Shown here: positions 1-64,000 of the stretch, piece by piece | Position numbering within the stretch: the first letter of the stretch is position 1 | Layout of the letters: each line of letters opens with the position of its first letter | From: Anolis carolinensis | Taxonomy: Eukaryota | Length of the DNA: 64,000 nt | Direction of reading: 5' to 3' | Assembly (NCBI RefSeq): GCF_035594765.1 | Contig: NC_085844.1 | Location: 226,316,107-226,380,106 of the forward strand | Position numbers and translations under genes: made by a program | The notes under the pieces: generated by a model | The model's input: only the letters and a program-made list of their open reading frames with translations | Database searches by the model: none | What the model was told of the DNA's origin: nothing

Positions 1-1027
1 GCTCGTTGTTTCCTGATAAAAGACCCATGTAAATTTGCCCATGCTTCCAAAAAAACATTACTTTGAAATATTTTGCTTCTTCCTTCCTGAAACACCATAT
101 ATTTCCATGTCACCAATGTTTAGCTAGAAACTTATTTTTCATTTCTGCCCCCCAAAAGGTTGCATTGGGAGGAAGATCTATTTAATGCAAAATATGAGTA
201 AGATATGTATTATACAGGATAATAACCAAAGCCACTTGATAGAAGGAAAGAAGGGCTGGCAAAAGGCATATGCCTGAACATTTCTTCTTCTGCCTCTGTA
301 GTTTGATTACAAATTTGGATTATGCTTCTATTGATAGGTTTTCCCTAAAAACTTATTTATATGATTTGGCCAGACTTTGTATTATATCCCTTGACTGATT
401 TTACCACCCAATTTCTTCTTAGATTTTCACTTTCTGAGTAAAATATTGTTATCATTTGATCAAAATGTCCAATTCCTGTTCACTTTAACACATTCATTCC
501 AAACACAGCAAAGAATGTATTTCTTGTTTTTCAATGTCTACCTTGCCCATTCATGCTTCTCACATTTTATGTTCCTGCAATATGTATTGTGTAACTTCAG
601 ACTTTATTTTGACTTCTGAACCCAACAATAGCTGAATGTTCCTTTGGCTTGAGTCCAACTCCTAATTAGACACAGTTATTCATGTTTGTTCTCTGCTCTT
701 TCAAGGAGCTGTGGAGTGTCTTCCAGTCTGGGAATCTCATCTTCTGGTCCTATCTCATGTTTTATTTTGGATGGTTTCAGTACAGTGTTTTCTGGTAAAA
801 GACTCTTAAAGGGACTATTACCATGCTACCTTCAGTTCACCGTTCTGTATTAACAATGGTGCCATTGCTGTTATCTGTAAGGGGCCCTTTTCCAGCATCC
901 CGCTCTGCACCATTGCTGCTGCTCAGTATGTTAGTTTACTGCCTTCTAACTCCCAACAAGAAGACAGGTATTACATGAGGCTCATAATATCTCAGTCACA
1001 GTTCTATGATCTGTAATATGCGTAAGA

Positions 1028-1333
1028 AGGTCGAGTATCCCTTATCTGAAATACTTAGGACCAGAAATTGGATTTTCCCCCCCAGATTTTGGAATGTTTG
1101 CATTTACACAATGAAGTGTCTTGGAGATGGGAGCCAAGTCTAAACACAAAAATCATGTATGTTTCATATACATTCATACGCATAGCCTGAAGGAAATGTT
1201 GTATATAATACTATTAATAATTTTGTGAATGAAAGAAAGTTTGCATACACTGAACCACTAGGAAGCAAAGGTGCCACTACCTCAGCCACCTATATGGACA
1301 ATTTTGGAGCATTTCAGATTTTTAGATAAGGGA
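1028..1333 (+). mobile_element. Non-autonomous Tc1/Mariner-Tigger element (Tigger4/MER46-like)
   Basis: Begins aggtcgagtatcccttatc and ends gataagggat (degenerate TIRs); homologous along its length to the copy at 30243-30584; resembles the recalled Tigger4/MER46 end sequence. Confidence 0.7.
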
Positions 1334-1573
1334 TTTTATTTTCCTGAATTGGCAGGATAGTCTCTTAGATGTTCACAATGTCAAAGTTTAATACATTTTG
1401 AAACAAATAGTCATTCAGAAAGATATAAGGTACAGTCTGGCAAAAAGCTGCAACAAACTTCTATATTTCCAATTTTAAAAGAATCAGCAATCATACTACA
1501 CTTGAGAATGCCAAAACAATGGCTAACTAGGAATCATCTGCTCCTGAGAGTGGGTGTCATACACTGGTATTCC

Positions 1574-2162
1574 CAGGGCCGGCCGGAGAAAAATTAAAAT
1601 ATTAAGAGGGGGTGGGGAAAAGCGCCCCCCCCCCGCCGGCGCCGCGGGAGGCGTGGCCATGTGTCGCGGGAGGCACATGGCCCCGCCTCCCGCGGTGCCG
1701 GCGGGCCCCGCCTCCCGTGCCCTGGCCCCGCCTCCCGCCCAGCGTCCCCTGGCCCCGCCTCCCACGCAGCGTGGGAGGCAGGGTCAGGGCTAGTAGCGTG
1801 GGAGGCGGGGCCAGGTTGGCCCTGCCTCCCGCCCAGCATGCCCTGGCCCCGCCTCCCACGCAGCGTGGCAAGGGCAAGGCCTGCCAGGCCACAAGGCCAG
1901 CTAGACCAGGGCGCACTGGGCGGGAGGCGGGGCACCGTCAGGGCGGTGCCCCGCCTCCCGCCCAGCTCAGATCGGCCATGTCGCCCTAAGTTGCTGGACG
2001 CAGGCGCAGATCGGCCAGCCGATCTGCGCCTGCGTCCAGCAACTTCAGCGCTTTGCAGTTTGGCGCGGCGCGGCGGCGCACTGTCGAGGCGTCGACAGCG
2101 CCCCCTAGCGGTGTGCGCCCGAAGCGGCAGCTTAACCGGCCTCATAGGTTAAACCGGCCCTG
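1574..2162. mobile_element. GC-rich non-autonomous hAT element
   Basis: TIRs cagggccgg...ccggccctg; perfect 8-bp TSD ggtattcc (1566-1573 and 2163-2170); many internal ggccccgcctccc repeats in both orientations. Confidence 0.9.
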
Positions 2163-3104
2163 GGTATTCCCAAATTCAATGACTAAAAAATTGAAATGTT
2201 GCTATTAGGAGTAGAAAAATTGCTTATAGAACAAATGGATAAGGCAGTTGCTTCAAATTATGTCTTTTAAATACGCATCTATTAAAAGAAGGATATTCTA
2301 TAGTTTGAAAGCTTGAAAGTTTCTCAAGTAAGCCACTATTATAGATCATAATTATGCAAACCTCTATCACAATTTATATGATCACTGAATATTTGGGGTG
2401 TTCAAATCTTGTAAAATTGGCAGAAACATCATTACAACTGAATAAGCAGAATTCATCTGGACTGATTAATGGCATTCTGAGAGATGCTCATCTCCACAAT
2501 CGTGCACTCATGGCTCATTCTAAATATGGGTGGTTCAGAGATCATTCTTAGTCTCTTGCCAACTGGCCAGATGTGCATCTATCTGAATACATTAAAATGA
2601 AGAAATCAATTTAGTGTTCTGGTTGAAAAGGGAAAGTCTGCAAAAGATCATAGACCAATATTTAGGCAATAATTCTACTCACATCAAGTATTATTGCACA
2701 ACATAACAGAACAGAGAAAACTGAATTTAAGGAAAAGTAAGGCCAAGACCTATTCTTACTAGTTTCTCCTACTCGGCACTTGTCAAATGTGCCTGCTGCC
2801 TTGAGACCATGGAATGACATAACTCCCTAGAAAAAGCCCCATGTTAGTCCCTATAAAATAAACATTTATATAGAACTCTACCTCATTTTCATACTACTAC
2901 AACTATTGCTGTTTTATAGTGAATAAAGGCTCTGCCACCTACTGACAACTATGTAAGACATAACAGGCATACCAAGTTCCAGGCTTCTTTAATATTTGCC
3001 TCTAGATATAACAATATATTTCTTTTCAGGACAAGGGTAAAGAAACATCAACTACATGCTAGCAAGTGCATTTTTCAACTAAATGACTTGGAAAACAGGA
3101 CAGT

Positions 3105-3690
3105 GCATGCAGATGACACCAAATTAGGACAGATAGCTAATATCTCAGAGGGCAGAATCAAGATTTGAAATCACTTTAACAAGAACTAGGGCACCACTAA
3201 CAGAAAGAATGTCTATAGGAGTAAATGTAAAGTGTTAAATCTAGGCAGGAAAAAATGAAATGAACAAATATATATAAAGGGAGACACATGGCTTGAGAAC
3301 AGTACACATGAAAAGAATCTAGAGGTCTAAATAAGAACCAACAATATGATGAAGCTGCTTCAGGAACCAATATGATTCTATTATGTATTAACAGAAGTGT
3401 AATATTCACATCAAGGGAAGTCACAGTCCCATTGTTTTCAGCTTTCGTCAGACCTAATGTGAAATAATGTGTCAAGTTGTGGATATCACAGTTCAAGAAG
3501 GATATTGAAAAACTGGATTATGTCCAAAGAAGAGTAGTAGCTATTTTTAAATATCTGAAAGCATGCCTTGCAGAAAATGGAGCAAGCTTGTTTTCTATGG
3601 CTCCAGGGACTAGGACAGCCCTTTAAATTGCTGTACACTCCCAAAACATAGGACAATATCTTTCCCCATAACCGTGATATTAACAAGTAG
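3105..3690 (+). mobile_element. Old CR1 LINE fragment (RT C-terminal region)
   Basis: gcagatgacaccaaattagga encodes ADDTKLG; downstream sequence parallels the younger CR1 at 25124-25749 (cagttcaagaaggatattgaaaaactgga, gagcaagcttgttttct); many stops. Confidence 0.7.
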
Positions 3691-4810
3691 AAGTAAAAGA
3701 ATCATTACTCTGATTGTAGGAAAAGTGTTTGAAACTTCCTATGCTGTGATTTTTAGTGACACACTGCTGACACGTGTCTAAAACCTGGTATCAAAAACAT
3801 TGAAGAAAATAGAAAAATGGGGATAGGGGGCTTCAGCATTTTAAAATACTATGTTGCGCCTTCTCTGAAATTATGGACAAGAAGGCAAGACAGCTTGTAG
3901 GACCATATTTATTTTGTGTGTACTAAGGGGGAAAATTGAAAAAGACTTATGATAACCTTGTGACTTAAGATTCATTGTTGAGTGAATAGCATATCCACAA
4001 AGTATTTTATGTAATTATAATTTGCATACTCTAGACACACTGGTGTTAAATTCTATCAGCATTTTATGGGTTTGGAACAATTGATAGTTCAGAATCTGAG
4101 TCATGATTGGAAGGAACTTGGAAGGAAATATAACACCAAATGCAAGTGCAAGAATTCACACGGAAAGTATGCCCTCTATGAGGTTGTCTCACAACCTCAG
4201 CTTTAAAATTGTGGAGAATCACCAACCTTTAAGGCAGTCTTCCTTGTGATCTTGCTGTTTATGATAAAGATATGAAGACTGTAATGTGGATTAATATGTT
4301 GCACAAAAACCCTTTCTCAATCTGGAATTTAAACTCATTTTTCGTTCTGTAGTCATAGCAACAACATGAAAAACAAACACAGAAAACAGCATTCAATTGG
4401 GAAAAATTCCAAACAGAAACAGAAAGAAAAAACTAAAAGGGTATTAAGAGAGGTCTGAAGAGCACACAGACATGACATCCTGAGTAGTAACCACTGCAGT
4501 CTCAGTAGTTCCCTTTAAGGCCACCCAGGCTAGTAGCTATCACTCTTATGTGCTATGTACGTCCTTTCAGCTTTCCTGAGTCTCCCAGTACAGGTTAAGT
4601 CTCCCTTATCTGGAAATCTGAAATATAACAAAAAACCAAAACCTTTTTGCCACTCACATGTGCCCTTGAAGAAAGGAAGCTAGTCATACGCCTGGCACTA
4701 GATACATTTTTCATCAAGGTGTCCTGATAGGGACAAGAAGAATGGAAGGATTCTGTTTACACGTTTCCTCCAGAACATCTCTGGAAATCCACCTCAGATA
4801 CATCTAACAA

Positions 4811-5406
4811 AGGCATGGGCAATTTTTTTTTTTGCCTACGGGCATCATTGTGGGTCTGATCAAGAGAGCCGGGCCAGGAGGGGAGAGGGTGGCCAGGCAA
4901 ACGCTGGTGGGAAGGGCTAAGGAGGGAGAGGGCATGTAAGAGGGTGGGGCCGGGAGGGAGTGAGGCAGGACCCTAGTCATCCTCAGCCCATCCTTACACC
5001 AGGAGGACAGCAAAACATGCAGCAACTGCCCCGATCCTCCCCCTCCCTCCCAATCGTTTGTCTGTCCTCTTGGCATTATGCCAGGAGGACGGCGAGAGAG
5101 ACGACAGCCAAGAGCGCTCCGGGGGGCTTTCAGCCCCTGCGTACCTTCCTCTGGCTGTCCTCTCAGCATAAGGACGGGGGACCACTTGCCCATCCTTATG
5201 CCGGAAGGTCGACAAGACATGCAGTGGCTGAGAACACTCCAGGGGTCTCTCAGCTGCTGTGTGCCTTCCTCCCCCGTCCTTTCTGCATAAGGATGCTGGG
5301 GGAGGGGCACCGTGTCCTTATGCTAAGAAAACAGGGAAAAAGAGGAAGGCCTTAAGTAAGCCCCCCAAGGGGCTGCATCCGGCCCCAAGACCTTAGTTTG
5401 CCCATG
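4811..5406. mobile_element. Non-autonomous hAT-like element with internal repeats
   Basis: Ends ggcatgggcaa...ttgcccatg match the local hAT MITE termini; internal gcataagga/tccttatgc repeats in both orientations. Confidence 0.6.
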
Positions 5407-5764
5407 TATGATCTAACACAACTGCTATTATAGCTCTCAATTGCTACAGGGAAATGAGGCAATCAACAAATTATTTAAAAGTTTTTTTTTAAGTTTCAAA
5501 GTTTCAGAAGTATCAGTGTGAAGGCACGCTCAGGCTGCTCATTGTTCTTGTATTCCACGAACAAAACACCTTCAGGTATATCTCATGTCTGAACTACATC
5601 TTTGTTTAACATTTATTGATTGATTTCCTGGTTTACCAGGTTTACATCTCCCACATTCATATTTGGTACAGCTGACTGAAGTGCAGCATACCTCAGTTAA
5701 CATAGGCCCCTTCCACACAGCTGTATAAAATCCACCTTGAACTTAGATTAGCCCCCCACCATTC

Positions 5765-6425
5765 AATTCTTCCGTTCCAACCTGAAAACATGGATGTTCA
5801 GACAGGCCTTTCACCTTGAATAGGGTGAATGCCCCCATATGAAGCTGACACTTGGCACTTTGTGAATTGAGGGCAGTTATCTACTGTTGTTTCAAAATTG
5901 TATTACTTTTATTTTATGCTATATGTGTTGATAGAGTTGCTGTTACATTTTTATGTGACTTGTTTTAGACTTTTGTACCATATTTACCTGTTGTATGTTA
6001 TATGTGCACCCTGGAGTGCCTTGTAAGATGCCCCAAGTCCCTTCGGGGAGATGGTGGCGAGATAGCGTTCCCTCACTACTTCAAGGTTCGCTTTTCACAC
6101 CCTCGCTGTTTTGTGGGTTTTTAATAAACATTAAAATAATACTATAAAACATAAAATAATATATATCCCTTATAAATCCTTCTTTCTACTTCCTTCCTAA
6201 GTAGAAGCCTAAGGAAGGGAGTGAAAAGGAGGCTGAAGCAGCTGTTTTCGCCTCACAGGGCAGCGGCAGATGCGCGTGCTTGAGGGGCAAGAGGGGACAG
6301 AGACACTACTTTCAAACAACACAAATATAGCGTCCCTACTTCACGAATTTTCACTTTTTGCGGGTGGTCCTTAAACATAACATAAGGGAACACTGTATAA
6401 ATTAAGTGTATTACTATTATTATTC
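5765..6425 (+). mobile_element. L2-like LINE 3' end, interrupted by a Mariner-type MITE
   Basis: 3' terminal motif tgtaagatgccccaagtcccttcggggagatggtggcg at ~6022-6060; the (tta)-rich tail resumes after 6397. Confidence 0.55.
6063..6395. mobile_element. Tc1/Mariner-type MITE
   Basis: Inverted ends tagcgttccct...agggaacactg followed by ta. Confidence 0.6.
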
Positions 6426-6706
6426 TTGTCTTCTGTCTAGCTGAATGTTTTCTTTTAGTAGCATCATGATTGAGATATGATAGCAGGAGACATTGTTGGC
6501 ATCAGGTTGCAATGGTATGTCTGTAGTAAACAACAGAATTGAGCTTGAGCTGGGAAAGAGAAAGATTCCACTCCAGCTCATTTTTTTTCAGCTGTGTGTG
6601 CCTGCTTACAACAGGCAAGGTAAACAGCAGCTGCCTCCAGAATATTCTATTTAGCAAATGTCAGCAGCAAAACAGAGAAAGGAATAGACAGATAAATACC
6701 CTAAAG

Positions 6707-6805
6707 CAGTGTTTCTCAAACTCTGCTCCTCCAGGTGTTTTGGACTTCAGCTCCTAGAAATCCCAGCCAGCTTACCAGCTGTTAGGAATTGTGGGAGTGG
6801 AAGTC
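6707..6805. mobile_element. hAT MITE fragment
   Basis: cagtgtttctcaaac terminus; ccaggtgttttggact core shared with copies at 7869, 8405 and 11014. Confidence 0.6.
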
Positions 6806-7497
6806 ATAGAATCCAGTCCACCTCTGTCATGAAAGAACACACAATCAAAGCACTCCTGACAGATGGCCAACTAGCCATCTGTTTAAAAACCTGCAGAGAA
6901 GGAAACTCCATCTTTGGTTAGTTGATAGCACAAAGGAATACCTGGTGCTATATGCTGAAATACAGAGGAAGAAACTGGCAAAACCACTCCTGAGCATTCC
7001 TAGCCTAAGGAAACCCTATATAATTCATAGGGTTGCAATCAATTGGCAGATACACATACACATTTCTGCCTGTGGTATCAAATTTACTGTTGACAATGTA
7101 CTGTGCAGGAATACATCTACTTTGTTAATTGAGGTATATCCATAAAACATAACTGTTTGCCTTTCTCCATTCCTGACCAAACTCAACAGCAGAATCCACA
7201 ATACCAGCAGAGGCCCACATTAGTATAGTGGGCAATTGGCAGTCACTGTGATTCAGTTCCAAAAGTCCCATGATAGGAAATTCTGTGGATATACCAAAAT
7301 CTGTGGATGCTCAAATCTCATGATGTACAGTGGGGTCGTAAAATGATGAGTAAATAAATAAAATGGGGGGGGGGGATCTGGGTTTGGAATATTTTCTTAT
7401 AAAATATTTGAAACTGTGGATGACTGAATGTATGGATAAAGAAATGGTCAATGTGGAGGGCTGACGTTACCTCTTCCCCTGCTTCCATAAGACCCTG

Positions 7498-7648
7498 GGC
7501 CCTTCCACACAACCATATAACCCAAAATATCAAGGCAGAATAACCCACAATATCTGCTTTGAATTGGGTTATCTGAGTCCACACCCTGGCACATATCCCG
7601 GTTCAAAGTAGGTATGTGGGATTTTATTCAGTTGTGTGGAAGGGGCCC
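7498..7648. mobile_element. PIF/Harbinger-like MITE
   Basis: TIRs ggcccttccacaca...tgtgtggaaggggcc; a partial copy starts at 5705. Confidence 0.6.
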
Positions 7649-7868
7649 CTGACATTTTTTTCCTCATTTGGTGACAGAGAGAACCAGTCTGGTTTGAATG
7701 TTTTGGACTATGACTCTGAAGTCTAAATTTCCAATCAGCCATGGAAATCCACTGGTGACCTTAGGCAAGTTACACTCTCTGAGTGCATCTACATTGTAGA
7801 ATAAATGCAGCTGGGCACCACGTTAACTGCAGTGGTTCAATGAAATCCTGGGAGTTGTAGTTTTAGAG

Positions 7869-7965
7869 CAGTGGTTCCCAACCTTTGGGCCTTCAGGTGT
7901 TTTGGACTAACAGCTAGTAATCTGGAGGTCCAAAAACCTAGAGGCCCAAAGGTTGGGAACCACTG
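7869..7965. mobile_element. hAT MITE
   Basis: Long TIRs cagtggttcccaacctttgggcct...aggcccaaaggttgggaaccactg; 8-bp TSD ttttagag. Confidence 0.9.
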
Positions 7966-8020
7966 TTTTAGAGGATAGCCTTCTCTGCCAAAGAGTACAG
8001 GTGTCTCACCAAACTACAAT

Positions 8021-8320
8021 GGAGCCCCTGGTGGCGCAATTGGTTAAACCGTTGTGCCGACAGACTGCTGATTTGAAAGTTCGGTTGCTCACCTGAAAGT
8101 TGCTGGTTTGAATACAACATGGAGAGGGCGTGGATGAGCTCCCTATGTCAGCTCCTACTCCATGTGGGGACATGAGAGAAGCCTTCCACAAGGATAGTGA
8201 AACATGAAACAACCAGGCATCCCCTGGGTAACGTCCTTGCAGAAGGCCAATTTTCTCACACCAGAAGCAACTTGCAATTTCTCAAGTTGCTCCTGACATG
8301 GAACCCCCCCCCCAAAAAAA
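8021..8320 (+). mobile_element. tRNA-derived SINE (Anolis SINE2-like)
   Basis: tRNA-like head ggagcccctggtggcgcaattggttaaa; A-rich tail; TSD aaactacaa (8011-8019 and 8321-8329). Confidence 0.85.
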
Positions 8321-8404
8321 AAACTACAACTCCCATGATTCAAGAGTATTGAGCTATGGCAGTTAACGTGGGGTCAAACTGCATTATATGCTCAGTCTAG
8401 ACGG

Positions 8405-8541
8405 GTACGGGAAAACTTGGGCCTTCCCTCCAGGTGTTTTGGACTGTAACTTCCACAATTCTTAACAGCCGAAGCAGTTAGGAATTATGGGAATTGAAGT
8501 TCAAAACACCTGGCGGGAAGGCCCACGTCTGCCGATGCCTG
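8405..8541. mobile_element. hAT MITE (degenerate)
   Basis: ccaggtgttttggact...caaaacacctgg core; ends gatgcctg like the 11014-11137 copy. Confidence 0.55.
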
Positions 8542-8759
8542 CTGTAGACTAACTATATAATGCAGTTTCAGTGTAAATGTGGCCTCAAAAACTACTTGAA
8601 GGAACATAACAAAAACCTGGAAGACAGTATCCTGAGGCGCTTGGCCTATACATACTGTAGTAGTAACAACAGCAGCAACAACTTCCAATTTCCACAAGGT
8701 TCCGTCAACTCTGAAGGCCCACAGCAACCCAGCTCCCCCCACTGCTGTTCAGGGCTAGG

Positions 8760-9200
8760 AGTTGCCAGGCAAGGACGACCCAGACCCTGCCCTTTCTTCG
8801 CCCGCTTCCTCAGAGGCCGAGAACCCGCCCTCCTTCCTCCGACCAGTCGCCCCACTCACCCCATCAGGCAGGAGAGCCACTGCCGGAAGTGAACACCCCC
8901 ACCAGCAACAACAGGAAGTTACGACAGTGCGCGTGCGCAGAACGAGCTGGTCTGTGTTTCCCCGCCTAGCGCCCTTTCGTCTCTGTCATTCTCTCTTGTG
9001 TAATCAGGGACGGGTCGGAGGACGCATGCGCACAAAGCCCTCTCCGTCTTGTTTTAATCTTGCCTCATCCGGGTCCTTCGTGTACTAAGGACTTTCGAGC
9101 ACGCCGCGGGATTCGCCCGATTTCCGAGTAAGTATGGGCTTCTGCGGCCTCCGTCGCTCCTGATTCTTCTCCTCAGAGGGCAAAGAGCGGCTTAATGCCT
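8760..9200. promoter_or_regulatory. OSER1 CpG-island housekeeping promoter
   Basis: CpG-rich; ETS/GABP sites ccggaagtg (8883-8891) and caggaagt (8912-8919); NRF1-type sites tgcgcgtgcgca (8928-8939) and cgcatgcgca (9023-9032); no TATA seen. Confidence 0.75.
9040..9127 (+). other. OSER1: Probable noncoding exon 1 of OSER1 (start approximate)
   Basis: Strong donor ga|gtaagt at 9127/9128 immediately downstream of the NRF1/ETS cluster. Confidence 0.6.
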
Positions 9201-9442
9201 GGTCATTCCTCGCATTCACCGACCTCCCCCAGTTTTCTGAGAGGCCTTTTTGGTTAATAGGCCTTCAGCCGCCAAAACCCACGAATTTCCTCTAAAGATA
9301 TGGGAATCTTTCAATGAAAGGTAATAATGTGAGTGTAGAAGTATTCCTCATGCTACACTCCACAGGTGAATCTTCCTTCAGTGAGACTGTTTCATTGAAA
9401 GGCTTCACTTGCTGAATGACATTCTTCCAAACATAATGGAAA

Positions 9443-10520
9443 TGGGTTGCTGTGAGTTTTCCGAGCTGTATGGCCATATTCCAGAAGCATTCCCGCCTGA
9501 CGTTTCGGCCACATCTATGGCAGGCATCCTCAGAGGTTGTGAGGTACATTGGAAACTAGACAAGGTTTATATATATATCTGGAATGTTCAGGGTGGGAGA
9601 AAGAACTCTTGTCTGTTTGAGGCAAGTGTGAATGTTGCAGTTAATCACCGTGATTAGCATTGAATAGACTTTCAGCATCAAAGTCTGGCTGCCTACTGCC
9701 TGGGGGAGTCCTTTGTTGGGAGGTGTTAGCTGGCCCTGATTGCGTCTTGTCTGGAATTCCCGTCTTCTGAATGTGGTTCTCTATTTACAGTCCTGATTTT
9801 AGAATTTAATATGGCTAGCCAGGTTTTGTTCATTTTCATGGTTTCCTCCTTTCTGTTGAAATTGTTCACATGCTTTTGGATTTTAATGCCTTCTCTGTGT
9901 AGTCTGACGTGGTGGTTGTTAGAGAGGTCCAGGATTTCTGTGTTCTCAAATAATATGCTGTGTCCAGGTTGGTTCAAGTGCTCTGCTATGGCTGACTTCT
10001 CTGGTTGAGTTAGTCTGCAGTGCCTTTCATGTTCCTTGACTCGTGTTTGGGCTCTGCGTTTCGTGGTCCCTATGTAGACTTGTCCACAGCTGCATGATAT
10101 ACAGTAGACTCCTGCAGAGGTGAGAGGATCCCTTTTGTCCTTTGCTGAATGTAGCATTTGTTGGATTTTCTTTGTGGGTCTGTAGGTAGTTTGTAGGTTG
10201 TGATTCTTCATCAGCTTCTCTATGTGGTCAGTGGTTCCCTTGATGTATGGTAAGAACACTTTTCCTCTGGGTGGATTTTTGTCTTTACTCATGTGGCTTG
10301 TTCTTGGTCGTGCAGCTCTTCTGATGTCTGTGGTGGAGTTTCCCCCACGCTGGATCTTCCACAGATATATAAACCTCCCTTGTCTAGTTTCCACAACCTC
10401 TGAGAATGCCTACCATAGATGTGGGTGCAACGTCAGGAGAGAATGCTTCTGAAACATGGTCTACAGTCTGGAAAACTCACAGCAACCTAGTAATTTCGAC
10501 CATTAAAGCCTTCGACAACA
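9443..10520 (-). mobile_element. 5'-truncated Penelope-like element with GIY-YIG endonuclease remnant and inverted pLTR
   Basis: ORF 9726-10394(-) contains GVYCISCSCGQVYIGTTKR...RVKEH; terminal segment ~9444-9585 is repeated in inverted orientation at ~10355-10488. Confidence 0.9.
9496..9536 (-). ncRNA. Minimal hammerhead ribozyme motif in the Penelope pLTR
   Basis: Minus strand reads CCU CUGAGGA U GCCUGC CAUAGAU GUGGCC GAAA CGUC AGG: core boxes intact, stem I CCU/AGG. Confidence 0.7.
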
Positions 10521-11013
10521 CACTTGTTTTAGTATAATATACGAATAGTGCTGCATTCAACAGAGGAAGCTTTACTCAGTATAATATTTATTCTGTAGGA
10601 TTTTGCCTGCTTATTTATTTATTTCGTGTCAAAAGCATTGTACAACAAATACATTTCAAATAATGGAAATATGTCTGCGCTCACAATGTTTCTCTATAAA
10701 GTCATGAAAATATTTCTGCCTTGGGTTCCACTTGTTGGGAAATTCTCCCAAAAATAGCACAGTATCCAAAAATATAAACAAGATATTTTATTGAACAGTC
10801 AGCTCACATCAAGCAGGAAGATGAAGTGTTGTGTGGCTGCAAGAGGATTTTTGAGTTTAGCAGGCAAAGATTCAGAGTTCAATCTTTAAAGTTACCAAAA
10901 ACGTTTATTTACAAAATATAAGAGCTACATTCCTTGATAGGAAATAATTGGGTCTAAGCTTCACACTAACTCCATAACGTCTAAGTTTCAAAACCTGTTG
11001 ATATACTCTATAA

Positions 11014-11137
11014 CAGGCATGGGCAAACTTGAGTCCTCCACATGTTTTGGACTTCAACTCTGACAATTCCTAACAGCCAGTAGGAATGTGGGAGTGAAGT
11101 CCAAAACACCTGGAGGGCTGAAGTTTGCCCATGCCTG
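11014..11137. mobile_element. hAT MITE
   Basis: TIRs caggcatgggcaaactt...aagtttgcccatgcctg; 8-bp TSD ctctataa. Confidence 0.9.
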
Positions 11138-11357
11138 CTCTATAAGCTAGCTAGCATTGCTCTCCCCCCCCCCCCCCCCAATGTGCGACAGGAAGTTGCT
11201 GTCAACTGTGAGAAAAATAATGTTGAATACTGTGAAAGCCACTGCATGGCTATCAGCCTCCTCCCACTAGACTCAAATCAAGGAAAGTTTCATGAGAACC
11301 ACCACTCCTCTTAATGTTTGTTCAGCAACAGCAAGAATATATTTGTGGGCAGCAAAA

Positions 11358-11561
11358 CCAGTGTGAGAGAATTGGTCTACAGAGACGTTGCCCAGGGGAC
11401 ATCCGGATGTGCTACCATCCTGCTGGGAGGCTTCTCTCATGTCCCCACAAGCTAGAGCTGATAGACGGGAGGTCACCCCATATCCCAGATTCAAACTGTC
11501 AACCTTCAGGTCAGCAATCCAGCCGACACAAGGGTTTAACCCATTGCGCCACCGCAGCTCC
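11358..11561 (-). mobile_element. Anolis SINE2-like SINE
   Basis: Reverse complement of the 8021-8320 element, including the tRNA-like head. Confidence 0.8.
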
Positions 11562-11997
11562 TACATCAGGAGTACAAAAAAGTCCTATGGGGGGCTTCAG
11601 GGGGTCAGGGTTTATTTTGAATCTATAACTTGAAAAATTCACAGTTTTTTCAGTTTGTATTAACTATGAGCTGTGGTTATAGTCAATGAAGCATAATGAA
11701 CAATTGGATCTATTGTGCTGATAAACCTTTTTCAAGCTAGGCTCACATCATCTTTTAGCATCCATTTATACTATATGGTGTTCACACACAGGCAGTGTAG
11801 AACGAAAGCAGTTCCATCCATGACCAGATGAAATATTAATATTAACGTGTTAGTTGTGCTTGGTTTAGATACTGATGTGAAATGTAGCCCAAGCAGAGTA
11901 TGTCAATTTGCACATTTTGTATCAGAGTTTTAGCAAACTTGGTATTTGACTTCTCTTATAGCACAGTTTATCTTTGTAGAAAGAAAAAGCTGTAATC

Positions 11998-12133
11998 CAG
12001 TGGTTCTCAACCTGGGGTCCCAAGATGTTTTTGGCCTTCAACACCCAGAAATCCTAAGAGCTGGTAAAGTGGCTGGGATTTCTGGGAGTTGTAGGCCAAA
12101 AACATCTGGGGACCCCCAGGTTGAGAATCACTG
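11998..12133. mobile_element. hAT MITE
   Basis: TIRs cagtggttctcaacctgggg...ccccaggttgagaatcactg; near-palindromic; relatives at 25949-26081 and 41232-41326. Confidence 0.8.
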
Positions 12134-13982
12134 CTACAGTCTCTGAAGATGACATCTAAATTAACATGCTTTTTAGTTCAATAGAAGCAGACTGCTCTTA
12201 GTGTTTGATTTGAATACATTTCTTTCCCTGATTGTTATACATTCTTTAAGTTGCAGAAATAGCGGCCTAGTTCATGTTACCATTTTCTGGTTTGCTAAAA
12301 TAAGATTAGAATGAGGTTTTGGCTTTGACTGTCTTTGTGTCTTCCTTCACAGTGCAAACAGTAATATCAGGAAGACTGTTAACCACAGCTTCCTGTTCTG
12401 TTTGTTACAGGAGTCTGTGGCTGCCAGCTTTCTAAGAGTGCAGGATATTAAACCAATTTGTAGTCTTCCATGCTGGCTTGTTCTGAAGTTAGTAATCATA
12501 ACTTTCTGGTTTTGACAAAATTATGGTCAGTTAGACTTACTGGTTTGCTACTTTCACAAAGGAGCAAAAGGACTGCATAAGTAGGTGACGGATACATTCA
12601 TTTCTTAACATACCTATCTGACAATGGCCACTGTTGTGAACAAATTGCGACCTACTATAACCCGCTTCGCTTCTTATGTTTTTATCTTGCTGAAATGTGG
12701 TGTAGTGGTGGTCATGGTTTGTCATCAAGTCTAATCAGGATACGTCTAGTTTGATTGGAAACCATGGTGAGCATACTATACTTAGTTTCTAAGCAAACCA
12801 TCATTGCATCTTTATCATAGTTCAGCAAAAGTCCAAGACCTTTTCTTTGTATTTCTTTAACCTTTAAGGTCTGAGTCTTCATTCTTTTCCTTAACAGTCA
12901 ATTACTTATTGGATTGTAAACCTTTGGTTAGTTTGTTCCCCATGCAATGAGAAAGGCCGGATATAAAGTACATATAAATTAATAAAGATTTCCTTCTAAT
13001 TGTTGAACTGAACTAAGTTTTGAGATTCTCAAAAAGTAGTATTAAAATGTCATTGATGACTTGGAATGGTGCATCATACATAAACATATTCTCATATCTA
13101 TATTTGTATTACAAAAGCCAAACCAAAAAAATGGAAGCTTGCCTTCTATATCAGAACTTTGAATCCAGTATTCATTTCAGCTCTTTGTGAAAGTAGCCTG
13201 TTTTTTTGTATTTTCTGCCATTCATCCATTTGGCAGGTTAGCATTTCAGGAAGCAGTCTTTTACTAACCACTTCCTTTTGTGTCTTCATCCTTGCCTGAT
13301 TGAACACTTGGTATGTACATCAAACTCATTATGACACAGCCATCCTTCTAGATGTGTCATAATGACATCCAAGCAGGAGACAACTGAGAAACATGTCTGA
13401 ATTAAACAATTTCAGAGCGAACAAACACCAGCTGATGGAGTAGGAAGGGAATTGTGCCAAGTGAGCATTTTTTCATATAGTTTTTGTGCTGCTTTTATCT
13501 TTTTTTAATCAATTCCTACAAACTCTTAAATCTTCCACTTTTTTTGGAATATGCACAGTATCAGTCACAACTTGATCAAAACCATGCTCAGTGGGATTTG
13601 AGATGTCAGCACGTATGTCAGTTCCATTTATTCAGTGAATTTCATGGAATCATAGAGTTGGAAGAGACCACAAAGGCCATCCACCCCAATCCCCTGCCAT
13701 TCAGGAACACAGAATCAAAGCACCCATGGCAGATTTTTGAATTAATGATTATATTTAAGCCACAATTTTAATAGGTTTTCAGTGTGTTTTACATAGAACA
13801 GATACTAGTATTTATATTGACTCTCCTTGAAATCTAATTTTCCATGTCAGGTAGTGTTTATGGTTGAGTACTTCAGCATTATGATTCCTGTCCTCCCGTC
13901 TGAAGTGGTTTCACAGGTTGCTGTCTTCTCACCAAGACAGCAATCTGTCCATGCCTTGAGAGAGAATTTGTGGATGTAGATA

Positions 13983-14305
13983 TAGTAGAGTCTCACTTAT
14001 CCAAGCTAAACGGGCCAGCAGAAGCTTGGATAAGCGAATATCTTGGATAATAAGGAGGGATTAAGGAAAAGCCTATTAAACATCAAATTAGATTATGATT
14101 TTACAAATTAAGCACCATAACATCATGTTATACAACAAATTTGACAGAAAAAGCAGTTCAATACGCAATAATGTTATGTTGTAATTTCTGTATTTATGAA
14201 TTTAGCACCAAAATATCACGATATATTGAAAACATTGACTACAAAAATGGCTTGGATAATCCAGAAACTTGGATAAGCGAGGCTTGGATAAGTGAGACTC
14301 TACTG
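13983..14305. mobile_element. Tc1/Mariner MITE
   Basis: TIRs agtagagtctcacttatccaagc...gcttggataagtgagactctact; flanked by ta on both sides. Confidence 0.9.
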
Positions 14306-14809
14306 TACCTTAGTAGTTGTACATAGGACTAAGGTCTTCTAGTGTTTTTCTAAGTTATTTTCTCCACACTTCAGCATGCTCTGTGTAACAAAGCCTTTGG
14401 TGGGCTACTTCATGCTCCACATCATTTAGGAAGGGAAGGTATAACTTGGTATAAATTAGCAAATGTGAAATCTGTAGTATTCAATTATATAGCATCTGTG
14501 TTAATTTCTGAATTACCTCAGAATTACTAGGAATTTAGTAATAGCGAGGTATGCATGAGATCAAGGGAGCTTAACCAGGATTCCTTGGAACCCTAAGGTT
14601 CCTCAAGAAGTCACTAGGGATTCGATGAGAAGATATGATTGAAAGAAATCGACAATTTTAGTAGTTGTAGAAGTTTATGCAGGGGTTCCCTGATATCTGA
14701 AAGTTATTTCAAGGATTTCTGCAGGGTAAAACAGTTTTAAAAGGCTGCTCTAGAGAGGTCTATAACTTTGTTCCATCTATTCTACACAAATACCTGTAGC
14801 AATAAAGTC

Positions 14810-15137
14810 TAAGGTAGGTAAAGGTTTTCCCCTGACATTAAACGTTCAACTCTGGGGGTTGGTGCTCATCTCCATTTTTAAGCCGAAGAGCCAGCATTGT
14901 CCGTAGACACCTCCAAGGTCATGTGGCCAGCATGACTGAATGGAGCATCGTTACTTTCCTGCCGGTGTGGTACCTATTGATCTAGTCACATCTGCATGTT
15001 TTCTACCGTAACAGCAAGGTAGGCAGAAGCTGGGGCTAACAGCGGGAGCTCACCTTGCTCCCCAGATTCGAACCGCCAACCTTTTGGTCAGCAAGTTCAG
15101 CAGCTCAGCGGTTTAACCCGCTGTGCCAGCAAGGCTC
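14810..15137 (-). mobile_element. Sauria SINE
   Basis: Reverse complement has a tRNA-like head (B box ggttcgaatc), the Sauria body and an accttt-type tail; homologous to 52690-53853. Confidence 0.85.
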
Positions 15138-15344
15138 TAAAGGAGTTTAAAATGCAGTTTGCTCTGATTTTCCTAACAGATAGAATTATATTAGTCAAAT
15201 CTTGAATGTTTTTATATGGCATTAGTTGCTTTCATTTTATTCTCAAATAAATTTTAGTTTCAAAGAAACTTTTGTTCACAAATGCTAATATGCGTATTAC
15301 TCTTTAGCCTCTAGGAAGAGAATATAGTGGATTGTTCTCGCACC

Positions 15345-15406
15345 ATGTCGGAGATTGAAGAGAATCTCCAGGCAGCTTTCAAAAAGCTAAGGGTTGACTC
15401 AGAAGG
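15345..15406 (+). CDS. OSER1: OSER1 first coding exon (MSEIEENLQAAFKKLRVDSEG)
   Basis: caccATG Kozak context; LQxAFKKLRVD matches the OSER1 N-terminus; donor GG|gtaagt, phase 2. Confidence 0.92.
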
Positions 15407-16245
15407 GTAAGTGACAATATTTATTAGGATATTAAATAGGTAGAATAAAGGTGTACTCTTTCATGTCACACAATAAAGAAATAAATTTGACATCTCTTGC
15501 TGTCATGGTTAAGAGAAGTTTAAATATATGTGACTAGTATCGTTTGATGGCTGCTTCTCCTGTCTCCATTTGACTCCATTTTTTGCTTCTTTTTAGTATT
15601 GTGATTGGCAAACTTTTAAAATAAAGCCTGGGGAAGGATAGAAATGATTCCTCAGTTAAATTGCCAGGCATCATTATCTTTACATGTAACCTCATAGAAG
15701 AGTTGAGTGTCTTTCAGAGAACATATCCTGTTCATGCTAGACAGCATGCAAAATCAACCTAGTATGTAGTGTATAAGAATATCTCCAAATACCCTGTATT
15801 ACACAGTGCTTCCTTGACTGATGTATCTATCTTAAAAGACTTGCTTCAAAATTTAAAAACCTAGGAAAGCACTGCAGGATTGGCATGGAATTCTTCAGAC
15901 TAGTTAGCCTGAAATTCATTTTTTTCATAATTCATTTTTCGAGTCTCCCTGCCCCTTTTCATCTCTAATCAGGAAGCTAGGAAAGATGTTCAGAAGGATT
16001 GGATTAACTTGGCCCAGTTCCACAGTAAATTTTTGAGTGCCCCATATTTGTTCTTGAATAAAAATGAGAACGTTTGGTTCACATGTTTATTTGTGTCTTT
16101 TGAAAAATCAATGCAATAAATCTGTAAAGGCAATCTAGCTTTCAAGCAGGCTAAGTGTTGATGAATTGTGTGCTTACAACCTTATCACAGTCTGTGCATT
16201 TATTTATTTTGTTAGTTCCTTCTGATGATGTTTTTCTTGTTTTAG

Positions 16246-16356
16246 ATCCACTATTTCTCTTCCTGTGAATGAGGGGACATCTTCAAAAGCATTTTTAAGA
16301 ACCTCGGATGAAGATGAAATGAAGACTGCCAGTACATCCAAAGAAAGCTGGCATTG
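16246..16356 (+). CDS. OSER1: OSER1 second coding exon
   Basis: Acceptor ttcttgttttag; 111 nt, phase 2-2; STISLPVNEG...SKESWH matches OSER1 SKDSWH; donor TG|gtaaaa. Confidence 0.88.
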
Positions 16357-16619
16357 GTAAAATTACAGAACCATCTAATCTAACCCCATCCTCTGCAAGA
16401 ATACACAGCTAAAATACTCATGAGAGATGGCTGCCCAATCTCTATTTAAAGACTTCAATTCAGGGAGAATCCATCACCTTCCGAGGCAATCTACTCCACT
16501 GTCAGACAGTTCTTACTGCCAGAAAATTCTTCCTAATGCTTTGGTTGTGGTGGAGAAATTGTGGTATGTGGAGCCTCCAGGTGTCAGACATAGTGAAGCT
16601 CATTCCATTAGGTTTTAGT

Positions 16620-17300
16620 GATGTCTAATAAATCATATTTACCTTCCTAGATTATAAATTTAAATTTATCTTGTTTTTCATTTATGCTCTCTGTGTTACT
16701 GTGGAATAATCTAAGATTATCTTTAGGATATATTTAGGGTCATCTCCTCAATTTTCTTTCTGTTTCTCCCCTCAGCTGTTGGCAGATTTTTCTGCTGTTG
16801 CTTCAGTTCACTCTGTATTGTTAAGGTTATTGTTCCTAGTAAGTGGTTTCTCTGTGTCCTCTGAAATAGTGTCCCTTCATAAGTCAGTTGAATGTCATAA
16901 GGAAGAGGGAGCAGGCTTGTTTCATGAGGCCTTCTTGGTGAAAGCATAGATCATAGTCTAGAAAGCCAAATATTCAATGGCAGTACTATTTGCGGAGTCA
17001 ATTGTTCACGTCAGTGTTCATTTCTGTTTTTAGGGGCCATTGCCTTCAATAAGGAGTGCTACAATGGCAGCTTGTTCCCCAAGGTTCTTGAGTTTCCAGC
17101 TTGATATTCATAGTCTCTGTAATACGATGAATACTGTATCTTACAATATTATTTATTCTCACATGGATCAGACGGAGGGGCTCACAGTTTGTAGACTTCA
17201 TGTATTTTATCAGCCTATCTGGTACACCATAAATGTATGCACCAGGAAGACAGAGACAATATACCCATTGCAATTTCATCTTCTCTTCCCCTCAGCAGGG
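16620..17300 (-). mobile_element. Possible ancient L1/Tx1-like LINE RT remnant
   Basis: Minus-strand peptide YGVPDRLIKYMKS...VRINN...TETMNI resembles non-LTR RT sequence upstream of the QG motif; heavily decayed. Confidence 0.3.
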
Positions 17301-18450
17301 AATCGTGTACTATCACCACCTATTTGCGGTACCTTGAACAGTCAAGATTTCACAGAACCCTTCAAGTCCACCTTCCTGCTCTCGCAGGATAGTGACTGTT
17401 GTTTCTGTTGTTTTGCCTCATATCTGCTTATCAAAAGAAAAGCTTGGAATTAATTGCATAGCTCCATACATGTGGTTCCTGATAGTTTTCCTCTGTGTGT
17501 CCAAATGCCTGCACCCTATATTTGTTATCTTCTCTAGAGGCTTACCTGTGAGTTGCCCTTTAGGAGGGTCTGTTGCACTTTACTCAAAAAGGCTTGGTCC
17601 TCCCTTATAATTGGTTTAGTTATGCAGGCTGAATCTACACTACTTCATATTTATGCCCACCAAAATCAGTGGGAAGAATAGAGACTGGATCCGACGCTGA
17701 CTTCAAAAGAAACTAAAGCAAATTAGAACAACAAAACCTAAAGATAAAAGTAGCAGCAGCATAAAACAGAAAACAAAGCAGCCAGTGAAAGCATTATCTA
17801 TTGGATTTAAAGGGTTTTTTTCCAGTTCTCAAAGTGCTTGAATTGCTTACTTTGATCATGCTTCACTCTCATTGAAATCATGCCACCCTATTCTACTCCA
17901 GCCTGCGATTGTTTCAATAACATTCTGATAAGGATTTGTGCATACAAAGCCTGAAATTGTGTTCCATGTTTATATATCTTGATTGTACGTTATACAGATT
18001 GTATCGTGGTTAGCATGTATAGATTTTTGTGTACACAAATTCCAAATTAAATGTGCAGATGTTAGTCTGATAGCACGAGTGCCTATTATATTTGCAATTG
18101 GCCTGTACATTTCCATATGCCAGCTAATCTTTGGAAACACACTGGGATTGGGTACTCTATATATTTATGTATAATTCAATAAATGTTATTCAAAACATCA
18201 CCAACCCCTATAGTCTTTCTATTTCTGGCCTTTTCAAATTCTTGTACAGGAAAATGATGGTGGCAGCCAGTAATAGGTGGCTCCCTAAGGTGACCGTAAC
18301 ACCTGTAATAAGCGACCCATATCAGTATAAAGTTTTTTAAATCAAATTTGTTACTTAGATGCTATCCCTTTTTCATGACTCATGGTATAAATATTCATCT
18401 GCAGTTTTGTTTGGGTTGAACTAGTAACTTTTTGCGTTTTCATCCTCTAG

Positions 18451-19120
18451 GTGTTTGAGGAAACCCGTAAGAGGAGCAGTGAGAACACAACGTCGCCGGA
18501 GGTCAAAGTCTCCAGTACTCCACCCTCCCAAGTTCATCCACCGCACTATTAAATTGCCAACACATAACCAACCCCTGCCCAAGAATGCAGTGGACACTTC
18601 TGATCACAGCTGTGACCTGAGTGAGCCAAACTCAGACGAATTATCCAAGAACAAACAGGCCAGTTGTACTCTCAACAATGTTGAGAAGCTGCAAACAGCA
18701 GCCAAACATTCTGGGGTTTCCATGGCTACAGTGCAGCAGAACACACCTGAAAGCAGCCCAACAGCCATTCTAAAAGCTACAGATCCTTCTGATTTCCATT
18801 CTGTGTCTGAGCAAAATAAAGGGAGTCTGTGTGCATGTGTAGACAAGACTTGCCAGTGTACGCAGTGGCAAGACATGAGAGTGTATATGTTTTCTGGCCT
18901 GCAAAATGCTCTTCAATCTGTACCTGAAAAAGCAACACACATGCAGGACAATTCCAAGCCTTTGCCATCAAGAACTCCCTCCTGCTCTCTGAGATCTTGC
19001 TCTGAGCAAGCCAGGGCTCATGTGGATGATGTGACTATTGAAGACCTTTCGGGGTATATGGAATATTTCCTGCATATCCCTAAAAAAATGTCCCACATGG
19101 CAGAAATGATGTACACCTGA
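18451..19120 (+). CDS. OSER1: OSER1 last coding exon
   Basis: Acceptor catcctctag; RGAVRTQRRRRSKSPVLHPPKFIH and DDVTIEDLSGYMEYFLHIPKKMSHMAEMMYT* are OSER1 hallmarks; spliced CDS is 843 nt (280 aa). Confidence 0.96.
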
Positions 19121-19187
19121 CAGCTGTGGGATCTGATGAGCAAAGGGTTTTCACACTCCATCGAAGAAGCCATGGCTCTGTGCTTGT

Positions 19188-19193
19188 AATAAA
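19188..19193 (+). terminator. Candidate proximal poly(A) signal of OSER1
   Basis: AATAAA starting 68 nt after the stop, followed by a T/GT-rich tract; the 3' UTR may extend further. Confidence 0.4.
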
Positions 19194-19854
19194 GACACTT
19201 TGCACTGCACTAGTCTTTCTGTTTTTTCATGTCCCAGATGGCAAGACCATGATTAATATCTTAGCAAATAAGTCTAATGATTGAGTTGTTATATTAATTT
19301 ATAAAAGAAGTCGAGGATAGCAAGTTGAGGAACTACACAGTTGGTCCACATTGTAAGCAAAGCCCTCTGCGTGCTTGGAGCCAAATAAAGCATTTTGCCA
19401 AAAGTGGTGATAGCTTAGAATAAGTTTACAGGACCCACAGGCTGGGCAGCCTGTAGCCATTTGGATGTTAGTGGATAGCAGCTCTGGCCAGAATGGGTAA
19501 CACTGAGAGACTATAAGAATTAACATTCTCAATATCTAGAGTGTCAAGTTTTAAGTTGCAGAAATGCACAATTACTGAGAACATGGTTTTTGTTCTTTCT
19601 CTGTCCCGAGTATTTTGATGGTTAGCAATTTAATTTTAATTGTTCAGTATTAGCTGCCAGCTAACATTTTGTGAGATAAACTTTCTCTAGTAATGTAAGC
19701 AAATAGTATATTTTCCTAGCTATTAGTGTTTGAAATATAGTGTGAAAAGAATAGTTGAGGCAACATGTTCAACAGAATGAATCCCAAAGAATAAGAATAA
19801 TTTAATCAAAATGTTATTGCTGATGAAATGTTCCAGTCAGATCCCTTTCTGAGT

Positions 19855-19868
19855 CCACTAGAGGGCAG
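19855..19868 (+). promoter_or_regulatory. Candidate CTCF site
   Basis: CCACTAGAGGGCAG closely matches the CTCF core consensus. Confidence 0.6.
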
Positions 19869-20888
19869 TCTTGCTCCACAATTGCGATGAATTCATCCAG
19901 TGGGGAAATTTATGGAGTCTGCTCTCTAAATGGTGTTATTTTTTCTGATTTCTCAGTCTGCACTTCTTAGATGTGGATGCAGGCCAGGTTTGGAAATCTG
20001 CATAAAGACTGAAAAATGTATCCACTAAATGCACACATTTGAAAAGTGCAAATAGAAAAATTCACAGATTTTAGGGAAGCACTCAAAGTTTTGGTAAATT
20101 GGTGGCTATGTGCAATAATTAATGTAATGTGTGCTAAAGAAGGATGAACTTGTGTCCACACAAAATGTCCACAGAACACTAGAGACCACACTTAAGGTGC
20201 AAGAAAAGAAAGAAACTTTCTTGTGAGTTGTGCAGATTCTTAAATTTGACCAGTACTATTTACATTGGTTCATAAATATTTTCAATTTTGTTTGCTAGCG
20301 GAATCTTCTGAAATTAATTTTCAAGCTGTTGACTACAGAGATTTTTATTTTGTTTATAGTCAAAAAAGCAATGTACATTGAAACTGTTTACATTTTAAAA
20401 AGAGGGGTGTTAATGCCTATTATGATGACTGTTTTTAAAGGAAGTAATAAGACTGATTTGTGTAGAAATTGAAATTTCAAAATGTTATGTTTGCATGATG
20501 TATTACACTTGTTGAAATTCCAGATTCCCTTTTCTACATGACTACTAAAGCTAGAAGCCTCATCTTCTTTTTGATCTTAATGCTTTAATGCCACTCTACC
20601 AAAAAAGCTATATCTCATGCAGGCAATGCAGCCGGTTCCTTGTACTAAACACTGCATGGTATACATTCATGAACTGTTTGCAGAGCTAGCACTTGCCATC
20701 CACATCTGGATTGTGGAAGCATTTTGTTGTGCCAGATAAGTGGGAAAAATGAGAATTTGAGAAGTAGCACAAAGATGTGTTTTTCCTTAATGCCATCTAA
20801 AAATCTACCCAATGGTGTATTTGTTTCCCTGCCATGAGGAGGAGATGCCAATAATTTCTCTGTGGTGAAGTGATATAAGGTCCCGTAG

Positions 20889-21733
20889 TGTGATGCCTCA
20901 TGGGCCTTGTAGTCCTGCTCCTAGTGCCATCGTGGCAGATGAAGACGAAAACATGGGGTTTTCGCCGGTTCAGCAAGAGCCGGAGTCCTTTCACCTGCCG
21001 GATGTTGATGTTTGTCCCCAAGAATTCAGTAAAACAGACCTTGGGCATTCCTCGCCTCCGTTCCCTAGAAAAGAATCCTACTGTGCTGACAGAGGAGTCA
21101 GGGAACAAAATCGCAGGAGTTTACGGATTGCTGCCAAACAACAGGCTGATTAGACCTGCTTCCCTTGGGAAATTCTAAGGAGTCTTGCATCTGGACAAAG
21201 TTGGGTTTCGCTTCCCGTTCCCTAGGGAAAGAGATTGTTGGCGGGAAAACGAGACCCCAATATAGGTGCCTGACGCGGGAGAATCTTTGCAGAGTCAACA
21301 GAGCAGCTTCAGGAGTAAGATCGTGTGTGGACTTCGTAACCCCAGTTCCTTGTTTCCCGGATTAAGTATTCAAGACTTGCCTCGCTTTGCTTTCAACCAC
21401 GGACCTTGTTCTAAGAATCACTGTTTGCCTTGTATCCAGCCTTGTTTCCAGCCTTGTTGTCAAGCTACCTAGGACTCCTGAGACTCAGACATTTCCCCAC
21501 ACTATTGCTTGGCAATAGTGTGTGTTTCGGTATTGGATAAAGAACTTTGAACTCTAATATCATTTATTGGACAATACATTTTTGGACTATATTTGACCTC
21601 ATTTGAAAGGTCTGCTTCTGAACTATATTCTTCACTTGTTTTTATTGTTTTTATATAATTCCTTAATAAAGATATTAGAAAGAGATTGGCCTCTGTGTAT
21701 GGTTCTTGGTGCCCTGCTGCCAGGGGTCTGACA
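20889..21733 (+). mobile_element. Gypsy-type solo LTR (845 bp)
   Basis: TG...CA termini; perfect 5-bp TSD cgtag; TATA-like aatatag near 21259; AATAAA near 21665; homologous to 52859-53704. Confidence 0.9.
20890..21153 (+). CDS. LTR U3-encoded reading frame (87 codons), putative C-terminal segment of a retroelement protein
   Basis: Open from LTR nt 2 to TAG; amino-acid similarity, with synonymous changes at shared residues, to the frame in the second solo LTR. Confidence 0.55.
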   Translation: MMPHGPCSPAPSAIVADEDENMGFSPVQQEPESFHLPDVDVCPQEFSKTDLGHSSPPFPRKESYCADRGVREQNRRSLRIAAKQQAD

Positions 21734-23879
21734 CGTAGTACATGGCTTTGGAATTCCACATTGTGCCAGGAAATGGGAATAGTAAACCCTGACATAGTGA
21801 ATCTGGAAGGATGCTTAAAGCAGTTTCTTGCAACTAAAGCTGTGTAATGAAACCTGATTTTGAGAGTTGTGGAGTGTTGATATTTAAGTCTTTATGAAGC
21901 ATCCAGGATGCGCAAACTTGATTGTAATGGACCGCTGTTCAGCTCTAAATCTGAAATTGGTATTAGCGGGCAGTGAGGGAGATAATTGGGTGTAGAGTTA
22001 ATGTGAAAATTCTTTGCACCTAACCATTATAATGGTTAATGCATCAGAAGTAACACAGATTAGCTCTCTATTTGCATTTGCTGTTATAGAATGAATTTCC
22101 TGTAATGGGCTCAGGAAATAGCATACATTTTCAATTTCAGTGTTGAGTCTCTTGCATGAGATGATTGAGAGCAAAGGAGCTGAAAATTGTGATGAGTTTC
22201 CAATGTTTTATTTCTTATTCTTCCTGCTTCAGTTTCTTGGAATAGGTATGTTTTGGGTGGGGCCACCCTGGCACCTCCGTTTTCTTGTCCATATGAAAAC
22301 AAAAATGCTACTAGTCGCTAGCAAATTGGTTTAGCATCGCAAACATCCAATTTAAGAGATTACTCCAATTGAAATGAGAAAGTAGTAAACATATGGAGCA
22401 GAGAGTGTTTGTGAGTGTATAAAACACTAGATACAAGTGAGTAAAATGTATTAATAGAACCCATTGGAAAAAAAACTTCCAGCTGTGTTAAGATCACTGA
22501 AGGCCCTAAAGCTTTTCTGAGGGTGTATTTTCTGTGTTAAGGACAGCCATTAAATGAACAAGGAGACCTTCCACTGAGGGAGGTTAGAGACTTGCTGCAG
22601 CCTCTGAAAATACTGGCTCTGTGGTTCCAAGCAAGCATGACTGTAGGAACCAAAGGAAATTCCTGTAATGGCTTTAGTAAGGCAATACTTATGGGGCATC
22701 CTCCCCTTAGTGGTACTACCGGTACAGACATTGACTTCATTTTGGCACCATGTTTAATACAGCCTTTTTAGCCTAATGACTTTCTCCCCAGTATGTACAT
22801 GTATGTGATTTCAACTGTTCTAACTGGTTTTACTTTAAAAATAATTTAATACATTTAAAATGTTATTTTTTTTACTGCTTCACTTTTTGTTAAAATCTAT
22901 TTTATTGTATTTTGCTCCGAGATCTTTGAATATAGAGCAGGAGACAAATATTTTAAGAAATGTTGTAATAAATGTCTAAACGCCTCCAAAAGGAGTATGA
23001 GTTAGTTGTTTGCTTTCTGGGCAGTAATTTGTTTTTTCTCTCTAGTTCTTTTAGTTCTGTGTAACTATTAGAAAATCTACCTATGTAGTTCAGTTGGTTT
23101 GTAGTCACGTAGACAAATGCATGCTGGCTGATCTCATGCAGTCGCTCATCATCTCTGCTGGGCTAAAAATCAATCGTTAGTCTCAGAGCAGACCTTTTGT
23201 AAGTCCTATTGATTAGGTGGGTGTGCTCCAGCTGTGACTAAATGTGAGTTAGGCCAGAAGCGGGAATTGTGTAGCCCTTCAGGTATCCTTCAACTACAAC
23301 TCTCGGCATGCATTCTTACCCAGTATGAACCAATTGTGGGAAATGCTATCCAGAAGGCATCATGATTCTTTCTCAACTTTTAGTGCACTTCATTTTAATA
23401 ACGGAGACATCCTCATACAGCTGGCAAAGGTGGTATATCCAAAACGTGTGTTGACATTTGTAGGGAAGTCATTGCCCATGTAAATCCAGATAAAATAAAA
23501 ATTGATCCTTATTTAAAATTAAAGCAGTATTTTTCAAATAGATAGCCACAGTAGTGGAAGATCAAAAGCAACAACCTATTCTCATTTACAGGAAAATGGT
23601 ATTCCAACTAATCCATTATTATTTTGGTATAGTTTCCTTATAGTCAACACTATCACAAACAGCTGGAAGAGTGCATGGATTTGGAGATAATGAAATTTGT
23701 GGTTGCTCCTGAATGGTAAAATCTCAAGGTTCTCTGTAACTCAGTTATAATAGGGGTATGTATCAATCCCAAAATGTGGTTTGGCATGGGATCTGGCAAC
23801 TTCCTTAAGATTTGGTGATTTCTTTTTTTAATGTCTATGCCTTTTTTTAAATTAGGGGTGGGATTGGGGAGCTTCAATA

Positions 23880-24080
23880 ACAGGCATAAAGAAGTGATCC
23901 AGACTCAGCACCCATGAGTCTGGATGGAAAATGCACAGTTCTCTGAATACCAACAAGGCTTCAAGTTCTGACATTCCTTGCTGAAATAATGGCTGTAAGG
24001 AAGATAGTTTTCCAAGAAAGAAATCTGAGTGACATCTACAGGAGATTCAGTTTATGCATTAAAAACATTACACTTGAGAG
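23880..24080 (-). mobile_element. DIRS-type tyrosine recombinase remnant
   Basis: Minus strand, with one frameshift, reads SLRFLSWKTIFLTAIISAR-xx-SELEALLVFRELCIFHPDSWVLSLDHFFMP, matching the recalled DIRS1 YR pattern KTxFLxAITSARRVSELxAL...FHxDxVVL...FxP. Confidence 0.6.
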
Positions 24081-24344
24081 AGGCAAACTAGCATTAGGGT
24101 GCACCCTATTGCACAGCTCTATTGAGCATCCCATTGCCAGTCTGCCTCTTTCCTGTGATTAAACTGTCTCCTGTGATTAGCAGGAAAATTCCCATAGCTG
24201 CTAATCTTGCAATGTTCACATCACCTTCCTTGTGTGATGAATTTGTTCTGCTTCGGTGTAGTCATTCTGGCACTGACTTAACACCCAAAGTGGAATTTCT
24301 CTCTCCAACTCTCCCCTGAATTCACTATTTCTGACCTGTTTGTT

Positions 24345-24612
24345 TGATCATTTGAAAAGATGTCTCATTGAGGACAGGGCAGGTTTGTTTTTTTGCTGCT
24401 CTGGAGACTAGGATGCAGAGCAATGGGTTCAAATTTCAGAAAAAGAGATTCAGTTTAAACATTATAAAGGACTTCCTGATAGTAAGAGCTGTTCGACAAT
24501 GGAGCCTCCTTCTCTGGAAGCAGGATGGCTATCTTCCAGGAGTGCTTTGTGTGTTCCTGCATAGTGAGGATTGGTCTGGATGGCCCTAGAGGTCCCTTCC
24601 ATCTAGGATTCT
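24345..24612 (+). mobile_element. CR1 LINE 3' fragment
   Basis: Encodes FFAALETRMQSNGFKFQKKRFSLNIIKDFLIVRAVRQW; CR1-type 3' end ggtcccttcc...gattct. Confidence 0.75.
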
Positions 24613-25123
24613 GTTATCAGCACTGTATTGGGCATCTGAAATTGTATTAGCTCTTGTATTGGTTCTTTGGCAGCTGGATTTGCCAGTCATGCTGTGATAT
24701 GGTAGTAAGTTTTACTGGAGAAGTTTTCTCCCAAACCCAAGTGCTGTGCCTGCTTCCGCATCAGTTATCATCCCCTTCTCCGCCTACCCTCTGGTTTGCT
24801 CTGAGGGTGGGCAAGCTTTGTGGCAAGCAGAGATAACCATTCAAGCAGCCAGGCCTGCTCTCCGTAAAACTGCCAAGACTAAAATGTCTGGCTCTGAAAA
24901 TCCTTTCTGAAAACCAGCACCTCTTCCAACACATCAGCGATGAAAACCAGCACACATGTAGAGCATGACCAGGCAACAAGAGGGCAAAAATTATTACTGG
25001 GAGAGACAGACTATGCAAAGCTACTATAGTAAACAAAGAAACTCTGGAATGAGGTTAGGAAAAGAACCTATTGGGAAATGGGAAAGCAAGACTGTCATCT
25101 CCTCTCCCTCCTGCTAAGTTCAT

Positions 25124-25749
25124 TGAATCATAGAATAGGAGAGTTGGAAGAGACCTCATGGGCCATCCAGTCCAACCCCCTGCCAAGAAGTAGGAAATCG
25201 CATTCAAAACACCCCCGACAAATGGCCATCCAGCCTTTGTTTAAAAGCCTCCAAAGAAGGAGCCTCCACACAGCCCGGGGGAGAGAGTTCTACTGTCTAA
25301 CAGCTCTCACAGTGAGGAAGTTCTTCCTGATGTTCAGGTGGAATCTCCTTTCCTCTAGTTTGAAGCCATTGTTCCGTGTCCTAGTCTGCAGGGCAGCAGA
25401 AAACAAGCTTGCTCCCTCCTCCCTATGACTTCCCTTCACGTATTTGTACATGGCTATCATGTCTCCTCTCAGCCTTCTCTTCTGCAGGCTAAACATGCCC
25501 AGCTCTTTAAGCCTCTCCTCATAGGGCTTGTTCTCCAGACCCTTAATCATTTTAGTCGCCCTCCTCTGGACGCTTTCCAGCTTGTCAACATCTCCCTTCA
25601 ACTGCGGTGCCCAAAATTGGACACAGTATTCCAGGTGTGGTCTGACCAAGGCAGAATAGAGGGGGAGCATAACTTCCCTGGATCTAGATGCTATTCCCCT
25701 ATTGATGCAGGCCAAAATCCCATTGGCTTTCTTAGCAGCCACATCACAT
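25124..25749 (-). mobile_element. Young 5'-truncated CR1 LINE
   Basis: ORF 25290-25742(-) contains [19 protein letters not shown]...KRRLRGDMI; attctatgattc tail. Confidence 0.92.
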
Positions 25750-25948
25750 TATCTGAGTGCAATCTCCCTTTGCACTTTGAACTCTGTTTCCTGCAAATGA
25801 AGACAGACAAAGGGGAGGGAGAAGTCAGGACTTTTTAAAAATAGGGAAGAAATTGAACAGCAGAGGAATTGCAAAATCGGATTCTATGATTCTGGCTGCC
25901 AATAAATGGCCCGTCCCAATTCAAGGTGCAGGTGATGACCTAAAAAGC

Positions 25949-26081
25949 TAGTGGTTCTCATCCTGGGATCCCGAGATGTTTTTGGCCTACAACTCCCAGA
26001 AATCCCAGCCAGTTTGTCAGTTGTTAGGATTTCTGGGAGTTGAAGGACATAAACATCTTGGGACTCCAGGATGAGAACCAT
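25949..26081. mobile_element. hAT MITE
   Basis: tagtggttctcatcctggg...ccaggatgagaacca; same family as 11998-12133. Confidence 0.75.
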
Positions 26082-26084
26082 TAT

Positions 26085-26652
26085 ATAAAGCCCTATATGG
26101 CTCGGGCCCTCCCTATCTTTGTGATTGCATCTCCTGTTATGAACAAGTGCGGGCTCTGAGATCACAAGTGCAGCTGATGGGGATGAGGGAGAGGGCCTTC
26201 TCGGTGGTGGCTCCCAACTCTGGAATGCCCTTCCCAGAGAGATCAGGCAAGCCCTTACACTATCCTCTTTCCACAAGTATCTGAAAAATTGGTGGTTCCT
26301 GCAGATTTTTGAGCAGCATTAGTCCTAGCCCCTTCCCCCAGTTGTTAACTAGGACCCCGCTCAGCACTTTACCAATTTCCCAGTCCTTCGATGTTCTGTT
26401 GCACTTCTCTTGCCTAATACTTTATAGTTGGCCTTGCTCACTTTGAAGCCCTGGTCATCATATCTGGCCTCGCTGATGGAGCATTTTGTAACTTTAAAAA
26501 AAAATTGTGGTTGTTTTGAATTGCATGTTCTTATTTCATGTTTATTCTTTATTATGTTTAATTTGTTGTATGGTTTCTTTGCTATGTTGGAAACTGCCCT
26601 GAGTCCTCTCGAGGAGAGAGGGCGGTATATAAATACATTATTATTATTATTA
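26085..26652 (+). mobile_element. L2-like LINE 3' end
   Basis: agggccttctcggtggtggctcccaactctggaatgcccttccc encodes RAFSVVAP-LWNALP; terminal gccctgagtcc...gggcggtatataaat followed by (tta)n. Confidence 0.75.
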
Positions 26653-27163
26653 TTTTATTATGACACAGCAAACAAGATATGCTGGATTTCGTATCACAAA
26701 ATCACAAGTCGAACACTTCCCAAGTGTCTAGGACTGTGTGATGTATTTTCGGATGATGCGTGCAGATCCCAGTAGGGTGGCCTTTTGCAGTTGGCAGATT
26801 GTGATTTTGTCAATGTCTATTGTTTCCAAATGCCGGCTAAGATCTTTTGGCACGGCACCCAATGTGCCGATCACCACCAGGACCACCTGCACTGGTTTCT
26901 GCCAGAGTCTTTGAAGTTCAATCTTGAGGTCCTGATAGCGGCTGAGTTTTTCCTGTTGTTTTTCGTCAATGTGACTGTCATCTGGGATGGCGACATCAAT
27001 GATCCAAACCTTTTTCCTTTCCACAACTGTGATGTCTGGTGTGTTGTGTTCCAGAACTTTGTCAGTCTGGATTTGGAAGTCCCACAGTATCTTTACGTGC
27101 TCATTTTCCAATACTTTTGCAGGTTTGTGATCCCACCAGTTCTTTGCTGCTGGCAGGTGGTAC
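26636..27163 (-). mobile_element. R4/Dong-clade non-LTR retrotransposon 3' end (RLE endonuclease)
   Basis: ORF 26728-27111(-) contains KILWDFQIQTD...HNTPDITVV...IIDVAIP...EKLSRYQDL (PD..D restriction-like endonuclease); ends in (taa)n. Confidence 0.85.
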
Positions 27164-27274
27164 CATGAGGCTTAAGCTGTGGAGGGGGAAAAGGAAGGGG
27201 CTTGAGGCTGTTAGGAATGATGGGACTTGGAGTCCAAAACACATGGAGGGAAGGCCCGAGTTTGCCCATGCCTG
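27164..27274. mobile_element. hAT MITE fragment
   Basis: Ends gagtttgcccatgcctg, like 11014-11137. Confidence 0.6.
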
Positions 27275-27599
27275 CTTTAGAAAGAAGAAGATCCGCCCTA
27301 TATACACCTGGCTTGTAACAGTGGGAACATTCCCAGCAACCATACTTTCTGGAACTCCAGATTGCAAATGTTGGGATCTGTAGTCCAAAAGTAACCTCCA
27401 CACACACCCTGCATACATTGGGCATTCAACCAGGGACACCACACCTCCTGAAAAGCCTGGACCTGCTTTGTGCCTGCCTCTTACATGCCCTGCTTCTGAG
27501 CACCTTCCTATTTTCTCCAACCTCCCATTCATTCTCTCTCTCCCTTTCTCCCTGCCTGCTTGCCCCTTTCTCCGCTTGCGTGCTCCATGCCAACGCCTT

Positions 27600-27810
27600 G
27601 GCAGAAAACTCTCGCCCTCCTACCCCCACCCCTTCCCCTTGCTTTCCAGAGCGTCTCAAGGTGCTATTTTTACCCCAGACTCTTTTCTTTCTCCGTCCTC
27701 CTCCTCCTCCTCGTCGGCCCGAAGGCGCGTTGGGGTGGGCGCCTCTCCGCCCGTCCATAAAAGGGTTTTGGAAAGGGGCCGGCCTTTGGGGGTTTATTTT
27801 AGGAGCAGCA
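27600..27810 (+). promoter_or_regulatory. JPH2 muscle-type promoter
   Basis: MEF2-like ctatttttac (27664-27673); perfect CArG ccataaaagg (27755-27764); GC/CACC boxes; AT-rich tttattttag (27793-27802); CpG-rich, about 0.85 kb upstream of the ATG. Confidence 0.6.
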
Positions 27811-28577
27811 GTAGGAGCAGCAGCTCCAGGGATCGGATGGCCTTGTTAGGGCAGCGCTGACCTTTTTCTTGCTGCCGGAGTTGAAGGAGGAGGGAAGAAG
27901 CAGAGAGTGGCCAGGGCTGCCCAGAGCCCCCGCGACCCTGGAAGGGGAGGCTGCTGGTCTCGTCCGCACCACGAAGCCTGTCCCGCTGGAGGCCGGGGCG
28001 CATCTGTAGCAAGAGAAGGCAGGGCCAGAGCCAGGGGAGGAAGCGTGGGCTGGGTGCGAAGGGGCGGGTGGGAAGCAGAGAGAAAAAGCAAGAGATCAAG
28101 GGGTCCTTTCTTGGGCTAGTTTTGCCCAGGAGGCGTCTGAGACAGGCAAGGATGGAGAGAGGGCCATGGAGGCTGCCTGAGGTCTCTGTCTTCTTGCCCT
28201 GAAGAACAAACTCCAGCTCTGCTTCTGACCAAACGCCTGTCCAAGGGCACTTGCAGGGAAGGGCAGGAGAGCACCTTGCAACTGAGAGAAGAACATGCCC
28301 TTGCAGTCCCATCTCACTCTCCCTGGCCAACTTTAAAAGTTTTCCTTTCTTGTTTGCTAAGCTGAGAGATTCATTGGTAGCGCCAGACAAGGCTGCATGG
28401 AAGTGTGGAATATCTAGTTCCTCAGAGTCCTTGGGGTCAGTGTTCCCTCCTCACTGCAGCCTCTTTGCTTCCACCAGAGAAGACCCAAAGGGTGGCAAAG
28501 CCATGCAACCGGGCATTCTACATGCCATCCTTCCACTCATGGAGAACCAGTCTGGCTAACTAGGACAGAAGGGGTGA

Positions 28578-29126
<549 letters not shown>

Positions 29127-30242
29127 TGAAGGATGCAGAAAGATTAATCATATGGGAAAGAATTCAGCTGTAATCTCAGGGCAGTTGATGCTGAGCAGGT
29201 AAAATAAAGGCCTTGGAGAGAAATGTTGTACATCAGTAGTACTCAAAGTAGTGGTCCACAGAAGGAAAACATTGTAACAATGGGCACAAAAATAGTACCA
29301 CTATAGTCTGCACATTGGGAAAGGAAATTTCAGATCTGCCCCATCAGAAAATGTAAGTAGTAAATCTGCTGTGTACATACACCATGGAAATAAGTGAATG
29401 CCGGTTTCACAGGATCAAAACACTATGACATTTTGATTAGCAGGGACAATGACTTTATTGGTCACCCACCTCAGATTTCCCTGCTCCTTCAGGGCTGACT
29501 TGCAACTCTCACAGTAGCTTGGGACACAAAGGGATTTTCTCATCTACATTATATTGTGAGCTCTACTGCAAAATGTTTTGGAGTGACTTGATCTTGAAAA
29601 GTCTATTGATTTCCATAAGCTTTACAAAAGACCTGCTTCTCATGGGGATGAAAATTATTTGTCAGAACAAATGTGTTGAATCAATACAGTTACCTTCATA
29701 GTTGGACTCTCCTGGGGTATTTGGTTATGGAAATGACTAGATGAGTGTTTACACTTTAGAATTTATTGCTACCTCCCAACGTGTAGGTGTGTGCATATCT
29801 AGATGCTTAAAGTTTGCTCTCATTTGACATTATATAGATAATATAGATGCCAAAAGGACTATTTTAAGTTCTCATTTTGAAATGGTGTTTGTCAGATTAC
29901 TCAGGACCATTCCAGTCCTGATAAAGTTCAGATGCTGATGTCATAATGACATCAATGTTGCATTCTTCTGCAGTGGAGCATGATTGGTCTCATACTTATC
30001 AGATGTGTAATCATTCTATAGCATGCATCAGGTGTTTGCTGATCATGATGGTTATATGTTACCACCAGTATAAATGGCTGTATCTTTCTCAATACTTGTT
30101 GTTGAGGAATATTTGGAGGAACGGGGTTGTTGTGGTCATGCCCTGTTTGTGTGTTTTCTATGCAAGCGTGCATTTATGTGAAATGAAGGGAGAATTATAG
30201 GCTGCAAGGAACTTACTCTGGATTCTTCAGAGATATGTTGTA

Positions 30243-30584
30243 CAGGTTGTGTATCCTTTATCCAAAACGTTAGGGATCAGAAAGATTTTTGATTTTTTTT
30301 AAAAAATCTTGTAATATGTGTATTTGCATATACATATATAACATACTGAGATATCTTGGAAATGGAAACCAAGTCTAAATGCAAAATTTATGTGTATTTC
30401 ATATACACCTTATATACAGAGTCTAACAGTCATTTTGTACAAAAATTTAAATAATTTTGTGCATGAAGCCCAGTTTATGGACACCGAATCACTAGAAAGC
30501 AAAGGTGTCTATTTCTCAGCCACTCATATGGATAATTTTGGAGTTTTCAGGTTTCAGAATTTTGGATAATCTATGTTCAACCTG
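30243..30584 (+). mobile_element. Non-autonomous Tigger4/MER46-like element
   Basis: ta-caggttg...caacctg-ta; homologous to 1028-1333. Confidence 0.8.
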
Positions 30585-33500
30585 TACTTCCTACAAGATT
30601 TCTGCCAAAATAGGTTCCATAACAGTAACCACGAAGAAACGATTCAGGCACATTTTCAGATCATGTGTATGAGATATTATTTCTCTGTCTTCATATGGAG
30701 CACCTGAATTTTGCAAGATTTCCTAGAACTGTCAGAAGGAATGGTAGAGCAGAACAAGTAACTTTCAGAGCAATGAGCTTCCAGCTCTGGAGAGAGGCAG
30801 TATGTGCTTATACAGGAAATTTTAGAACTTGCTGTTTGGATATGCCACTCTATGTGACCTGATCCTTCAAGAACAGCAAGTTCCAGAGTCCCTTTCCTTC
30901 TGTCGTATCCTCTGCAAAGCCAAGAAGAGCGATCAGGGTATGGAAGGGGAGACAAGCGCCCTCGAAGTAGCCCTCCTCTGAAATACCAGGAGGAGTGGAC
31001 CCTGGGATTTCAAGGAGACTTGGCACCAGCTAACATGCTTCTAAATTCTCCCAGGTCTCCTAGCCAAAAGACATCATGCGACTATTCTTATTTGTCATCC
31101 TTAATTGAATTTTGACTGAAAGGGGGGGGGGGGGAGAGAAGTGAGAAAACATGGGAGCAAGGGGTACTGGGAGCAGTCTAGTAGAAGATGACATTGTGAA
31201 CTATCACAAGTCAGATTGGGTGATTCCACTATAGAACCCTCTTTTGGAAGTATCTGTAGGGCAGTAGGTATGACTGACATGCTCCAGAGTATACTGTACG
31301 TCAGTGAGTAAATGAATTAAGCTGGACTCTAGTTTTCATAGAACGATGCACTAGATACTCCAAAAACTGGCACACAGCTGGATATCAGGAACTTTTGAAA
31401 CTGCCTCAAAAGCAGTCATAGGACATCAATCATCACTGAAAGGTGTAAGGCTTTTTGTGACATTGGGGAAAGAACAAAACTCAGAAGAAGGTTCTTTAGG
31501 CACCAAATTCTGCTGATATGAACTGCTCTGATAGGTATTCTTTACATCAATGGACACTGTATTTCCATAACATTTTTTCAAAGTCCAAATGCAGACTGAA
31601 GCTACTTTAATAGGGAGCAGAGGTGGGGATTATGTGGCCTTTCAGATGATGTTGGAGTACAACTTCCAGCATACATTACCATTGGCTATGTTGAGACTGC
31701 TGAGAGTTGTGTGACCAGCAATATTTGTAGGACTGCACAGTTGCTGCCTGTGGTTTCAAGTGAGGCCACCGGAACTGCAATAGAAGATAACTGCACTAAC
31801 CCAATTCAAATGAGGGAAATAGTAATGAATCCAAGTTTTGATGAGAGATTCACTTTTAGGCCTGTAATACCTGTTTTTCGCTATGTGTAGTAGTAATTGT
31901 GTTCCTTCAAGTCATTACTGATTTATGGAAACCCTGGGTTTTCTTGGCAGGATTTGTTCAGATTGAGTTTGTCGTGGCCTTCCTCAGAGCTTGAGATTGT
32001 GTCCAGTGTCACCTAATGGGCTTCCATGGCTATGTAGGGACTTGAACCATGTTATCCAGAGTCATAGTCCAATACAAATCATTGCACTATGTTGACTCAA
32101 GATACGTGATGTTGTGAGGGTGATGTACAGACTTAAATATATTTTAAACATGCTCAGGAACACTCTTACTCTAATGCAGATATTGTTGGAATTCAGAGCT
32201 AGTTTTGGAGTTGAGTGCAGCAAGACTTTCTGACTCATGATGAACACCTTCAAGACATGGTTGCATGCGTATTACCGGAATTGTACTACTAATGTATGTC
32301 TATAGTGCAAACGAGATATTTGAAAGTGCATCCACCTGCAAAAGTCATTGCAATCTGTGCAACACCTTTGGCAGTTACTGAAACGACAGCAGCTTCTGCT
32401 GATGTTTTCCTGAAGCCAGTTATGAAGCTGCTTGGTGTTTCTAATAGTATTACTATTTCACTCACATATTGGATTGTGTAAGTATTTTCTAAAGTACTAT
32501 CGCTGCCCTTTTCTGCTCTTGACCAGTGAGTTAGAGGAGAAATGTCTTCTTCCTAATTACATGGCTTGCAGTGCATAAAATAATCAATTAAATTGACTTT
32601 TCAAGAAAGCTGGGAATGAACATTTGTTGCTTAAGTGTCTGCCATCTGGACACACTTACAATTTTGCTTCCACAAGTACCTTTCTGATTCCATATGAGAC
32701 TGTTGATTCTAAAGGCCCTTGAATTTCCTCCTACACTTCTACAGTGATTAGTGGTTTCAGTGAGTGTTAAAACCAGTGCTGGGTAGATGGAGTAATGAGG
32801 TTTTGCAGGTGTTTATAGCTCATACCAGGTCCTTCAATATGAAACCAGGAAATATGCAGCGGAGTGTATGGTACCGTATCCTTGAGTGGGATATGGTTCC
32901 CTTGGACACCAAAATCAAGAGTTGTTCAAGTCCCATTATTTAAAGAGGTTGATAAATGTTTTCCCTTTTATAAAATGGCAAAAATTAAGGGATTTATGCA
33001 AGGAGGGGGGATATTTTCAAACCATGGATGGTAGAAAGGAGTTGGGTAAGTACCACCCTAAGCATGTTCACTTAATGCCGTAATAACTAAAACTTTTCCA
33101 GCCTGCTCTGTGGCAAAGGTAGCTTTTTCATTAGGCAGAATAGGATGACTTCTTCAGGCAGCAAATGCTGGGAGGAAGGCAGTAGCAACTACTGAGCTCT
33201 TCTTCTGGAACCTTCCATCATTTACTTACTGTTGAATGACAGACCTCTGTACATATCCCATGTCAGGCTCCCTAAACTAATCTGATACCTTCAGTGTGGA
33301 GAGGATTGCTATCCTATGATCATAGCAAAAGTAAGAGCCAGTTGCTGGCCTACGCAGCTCTCTTATGTGAACTGTGTAGAGAGGCATCGTGTTATCACTG
33401 ACAGCAAAAAGCAAAATGTCTGTACTGGCTATTGCTTTTCAATTCAGTATGAAATTCTGAGCAAGGCTTATATATCCTTGTATATCAAGATTCCTTTATG

Positions 33501-34481
33501 AAAACTGTAATTTCTTTCAAAGTTTATCTGAGCTGCATCCTGTGGATACCTAGGATTTGTAATCTGCTGAGCAACTAAGTCCTTTTTGGCAGATTCAACA
33601 AAAGGTAAAGCCTAATAGAATTCCATAGGATGCAGCAATCATAGTTAAAGTGGTATAAAAGTGCTATAATTGTGCAGTGTGAAAGAGATCTGTGTTTAAG
33701 TTGTGTTTCAGTTTCTAGAAATGCAGTGCTTTGTTCTGTAAAATAAAGGCTGAAATACCTACTTCTCAGGACAACAATTTTCAGATTATAGATTAGACAT
33801 AAAAAATCTATGACACACCAGAATTTGTTGAACTACAGAACTGCTCAGATAGCATGGCTTGTGCTCAGAGATTATGGGAGTGGTAAAGCAACAACCTCTA
33901 GAGGGGCAGTGTCCCCTTCCACCTGTAAATAATGGGTTGTTTCTAAACTGAATAAGAAAGGTTCTCAGTTCAATTTACACCATTTCCAGTAGAGCTATGA
34001 AAATTCGAAACATGCCTCATACCCTGAAGGTACTAAACTGGTTTGACTCAGTAGAGGAAGTGTGGCTTCTTTCCTGTTCCCTAATTAAATCATCTTCCTC
34101 TCTGTGGATGTTTCCTGACATCAAGAGCCCTTGGGATTACGCATTTGCCATCCCTTCTGTTGTTTCTTTCTGTGTTTCACCTTTCACTCCCATTGCCCCC
34201 TCTCTTGCCTCCCTCCCACATTCTGGGTTGCGTCTCTAAGATAATTGATCCACTTGGGAATTTCCTAATGACAAAATGATTCATTAAGTTGATAGTTAAA
34301 TATTTCACTTCTGGGGATCTCTGCTTCTATTCTGACTCAGTTCTCATGGGAATGACATTTTGTTTCAGATGAAAATGTTGTAGTTCATCTAATGGAGAGC
34401 TTTCACTCTTGCTAAAGACACTTGCAGTTGGGAATCATTTCATGTCTTTGGATGGAAGAGAATTTTACAGTGATGGATTAA

Positions 34482-34784
34482 TGTCAGAACCCTGCTACTA
34501 GAGCCTGGATGTGGCTCTGAGTTTCAGGGTCACTGACATTGATAAGACACCTGCGGCTCAGGACTCGGAGAAGAAACGGCTGCTGGACTTGGCGGGGAAT
34601 TTGCGCGGGGTTTTACTGAGCGGGAAGAGACTTTTCAAATGAGGGGGAGGGTATATAAAGGATGGTTGGCCGGAGCCTCCCATTCTTGGCTTTTTTGATG
34701 TTCATGTTTCCTACAGTAAAAGTTTCTGGTGATATCACAGAGAGTCTCGTGTGTTCATTCAGGAGCGGCTGTGGTGAGCTGACA
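34482..34784 (+). repeat. 5' LTR
   Basis: TATA tatataaa (34652-34659), Inr-like ccAttc at 34682, AGTAAA (34715-34720); no differences from the 3' LTR found by eye. Confidence 0.97.
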
Positions 34785-34786
34785 CT

Positions 34787-34797
34787 AAGCCAAGAAT
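34787..34797 (+). promoter_or_regulatory. Self-priming primer binding site
   Basis: aagccaagaat is the exact reverse complement of attcttggctt (34682-34692), the predicted first 11 nt of the transcript; no TGG tRNA-type PBS is present. Confidence 0.85.
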
Positions 34798-34832
34798 ACG
34801 GACACCATCCCGCTGTAGCGGTGAGGTGTAAC

Positions 34833-37800
34833 ATGCAAGTGGAGGATGAAGAGCTCTTGGGCGCAGGAGGAGGAAGGTCAGAAAGGGCCACTCCCGAGCC
34901 GGACGCTGAGTTCCACCAGCTGGCGGCCCTGGCGTCATCCACCGCTTATGCCCAGCCAAATGGGGTAACCCAGAGGCGTGGAGTGGTGCGGGGAGACAGC
35001 ACCGGAGGAGAGGAAGGTTCACCTTCCCCAGGCCCACAGAGGATGGTGTTTCTGGAGGAGAGGATGTCGGCGATGGAGACCACCCTGGCAGTGATGTCGA
35101 GGGCGATGGAGCGCCTGGCGTTTTTGGCGGAGCCAGAGAGAGGAAGGGAACTTCGGGCTGGCTCAATGTGGGACGTGAGCGTGGGAAGCAGCCAGGGCTT
35201 TGCAGACCTCCCAGCACCGAAGGGAAGGGAAATGCGAAAGGAGCCCGGCGCCCGGCCCAAGACCCAAACAAGCCTGACGCGGGTGGAGGAGAGTGACGAC
35301 GAAGGGGAAAAACCTCCGAGAATCCCAGCTACGCTCCCAGCTGAGACCCTGGTGCCCCTGGCGAATGCCGGGCGTGGCACAGGGCCAAGAGAAGCAGCAG
35401 CGGGGCCCACTGGTCCGCAAGGGGGCTTGCGACGGGCGGAGAATTGGGGATTGCCACCACAGGGACCCCTACCAAGACGAGAGGAACTAAGGATCGAGTT
35501 TGGGGGAGAGTCCTCTGAACTGGATTTTTTCCTGACCACGGTGAGGGGCTATATGGAGGACAATGCTCATACTTTTAGAACGGAATCCAGCCGGATACGG
35601 GCCATTGGTGCAGTGTTGAAGAGGGGAGCGGCCAGCTGGTACGTTCAGCTGCACGCGCGGCGCGACCCATGTCTGGGGTCACTCCGACGCTTTATGGGGG
35701 CCCTGGAGACCCGTTTCCGAGATCCACTGGAGCAGATCCGGGCGAGGGAGAAGTTGAAGACCGTCTCCCAGGGGCAGAGGTCGGTATCTGAGTATGCGGA
35801 GGAGTTCCAATGCCTCGCCGAAAAGGTGCCGGAATGGTCTGCAGTAACAAAGATAGAACTCTTCAAAGAGGGTCTCAGGCGGGAGATCCTCTCCTGGGCG
35901 GTGCATCGTGATGAGCCTGACACACTGCGCGGATGGATTCAGCTGGCGGGGCGCGTCGAGACATCGCTGGCCCAGGCGAGGAGGCACCGAGGAGGGCTAC
36001 AGCAGCGGCCGCAGATGAAAGAGGGGAGCCGGAAGGAGGGATCAACCCCAGCCGGGAGGAGAACGGAGCCGACAGGGAACGTGAGCGCCAGCAGGAGTGG
36101 CTGCTTTGTGTGCGGCCGGTTGGGCCACAGGGCTGCCGAGTGCTGGCAGAGAAAAGGGGAAGGCGGAGGCCCGCCCAAACCAAGAGCCGTGGCAGGGAAA
36201 CGCGCCGAGGAAGAACCACCGATGAGGCACCACTCGGGGGGGTTGGTAAGTCAGGACAAAGCTATGATAGTGGTCCCCATTCAGCTTGAAAATGGCAGCA
36301 AACAAGCAACCTGCAAAGCATTTGTGGATTGTGGATGTTCCAGGAACATCATCTCCCCTGAATTAGCCGAGGGATTGGGATGCGAAAGAACGAACCTAGA
36401 ATCCCCAATAGCTTTTTCGCAGTTGGACGGATCCACAGCATCGGGATCGTTAGCTAAGTACAGTGCCGAAGATGTAAAGTGTAAGATAGGGAGTTGGGAA
36501 GGAAAGGTGTCATTTGTGATATCACAAATAGCCAGCTATAATGTTATACTAGGCATGCCGTGGCTGGGGCAGGCCAACCCGCAAATCAACTGGGAGGATA
36601 AGAGCATGATCTTCAGGATGAATTTGGAGGAAGGGGAGAGGGAGCCAGGGAAAAGGGGGGAGGAAGACTCTATCAGAATAGCAGAACTGGCAGATAAATT
36701 ACCCCCAGAGTATCGGGATTTTGTGGACGTGTTTGATGAGAAGGAAGCAGACAATTTCCCACCGAAGCGGAGAGTTGAAGTGAAAATAGAGCTAGTCCCA
36801 GGAGCAGAGCTTCCCAAGGCAAAAATATACCCGATGTCAGCTAGGGAAAAGGAGGAACTGAGAAAATACATTGATAAAAACCTAGCGAGGGGTTTCCTAG
36901 AGCCTTCAAATTCCCCTTTAGGGGCGCCTGTGTTGTTCAGGCGGAAAAAGGACCAAACGCTGAGGCTCTGCATTGACTACAGGGGCCTAAATGCAATCAG
37001 TACTGTAAATAAATACCCCCTACCCTTAGTGAAGGACTTGATCGCCCAGTTATCGGAAGGACAGATATTCACTAAATTGGACTTAATTGAGGCCTACCAT
37101 AAATTGCAGATCAAACCAGAGGACAGGTGGAAGACGGCCTTCTCCTGCGCATTCGGATTATTCAATTATCGTGTGCTCCCCTTCGGTTTGTGCGGGGGAG
37201 GGGCCGCGTTCATGCAATTAATCAACGAAGTATTGCATCCATTGTTGTACAAGGGAGTCTTTATTTTTTTAGATGACATATTGATAATGTCTCGGACTAA
37301 GGAGCAACATGTAGAACTAGTCAGGGAAGTCCTACAAAAGTTGAGGGAAGCGAAACTGTATGCGAAGCTTGCCAAGTGCGAGTTCAATAAAGACCAGATA
37401 GACTTTCTGGGGTATAGGATTTCCTCCCAGGGAGTGGCGATGGACCCTGCGAAGGTGGAAGACGTGAGGGGGTGGGAAGCCCCCAAAACACGGAAGCAGC
37501 TGCAATCCTTCCTAGGGTTCGCAAACTTCTATAGAACATTTATCAAGGACTTTGCGCGCCTCACTTTGCCATTAACGGATTTGTTAAAAACTAAAGGCAG
37601 GGGAGAAACAGCCAAAGTGAAGGCCCCAGGGGCCAAACTGACATGGACAATAGAATGCCAGGAAGCTTTCGAAGCCCTTAAAAAGCGTTTTACTGAGGAA
37701 CCTGTCCTACAGCACCCTGATATGTCTAAGGCCTTTGTATTACATTGCGATGCGTCAGACCGGGCATATGGGGCAGTTCTGCTGCAGAAAGACGAGGGGG

Positions 37801-39437
37801 GGAACCTGAAGCCATGTGGCTATCTGTCAAAAAAGTTTAGCGATACAGAAAAAAACTGGCCGATTTGGGAGAGAGAAGCCTTAGCGATTCTAAAAGCACT
37901 AGAGTGCTGGAGACACTTTCTGGAAGGAAGTGGAACACCGTTTGAGGTGTGGACTGATCATAGAAATTTACAGTATCTAAGATCCCCTCGTAAACTATCA
38001 GCGAAGCAAATTAGATGGGCCCAATATTTCAGCCGTTTTGATTTCAGACTCAGATTCTTCCAGGGGAAACATAACATACTCGCTGACGCTCTCTCTCGGA
38101 TGCCTCAGCACGGGGGAGGAATTCAGGAATCTGAAGGGAGCCTGTTCCTAGATAAGCAATGGGGCCTGGCAGTACTAACTCGAGCACAAGCGGCCAAAGA
38201 AAACAAACGTACTGCCATTTCCACGGGGGGAGGAGAAATATGGGAGGAAGAGTTGAAACGAGCGTATGGAATGGACAAATGGTTACAAACTAACAAAGAA
38301 AAGGGAGAATTGTGTGGGGATTTGGTGTTTGTAAATAAGAAATTGTATATTCCTGAATGTTTAAGACGAGAAATGTTAAGGAAGTGCCACGATAACAAGG
38401 GTGCGGGTCATCTAGGCCCCACCAGGACTATTAAACTGTTGGCCAAACAATGCTGGTGGCCCGGAATGAGGAAAGACGCCAGGGGGTACGTCACGCAGTG
38501 TGAATTATGTGCAGAGGGAAAAACACCACCGGGGAAGCCCCAGGGGCTATTGCAGAAGGTGGTGGAGCCCATGAGGCCATGGGAATGCGTGGCCATGGAT
38601 TTTGTAGGCGAACTACCCCCCAGCAGAGGCCACAGATACATTTGGACAATATTGGACCTATTCTCAAAACAGGCACACTTTGTGGCCCTGCCAAAACTCC
38701 CCTCAGCTGAAAAACTTGCTGATTTGTATGTGAAGCATGTATATCGCCTACATGGGTGTCCCGACAAAATAATTAGCGACCGGGGAGTCCAATTTACTGC
38801 AAAATTTTGGGGAAAATTCTTACAGCTGTTAGGAGCAGAAAGGAACCTGAGCTCGGCTTTTCATCCCGCAACCAACGGGGGAGTCGAACGCACCCAACAA
38901 ACACTGTGCCAATTCTTGAGGATGTACACCAATTATAGACAGGATGATTGGGCGGACCTTCTTCCGTTTGCTGAGATGGCTTTTAACGGGGCCGTACATT
39001 CGGCCACAGGTCGTGCCCCATTCGAAATAGTATACGGACAGGAGGTGGCACCTTTCCCCAGGCTACCCGAGTGGAAGGAAGGAGAGGGCCAGACCGACAA
39101 GGAATGGCCGGCCAAAATTAAGCAAGGGTGGCAGAACGTGGTGGAGGCATTGCGGGAAACACAAAAGAAGTACAAGCTCTTTGCAGATCGCAGGCGCCGA
39201 GAGGGGGACAAATTGGGCGAAGGGGATCTGGTTTGGCTGAGCACAAAAAACCTGAAATTGGGGTTCCCATCTAAAAAATTGGCTCCACGCTATATAGGGC
39301 CGTTCAGGGTAGCAAAAAGAATAAACGAAGTGACCTATGAGCTGAGGCTACCCAAGGACCTAGGAAAGGTACACCCGGTATTCCATTGCAGCCTGTTAAA
39401 AAAGTATAAAGGAACTCTGGACAGCGGAGAACAATAG
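34833..39437 (+). CDS. Gag-Pol polyprotein (1534 aa): capsid, CCHC knuckle, protease, RT, RNase H, integrase
   Basis: First in-frame ATG after the PBS; CFVCGRLGHRAAEC; FVDCGC; LPFGL and FLDD; CDAS...TDH; H-x6-H...CELC; MDF/SDRG/VER; YIGPF and HPVFH. The domain order RT-RH-IN is the Gypsy order. Confidence 0.95.
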   Translation: MQVEDEELLGAGGGRSERATPEPDAEFHQLAALASSTAYAQPNGVTQRRGVVRGDSTGGEEGSPSPGPQRMVFLEERMSAMETTLAVMSRAMERLAFLAEPERGRELRAGSMWDVSVGSSQGFADLPAPKGREMRKEPGARPKTQTSLTRVEESDDEGEKPPRIPATLPAETLVPLANAGRGTGPREAAAGPTGPQGGLRRAENWGLPPQGPLPRREELRIEFGGESSELDFFLTTVRGYMEDNAHTFRTESSRIRAIGAVLKRGAASWYVQLHARRDPCLGSLRRFMGALETRFRDPLEQIRAREKLKTVSQGQRSVSEYAEEFQCLAEKVPEWSAVTKIELFKEGLRREILSWAVHRDEPDTLRGWIQLAGRVETSLAQARRHRGGLQQRPQMKEGSRKEGSTPAGRRTEPTGNVSASRSGCFVCGRLGHRAAECWQRKGEGGGPPKPRAVAGKRAEEEPPMRHHSGGLVSQDKAMIVVPIQLENGSKQATCKAFVDCGCSRNIISPELAEGLGCERTNLESPIAFSQLDGSTASGSLAKYSAEDVKCKIGSWEGKVSFVISQIASYNVILGMPWLGQANPQINWEDKSMIFRMNLEEGEREPGKRGEEDSIRIAELADKLPPEYRDFVDVFDEKEADNFPPKRRVEVKIELVPGAELPKAKIYPMSAREKEELRKYIDKNLARGFLEPSNSPLGAPVLFRRKKDQTLRLCIDYRGLNAISTVNKYPLPLVKDLIAQLSEGQIFTKLDLIEAYHKLQIKPEDRWKTAFSCAFGLFNYRVLPFGLCGGGAAFMQLINEVLHPLLYKGVFIFLDDILIMSRTKEQHVELVREVLQKLREAKLYAKLAKCEFNKDQIDFLGYRISSQGVAMDPAKVEDVRGWEAPKTRKQLQSFLGFANFYRTFIKDFARLTLPLTDLLKTKGRGETAKVKAPGAKLTWTIECQEAFEALKKRFTEEPVLQHPDMSKAFVLHCDASDRAYGAVLLQKDEGGNLKPCGYLSKKFSDTEKNWPIWEREALAILKALECWRHFLEGSGTPFEVWTDHRNLQYLRSPRKLSAKQIRWAQYFSRFDFRLRFFQGKHNILADALSRMPQHGGGIQESEGSLFLDKQWGLAVLTRAQAAKENKRTAISTGGGEIWEEELKRAYGMDKWLQTNKEKGELCGDLVFVNKKLYIPECLRREMLRKCHDNKGAGHLGPTRTIKLLAKQCWWPGMRKDARGYVTQCELCAEGKTPPGKPQGLLQKVVEPMRPWECVAMDFVGELPPSRGHRYIWTILDLFSKQAHFVALPKLPSAEKLADLYVKHVYRLHGCPDKIISDRGVQFTAKFWGKFLQLLGAERNLSSAFHPATNGGVERTQQTLCQFLRMYTNYRQDDWADLLPFAEMAFNGAVHSATGRAPFEIVYGQEVAPFPRLPEWKEGEGQTDKEWPAKIKQGWQNVVEALRETQKKYKLFADRRRREGDKLGEGDLVWLSTKNLKLGFPSKKLAPRYIGPFRVAKRINEVTYELRLPKDLGKVHPVFHCSLLKKYKGTLDSGEQ

Positions 39438-39461
39438 TTGTGTTTAATCTTTTCCTTCCAG

Positions 39462-39503
39462 GACGAAGGGGAGGAGGACGCCATGTCAGAACCCTGCTAC
39501 TAG
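39462..39503 (+). CDS. Predicted terminal exon of spliced Gag (DEGEEDAMSEPCY*)
   Basis: Acceptor tttaatcttttccttccag ending 24 nt after the pol stop; joins in phase 0 to the donor TTG|gtaagt at 36245/36246. Confidence 0.6.
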   Translation, partial: DEGEEDAMSEPCY

Positions 39504-39786
39504 AGCCTGGATGTGGCTCTGAGTTTCAGGGTCACTGACATTGATAAGACACCTGCGGCTCAGGACTCGGAGAAGAAACGGCTGCTGGACTTGGCGGGGA
39601 ATTTGCGCGGGGTTTTACTGAGCGGGAAGAGACTTTTCAAATGAGGGGGAGGGTATATAAAGGATGGTTGGCCGGAGCCTCCCATTCTTGGCTTTTTTGA
39701 TGTTCATGTTTCCTACAGTAAAAGTTTCTGGTGATATCACAGAGAGTCTCGTGTGTTCATTCAGGAGCGGCTGTGGTGAGCTGACA
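39484..39786 (+). repeat. 3' LTR
   Basis: Direct repeat of 34482-34784. Confidence 0.97.
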
Positions 39787-41231
39787 GATTAATATTGCTA
39801 CAGACCGTGGCTGAGAAACTTTTTTTCACCTAACAAGAATCAAAGTATGAAATATTTTTAATACTTGTTCATGCCTGCAAACATGTTTAAATCACTTTAA
39901 ATCTTTTAACTATACAATTATCCAATCTTAAATGTATTCATTGCAAAGTAATCTACATGCACAGACATCAGCTTATCCCTAACCCCCAATAGTTTCTCTC
40001 TTGTTTAGAACTCCAGGCAGCCTGGAGCATGAATTTCGAAGTGGTATTTGGCCAGGTGTACAGCTTGGGATATGAAGACGTTTCCTCCATAAGAAATTTT
40101 TACTTCAACCTGTAAACTTCAAATGGTTTTTACTTCAACCATTGCAATGGTTTAACATTTTGGGCAAAAACTTTGTACACCAGACTTCAAATCACCACTT
40201 GGCCATGAAAATCCACAGGGTGACCTTGGGCAAATCACACTCTTTCTGTCTCATAGGAAAGTGTGGAGAACCCGTCGCCCCACATTGCCCCACTTACTGT
40301 TGGCCTCATCCCATGGGGGGAAGTGTCCATCGCCTGGCTTCCCCCCACTGTTGCAAAGGCAACACGGGAAACCTTCCGTGTCGCCACAGCGACGGTGTAT
40401 GCCGCTTGCCCTCCCCTTTTGCCACAGAGCCCCAACAGAAGTAGATATATGTCATGTAATGGGCTCCATGGTAAAAGAGGAGAGCAAGCAGCTTACAGCG
40501 GGCACATTAGCTCGTATGATGAGGTCATATGATTCTAGACTAAAATCCCTGTTGGGTGACCTTGGATCATTCAATTACTCTCAGCCCCTGAAAACCCTGT
40601 GATAGGTTTGCCTTAGGGTTCCCATTAGATAGAAGTGACTTAGAGGCACATAACAACAGCAAATATGAATAAGATCACAGCCTTAACTTGACAAACAGTC
40701 CTAAATGAGAGTTCTTTAGCCCAATTTAGAACTATGGGAAAGTTGCAAGAGTGTTTCCTTTCCCTTCCCATCCTTCTTAAATTTCTCTATGTAATCTCCT
40801 GACTCCTCCAACCCTAACCTCGCTTCAGAAAACAATAACTTGTTTAAGGCTCAAGCAGGCCAGTTGTCTCCTTCTGCCAATTTCCTTCTTTTAAAAAATC
40901 CAGCCCAGACCTTCAGCATTCTATAAGTTCAGTGAGCTTCTTATTCCAAAATACCTGTCAAATCATTGGAGCTTTTTAAAGAAAAATCTTCAATTTACGA
41001 ACAAATATATTTTTGATCTTATTTAAATCTCTTATCCTACAAGTCCTTTACACAACAGTTATAATGACTTATTTCTCTATAACTTAACCAGATAACTGCT
41101 TTGAAAAGAGAGAAAAATTGTGAGGAAGTTTTTTTTCTCCTACATGTTCTACTTTGTGCAAATGTTAAAGATTATTACAAAAATCACTATAAAAAGCTGA
41201 TTTAACCCAGTGTTCCATTCAGGCTAAGATT

Positions 41232-41326
41232 TTTTTGGCCTACAACTCCCAGAAATCCCAGCCAGTTTACCAGCTGTTAGGATTGAAGGCCAGAAACATC
41301 TGGGGACCCCAGGCTGAGAACCACTG
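41232..41326. mobile_element. hAT MITE fragment
   Basis: ggcctacaactcccagaaatcc...ccaggctgagaaccactg. Confidence 0.65.
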
Positions 41327-41356
41327 GCCTAAGGTCCTTTTGCACTGTATAGTCAA

Positions 41357-41562
41357 GGTGATTGATTACAACATTCACACTGGCCTGCAACAGACAAGAG
41401 TCATTTCTCCCACCCTGAACCTTCCACAGATATATCAACCTCCCTTGCTTAGTTTCCAGTATACCTCACAACCTCTGAGGATGCCTGCCATAGATGTGGG
41501 TGAAACATCAGGAGATAATGCTTCTGGAACATGACATACATCCCAGAAAACTCACAACAACA
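41357..41562 (+). mobile_element. Penelope pLTR fragment with hammerhead motif (41472-41512)
   Basis: Homologous to the pLTRs of 9443-10520; contains cctctgaggatgcctgccatagatgtgggtgaaacatcagg. Confidence 0.8.
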
Positions 41563-43047
41563 TACTGTACAGTTAAAGTTTTATGATTCTGGCTTCATTA
41601 CCATGGCAACACCCTATATGGTATCCTGGAGTTTAGCGTTTGGAGAGGTAGTAGAACTTTCTGCCTGAGAATTTTTAATAATGTCCACATTTGCAAGCGT
41701 GACTTTTGAGGATTTGATTTTTCATGATTTGATTAAAATGTAGGAATCTGTAGGTCCTCCAGTATGCTTCTATAGTATGCTTCCAGGAGCCCAGGAAGGA
41801 TGCTTCCTTAACCCCGTTCCTCACACCCAGGCCCCCTTGAAAGGAAGAAGGGAAAGGATCCCAGGAACGGAAAGGGGAGTCTTGTAAGTTCCCCATTGCC
41901 GCCAATTGGCCAGATCTTCACGGATCTTTTGGCTGCCTAGCTGAAAACAGATTTTTCTATTAGTCGATTTTTGGGAGGCTCCCAAAAACAGATCTGGGCC
42001 CAAGGAAATTCAGATACCAAAAATGGTTTGTTCTCCAGCCGAATTGCACAAGCCTAGACCACAGTCATGCTGAAGTACCTAGTGCTTGTCAGAAAGATGT
42101 TCCCACAATTAAAAAATAGTATTTTAAATTTGTGATTTGTCAATTCCACTAGGGACCTGTGGCCTTAATCTTTGCAAATTGGGGTGGTTGACTATACTTT
42201 TCACTAGTATTAAGTAAGATGTTGCCAAGGAAGCTAAAGCATCTGAGATCCCTTCATTTTTCCTATCCGCTTTACTTTCAGTTCACAGACAAAAGCCTTT
42301 CTCAGTCCTGATGCTTTTAATTAGAGATACCAGTGATTAAGCTTTGGATCCTCTGCATACAAGATCAGTGGCCTTTCTCAATGCAGCCCAGTCCCTTTAT
42401 AGAGCCTATGTTTATCTCAAGATGACTATTACGGTTTTTAAAATATTTCTTTCTGGGTTCGTTCTTGATCTTTGCCTTTCTAGCATCCCTAAGGATTATT
42501 GTGCATTTAGGAACATGATAGAGATCACTCGCAAGCCGTGGAGAACAAAGGCTGTAAAAGTACCCCGCGTACAATTGGCTATTTGCCTATGAGAAAGCAA
42601 ACCCTTAGGAGAGCTAGTGCTTTTATAGTAGCAATAACTATTGCTATTTCTCTAGTATATTTTATCCCAGGATATTTTAACTGAATAGAGTATTTTTTGC
42701 AAGGTATGTGCACAGAGAATTAGTCATTTATTAATTTGGAGTGGCATTTATAATAGTAAAGTCTAGAATTGTTTGTTAGTTACTGCAGTACGTATATCAA
42801 CAAAAGTTAGACAATTGAGTGAGAAACTCTGGTAAGATAAATTTAGATTCTAGGTTAATTGGTGGGAAAAAATGAGTTTCCTTCAGGAGAAGAATTCAAG
42901 CTGATTTTTGCATGCCCTCCAACATTTCACAGATGAAAGAGTATTTTAATGGCCAAGTAGAATCAGAATGTAGTCAAGATAGCAAACTTTATGAATGAGG
43001 ATGACACATAAGCTAGAAAAGACTGGAGTAGTTTGCTTTTGCTGTAG

Positions 43048-43232
43048 GCTGTATCTACATTATAGAATGAATGCAGTTTGACACCATAAGAATGGTCATA
43101 GCTCAATGCTGTGGAATCAAGGGAGTTCTAGTTCTATAAGATATTTAACCTTCTCTGCCAAAGGGTGCTGGTGCCTCAGCAAGTTAAAAGTCCCAGGATT
43201 ATATAGCATTGAGCTATGGCAGTTCAAGCAGA
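43048..43232. mobile_element. Harbinger-like palindromic MITE (partial)
   Basis: Same family as 46287-46500 (tctacattatagaatgaatgcagtttgacacc...gcattgagctatggcagtt). Confidence 0.6.
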
Positions 43233-43805
43233 GTCTACCAGGAAGGACAAGATTCAATTCAATTCCCTCCTCTTCTCCGTGCTGAGTGAACTGAACACAA
43301 ACTACATTTGCATTTTGAATGGTGTTGGGGGTTGTAGAAATAAATAAATAGAAGCTTTACCACAGTTTCTGAATCAAGATAAATCCTGCAGTATAATAAA
43401 GTATCATTCAGGTTTGTATAACAAGTAACAGTATCTTTACTTCAGTTCAAAAGTTCAAACAGGGCAACAATATATACAGCAGTCTCTCTGAATTCACGCA
43501 GAGAACATAGGAAATAAATAGGTCCTTTAAACAGCCTTTAAATATGCCTCATTTGCCTTATAAATAATCAGGCTTTGGAGAGTATAGCAGCCATTTCCTT
43601 CCTAACCATTTTAAGTCAGCACTCTCTTCCCTCTCTGAGATGAAAGTGGCAGTTAAAACCGTTTGTCTCAGCACCAAGCTAGAGACAGCAACCAATCAGA
43701 ATTCTGGCCCCTGACTGTCTCAGCCAATCAGCTGTCAACACATGTCTTTCCAAATAACTAATTATATCATGGTGACTCCTTACAAATCCTCACAAATGGT
43801 GGATG

Positions 43806-44000
43806 TAGCTACACTGTAGAATTAATGTAGTTTGACAGCACTTTAATTGCCAGAGGTCAGTGCTATGGATTCTTGGGAGTTGTAGCCTTCTCTGCCAAAG
43901 AAGGCTGGTGCCTCATCAGATTCCAAGATTCAGGATTCTATAGCATTGAGCTATCACTCGAGTGCTATCAAACTACAGTAATTCTACGATATGGATGCAC
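43806..44000. mobile_element. Harbinger-like palindromic MITE
   Basis: ctacactgtagaattaatgtagtttgacagcac...gtgctatcaaactacagtaattctac. Confidence 0.65.
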
Positions 44001-46286
44001 TGTCAGTTTGCACCAATGGAGGCATATTGGAAACAAAGTAAAAAGTTGGAAAGAAGAGAGACAAAACAGGATATTTCAAAAGACTCTGAAAAAGTGGAAC
44101 TGCAGAGGATTAATCTCTGGCAAATTTCATTCAAAACTTCTTGCATTATTAATGCAAGAGGGACTTACAACAAAATCATACAGTGAAGAATACTTCATTC
44201 TCTGGCTGTCTATCAAACAACCAGAAATAGCAGTTTCCAGGTTATTCCATTTCATCCTCTCTCCCCACATTCCTCTTTCCGGCATCAACAGATGATCAGT
44301 AAACAGCCTATGGCCACTGAGTGTCCTCAGTCTTCTCCTTAAGTTAATTTTTTCACTAAAGATTTTTGTACTTTTGCAAAACTTTGTGTTATCATGAGCT
44401 GTTCTCCTCTTGTAGGTTTCAAGTTACAGTGACAATTTCTTTAAGAATTATTCTAGTGCATATGCTTCAGCTGGCTCAAGTCTTAGAGCAATCATGTGGA
44501 AAAGAGCTGTGGTGTCCATTGTTAAAACATGTTGACACTCATACTGGATACCGACATATTTATCAGTTCCTCCAGGGTTGTGGCTATATTATAGCATTCT
44601 TATAAGGGCTAAAATTCTGCCTGAGTGTTTTCTGAGATGTTACCAAACCAAACTGGGCTGTCGCTCTTGGCTTGTGCTCATTAACTGCCAGCTGCAACAA
44701 TAAAATGAAAACAAAAATATGGACGAGGAAGCACAGGAGACAGAACTGTCAGAAGGAAGTACTTTTCACTGGTGCTGATTTAACTTTAGGAATACATTGC
44801 CCCAAGTCACTGGCTTAGGTGTCTTTAAAAGGGGATTAGAAAAAGATTTGTAGGATTTATATATTTATTGTTTATTTTGCTGTTATATTTATCTCCTGCC
44901 TTTCCTCCTGTAGTGTCAAGATTAGTGTACATTGTGCTCTCATCCTCACTTTACTTTTGCAAAACCCTGTGGGGTTGGGCCCAGAAAATGTGACTGGCCT
45001 TTAATCACCCCATCAATCTTTATAGTCGATCTCAAAGATCATCCAGATTTCAGACTACAATTCCCAATTCCCCCCACCCATCATGATCAAAAACACTATT
45101 ATGCAGATGCTCATTTTTCTGTTAAAAAGTTGGATATTTGTTGTATATAGTACACAAAGCTTAGAAAATTTACTTTTTGGATTGTAGCTCCCAGGACAAA
45201 CATATACTTGTAATAAGACCTCCATATCCATGAGGTTGGATTGCAGTTAAAACAGTCCACAGATACAACTGAATGTCATTGAAGTACCTCACCACAGAGT
45301 TCTGTTCAAAGAACTAAAGATTTCGAGAGAAGTATCCTCCAACACAACTCAATGGTAACTACTAAGGGAGTATACTATAGAAATCCTTTGGAACCTTGCA
45401 GCTTCCTAAAGAGATAATTTCCTCCCTGGATAGGTGGAATATCAGATTTGGGTTCTGTGGCTGCGGAAGTTTTACTGCACACAAAATTCCTGGAAATTCT
45501 CCTGGAATGTATGGCCACTTTATGTTTGCCTACATTCATTAAATTAAGATATGTAGGAACTGTCATTAGTTATTAGAGACTCCCTGTGTTTAAAAAGTTG
45601 TCCTTGGTAAAATACGAGAGGAATGTTGGAAGAAATTCCCGTTAAAATGAGCGAGTGACTTAGGAGGGAAGGTTTTCCCTTAAATCTTTGTGCTTGTGCA
45701 GTTTGATTTTCTGTTTGCTGATTGTGTAATGCTTGAACATACATCTACCATTGATGCTGCCTTGAGTGGGGGGTCACCTTAGCCCAGGGACTCCATATAA
45801 CCAAGCTATAAGAAATGCAATAGTTTACTTGCTGGGAATAGGCTAGGTAGGATCAGGCATTTAAGTGTCCAGTTCTACCACCGCAGAGTGGAGGCTGGAG
45901 CTCAGAACTGAAAGGCCTGGAATGCTTTCCTGCAGGGGAGCATCTGATACAGGATTTATCCATCAATAAACTCTCTCAGCCTCGGAGGAAAGCAAAGGCA
46001 AACCCCTTCAGAGAAAAATCTCACCAAGAAAACACTGTGATAGGATTATCTTAGTCTGAAATGACTTGAAGCCATACAGCACAACAAACTAGGTTTATCC
46101 TATAGCAGTTACCAACTCTTTGTGTTCAGCACCAAATAATGTCTTGGGGTACCCTAGTATTACACCCGGTTCTGACACAGAACACCAATGTGAAGTGATG
46201 ATCTAGGCAAGCCCAGATTGGACTAGCAATCACAGCTCATGGAATACTATGAGACAGAGCTTATGGGCAAGGCAGGATTTAACTAA

Positions 46287-46500
46287 GGGTCCACCTACAC
46301 TGTAGAATAAATGCAATTCGATACTGCTTTAATTGCTATAGCTCAATGTTATGGATTCCTAAGATTTGTAGTTTGATGAGACACTGCCACTCTTTGGCAA
46401 AGGAAGTTTATAGAATTACAACTCCCATAATTCCATAGCATTGAGCCATGGCAGTTAAAATGTTGTTAAGATGCATTAATTTTACAGTGTAGATGCTCTC
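46287..46500. mobile_element. Harbinger-like palindromic MITE
   Basis: Long imperfect TIRs (ctacactgtagaataaatgca / tgcattaattttacagtgtag) flanked by taa and tag. Confidence 0.7.
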
Positions 46501-47145
46501 TAGTTTGGGGATGAGGCTGTTCAGATGTTCTAGGCTACAAGTTCTGCAGGCCCTCATCATTGGTCATATTTGATGGGCTGCTGCGTTTTGAAGCAAAATA
46601 TCCAGAGGGACAAATATTCCCAATTTTGTCAACATAAACTGAATTTCTTAATTTGAAAATATATACAATTTTGCTGCAGGGCACATAAGTACAAACACAA
46701 GAACATGCATTCAGATGCATGCACACGGGCTCTCAGCACATTGCATTCATTCCATCAACAATAAATGACTTGCTAGCCAGTAAATATAACCAAATATGGT
46801 TGAATTACAGATTAAACCTGCCTGCTTTAATGTGGGCAATCTGAATCCATGTGAGTAGCCTCTGGTATAGGAATAATAGAAAGTGGTTGAACTCTAACTA
46901 CTCCTTCATGGTCAACAGATCTTTTCTTGATCAGCTGATGTCCAGGACTATTATAAGAGGGGATTGAGTGTAGCTGTTGTTTCCTGATGAGCTACAGTAA
47001 TTTCCTGTACATTGCAACCCCTTTATCTGTGGGAGATACCTTTTACGACACACACAGGCACCATGGATACTTAAATGCTGGATGCTAGTGATTCCTGTAT
47101 TTTGACTATACTTGTACTGGAAGCATACCATAGAATTCACTAGAG

Positions 47146-47469
47146 CACTACTTCTTAAACTGTGGGTTTTAACCCCAAATGCCCCCCCCCCCACAACTCA
47201 TTGTTGGGGGCCATGAAAAATTTGGCAAAGGTAAAAAATTTCTGAATTCCACCCATTTACACAAACCTGTTAGCATTAATATGCAGTGTTTACAGTGGAC
47301 TCTGCTTCAGGTGTACTCCACAGAAGAGAAAATCAGCCTTGCAAATGAAGAATTATTTTCAGTTGGTGTTGGATTTTTATACTTATTTTGTATATCTGTG
47401 TACCTGGGATGACATAAAACTTTATCAGGTGGCAAGAGATTGTGAGCAGAAAAGGTTTAAGAACCCCTG
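47146..47469. mobile_element. Non-autonomous hAT-like element
   Basis: Ends ttcttaaact...aggtttaagaacccctg; degenerate 8-bp TSD cactagag/cattagaa. Confidence 0.5.
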
Positions 47470-47638
47470 CATTAGAAGACCTAGAGAGACCCACAAACGT
47501 TTCAGGGATGAAGTAATACTTTTGCAGTGTGGATAAAAGCAGCCATGAACATCAAATTAATGGATAAAGGTGTCGTACTATACATTATCATTGAAGACAA
47601 TGCCATGGATGTAACTTACTTCTTATTTTTGATTCTAG

Positions 47639-48422
47639 GTACTTACCAAGGTCAGTTCACCAATGGCATGCGGCATGGTTATGGCGTCCGCCAGAGTGTC
47701 CCATATGGCATTGCAGCTGTTGTGCGCAACCCTCTAAGGACCTCCCTCACCTCTCTCCGTAGTGAGCACAGCAACGGCACCCTGCTGCAACATGACTCCC
47801 CAACTGCCAACCTGGAAAATCTTCCCATGACACCGACTATCACACGGGGAGGCTTTGCGCTCAGCTTGTACGCAGATGCAGATGCTGCCAAACTGAAGAA
47901 GGGAGGGCTCTTCCGTCGGAGCTCCTTGTTTGGGAAGCTGAAGAAAGCTGACTCCAAGACTTCCTTGACCAGCCAGAGGAGTCGGCTCAGCTTCCTCAAG
48001 AGCGAGAGTGGCATGAGCTCCACTGGTAGTGATGCTACTTCTACTGCCAGCCTGGGAGAAGGAGCAGAGGGAGAGGACTTTGCACCATTTGATGCCGATA
48101 TTGATGCCACCACCACAGAGTCCTACATGGGCGAGTGGAAGAATGACAAGCGCTCGGGGTTTGGTGTTAGCGAGCGGTCGAGTGGGCTGAAGTATGAGGG
48201 CGAATGGCTGGATAACGTACGGCATGGATATGGTTGCACCACGTTGCCTGATGGTAAGAAGGAAGAAGGGAAATACCGAATGAATGTCCTGATCAAAGGC
48301 ATGAAGAAGCGGGTGATACCTCTGAAAAGTGCCAAGATAAGGCAGAAAGTGGACCGGAGCGTGGAAGGGGCTCAGAGGGCAGCAGCCATTGCCAGACAGA
48401 AATCTGAAATTGCAGCTTCTAG
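47639..48422 (+). CDS. JPH2: Junctophilin-2 coding exon 2
   Basis: Acceptor tttttgattctag; phase 1 joins exon 1 (G|GT); [23 protein letters not shown]...[14 protein letters not shown]...[13 protein letters not shown]; donor AG|gtaagg; 784 nt. Confidence 0.96.
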
Positions 48423-48919
48423 GTAAGGAGATTGTTGCTTACAGTGTGACTGTGAAGAAGAAACCACTATTCCATATTTCATATTTAAATGAATCAGTGT
48501 TTTGAATGATAAGATTGAAGTATGCATATGCATACAGCTTTGAAGTAACAGGCCACAAATAACATTACATTTTATCAAGTTGCAAGTACACAGGATAAAA
48601 TAAAACCAATATTAAAAAGTAATTTTAGGGATAGGCATGCCATTATCTGTGAGTAATGTTTTCTGATTATTTTCAAAATGTTGTTTTAAATGACATTTTT
48701 AGAGGCATTTGTACTGGTTGTCTCAACCTTTATGCTATTTTCTTATCAATCACAATGTGTCTTTTTTAACTGTAGCAGCTAGTAACAATCTGGGCAATGC
48801 ATAAATCAATGTCTTTGTTTTTAGGTTCTACACCTGAGGATGACAGATAGCATTTTAAACACAGTAACAGGCAATGGGACCATTTTAAGTTCAAGCTCTG
48901 GGCAAGAGTCACATAAAAA

Positions 48920-49560
48920 AAAATCCCTTGGCTTTTGACACATTAGATTCAAGATACCCAGAAACAATATAATTGCATGCAGGCAATACATTTTTGTGGC
49001 TGAATAGTCTTGTGGTCTGATATGTTCTGACAAAATTGTTACACACAAAAATGGATGGATACCATCAGAAAGATAATGGAGAATTCAGAAGGCACAATGG
49101 GTTTTTAATTATTGCTTACGGATGATATAGCTGTCTACAGGTATATAATGAAGATAGCTTTTGGAAATCACCTATTTGAGAGCAAGAGGTATTTGGGAAA
49201 ATTAGCCAAATTTGAACATATGATTGACTTTTTATGATCCATTCTGGCCCAGTTTTGTCATGGCTGATCAGCAATAGCTTTCTAAGCCTTAAATGAAGAA
49301 TGGGTAGGCAATGCATAATACATATCTCTAATGTTCTAGTAATCAGGTTTTTCATGGATCCAGCACATTCCTGTGACAAATATGTGGTATTTGTGCATTT
49401 TAGGTTAACTCTGATGGATATCGTGCCAATATAATGGCACCAGCATTGTATGTAGGTAAGGGAACAAACAAATAAAGTTGTGTCCAAAATCAAGCAAAAT
49501 AAATTTAACAAGCTGAGATGTTTAAGAGCTTAAGACTGTGTGGAATTTATATACCAATAG
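48920..49560 (+). mobile_element. Possible ancient L1-like RT remnant
   Basis: AFDTLD- and TDDIAVY-like peptides in the expected order; very decayed. Confidence 0.3.
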
Positions 49561-52500
49561 TTATTAAAAACAATATAGGACCTCATCAGACGGGGCTTGG
49601 AAAGTGTCCTAGGATGCTTCCCCACTAGTCCAGCAATGGATGGACATGCTTCCCATCCCATGACGTTGTTGGACTTCTGGCGGAAGCCCCACCCACAACT
49701 GGAGTGAAAGCATCATGCAACACTTCCCTCCCAACATGGGGGCCTGCCCATGTTGTGCTACCTCCAACAGAGCCAGCACAGATCCTTGCCGGTTGGGCAA
49801 TGCTTCCCACGTGTGATGGGGAAAGCATCAGCATGAGGAATGATGGATTCGCCCCACTGCCCCTCTGTTTGGCAGCAAAGCGGAAAACTTTGCCTGGCTC
49901 ATGTGATAAAGTCAAGAGAGGCTAATAATTATGTTAAAAGGTAAATATGCATAAATCAATGGATAATTTCAGGAAATGTGTGGCCATTCAAAGTCCAGAT
50001 GTTATGGGACTGCAGTGTCCATAATTCCTAGTCATAGCATGGCCAAAGGTGAGGGATCAATCAAATTTCAGTCCTGTCTTAACTGGAGATACTTTTCCCA
50101 TCCCTCATACAGAGCAAACCTGTTGAAAGATAAAGCTGGTAGTCAAAACACATTTGATGCTTATTAGGTATGAAGTGATTCATCTTTATTTACTGTCACT
50201 GCATATTATCTGCCTTAGGACCTCTTCACACATAACCTTTTTTTGGCAGCGGGAATTTACAACTTCAGCCAAGGAACCTGATGGCTCTCATCATACCCCA
50301 GATAACTACTTTTGGGGTGGCTCTGTGGCTGAAGTTGAAAACGGTCACCACCAAAAAAAATGGTGGCGGCAGCAGGGTCCCCATCTTTCCATAGAGAAAG
50401 ATGAATTGAGCCTGCCAAAAACAGGCATCCCCTCATGTGATAGAGCAGGGGGGAAGCCATGATGGAGCGAGGTGCAAGGTGATAGATCCCCACACATGAC
50501 CGCTGCTGGGATGCCTTTGTTCCAGTGGCATGTCTGACATGGTCTCTAAACAAATGGTCTGGATTTTGCCTATTATGAGTCAATACCAGTGCTGTTGCTC
50601 AGTGGCACTTGTATATGTTTTGGAATTCTTGGATTCAGGGCCAGTTTTGCCATTTGGCCATGAGGAGACAAAGTATAGCTTTGGGGTGGCCCCCAAGGTT
50701 GTTTTTATGATCCTCAGCCTCTCAGACTTACCAGTTTCCTGGCAATCACATACATTTCATAGTGTAATTAAGCAAGGCATATTTAGTAGTGTTTTTCCCC
50801 TTGTTTCTTCCATTGAATTATAGCCTACAGACTATAATTCGTCATATAATTCAACATCATATTCGTTGATGGTCTCTTTCTACAGGTAGATGATACATGA
50901 ACTGCATAAACCAGCATATGAAGGCACATTCTTTTTCTTATTATCAGCTTTAAACTGGGTATATTCCAGAGATTCCGGCTTCTCAATTTGGAATGGTTAC
51001 TTTTTAATATATATAAAAAATTGCAAGCAATTCCCTCTTCTTTGATGAAACAAAATGCAGACACGTGCTTGAAAGGTGCCTGAATTTAAAAAGAAAAATT
51101 GAAAGAGGCTTTTTAGAAACATGACGAATGAATTATTTTCTTGACTGTTACATTTCTAGTTGGTAGCAAATGTAAGATTTCATCTCAGTATATCCATTGA
51201 CTTTTACATTATTTTGAATTATATGCTTTTGAATGTACCATTTCCTTGACTAATGTTTACTTGCTTTCAGTACTTCACTGTAATGAAATTACAGATTTGG
51301 GTATTTGAGGCTTCAAGACAGAAGTCAGTCACACTTTCATACTAACAACTTTAATATCTATGGAGACTGATTATATCACTTTTGCTTCATTCATTTTTTT
51401 TTTTATCAGTAATTCACATTATTCGTGAATCAACCAGTGACTGGAAACTGCTTAGATGTGTGTCTGTATTAATGCTGTTTGCATAATGTACCATACTGTT
51501 GTATTACACATTTTTAAAAATAAGTTCCCATTATAACCAAGTTCAATAACAGAAATATCTTCACAGGTTCTCCTTCAATATATTGTGTTTATTTATTTAT
51601 TTAGTTTGAACTTACAGATCACCCACCTGTCAATTTATGGCAATCACAAGCAATTTTTGTGTGGTTTTCTTAGGCAAAGAACACTCAGAGGTGGTTTTGC
51701 TAGCTCCTTCCTCGGTAATATAGTCCACAGCACCTGGTATTCATTGGTGATACCACATCCAGTTATTCACCTGAGATGACACTACTTTTCTAAATATTCC
51801 TTCTAAAAATTCAGGATGTAGCAGTTTGCTTTTACCTGAATCAAATCAAAAAAGTTAGAAGCAGGCCCGTAACTAGAAAAAAAGGAGGGATGTGGTTGAA
51901 ACATTTTTTTGCTAATCATGAAGAATAGGTCCATAACACAAAATAATTAAAATTACATTATTAATTCTATATTTTATATAGACTTAATTAAATCTGAGGG
52001 TATATTGAAGTGGTAACTAACTACCTGGAGTGTAGATCCTCTACCTTTGTGGATTTGATTAATATGGCTACCCTAGGAATCACTCGGTTCTCCATCTCAA
52101 TTTTGTGGTCACACCAGTGGACCTAGAGATTCCTAGAGAGGTGTTCTTCTAAGTAATTTTTTTAAATTTGTGGTTTTCCCATTCCTATGGAATTGTGTCT
52201 AATTTATGTTTTAAAGCAACTCTCCGAGCTCTGGTCTGAACATCAGATGTAGAACAAATACAGCAACAGCAGCAATACTAAGAAGAGCATGACTTGTTAG
52301 CAGAATCTTCGAACTGATTTATATATCTTGGCAAAGTATTCAGTGTCAGCCAGAAGATCTTCACAGTAATAGATCTTGCTGCAGAAGAGGTAATCAAGCA
52401 CTCGTTCCTATCAACATAACTAATATTTCTGTGAGGCATGAGCAAGGAATTATTTTAGCTTGGATCTCAAGAGTTGCAGCAAAAGAGAGCCAACCTCTAT

Positions 52501-52858
52501 TCTAGGCCAGTGGTTCCCAAGATGTGGATTGTCCAATGTTGTTGGAGGGTAGGCAGAGTTCAACAATGGAACTAAATATCCAGCACCATTTCACATTACA
52601 CAATTGTGACACTGTGATTCTACTTCAACTGCCATAGTTCTATCCTGTGAAGTCCTAGGTTTTGCATTTGAAGGAGGCACATTTAGAATTAATTAAAGCG
52701 TGCAGAGTTGCTGAACTTGCTGACTGAAAGGTCGGCGGTTCGAATCCAGGGAGTGGGATGAGCTCCCGCTGTTTGCCCCAACTTCTGCCATCTAGTAGTT
52801 CGAAAACATGCAAATGTGAGTAGATTAATAGGTACCTCTCCGGCAGGAAGGTAACAGC

Positions 52859-53704
52859 TGTGACACCTCAGGGCAGCGTGAGCACTGGGAATCAGACACG
52901 AAGGCCAATAAACAATCTAATATCTTTATTAAGGAAATAAAGGAGACAACTAAAAATAAGCAGAGTATATAGTCCAGCAGTAGACATTTCAGGAAAGGTC
53001 ATATATAGTCCAGTAATATGAAAGTAGATGTCCAGTATTAGAGTTCAAAGTTTTAAATCCAATAACCGAAACACACTCAAACCTTTAGGCTGTTTGAGTG
53101 GGGATTAAGGCAAGATCTGTCAAAGAGTTCCAGGGCTCAAATCCGAGGCTAGGATGCAAGGCAAGGCAAAGTTAGTCGTGGTAAAGCTGAATCGCTGTCC
53201 AGGCTTGACAGGGAGATGAGATGCAATGCTGGTCTACTCGAGAGTAGCGCACTGCAGAACTAGAGTCGATGTGAATTCCTCAACTGACATGTTGAACACC
53301 GCAAAAGCCAGTTGGCACCCAGAACTTTTATGGGACTTTGCTCTCCTCTCCAGCCAGGTGTCTGAAGTCTTTCCCAAGGGAAAATGACTAAAGTCAACAA
53401 CTTGCAAGATGCAATCCTCCCTGAGAACTCTCAAGAGAACTGGCTTAATTAACGCTTGCTTTCTCCGCTAATCGAGCGCTTCTCCTCAAAATCTGCTTTT
53501 CCTCGCGCGAAGCCTCCCAAAACAATTAGCGGTCAAACCTAGCATTCTCTGGAGAACCGGGCTGTGAGTCAAGGCCCTTTTTAATGAACTGTGGGCTAAA
53601 ACTGTCAACAGGGGACATCTGGAAAGGAGCGGAATCCCATCTCTTCTTCGGTTTGCTCCGTAATGGCGACGGGGTCATGACTCGGGGGTCTCTGAGACAC
53701 TACA
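52859..53704 (-). mobile_element. Gypsy-type solo LTR (846 bp), diverged relative of 20889-21733
   Basis: TG...CA termini; 5-bp TSD acagc/atagc; shares tctaatatctttattaagga and flanking sequence with the reverse complement of the first solo LTR. Confidence 0.9.
53445..53703 (-). pseudogene. Disrupted U3 reading frame homologous to 20890-21153
   Basis: VVSQRPPSHDPVAITEQTEEEMGF ... (one frameshift, one stop) ... QILRRSARLAEKASVN*. Confidence 0.55.
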
Positions 53705-54232
53705 ATAGCACTCCATGCAGTCATGCTGGCCACACCATCTTGGAGGCATCTACGGACAACGCCGACTCTTTGACTTAGAAATGGAGATGAGCACCAACCC
53801 CCAGAGTCGGACATGACTAGACTTAATGTCAAGGGGAAGCCTTACCTTTACCTATAGTGTTATAATTATGCAGCATGAAAGGGTCCTAGCAGCCATGGAT
53901 CCCAACAGGTTCCTAGATATTGCTACTAGACTTTAACTCCAAAGCTCTCACCATTGGTCATATGGGCTGGATTTTCCAGTAGCTGAAGCTTGACAAAGGA
54001 ACTGTCACTCTAGGTATTTGGTTGTTATTGAACTGTTCTTACCTTCAATAAGTTTCTTCTGATGTTTAGCTGATGTCCTTTACATTTAGATCTGTCTTTT
54101 GGAAGAAAAGAGAACAAATGTTTGTTTTCTTCTGTGTGACAGCCCTTCAAGTATTTGTAAAGTATTTGTAAAGTATTGCGGCTGTCATGTCCTTGGGTAC
54201 ACACTTGCCTACATTATCATATATTTTTGATA

Positions 54233-54498
54233 TACAATCATCCCTCCATATTTTTGTTTTTGACTTTTGTGGATTTGATTATTCACGGATTTGATTGAAA
54301 TGTTCACTAGGTCCTCCAGTGGGATTCTATGGTCAACTTCCAGCAAAAGTTAGCTATAGAATCATTCTGCGAGACCTACAGTAAAAAGTACCAAGAGATG
54401 CTCTCTCAGGTAAAAAAAAGCAGTTTGTTTATTTGCAGTTTTTCACTTTTTTGGGAGTCCTGTGTCCTAAACCCCAGCAAATATGGAGGGCTGGTGGT
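54233..54498. mobile_element. Tigger-like MITE
   Basis: Inverted ends ccctccatattt...aaatatggaggg with flanking ta; related sequence near 52020-52200. Confidence 0.55.
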
Positions 54499-54809
54499 AC
54501 TCACTTGCAGCACATTGTCTGTTTGGTAAAATTGGAACAGCAGGCTTAATTCTCATCCTGAAAACATGATTTACTTTAAAATTTCAATTCATATAACTTC
54601 TCCTTTGAGTGTTTAAAGGTCCATTAATACATTGCTTGACATGCTTAAGGTTACTTCAATCATTTGACATTTTATTTTATTTATTTAGTAAATTTACATC
54701 CTGCCATTATCTAAGCAATGGGGTACTTAATGTACAGATTACAACAAACCTGTAGTATTTTGCCCATCTTGTTCCTATAATATCTGGTTTTCACAGAACT
54801 TGGAAACAA

Positions 54810-55472
54810 TTAGTGACACCTTGACTTAAGAGTTTAATTTGTTCTCTGACAGATCTCTCAACTCAAAATGCTGTTATCTCAAAGTGAATTTGCCCATTGA
54901 AATGCTATTAATCTGTTCCAGCCCCCCGAACCCTCCCCCATTTTTGTTACATGTTTTTAAATAATAAAATGTATTTTATAAATAACAAATAATATATAAA
55001 TGTGCATTCATATGGAACAATAAAAAGAATGATCAACTTCAAAATGATAGAAGCACAAAGTTGTGGCAAGGAAGCACAAAGTGAAGAGGCAGAAGCATCA
55101 TTTTCTTCATACTGTACTCATTCTAGCCTCCCTCCCTCACTTGCTCTGTCCCCCCCCCCACCCCCCTTCATGAAGTCAAACATACCAGGAATGAAAACCA
55201 CATAAAATTATCTAACCCAAAGTTCCTCAAAGCAGACAAGAGCAAAGCAGGCTGCAATCTCCCAAAGCAGACAAGAGCATGAAGCACAAGGCACGGAAGC
55301 TGCTCCCTTCAAGCCCTAAAGCCCTGTAATGTTGTGCTAGCACTACCCCTCATACGAGCACTACTTAACTCTAAATGCTGCTCGTATGTCAAAGCGAAAC
55401 CCGGGCTGAGCGATGGCTCTTAACTCAAAATGCTCTTAAGTTGGGTCTCTCTTAAGCAGTGGTTCCACTGTA
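54810..55472. mobile_element. Tigger-like non-autonomous element
   Basis: caccttgacttaagag at the left and ctcttaagcagtggttccactgta at the right; aactcaaaatgct occurs near both ends. Confidence 0.45.
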
Positions 55473-55931
55473 TTTAAAATTGACTTGTTAATGCACAAGT
55501 TATTACAATTTTAAATAACAATTTAAAATGCTATTTTTGAATGGTTAAAGGTCAGATACATTAACAGGTAGAGTAATTATTAATGTATCAGGTCATTTCA
55601 ATTTGATATGGGATTTTGAGATGTGATTTAAAAAAAAACAACAGATTTTCAACTTAATTTAGTGAACTAATTTATTTATATTTTTAAATTAAAAAGTTGA
55701 ACTAGCAGGAAACTTAACACTATCGCAATACATTCGATCCAAGGGTAGCATTTTTGGAATTTCTGTCCACGTACCTTACATTAAACAGTGTTTATATACC
55801 AGAGGTGGGAACTTCTGTAGGACTTGGGGCATATTTTCCAAATGGCCGGCTGCTTGCTTTACATTCACCCAAAGGAACAGAGACTTAATGGTAAACGTAT
55901 GGAGATCAGTAGGAGTTTTAGTAGATAAAAT

Positions 55932-56079
55932 NNNNNNNNNNNNNNNNNNNNNNNNNNNNNNNNNNNNNNNNNNNNNNNNNNNNNNNNNNNNNNNNNNNNN
56001 NNNNNNNNNNNNNNNNNNNNNNNNNNNNNNNNNNNNNNNNNNNNNNNNNNNNNNNNNNNNNNNNNNNNNNNNNNNNNNN
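55932..56079. other. Assembly gap (148 N)
   Basis: Run of N. Confidence 1.
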
Positions 56080-56559
56080 TATTGATTTCACTGTCCTTTT
56101 TTTAATGTGAAGAGATAGACTCCTTCCCATTGCACTATGACTTCACTGGTTTTATTTGAAAAGATTAATTTATTTTAATGAGTTAAATATTATTCTGTCA
56201 GTAACAGTCCAGTCAGGAGTAAATATGAATTAATTATGCCATAAATTAAATCCTTTATAAAATGATTGTACTTTGGCCTAGAATAATTTTTCATTTTAAA
56301 TTAATTTTGGAAACTGTAAATTAACTTGCTATGATAGAGAAGCCCTAACTGCAGCAATGGCAGCAGAAGCAGCAAATTTACCTCTTTCTAATTTCCCGGA
56401 TAAATGATATGAAGTATTTGCAAAACTAAGATTTCTGCTGGACTGGTAATTGACAAGGTAATAATTGGTTTAGTTAAGCAAGTGACCTGTGCCAGTGTGG
56501 ATTGAGCCACTGATCTGTCACAGTAGATGAGCATAAGCCCCTTGATCTGGTCATGTAAG

Positions 56560-56694
56560 TGTGATTTATTGTTATAATTGTATTATTTTACTTTGTTTAA
56601 TAATGTGTATTATGTTGTTATGTAATGTTTGTGTTGCTTTTATGACTGTAAACCGCCCTGAGTCCCATCCGGGAGATAGGGCGGTATATAAATA

Positions 56695-56743
<49 letters not shown>
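56560..56743 (+). mobile_element. L2-like 3' tail ending in a (TTA)n microsatellite
   Basis: tgtaaaccgccctgagtcccatccgggagatagggcggtatataaataaag followed by ~15 tat/tta units (56698-56743). Confidence 0.75.
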
Positions 56744-56744
<1 letters not shown>

Positions 56745-57164
56745 GCAGAAAGAATTTGTGCTTGGGACCACTAACTTTCTTCATATGTGATTTTGCCCTG
56801 ATTTTAAAAATTTGGCTATAGTAAAGGAAGGTTGCTGTTGCTGTGGCTGCTGTGAGTCTTCAAGCTAACTCTGATTTATGGCAGCCCTATTATGGGATTT
56901 TGTTGGCAAGATTTATTCAGCGGAAGTTTACCAATGCCTTCCTCTTGCACAAAGTCACCTGAATGTGGATTTGAGCCCTGGACTTCTGAAGTTCCTTGTC
57001 CAGCACTCAAACCATTAGACCACATTGGCTCAGCGTACAAATGGCTGGAGTGAAATAAAATAAAATAAAATTCAGAGACAAGCACGTATCTGGGATTAGC
57101 AGAAGGCATACTCTTGATATTGCAGATTATGGACTTGTGATTTTTTTTTTCTACACGCAAAGCA

Positions 57165-57455
57165 CAGCAAGGCTATAAATAATGATCTGCAGCTGCTGAG
57201 CTGCTCGATGAACACCAGCTAGCTTATAAAAAGCTACTTTTTATTATACAGTATTTACACATTCAGTGAAAGGGGGAACTCTGTGGCGGTTCAGTTCAGA
57301 GATTGGAATGCATTCCCAGGGGTGGGGGGACTTCAGCCCTCCTTTAGCACTGCTTGGGCATAATTTCCTATTAAGGAAACTTTTGAGCAAGGGGAAATAG
57401 ATGGCTAGAGTCATTTTCTTCATCTTTGTCTGCTGTCCAAATGCAGCTGCTTGAG
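57165..57455. promoter_or_regulatory. Candidate striated-muscle enhancer in JPH2 intron 2
   Basis: MEF2 ctataaataa (57173-57182); E-boxes cagctg (57190, 57444); palindromic TEAD/MCAT ggaatgcattcc (57305-57316); CArG cctattaagg (57367-57376). Confidence 0.55.
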
Positions 57456-58754
57456 AAGGAAGGTTTGCAGTCTCCATACTAAGTTACTGCCTTTTTGTCT
57501 CTCTCCCATGATAACTCTGAATTCAGAGACCTGTTATTTAGAAGTTGCCAAATGCCTGGTTACTGGGTTGACCTAAACATTTTGAAAATATTACCTTAAA
57601 CTTCTTGGCTATATTTTTAAAAGAACAACAAACAGCATCCCGAGGCATTAGATGATAAATCATTCATCATCAAATGCATGAATCAATGTTTAAAAAACCA
57701 GGACAAGAAGTAAACATTCTCATTGTATCACTGGCTTAAAAGAGGAGTAAAAAAAGATTTTGCTTGCAGTCTGAAAACAGAGATTGGTTCAGGCGTGCAT
57801 GAACTGGAACAAAGATGCAGAAGGCAGATTTCACAATAAGAAGAGGGACAAGCTGTATCTCCCATCAGTCTAACGGATTAGAATGAACTAAGCGGTTCCT
57901 GCATATTTTAATGCATGTATGTGGTGGGGAGAAAGAGAGAAATTGGTCATATAATTTATTGTGTTGATGATGTGTTGTTTTCTAACAACTCCTGATCTGA
58001 TGGGCCTATCTTCTTCTGGGCATCTTTATATTGCCATGCTCTGCTAAAGTTTGGTGACATGGCTGAGAGAGTAAAGAAGCACTAATTTCTTCTGTTCATG
58101 GTCTGAACAAAGTGTTTGTTTTATGTGCACCTTTTTTAACCTAGAAGTATTGGTTTCTGTGTATCACTGAATTTTGGTGGCAAGCAATGATTGGGGGTGA
58201 CACCAGCTTCTGAGTAGATGAGTAAAGTATTTCCTTGAACTGACCAAATATAGTTTTAAAAGTACCTGCTCATTGGACTATACTGGAATAGAAATTCAAC
58301 AGCTTTTGGGACACCCCCAGTCCAATTTTCCACTTCCTGTACCCTCCCAATGAGCTTTTAAGCTAAAAAAAAAAAGACCCCATATGAGCAGTTTGGGGAA
58401 CACCCTGAAACACTGTGTAATTACGTATCTCAAGACAATAACTGAAAGTCATGAAACATTACTTCTGGTCTGCCAAAATGGCCTTCCAGTGATTGAAGAA
58501 GCGCCTTTTCATTTTTGATTTTTTTTTTTGCAGGTGTGGTATACTCATCTGCAAAGGCAGGATGGTGTTATGGTTAGAGTGCCAGGCTTAGTTTGTGGAG
58601 GTCTACTTGATCATCATGTTTCCCATTTCTCAGCCAGTTGTGTTGATACACTGGAATTGATTTATTATATGCCTCAATGAATCTCCTGAAGGAGGGGTAT
58701 TACTAAAAATACGATGAATGAAGGATAAATATGGTTTTGGTTACTGTTTTGCTT

Positions 58755-58897
58755 CGGGACATGAGAGAAACCTTCCACAAGGATGGCAAAACATTGAAAC
58801 ATCTGGGCGTCTCCTGGGCAACATCTTTGCAGACGGCCAATTTTCTCATACCAGAAGCAACTTACAGTTTCTCAGGTCACTCCTGACATGGAAAAAA
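58755..58897 (+). mobile_element. Anolis SINE2-like 3' fragment
   Basis: gggacatgagagaa...ctcctgacatggaaaaaa matches the 3' half of 8021-8320. Confidence 0.8.
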
Positions 58898-60114
58898 CCC
58901 CGTAAAAACAGGGAATGCTACAAATGATCAACAATACCAGATTTGCAAGCATACATTATATTTTTCACTTTAATATAAACATCCTGAAGGAAAGGAAGAA
59001 AAAAAAGACTGCAACTTTCAATTGATTTTGAATAGCTGTGTAGAACCTTTTGTACAGTAGTGCTAAGAACAATTTATCTAGAAGCACATTTTAAATATAA
59101 ACTATTTTATGTCCTTTCAGTGTAAACCATTACTCTCCTCCCATTTTTTTGGTCTTTAAACCCCCATCAAAAACCCACAACATAGCTCCTTGGAGACTTG
59201 ACTTTTGCCCAGCTTGTTTTTGTATTTCCTTTTTGTTTGTTTCAGTTATTTTTCCCCCAAAACACTAGGTTTAAATCATAGCTGTCTTTTCTGGGGAGCC
59301 AGTGTTCCATGTGTCCAAGGAGCACATTGAGCTTGCCCTTAGCATGACAGAGGCCTTGTCTGCTGAGACTTAAGCTGCACCCTCCATATCAGTTTCCTGG
59401 CACTTCTAAGCCAATCACGCTCTTAAGCAATGTTAACTTATATGTCCAGTGTGCTCAGCATTTCACATCTACATTACATAGGCAGGAATGAGAGTCTCCT
59501 TGGGGGACACAGTTGGAGTAGGGTGTAAATGACATATTGAAAGCACTCACGTCAGCAGATAAGTCTCTGACTAAATATGGGAATGCATAGCAATGGTTTA
59601 TCAGAACAGCAAGAGAATACAACCACTGGGAAGCAAAGCTGTTATCCGCTAAAGCACGAACTGTTTACATAGATCCCAACTGAGTGCTTCCAGTATTGAA
59701 ATAATGGGTTACGTATTAGTTCGGCACAATGCTCATAGGATTGCATGACACAACATCTTGTAGAGACACTGACATTGTCTTGTGAGCTTCCCCCAGAAAA
59801 CAAAAATTCCTGCGCTTCATTAGACAGGAAGTGCTGGGATTTTACTGTTACTATAGGCAAGTGGTTGAAAAATTAGAAATGAAATGATGCTCAGATTCCT
59901 CCTATCTGAATAGTGGCACTTCAATGTCTTTCCACTTCATCTCCACTTCCCCATTGTTCTTCATTTTTCTCTCTTTTCCTTTTAATTCTGTAAATTTGAT
60001 TTAAATAAACCTGAATATTACACCTAGGATAAGTTATGTGCATCAGGTAGCTGTAGAAATATGCTGGAGACTGTATGGAGAATCTAAGAACTTTATTTAC
60101 ACTCCTATAATTGC

Positions 60115-60290
60115 CATTGCTGAATGCTATGGAATAAAGGGGGCTTTCTAGTTTTACAAAGTCTTTTGCCTTCTCTGCCAAATAATGTTGTTACCTCAGC
60201 AAACTACAAATCCCCATGATTCTATAACATTGAGTAATGGCAGTTAAAGTGGTATCAATCTTCATTAGTGTTAAAGTGTAGATTCACCCT
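60115..60290. mobile_element. Harbinger-like MITE (partial)
   Basis: gccttctctgccaa...aaactacaa...ggcagttaaagtggtatcaa...agtgtaga. Confidence 0.55.
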
Positions 60291-61295
60291 GAGTCTTTTT
60301 GAAGGAGAAATGCATCTTATTGTATTTGGTTGTATGTTACGGCACTTCTACTACTCGTCTTCTCCAACCTCATGCCTTCTGGATGTCACTGAGCAATTCA
60401 CCTGCAGGGCACTCAGAAGGAGAAAGCTGCCTTGAACAGCCAACCCATTCCATCGTGAGAGGTATGCCTGTGGAAGCTCACTTCTGCACAGATCAGTAAG
60501 CTGAATGCACATTGCCATCTATGCTGTGATGATCATCCATATCCCACTAAATGTTTTTTTGATGCAGATGAGGATTCCTACCACACCCAAGGCAGCTGGG
60601 CTCAGATAGAATTGATTTGCGGCCAACGTGCTGATCATTCAGGTTCTAACCAACCACTCCCTCACCCAACAGTCCCTTTCATCTCTGACATGTAGCTTTT
60701 GAAAGGATTATTTTTTGCTAGCGGAGAGATTAGGCAGCAGAAAAAAATGCTTCTAAGGATTTGTCTGCACCAGATTTTTATTCTGGGCCAGTGATGATAT
60801 GACACACATGGAATGTGCATTAGACTTTTGATGCCTTCACTGGGCTCATCCATAGGAATCTTGATTTGGGGAGTTGCATGCAGAAAACCTCAGCTCAAGC
60901 TAAGTACTGCAGACAGAAACAGATGCCATATGCATGGCAGAAATATGCACCAAACCATCTCTGTCTCTTTGTTAATCAGCTCACTCTGGTTTTCTAGGAG
61001 TGGATTTCCATGCATTCAACTCTGCACTGCATTTTTTTTTCTTAATTCAGATTTAACTTGTCAGAATTCCAGCATTAATTCTGGAAGTGGAGCATATTAA
61101 GTTTTTCCACAGCTTTCAATTTTTCTTTATCAGTATGCACATTGTAAAAACAGAGCTGTAAGCGGGTCGCAGAAAGAAACTTGAAGCAAAGTCCAGCTGT
61201 TCAGCCAAGTTGTCAAAGCCAAGACAAGCACTGACACTCCAGAACAAGGAAGTCCTTAGCAAGTCTATAGGGGCAAAATAATCATAATCATAATA

Positions 61296-61511
61296 ATTGC
61301 ACTTAAAAACTTAAACACAATCGGGGTTGACAAAATTACCATCTTTCACCTGCAAAGATGAAAGATCTGCACACATTATTCACTGATACATCATACAGTC
61401 CTAGACACTTGGGAAGTATCCGACGTTTGATCCAATACAACAGCCAGCATAGTGATCTTGTTTGCTGTCTACTAATCTTGTTGTGTATCAATAACAACAA
61501 CAACAATAATA
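61296..61511 (+). mobile_element. R4/Dong-clade 3' fragment
   Basis: cagtcctagacacttgggaagt is shared with 26636-27163; (taa/caa)n tail; a taa-rich run also lies upstream. Confidence 0.7.
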
Positions 61512-64000
61512 AATCCAAACTCGCCCTGAGCTGCCTTTTGGCTGTCCCTGTATTTTTAGTAATCTGGATTTTTTAAACCTTCCACTGGCTTAATTCACAC
61601 TTGGAGTGTAGTCTCTGCCCAACAGATTCCCAATAAGAGAATGATTCCGTTGATTATTTCCTACCCTCGTATATGCATTCATTCAGCCTTACTTTTAATA
61701 TTGTACTGGCTTGATGACCACAAGTTGTAAGAAACTTCATGCAGTGAGGTGAGTAGACTGGCAGAGGTGTCCAGAATGTAAATGAAGTGAGCATAGAAAT
61801 GTCATTCTTAAACAGCTCTCTGCCAGTCCACACCATGGTGTTGTGTGTCTTAAAGTCTTTTCCAACTTGTGATGACTCTGCAATGAGCCTATCATTGAGT
61901 TTTCTTGGTAAAATTTGTTCAGAGAGGGTTTGCCGTTGCCTTCCTCTGAAGTAGAGAGAGTGTAACAGACAAGAGGCAGAAGCAGTGCCACTCCATCATG
62001 CTGATTCTGGCAAGCTCGTCAGCCAGGGCCTGATGGGTGGTAGCTTTCCAACTAGGCCCTCATTCATAAGGCCTTCAAAAATGATGGATGGTGGTGGTGG
62101 CTTTGAAGGCTCCATGAATGAGGCCAGTTGGGGAGCCAATTGAGAAGCCATGGCCCTCCCATCAGTTTCAGCCTTAATGGAGGGGTGCAAGCAGAAATTA
62201 TTAGCAGGCAGTCACTGTATGTGCAGCCAATGTGCACCTTTTTTGACTAAATTATAAAGAGTGCACTTTTTGCCTCTGTGTATGACATTTGGTAGACAAA
62301 AAAGTTTCAGGGTTTAGAAAATTGAGGTGTGCATTAGATTAGATGTCCCATTAGATTCGAGTAAATACTGGCAATTAGCTGGGACCTTTAACTTTGCATC
62401 CTACTTAAAAAGCAGGTGCAATATTTCTCTGAGGGTGCTGGTAGGAAAGTGTTGGCAGGGGCTTATGTTCTACTGCAGCCTCCCTCAACCATGATGCTCT
62501 CCACATGCGTTGAACTACAGCCCCAATGACTATGCTGACACTTTGAAAAGAAGCGGAGTTGTAGACCAGCTCATCAAGAGGGTTCCAGGTTGTAGAAAGT
62601 TCTGGTAGATTGTAAACATATCTCTATCCTCTCTTTTTTAAAGCTGAAGCACTTTAGACACCATCAGAATTTGGCCCTTGCCCTTTTTGCAGTGACATTT
62701 ACAAGTAGTTTCTGCTGCTGTTTATTGACTGATTTCTGTCTAGCCTGTATCTTTCTCTGATTACATGAGTTAATGAATATTGAACTGTTTCAATTGCTTT
62801 TAATTGTAATTAATTGGTCAGATTTTTAAATTGTTTCTAATCTGAAGTTTTTTGTTGTTGGTTTGAAGGCCAATTTTGTTGTCTACATGGGGTAGACATT
62901 TTAAAACTAAACAAACCAGATTCTGCACTTTGTATGGCATAGTGAACCAAAACCAAGCTGTGCTATAGATGAGAGCTTGGAACTCTGGAGTAAAAACAGC
63001 AAAAACTTGCCATAGTGCAACTGTAATTCTTATTTTATTAAGTGTGAGTAATAGTTGAAGTATTGTTGTAAGAAGGGTGAAGCTGAAATTCTTATTCAGC
63101 CATGAACTTTGCTTGGTAAAGGAGTGGCTGGGACAATCTGCCTTTTCTGTATCAATGAATTGTTGTGAAGATAATATGAATCAGGACAGAATTGTGTATA
63201 GTGCCTTGAGCTCTTTGAAGGCACAATTTCAGTATATGAATGTAAGAAAATTGTAAATGTAAGACATTTCAGCATTGTGAGTACAGGTGAAAAAAGTCAG
63301 TGTGTTCCTAGATATTACAACTTTAACAGAAAATTTCTGTTAAAGTTTTAATGTCTTATTTCTGCTTCTACCAGTAGCAGAAATATTATGTAAAGAATAG
63401 AGAGATATTCCTATACCACAAAAGAAAAGCAGATCAACCTGCTTCAACAATAATTTTATTTAAGACTAACAACATACAAATGCAAAGTCAAATAAGCAGA
63501 TCAGGGGAGCAAAAACATTTTGAACTTTTTAGAGTGCACTTGAAACCGTCTTCCAAACTGTATCCAGGGTTAACTTCTTCTTTTGCCAGATTCCACTTTT
63601 TTATGATGTCCACATTGGTGGCCAAACTATGTTTCTTGAACACACTGGAGACTGCAGCTGTTTACTTTGCACGTTATCACACTGAGGATTTAAAGCAGGC
63701 AGACCAGGTCTTCTTCCACTTGCAGAATATGGGAAATGTAGTTTGGGGTGGGGTCTTTTCAATATTCTGCTACAGAGGTCCTTGCCTTCCCAAACTACAT
63801 TTCCCAGAATTTTGCAGGCAGCAGAAGAACGGGGCTGCCCCTGTTAAAACCCCAGTGTGATTATGTGGTTGGAATAGAATAGAACAGAATAGATAACTTT
63901 ATTGTCATTGTACATTTTACAATGACATTAAATGCTTTCCCCAGCACACATCACAAACAACATACCCATCCCTACACACTTCCACCCTACCACACAGCTC

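What the first reader, a model, noticed from the sequence alone, without database searches (positions are those of the whole stretch)
20890..21153. Two diverged solo LTRs conserve a U3-encoded peptide ending in an HMGN-like RRSxR(L/I)AxK motif
Seen: both solo LTRs (20889-21733 + and 52859-53704 -) have a frame open from LTR nt 2, upstream of the TATA-like box. The first 24 codons align without gaps (VMPHGPCSPAPSAIVADEDENMGF vs VVSQRPPSHDPVAITEQTEEEMGF, 10 identical). Six of the identical residues differ synonymously (GTG/GTA, CCT/CCC twice, ATC/ATT, GGG/GGA, TTT/TTC). Both frames end in RRSLRIAAK / RRSARLAEK, four residues before the stop, again with different codons (CGC/AGG, AGG/AGA, AGT/AGC, CGG/CGA, GCT/GCG). 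This is the signature of protein-level selection inside an LTR. Known: RRSARL is the core of the HMGN nucleosome-binding domain that docks on the H2A-H2B acidic patch; KSHV LANA and foamy virus Gag use similar arginine anchors for chromatin tethering. Inference: this Gypsy lineage encodes a chromatin-tethering tail in its 3' LTR, attached to integrase by read-through or to Gag by splicing (compare the intact element in this window), possibly replacing a chromodomain.
Basis: partly seen in the sequence, partly recalled or inferred. Interest (0 to 1): 0.9.

Follow-up and report, generated by a model that had tools for sequence, protein, structure and literature searches.

The report
LTR relic of integrase's chromatin tail
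The open frame at the start of these lizard solo LTRs is a silent leftover of the last ~86 codons of a chromodomain-bearing Gypsy integrase that reads past the polypurine tract into its own LTR and ends in the RRSxR peptide that HMGN, Dsup and yeast Dot5 use to grip nucleosomes; whether this tail binds nucleosomes is untested.

Summary
Both solo LTRs are real: TG..CA ends and 5-bp target duplications. LTR1 carries an intact 87-codon frame from LTR nt 2. LTR2 does not: its frame stops after 32 codons, and its RRSARLAEK lies in another frame behind a further stop.

The frame is not a separate U3 gene. At least 24 Anolis carolinensis proteins, and one full-length element I fetched (L001), run integrase zinc finger, core, SH3 and an HP1-like chromodomain through the purine tract into the 3' LTR. 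They add 85-97 residues that end in RRS[AL]RIAA[KR]. LTR1's frame differs by 2 residues from one such tail (P0010).

Between two subfamilies the tail has dN/dS 0.20. The same bases read in the other two frames give 0.92 and 1.12.

The motif matches three peptides shown by experiment to bind the nucleosome acidic patch: HMGN RRSARLSA, Dsup RRSSRLTS and Dot5 RRSARIAT. The tail is not an HMGN family member, as it has no Pfam hit.

The tail follows a chromodomain rather than replacing one. The window's intact element is a different, tail-less Gypsy lineage.

Coding that runs into the 3' LTR is known from plant CRM retrotransposons. I found no paper describing an HMGN-like integrase tail. This scan has already noted the same feature many times elsewhere in this genome. 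Nucleosome binding is inferred only.

The parts
20884..20888 (+). Target-site duplication CGTAG, 5' copy, of solo LTR1
   Evidence: Read from the sequence. The identical pentamer is at 21734-21738.
20889..21733 (+). Solo LTR1, 845 nt, TG..CA. It belongs to a young subfamily of an Anolis chromovirus.
   Evidence: There is no purine tract upstream and no primer-binding site downstream. tblastn with P0020 hits only the tail part.
20890..21153 (+). Relic of the integrase tail: 87 codons from LTR nt 2, plus the TAG stop. It is silent here because no pol lies upstream; a stop sits 7 codons before the LTR.
   Evidence: E 9e-41 against a profile of 24 Anolis tails. It differs by 2 residues from the tail of P0010. 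dN/dS against L001 is 0.20.
21112..21138 (+). HMGN-like motif RRSLRIAAK, four residues before the stop
21260..21266 (+). TATA-like ATATAGG, downstream of the coding part of U3. This is a reading of the sequence, not a test.
21665..21670 (+). AATAAA polyadenylation signal, in the block conserved between the two LTRs
21734..21738 (+). Target-site duplication CGTAG, 3' copy
52859..53704 (-). Solo LTR2, 846 nt, TG..CA. It is an older, strongly diverged relative. Its duplication is GCTAT (53709-53705) and GCTGT (52858-52854).
53608..53703 (-). LTR2 tail relic, piece A: 32 codons from LTR nt 2, ended by TGA at 53607-53605
   Evidence: It gives a weak profile hit to tail positions 3-27.
53529..53606 (-). 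LTR2 tail relic, piece B: 26 codons in the +1 frame, ended by TAA at 53528-53526. At least one frameshift therefore lies near 53615-53595.
53448..53525 (-). LTR2 tail relic, piece C: 26 codons in the +1 frame, holding RRSARLAEK (53486-53460). The stop TAA at 53447-53445 falls in the same alignment column as the stops of LTR1 and L001.
   Evidence: (profile positions 70-91)

Best explanation
What it is. The frame is the end of the Gag-Pol (integrase) ORF of an Anolis chromovirus, a Ty3/Gypsy element with an HP1-like chromodomain. In the full element, pol does not stop before the polypurine tract. It reads through the tract ('..GLEEGDS') into U3 of the 3' LTR from LTR nt 2, and adds 85-97 residues. 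Reverse transcription copies U3 to both ends, so every LTR of the family carries a silent copy, solo LTRs included. LTR1 holds a young, intact copy. LTR2 holds an old copy from a far more diverged family, broken by a frameshift and stops.

How it probably works. The tail evolves faster than the integrase body but is under purifying selection. It keeps two islands: an acidic EEEN[LM]GF block near its start, and RRS[AL]R[IL]A[AE][KR] four residues from the end. I infer that the arginines of the second island dock on the H2A-H2B acidic patch, as in HMGN, Dsup and Dot5. Together with the chromodomain reading a methylated H3 tail, this would give the intasome a two-point hold on a nucleosome during integration.

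Shown: the ORF continuity, the selection, and the conservation of the motif. Inferred: any binding.

The confidence given is for the identity of the frame. For acidic-patch binding I put about 0.5.
For: - A HMMER search of 1.84 billion representatives with the LTR1 frame gave two relevant hits; both carry the tail at their C-terminus.
- Word-indexed searches gave A. carolinensis integrases with Integrase_H2C2, rve, SH3_Tf2-1 and Chromo domains, followed by the tail.
- 24 distinct tails all start after the same purine-tract-encoded linker.
- L001 is a full element. Its 880-nt LTRs differ at 2 positions and its duplication is GCATG. One stop-free piece, 9578-11515, runs from integrase through the purine tract into the 3' LTR for 85 codons.
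- dN/dS between LTR1 and L001 is 0.20 (bootstrap 0.085-0.39). The other two frames give 0.92 and 1.12. Differences by codon position are 21, 17 and 35.
- Tail lengths of 85, 87, 92 and 97 residues differ by whole codons.
- The three arginines use different codons in the three LTR types. The anchor position reads CGG, AGA and CGA.
- The motif is close to validated binders: HMGN RRSARLSA and Dsup RRSSRLTS (cryo-EM, PMC12487698), and Dot5 RRSARIAT, in which R6, R7 and R10 are required for nucleosome binding (PMC13347269).
Against: - No binding, expression or translation data exist.
- No Pfam HMG14_17 match, even at E up to 10. The likeness is 8-9 residues only.
- LTR1's subfamily has L at motif position 4, where all validated binders have A or S.
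- No full-length element of LTR2's family was found. Its tail pieces match the profile only weakly (E 0.68 and 2.6 per window).
- All tail-bearing proteins come from one species.
- The structure model was uninformative (mean pLDDT 38).
Confidence: 0.88

Rival explanations
1. The tail is a real, selected part of integrase, but its C-terminal basic motif does something other than dock on the acidic patch. Candidates are nuclear or nucleolar import, cDNA or RNA binding, a phospho-regulated switch, or binding of another host factor.
For: Selection and conservation show constraint, not its cause. Many subfamilies carry L at motif position 4, unlike the validated binders. There is no HMGN profile match. 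Short basic motifs serve many functions.
Against: RRSARIAA, found in many copies, matches Dot5's tested RRSARIAT at 7 of 8 positions (PMC13347269). All three arginines needed in HMGN, Dsup and Dot5 are kept with changed codons. Chromatin tethering is the expected role of an integrase C-terminal extension that sits next to a chromodomain.
Confidence: 0.35
2. The frame is an independent U3 gene, an accessory protein as in MMTV sag or lentiviral nef, or an N-terminal extension spliced onto Gag.
For: All Anolis copies have ATG as codon 2. Two UniRef gene models join the first 24 (P0008) or 39 (P0043) tail codons to gag.
Against: The frame continues from pol in L001 and in at least 24 proteins. LTR2 has GTG at that codon. 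U3 of a 5' LTR lies upstream of the LTR's own start site. The two models use different junctions, and L001 has no AG acceptor at the P0008 junction. Neither model keeps the conserved C-terminal motif.
Confidence: 0.04
3. The conservation lies in the DNA, as an integrase-binding LTR end, plus-strand priming signals or an enhancer, and the open frame is incidental.
For: The first ~27 nt are the most conserved part of the tail, and they adjoin the LTR terminus and the purine tract, where cis signals are expected. On the first 72 nt alone, LTR1 against LTR2 shows similar residue identity in all three frames: 10, 8 and 7.
Against: dN/dS is 0.20 in this frame and about 1 in the other two. Differences concentrate at third positions. 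Indels come in whole codons. The motif keeps its residues while the codons change. Nucleotide identity in the tail (0.65-0.79) is no higher than in non-coding U3 (0.76-0.82).
Confidence: 0.03

Closest known systems
Plant centromeric chromoviruses, CRM clade group A (Neumann et al. 2011, PMC3059260)
   Same: The polyprotein coding region extends past the polypurine tract into the 3' LTR, and the LTR-encoded part (the CR motif) is a putative targeting domain at the integrase C-terminus.
   Different: In CRM group A the LTR-encoded CR motif stands in place of a canonical chromodomain. Here a complete HP1-like chromodomain precedes the LTR-encoded tail. The host is a lizard, and the motif is HMGN-like. 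Homology between the tail and the CR motif was not tested.
HMGN nucleosome-binding motif and HMGN-like motifs of Dsup and yeast Dot5 (PMC12487698, PMC13347269)
   Same: An R-R-S-x-R-[LI] core with three arginines in a low-complexity, probably disordered stretch. Tail variants are RRSARIAA, RRSLRIAA and RRSARLAE, against RRSARLSA, RRSSRLTS and RRSARIAT.
   Different: There is no family-level homology: no Pfam HMG14_17 hit. The motif sits at the extreme C-terminus of a transposable-element integrase. Many copies have L at position 4. Binding is untested.
Viral acidic-patch tethers: KSHV LANA N-terminus and prototype foamy virus Gag chromatin-binding sequence (my own knowledge; LANA is cited as Barbera 2006 within PMC12487698)
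   Same: A short arginine-anchor peptide of a mobile genome that would hold it on host nucleosomes.
   Different: Those peptides sit in an episome-maintenance protein and in Gag, not in integrase, and their sequences are unrelated to RRSARL.
Integrase C-terminal tethering peptides: MLV integrase tail with the BET ET domain (PMC4027182), and Ty5 integrase with Sir4, Ty1 integrase with Pol III AC40, and chromodomains of Tf1/MAGGY-type chromoviruses (my own knowledge)
   Same: A short linear motif or small domain at the integrase C-terminus that selects chromatin for integration.
   Different: Those bind a host adaptor protein or a histone mark. Here the proposed target is the nucleosome core surface itself, and the motif is encoded in the LTR.

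Membership tests
Ty3/Gypsy chromovirus (integrase with C-terminal chromodomain) | Integrase zinc finger, catalytic core and SH3/GPY-F domain, followed by a chromodomain | tested here: met
   Pfam hits to Integrase_H2C2, rve, SH3_Tf2-1 and Chromo in P0004, P0006, P0007 and P0020. The chromodomain aligns to HP1 beta and alpha (E 1e-9), with F, W and F at the three cage positions.
Ty3/Gypsy chromovirus (integrase with C-terminal chromodomain) | LTRs with TG..CA ends and a 5-bp target duplication; the solo LTR belongs to the same family as a chromodomain-bearing element | tested here: met
   LTR1's frame differs by 2 of 87 residues from the tail of P0010, which carries integrase and a chromodomain. 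For LTR2 the link is only by LTR homology and weak, collinear tail matches.
Elements whose pol runs into the 3' LTR (as in plant CRM group A) | An uninterrupted frame from integrase across the polypurine tract and the LTR boundary | tested here: met
   L001 has a stop-free piece at 9578-11515. The 3' LTR starts at 11260, and the purine tract GAGGAGGGGGA lies just before it.
Elements whose pol runs into the 3' LTR (as in plant CRM group A) | Sequence homology of the LTR-encoded part to the CR motif | not tested
HMGN protein family (Pfam HMG14_17) | Profile-level match to the HMGN family | tested here: not met
   No Pfam family at E up to 10 for three tails and for the LTR2 motif piece. So this is not an HMGN family member.
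HMGN-like nucleosome-binding motif (functional class: HMGN, Dsup, Dot5) | An RRS[AS]R[LI] core with three arginines at fixed spacing | tested here: met
   LTR2 has RRSARL, and many Anolis copies have RRSARI. LTR1 and its subfamily have RRSLRI, which keeps the arginines and the serine but has L at position 4.
HMGN-like nucleosome-binding motif (functional class: HMGN, Dsup, Dot5) | Binding to the nucleosome that depends on the acidic patch | not testable with these tools
   No histone sequence was on hand for complex prediction. PMC12487698 reports that AlphaFold 3 models HMGN2 on the nucleosome poorly.
Retroviral U3 accessory genes (sag/nef type) | Own start codon or splice acceptor, with expression independent of pol | tested here: not met
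   The frame continues from pol. LTR2 has no ATG at the start of the frame. Expression could not be examined.
LEDGF/TND-interacting motif (TIM with FxGF) | An FxGF portion, which is essential for LEDGF/HRP2 binding (PMC9987994) | tested here: not met
   The conserved block reads N[LM]GF in the Anolis tails and EMGF in LTR2. The first phenylalanine is absent.

The most novel reading that the evidence does not exclude
A vertebrate retrotransposon has independently acquired the HMGN/Dsup/Dot5 arginine-anchor peptide and encodes it inside its own LTR. Its integrase would then hold a nucleosome at two points: an HP1-like chromodomain on a methylated H3 tail, and the RRSxR tail on the H2A-H2B acidic patch. 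This would be the first integrase that docks directly on the acidic patch through an HMGN-type motif. It would also be a natural member of the 'untapped realm' of HMGN-like binders that PMC12487698 anticipates.
Probability: 0.45. Interest if true: 0.8.

Novelty: new variant of a known kind. Interest (0 to 1): 0.6.

Why it matters
How LTR-retrotransposon integrases choose and hold nucleosomes is known for only a few adaptors: Sir4, AC40, BET proteins, LEDGF and H3K9me-reading chromodomains. A tail that docks on the nucleosome core surface would be a new tethering route. It is simple to test with peptides and acidic-patch mutant nucleosomes.

It would also show that the HMGN-type motif has been taken up, or reinvented, by a mobile element.

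There is a practical point for annotation. Frames that look conserved and selected inside solo LTRs can be copies of the end of pol, and need not be new genes. In this genome they have already produced chimeric database proteins, for example a LINE reverse transcriptase fused to the tail (P0001) and an integrase named calmodulin-lysine N-methyltransferase (P0020).

Tried and rejected
No RNA or read evidence was obtained, read laying was not used, and I tried no other route to reads.
- The look-up of encoding contigs found no gene on record for P0001, P0004 or P0007, and no DNA for P0002 because the gene range was too long. Only P0020 gave a locus, L001.
- An AlphaFold2 model of SH3 + chromodomain + tail, from a 12-row alignment, had mean pLDDT 37.8. 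I did not use it and ran no fold search.
- The protein-atlas search on the tail gave no usable hit.
- A PDB sequence search with the tail gave only a non-significant vinculin linker match, E 3.7.
- The third homology search, with the P0042 tail, found no family that bridges to LTR2. LTR2's own pieces (26-32 residues) are too short for the length-limited search.
- The bacterial promoter/terminator scan of LTR1 does not apply to a eukaryotic LTR.
- I considered a LEDGF/TIM-like reading of the EEEN[LM]GF block. The FxGF feature is not met.

Full report
**The observation**

The window holds two solo LTRs.
- LTR1 (20889-21733, +) has TG..CA ends and a perfect 5-bp target duplication, CGTAG.
- LTR2 (52859-53704, -) has TG..CA ends and a 4-of-5 duplication, GCTAT and GCTGT.
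- Neither has a purine tract or a primer-binding site beside it.
- They are homologous but far apart. blastn aligns only the last ~190 nt, at 73.6%, E 2e-25. A global alignment gives 43-50% identity over U3.

LTR1's frame from nt 2 is open for 87 codons, up to the TAG at 21151-21153. LTR2's is not. It ends at a TGA after 32 codons. RRSARLAEK lies in the +1 frame, behind a further TAA.

On the first 72 nt alone the coding signal is modest:
- 10 identical residues, against 8 and 7 in the other frames (permutation p 0.07);
- 16 third-position differences, against 9 and 7 at positions one and two (p 0.008).

The pattern RRS.R[LI]..K occurs twice in the six-frame translation of the window. Both hits are in these LTRs, four residues before a stop. 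Shuffles predict 0.045.

**What it is**

A HMMER search of 1.84 billion representative proteins with the LTR1 frame found two relevant proteins, and both carry the match at their C-terminal end. Both are chimeric gene models. P0001 is a LINE reverse transcriptase that runs into an inserted LTR.

Word-indexed searches restricted to the tail then found Anolis carolinensis proteins of 505-517 residues. They hold the integrase zinc finger, the catalytic core, the Tf2-type SH3 domain and a chromodomain, followed by the tail. With their cluster members, 24 distinct tails are on hand. Each begins right after the same linker, '..GLEEGDS'. That linker is the translation of the purine tract.

P0010's tail differs from LTR1's frame by two residues. 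LTR1 therefore belongs to that subfamily.

One member, P0020, is on record in an A. carolinensis assembly, where it is named calmodulin-lysine N-methyltransferase. Its locus, L001, holds a full element:
- two 880-nt LTRs (5906-6785 and 11260-12139) that differ at 2 positions;
- a target duplication of GCATG;
- gag, then pol pieces;
- one stop-free piece at 9578-11515 that runs from integrase through GAGGAGGGGGATAG into the 3' LTR, from LTR nt 2, for 85 codons.

The 5' LTR carries the same frame. So the 'U3 peptide' is the end of integrase. No stop is read through and no splice is needed. Every LTR carries a copy because U3 is duplicated at reverse transcription.

**Selection**

Between LTR1 and the L001 LTR, which are two subfamilies, the tail gives dN 0.23, dS 1.15 and dN/dS 0.20 (bootstrap 0.085-0.39). 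The same aligned bases read in the other two frames give 0.92 and 1.12. Differences by codon position are 21, 17 and 35.

Nucleotide identity in the tail (0.65-0.79) is no higher than in the non-coding promoter part of U3 (0.76-0.82). The constraint therefore acts on the protein.

Across 91 protein pairs the integrase body is 96% identical at the median, and the tail 72%. The tail is the less conserved part in 89 of the 91 pairs. Tail lengths of 85, 87, 92 and 97 residues differ by whole codons. The best-kept blocks are the first nine residues, the EEEN[LM]GF block, SPPF, and the terminal RRS[AL]RIAA[KR]. Departures from the motif are single copies, as expected from decay after insertion.

The three arginines use different codons in the three LTR types on hand. 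The anchor position reads CGG, AGA and CGA.

LTR2's pieces match a profile of the Anolis tails only weakly: E 0.68 for the motif piece and 2.6 for the first piece, per window. They do match in the right order, on the right strand, and at the right distances from the LTR start and from the stop. LTR2's stop falls in the same alignment column as the other two. I read LTR2 as an old, decayed copy from a much more diverged family. No full-length member of that family was found.

**The motif**

Three peptides are comparable:
- HMGN proteins bind the nucleosome through RRSARLSA.
- Dsup binds through RRSSRLTS. Cryo-EM shows the arginines of both peptides on the H2A-H2B acidic patch, with the last arginine as the anchor (PMC12487698).
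- Yeast Dot5 binds nucleosomes through RRSARIAT, and R6, R7 and R10 are required (PMC13347269).

Many Anolis tails read RRSARIAA, which matches Dot5 at 7 of 8 positions. LTR2 reads RRSARLAE. LTR1 and its subfamily read RRSLRIAA, with L where all tested binders have A or S.

The tail is not an HMGN family member, since no Pfam family matches at E up to 10. The claim is 'works like', and it rests on 8-9 residues plus their conservation.

The chromodomain just upstream aligns to HP1 beta and alpha (E 1e-9), with aromatic residues at all three cage positions. The tail therefore adds to a chromodomain and does not replace it.

My model is a two-point hold on the nucleosome during integration. I put acidic-patch binding at about 0.5. 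A different role for the basic motif is the main rival.

**The window's intact element**

The element at 34482-39786 has identical 303-nt LTRs and a 1591-codon gag-pol frame. It is another Gypsy lineage:
- its integrase is 42% identical to P0020, and its gag-pol 35% identical to P0041;
- the frame ends just after the SH3 domain, 45 nt before the 3' LTR;
- it has no chromodomain and no tail.

It says nothing about the solo LTRs.

**What is known**

Coding that extends into the 3' LTR and encodes a putative targeting motif is described for plant CRM group A chromoviruses (PMC3059260). Integrase C-terminal tethering peptides are well known, for example the MLV tail with BET proteins (PMC4027182). 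I found no paper that links an HMGN-like motif to a retrotransposon integrase.

This scan has noted the same feature many times elsewhere in this genome: 81 notes hold the word HMGN. Earlier follow-up agents reached the same reading. I treated those notes as leads and re-derived each point here from my own searches.

**Limits**

- All tail-bearing proteins come from one species.
- DNA-level selection rests on one between-subfamily pair plus LTR2 in pieces.
- The structure model was uninformative.
LTR2 was compared only as separate pieces.

Noticed in passing
window 34482-39786 (+): An apparently intact, very young Ty3/Gypsy element. It has two identical 303-nt LTRs and a single 1591-codon gag-pol frame (34662-39437) with capsid, protease, RT, RNase H, integrase and SH3 domains. 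It has no chromodomain, and pol ends 45 nt before the 3' LTR. Its lineage differs from that of the solo LTRs (integrase 42% identical to P0020).
   Followed up: partly
proteins P0008 and P0043 (UniRef, Anolis carolinensis); compare L001:5906-6935: Two database gene models join the first 24 (P0008) or 39 (P0043) codons of the 5'-LTR copy of the tail frame to gag, at different junctions. L001 has no AG acceptor at the P0008 junction. They are probably annotation artefacts, but a read-through transcript with cryptic splicing was not excluded.
   Followed up: partly
window 20941-20961 (+) and 53652-53632 (-); tails of P0004-P0042: Besides the terminal motif, the best-kept block shared by LTR1, LTR2 and all Anolis tails is an acidic run ending in [LM]GF (DEDENMGF, TEEEMGF, DEEENLGF). 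It loosely recalls the acidic-linker plus FxGF part of LEDGF/TND-interacting motifs, but the first phenylalanine is missing. Its function is unknown.
   Followed up: partly
proteins P0001, P0002, P0020: LTR and integrase fragments of this family are built into public gene models. P0001 is a LINE reverse transcriptase fused to the tail. P0002 is a 166-residue model spread over about 174 kb. P0020 is an integrase-chromodomain-tail protein named calmodulin-lysine N-methyltransferase isoform X1 (XP_062825005.1), because the element lies inside that gene.
   Followed up: partly
L001:5736-6161: In the 5' LTR of the full element the tail frame happens to stay open for 57 codons upstream into the flanking DNA. 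The result is a 142-codon stop-free piece that could be mistaken for a gene.
   Followed up: no

Follow-up and report, generated by a model that had tools for sequence, protein, structure and literature searches.

How is reverse transcription primed in an LTR retrotransposon whose primer-binding site (PBS) lacks TGG? The question is raised by a locus of Anolis carolinensis within a 64,000-nucleotide stretch of DNA, which is called the window here. The original prediction was that the PBS pairs with the first 11 nt of the element's own RNA, as in Tf1 of Schizosaccharomyces pombe. This reading is supported by covariation within and across families and by the finding of no better match among 57 tRNA genes, and on these analyses we put the probability of a Tf1-type self-priming mechanism at about 0.85.

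The element, its family and its setting

The element is a Ty3/gypsy LTR retrotransposon that spans positions 34482-39786 of the forward strand, with the primer region at its front (Table 1). The Pfam domain order of its ORF, PR-RT-RH-IN, is of the Ty3/gypsy type, and the best relative of solved structure is the RT of Ty3. A Pfam search of the 1534-residue ORF found no chromodomain (PF00385), which relatives carry, and there was no match to an envelope domain in the same ORF. The closest database proteins are from A. carolinensis itself and are up to 99-100% identical. About 700 close copies exist in the genome, and the PBS and leader of the element are found at 746 genomic places. The 20 sister copies that match most closely over the first 419 bases include 16 with identical LTRs, 16 with a 6-bp target duplication and 14 with a single gag-pol ORF open over 1595-1596 codons. 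The family is young and the element is very probably functional. At window positions ∼36628-36635, in the protease-RT interval, the element is 12 nt shorter than its sisters, and the difference is in frame.

Target duplications of 6 bp also predominate in a sister family of 73% RT-integrase identity (11 of 14 copies; L209-L223), and three more distant anole families have 5-bp duplications in 17 of 19 cases. Among plant elements, 6-bp duplications make up 0.4%. The shift from 5 to 6 bp between sister families is a natural experiment in which integrases can be compared.

Two MORN-repeat coding stretches of the forward strand (28578-29126 and 47512-48423) flank the element, which has the same orientation as they do, and a DUF776 gene is nearby (18428-19117). 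The site is probably intronic, within a junctophilin gene that neighbours OSER1. The predicted splice acceptor of the element (see below) could truncate the transcript of the surrounding MORN-repeat gene.

Table 1. Coordinates of the element's features in the window.
Feature	Position	Strand	Basis or remark
Left target-site duplication, 6 bp	34476..34481	+	Same 6 bases at both element ends
5' LTR, 303 bp, TG...CA	34482..34784	+	Identical to 3' LTR
TATA box	34652..34659	+	Sequence; TATA-like word 30-31 nt before primer in other families too
Predicted self-primer, predicted first 11 nt of RNA	34682..34692	+	PBS complement, covaries; RNA start predicted
R stretch able to pair with LTR end, possible second duplex	34698..34704	+	Predicted fold
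AGTAAA, possible polyadenylation signal	34715..34720	+	Letters only; putative function
U5 stretch, possible third duplex with leader	34764..34776	+	Drawable; not above shuffles in this family
Primer-binding site, no TGG	34787..34797	+	Starts 2 nt behind terminal CA of LTR
Indel hot spot directly behind PBS, predicted strand-transfer junction	34798..34802	+	Length variation among copies
Leader hairpin, rival of U5:leader duplex	34802..34829	+	94.8% of cells paired, no two-sided change
Single gag-pol ORF, 1534 aa: capsid, zinc knuckle, protease, RT, RNase H, integrase, SH3	34833..39437	+	
Predicted splice donor at zinc knuckle-protease border, phase 0, GT at 36246	36243..36251	+	Only GTRAGT in element; kept in sister families
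Predicted intron, 3216 nt, all of pol	36246..39461	+	GT..AG joint in one contig of run X14
Polypyrimidine tract and predicted CAG acceptor directly behind pol stop codon	39438..39461	+	Sequence
Predicted second exon: 13 mostly acidic residues, stop inside 3' LTR	39462..39503	+	Translated in phase 0
Polypurine tract	39465-39478	+	Overlapped by predicted second exon
3' LTR, 303 bp	39484..39786	+	Identical to 5' LTR
Right target-site duplication, 6 bp	39787..39792	+	Matches left copy

A PBS complementary to the element's own LTR

Three observations on which the original prediction was built proved correct. The PBS (34787-34797) and the LTR stretch 34682-34692 are perfect reverse complements over 11 nt; the complement begins 30 nt behind the start of the TATA box (34652-34659); and no TGG stands at the PBS position, the first one behind the LTR being at 34840, 56 nt past the LTR. 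The 11-nt duplex is flanked by mismatches at both sides, and each 11-mer is found only at its expected places. When the PBS was allowed to start 0-5 nt behind the LTR and the position of the primer was left free, 20 of 20,000 dinucleotide-shuffled LTRs contained an 11-nt complement anywhere. In the predicted fold of 34682-34840 the PBS duplex forms the closing stem (z=−3.95), and 0 of 200 shuffled sequences folded as well. From its distance of 30 nt to the TATA box, 34682 would be the transcription start.

Covariation of the PBS with the predicted RNA 5' end

A search for compensatory changes between the RNA 5' end and the PBS, which had been suggested together with the prediction, found them both within and across families. 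The PBS:LTR geometry recurs with other letters in four further anole families at 44-74% protein identity. From 40 loci taken for related families, 30 elements with resolved LTR pairs were used after removal of ten (four without RT, three without an LTR pair and three with unresolved ends); these belong to the element's own family or to one of three more, which have RT identities of 44-59%, and the letters differ from family to family. A self-complement of 10-13 nt stands at the expected place in 26 of the 30, usually 30-31 nt behind a TATA-like word, and of the other four, two also match when re-examined, a third has a mismatch and the last has a truncated LTR. In the 73% sister family, sampled at 15 loci of which one was unresolved, all 14 resolved copies have the self-complement. 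A cross table of the families shows that each PBS matches the LTR of its own family over 10-13 nt and the LTRs of other families over 3-8 nt.

Among seven aligned subfamily copies, two-sided changes occur at primer positions 2 and 6, with 97.4% of cells paired. The cross-family result carries more weight than this alignment because, as the covariation tool itself warns, related sequences can beat its shuffles. Two-sided changes were also seen at one position in a chromodomain-bearing family (L091/L094) and at two adjacent positions in one copy of the 73% sister family (L222). Older subfamilies (26 loci less two unrelated matches) retain a duplex of 12-14 nt in 17 of 24 copies, the duplex being broken in the other 7. 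At the level of single copies, four single-position searches yielded two young copies whose PBS carries a point mutation, and in neither did either LTR carry the matching change (0/2), a number too small to judge. A degenerate RT pattern search returned mostly matches to the element's own family. As read from the genome, covariation across five anole families strengthens the case for self-priming in vertebrates.

Length variation at the border of the PBS

The five nucleotides directly behind the PBS vary in length among copies. With 2-8 bases allowed at this place 746 copies match, and with exactly five 714 match, so that length differs in 32 of 746 copies. As a control, the 23 nt of leader that follow were examined in the same way; the count there was 0 of 714, since allowing 19-27 bases instead of 23 added no copies. 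All four indels among 100 listed copies fall in the first two bases behind the PBS. These border indels fit a process in which copying proceeds to the end of an 11-nt primer and is followed by strand transfer. They mark the edge of the PBS rather than the identity of the primer, as other primers would give them too; a common origin may lie behind some of the indel variants, and constraint may act on the control stretch.

Comparison with tRNAs and with BEL/Pao elements

A comparison of the PBS with tRNAs, also suggested at the outset, found nothing better than the self-match among 57 distinct tRNA genes of this genome, a sample that covers 30 anticodons and from which Glu, Trp and Tyr are missing. 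The best tRNA match is of 8 nt and lies inside the D-arm of tRNA-Thr(AGT). In L091, a match of 12 nt with G-U pairs to tRNA-Gly exceeds the 11-nt self-match.

BEL/Pao elements were tried as a tRNA-primed negative control and failed as such, as 8 of 8 lacked TGG and had self-complements of 9-14 nt. In these elements (L177-L184; two families, 8/8 copies) the complement is at offset 0, inside the element's own LTR, and no TATA box precedes it. On sequence grounds, this may be a signature of self-priming in elements that do not belong to Tf1/sushi.

Duplexes beside the PBS duplex

It had also been proposed that U5 (34764-34776) pairs imperfectly with the leader (34803-34814). Such a duplex can be drawn, with 11 pairs including G-U, but it is not above chance in the element's own family, where 99 of 300 shuffled sequences did as well. 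It beats shuffles only in the most distant family (1/300 in each of three copies). A duplex between R and the LTR end has 90.5% of cells paired and no two-sided change; 46 of 300 shuffles were as good in this copy, and it beats shuffles in L091, L094 and L211 (1-5 of 300). Thus both duplexes of a Tf1-type 'pretzel' can be drawn beside the PBS duplex, and neither exceeds shuffles in this copy. A local leader hairpin of −15.1 kcal/mol competes with the U5:leader duplex. At the tip of this hairpin (34810-34821) 12 nt form an almost perfect palindrome, which has no mismatch in several subfamily copies, and one may speculate that it is a dimerisation site.

A predicted splice that removes pol

The gag and pol regions share one frame, and surplus Gag is therefore likely to come from splicing. 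In the three single-ORF elements examined, the only GTRAGT of each lies in phase 0 where gag meets protease, and a polypyrimidine tract with CAG follows the pol stop codon. The acceptor, which the 73% sister family shares, lies outside the coding sequence. A −1 frameshift seems to be used by three other anole families, and none of these has the donor/acceptor pair; one of them has a GTGAGT nearby that is out of phase, with no acceptor at the polypurine tract. The predicted spliced product is a Gag of 484 residues with a short acidic tail that ends in the 3' LTR.

The splice was predicted before public sequencing runs were examined. One contig of run X14, whose type (RNA) is guessed, holds a GT..AG joint that skips exactly 36246-39461, with 26 letters on its short side. 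The joint was not listed in seven of the eight public runs, the deep run X15 included; rare forms are lost from contigs, and the types of the runs have been guessed. The donor GT is kept in 672 genomic copies, and none continues with another base. A spliced retrocopy in the DNA was considered as the source of the joint and gave 0 matches against 672 unspliced ones, a count limited to the exact 22-nt context. L032, a sister copy 3163 bp long, is no spliced form, since its internal deletion removes the donor.

At the protein level, Val-Ser occupies the place of the donor in 18 of 18 squamate-clade proteins. It lies 29 residues before the protease Asp in snake, gecko and one further relative (P0013, P0014, P0017, P0018, P0022, P0025, P0027, P0033, P0052 and P0068). 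Judged by position, 2 of 8 non-squamate proteins have Val-Ser there.

Three contigs of run X14 have long foreign sequence joined just before the acceptor, at window positions 39458-39460. These joins have the look of host exons from other loci that were spliced to the acceptor of the element. Hundreds of strong acceptors of this kind may capture host transcripts.

Placement among chromoviruses

In an RT-RNase H tree of 122 sequences (FastTree), picked by similarity to the query and including no named Tf1 or sushi-ichi, the element is nested among chromodomain-bearing squamate, fish and fungal proteins; supports are 0.87-1.0 at the main nodes, and several nodes are weak. As it lacks the chromodomain that its relatives carry, we file the element as a chromodomain-less offshoot of the chromovirus lineage and not as a typical chromovirus. 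A chromodomain is present at the integrase C-terminus in 94% of plant chromoviruses. According to the available parts of the respective papers, the LTR ends of the element fit the Sushi motif (PMC3601003), and full-length chromoviruses have been reported from Anolis (PMC3670739).

The literature, as far as its text was available, agrees with the statement of the original prediction that similar structures have been proposed for Tf1/sushi relatives: self-priming is described as a common Tf1/sushi feature in fungi and vertebrates (PMC6317226; bioRxiv 10.1101/2022.12.06.519325; PMC4600332). A self-priming signature in vertebrate Tf1/sushi chromoviruses (sushi-ichi, V-clade) was already proposed by Butler et al. 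(2001), as reported in the accessible portions of citing papers, which present self-priming as demonstrated for Tf1 and only implicated for its vertebrate relatives. Self-priming itself is thus not new, and the feature adds a further example to a type already proposed for vertebrates. The element differs in its single ORF, the lack of a chromodomain, the 6-bp duplication and the predicted pol-spanning donor/acceptor pair.

Proposed mechanism and its alternatives

In the mechanism that we propose, transcription would begin at 34682, 30 nt past the start of the TATA box, and the 5' end of the RNA would fold back on the PBS, the complementarity being observed and the pairing predicted. Cleavage behind base 11 by the RNase H of the element, a step taken from Tf1 as described in the available text of PMC7175516, would free the primer for extension by RT across the 2-nt spacer and U5. 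In plus-strand synthesis the primer would be copied as far as its 5' end. This would hold the PBS and the RNA start matched in sequence and would also produce indels just behind the PBS; such indels are observed, and this copying is their putative cause. Splicing out of 36246-39461 would give surplus Gag of a predicted 484 residues.

That the element primes itself in some form is very probable in our judgement. A different source of the primer, a host tRNA fragment or other small host RNA that binds the PBS while the LTR match is incidental, is very improbable, because a host RNA would not change along with each LTR, as the PBS does between families and subfamilies, always 30-31 nt behind a TATA-like word. 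The PBS also has no TGG to offer such a primer. What speaks for a host RNA is that half-tRNA priming exists in some Ty1/copia lineages (PMC6317226, in its available part), that the tRNA sample is incomplete, and that it contains the D-arm match to tRNA-Thr(AGT) and, for L091, the longer G-U-containing match to tRNA-Gly. Self-priming could also proceed without an RNase H cut of the folded full-length RNA, the primer being made as a short transcript, from a second RNA molecule or by a host nuclease. The flanking duplexes that Tf1 requires are weakly supported in the element, and neither of the two PBS-variant copies covaries with its own LTR, as if the primer came from another copy; two copies are, however, too few to count. 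The duplex length of 10-13 nt, the 2-nt spacer and the position fit the available description of Tf1, and the fold closes the duplex in cis (z=−3.95), which makes priming by such other routes improbable. The Tf1-type mechanism remains the reading that we prefer.

A functional Gag splice is probable. The splice sites could instead be incidental, with Val-Ser kept for the protease junction, the X14 joint derived from cryptic splicing or from a copy with a deletion, and the surplus of Gag regulated post-translationally, as it is in Tf1 or Ty5. The joint was found in one of eight runs only, the 18 of 18 squamate-clade proteins with Val-Ser could reflect protein constraint, and single-ORF elements can degrade Pol, according to the available parts of PMC7175516 and PMC5580714. 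Against this, the Val-Ser codons are always GTR-AGT; the acceptor, kept in the 73% sister family, lies in non-coding DNA; the joint falls exactly on the predicted GT..AG and is not listed in deep run X15; and among the genomic copies none has a different continuation after the donor. We therefore regard incidental splice sites as unlikely and retain splicing as the probable source of surplus Gag. No description of a pol-spanning splice in Ty3/gypsy was found in the literature searched, of which PMC5009743, in its available part, adds nothing on splicing.

With odds only a little better than even, we suggest that a squamate clade of self-primed Ty3/gypsy elements swapped the ancestral gag-pol frameshift for a copia-style splicing of pol into the polypurine tract, and that anoles also lost the chromodomain and moved to the 6-bp duplication. 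If so, the splice would extend to the whole clade, given the Val-Ser that snake and gecko relatives have at the donor site, and with its pol-spanning splice a Ty3/gypsy lineage would have arrived at the copia solution by convergence. With hundreds of near-identical young copies (714-746 with the leader), the natural RNA and cDNA ends should be measurable, and if the mechanism is correct, self-priming could be shown from them in a vertebrate.

Comparison with known systems

The closest known systems are Tf1 and Tf2 of S. pombe, together with Tj1 and Tosmo1-3. Like the anole element, they have an 11-nt PBS complementary to the predicted 5' end of the RNA and no tRNA match, and Tf1 and Tf2 also share its single gag-pol ORF (available parts of PMC7175516, PMC4600332 and bioRxiv 10.1101/2022.12.06.519325). 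As described there, Tf1 has a chromodomain and no Gag zinc knuckle, whereas the anole element has a zinc knuckle and no chromodomain; Tf1 lowers Pol after translation, whereas the anole element carries a predicted pol-spanning intron; and primer cleavage has been shown for Tf1 only. Tj1 makes 5-bp duplications, whereas those of the anole family are mostly 6 bp. Among vertebrate Tf1/sushi chromoviruses, chromodomain-bearing elements of squamates and fish are the tree neighbours of the element, and three chromodomain-bearing families in the anole genome share its primer geometry. Tf1/sushi elements outside fission yeast predominantly use a −1 frameshift in the accounts available, whereas the element and its 73% sister family have one ORF.

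For the predicted splice, the likeness is to Drosophila copia, which likewise has one ORF and in which removal of an intron of ∼3 kb that covers pol completely gives a Gag-only RNA, with a stop shortly behind the junction (PMC5580714). The shGAG RNA of plant Ty1/copia elements (EVD, BARE1) is a comparable spliced gag RNA. Copia, EVD and BARE1 are all Ty1/copia elements, and the same source, in the part available, reports no such conserved splicing in Arabidopsis Ty3/gypsy. Unlike in the copia type, the predicted acceptor of the anole element immediately precedes the polypurine tract, and translation would end in the 3' LTR.
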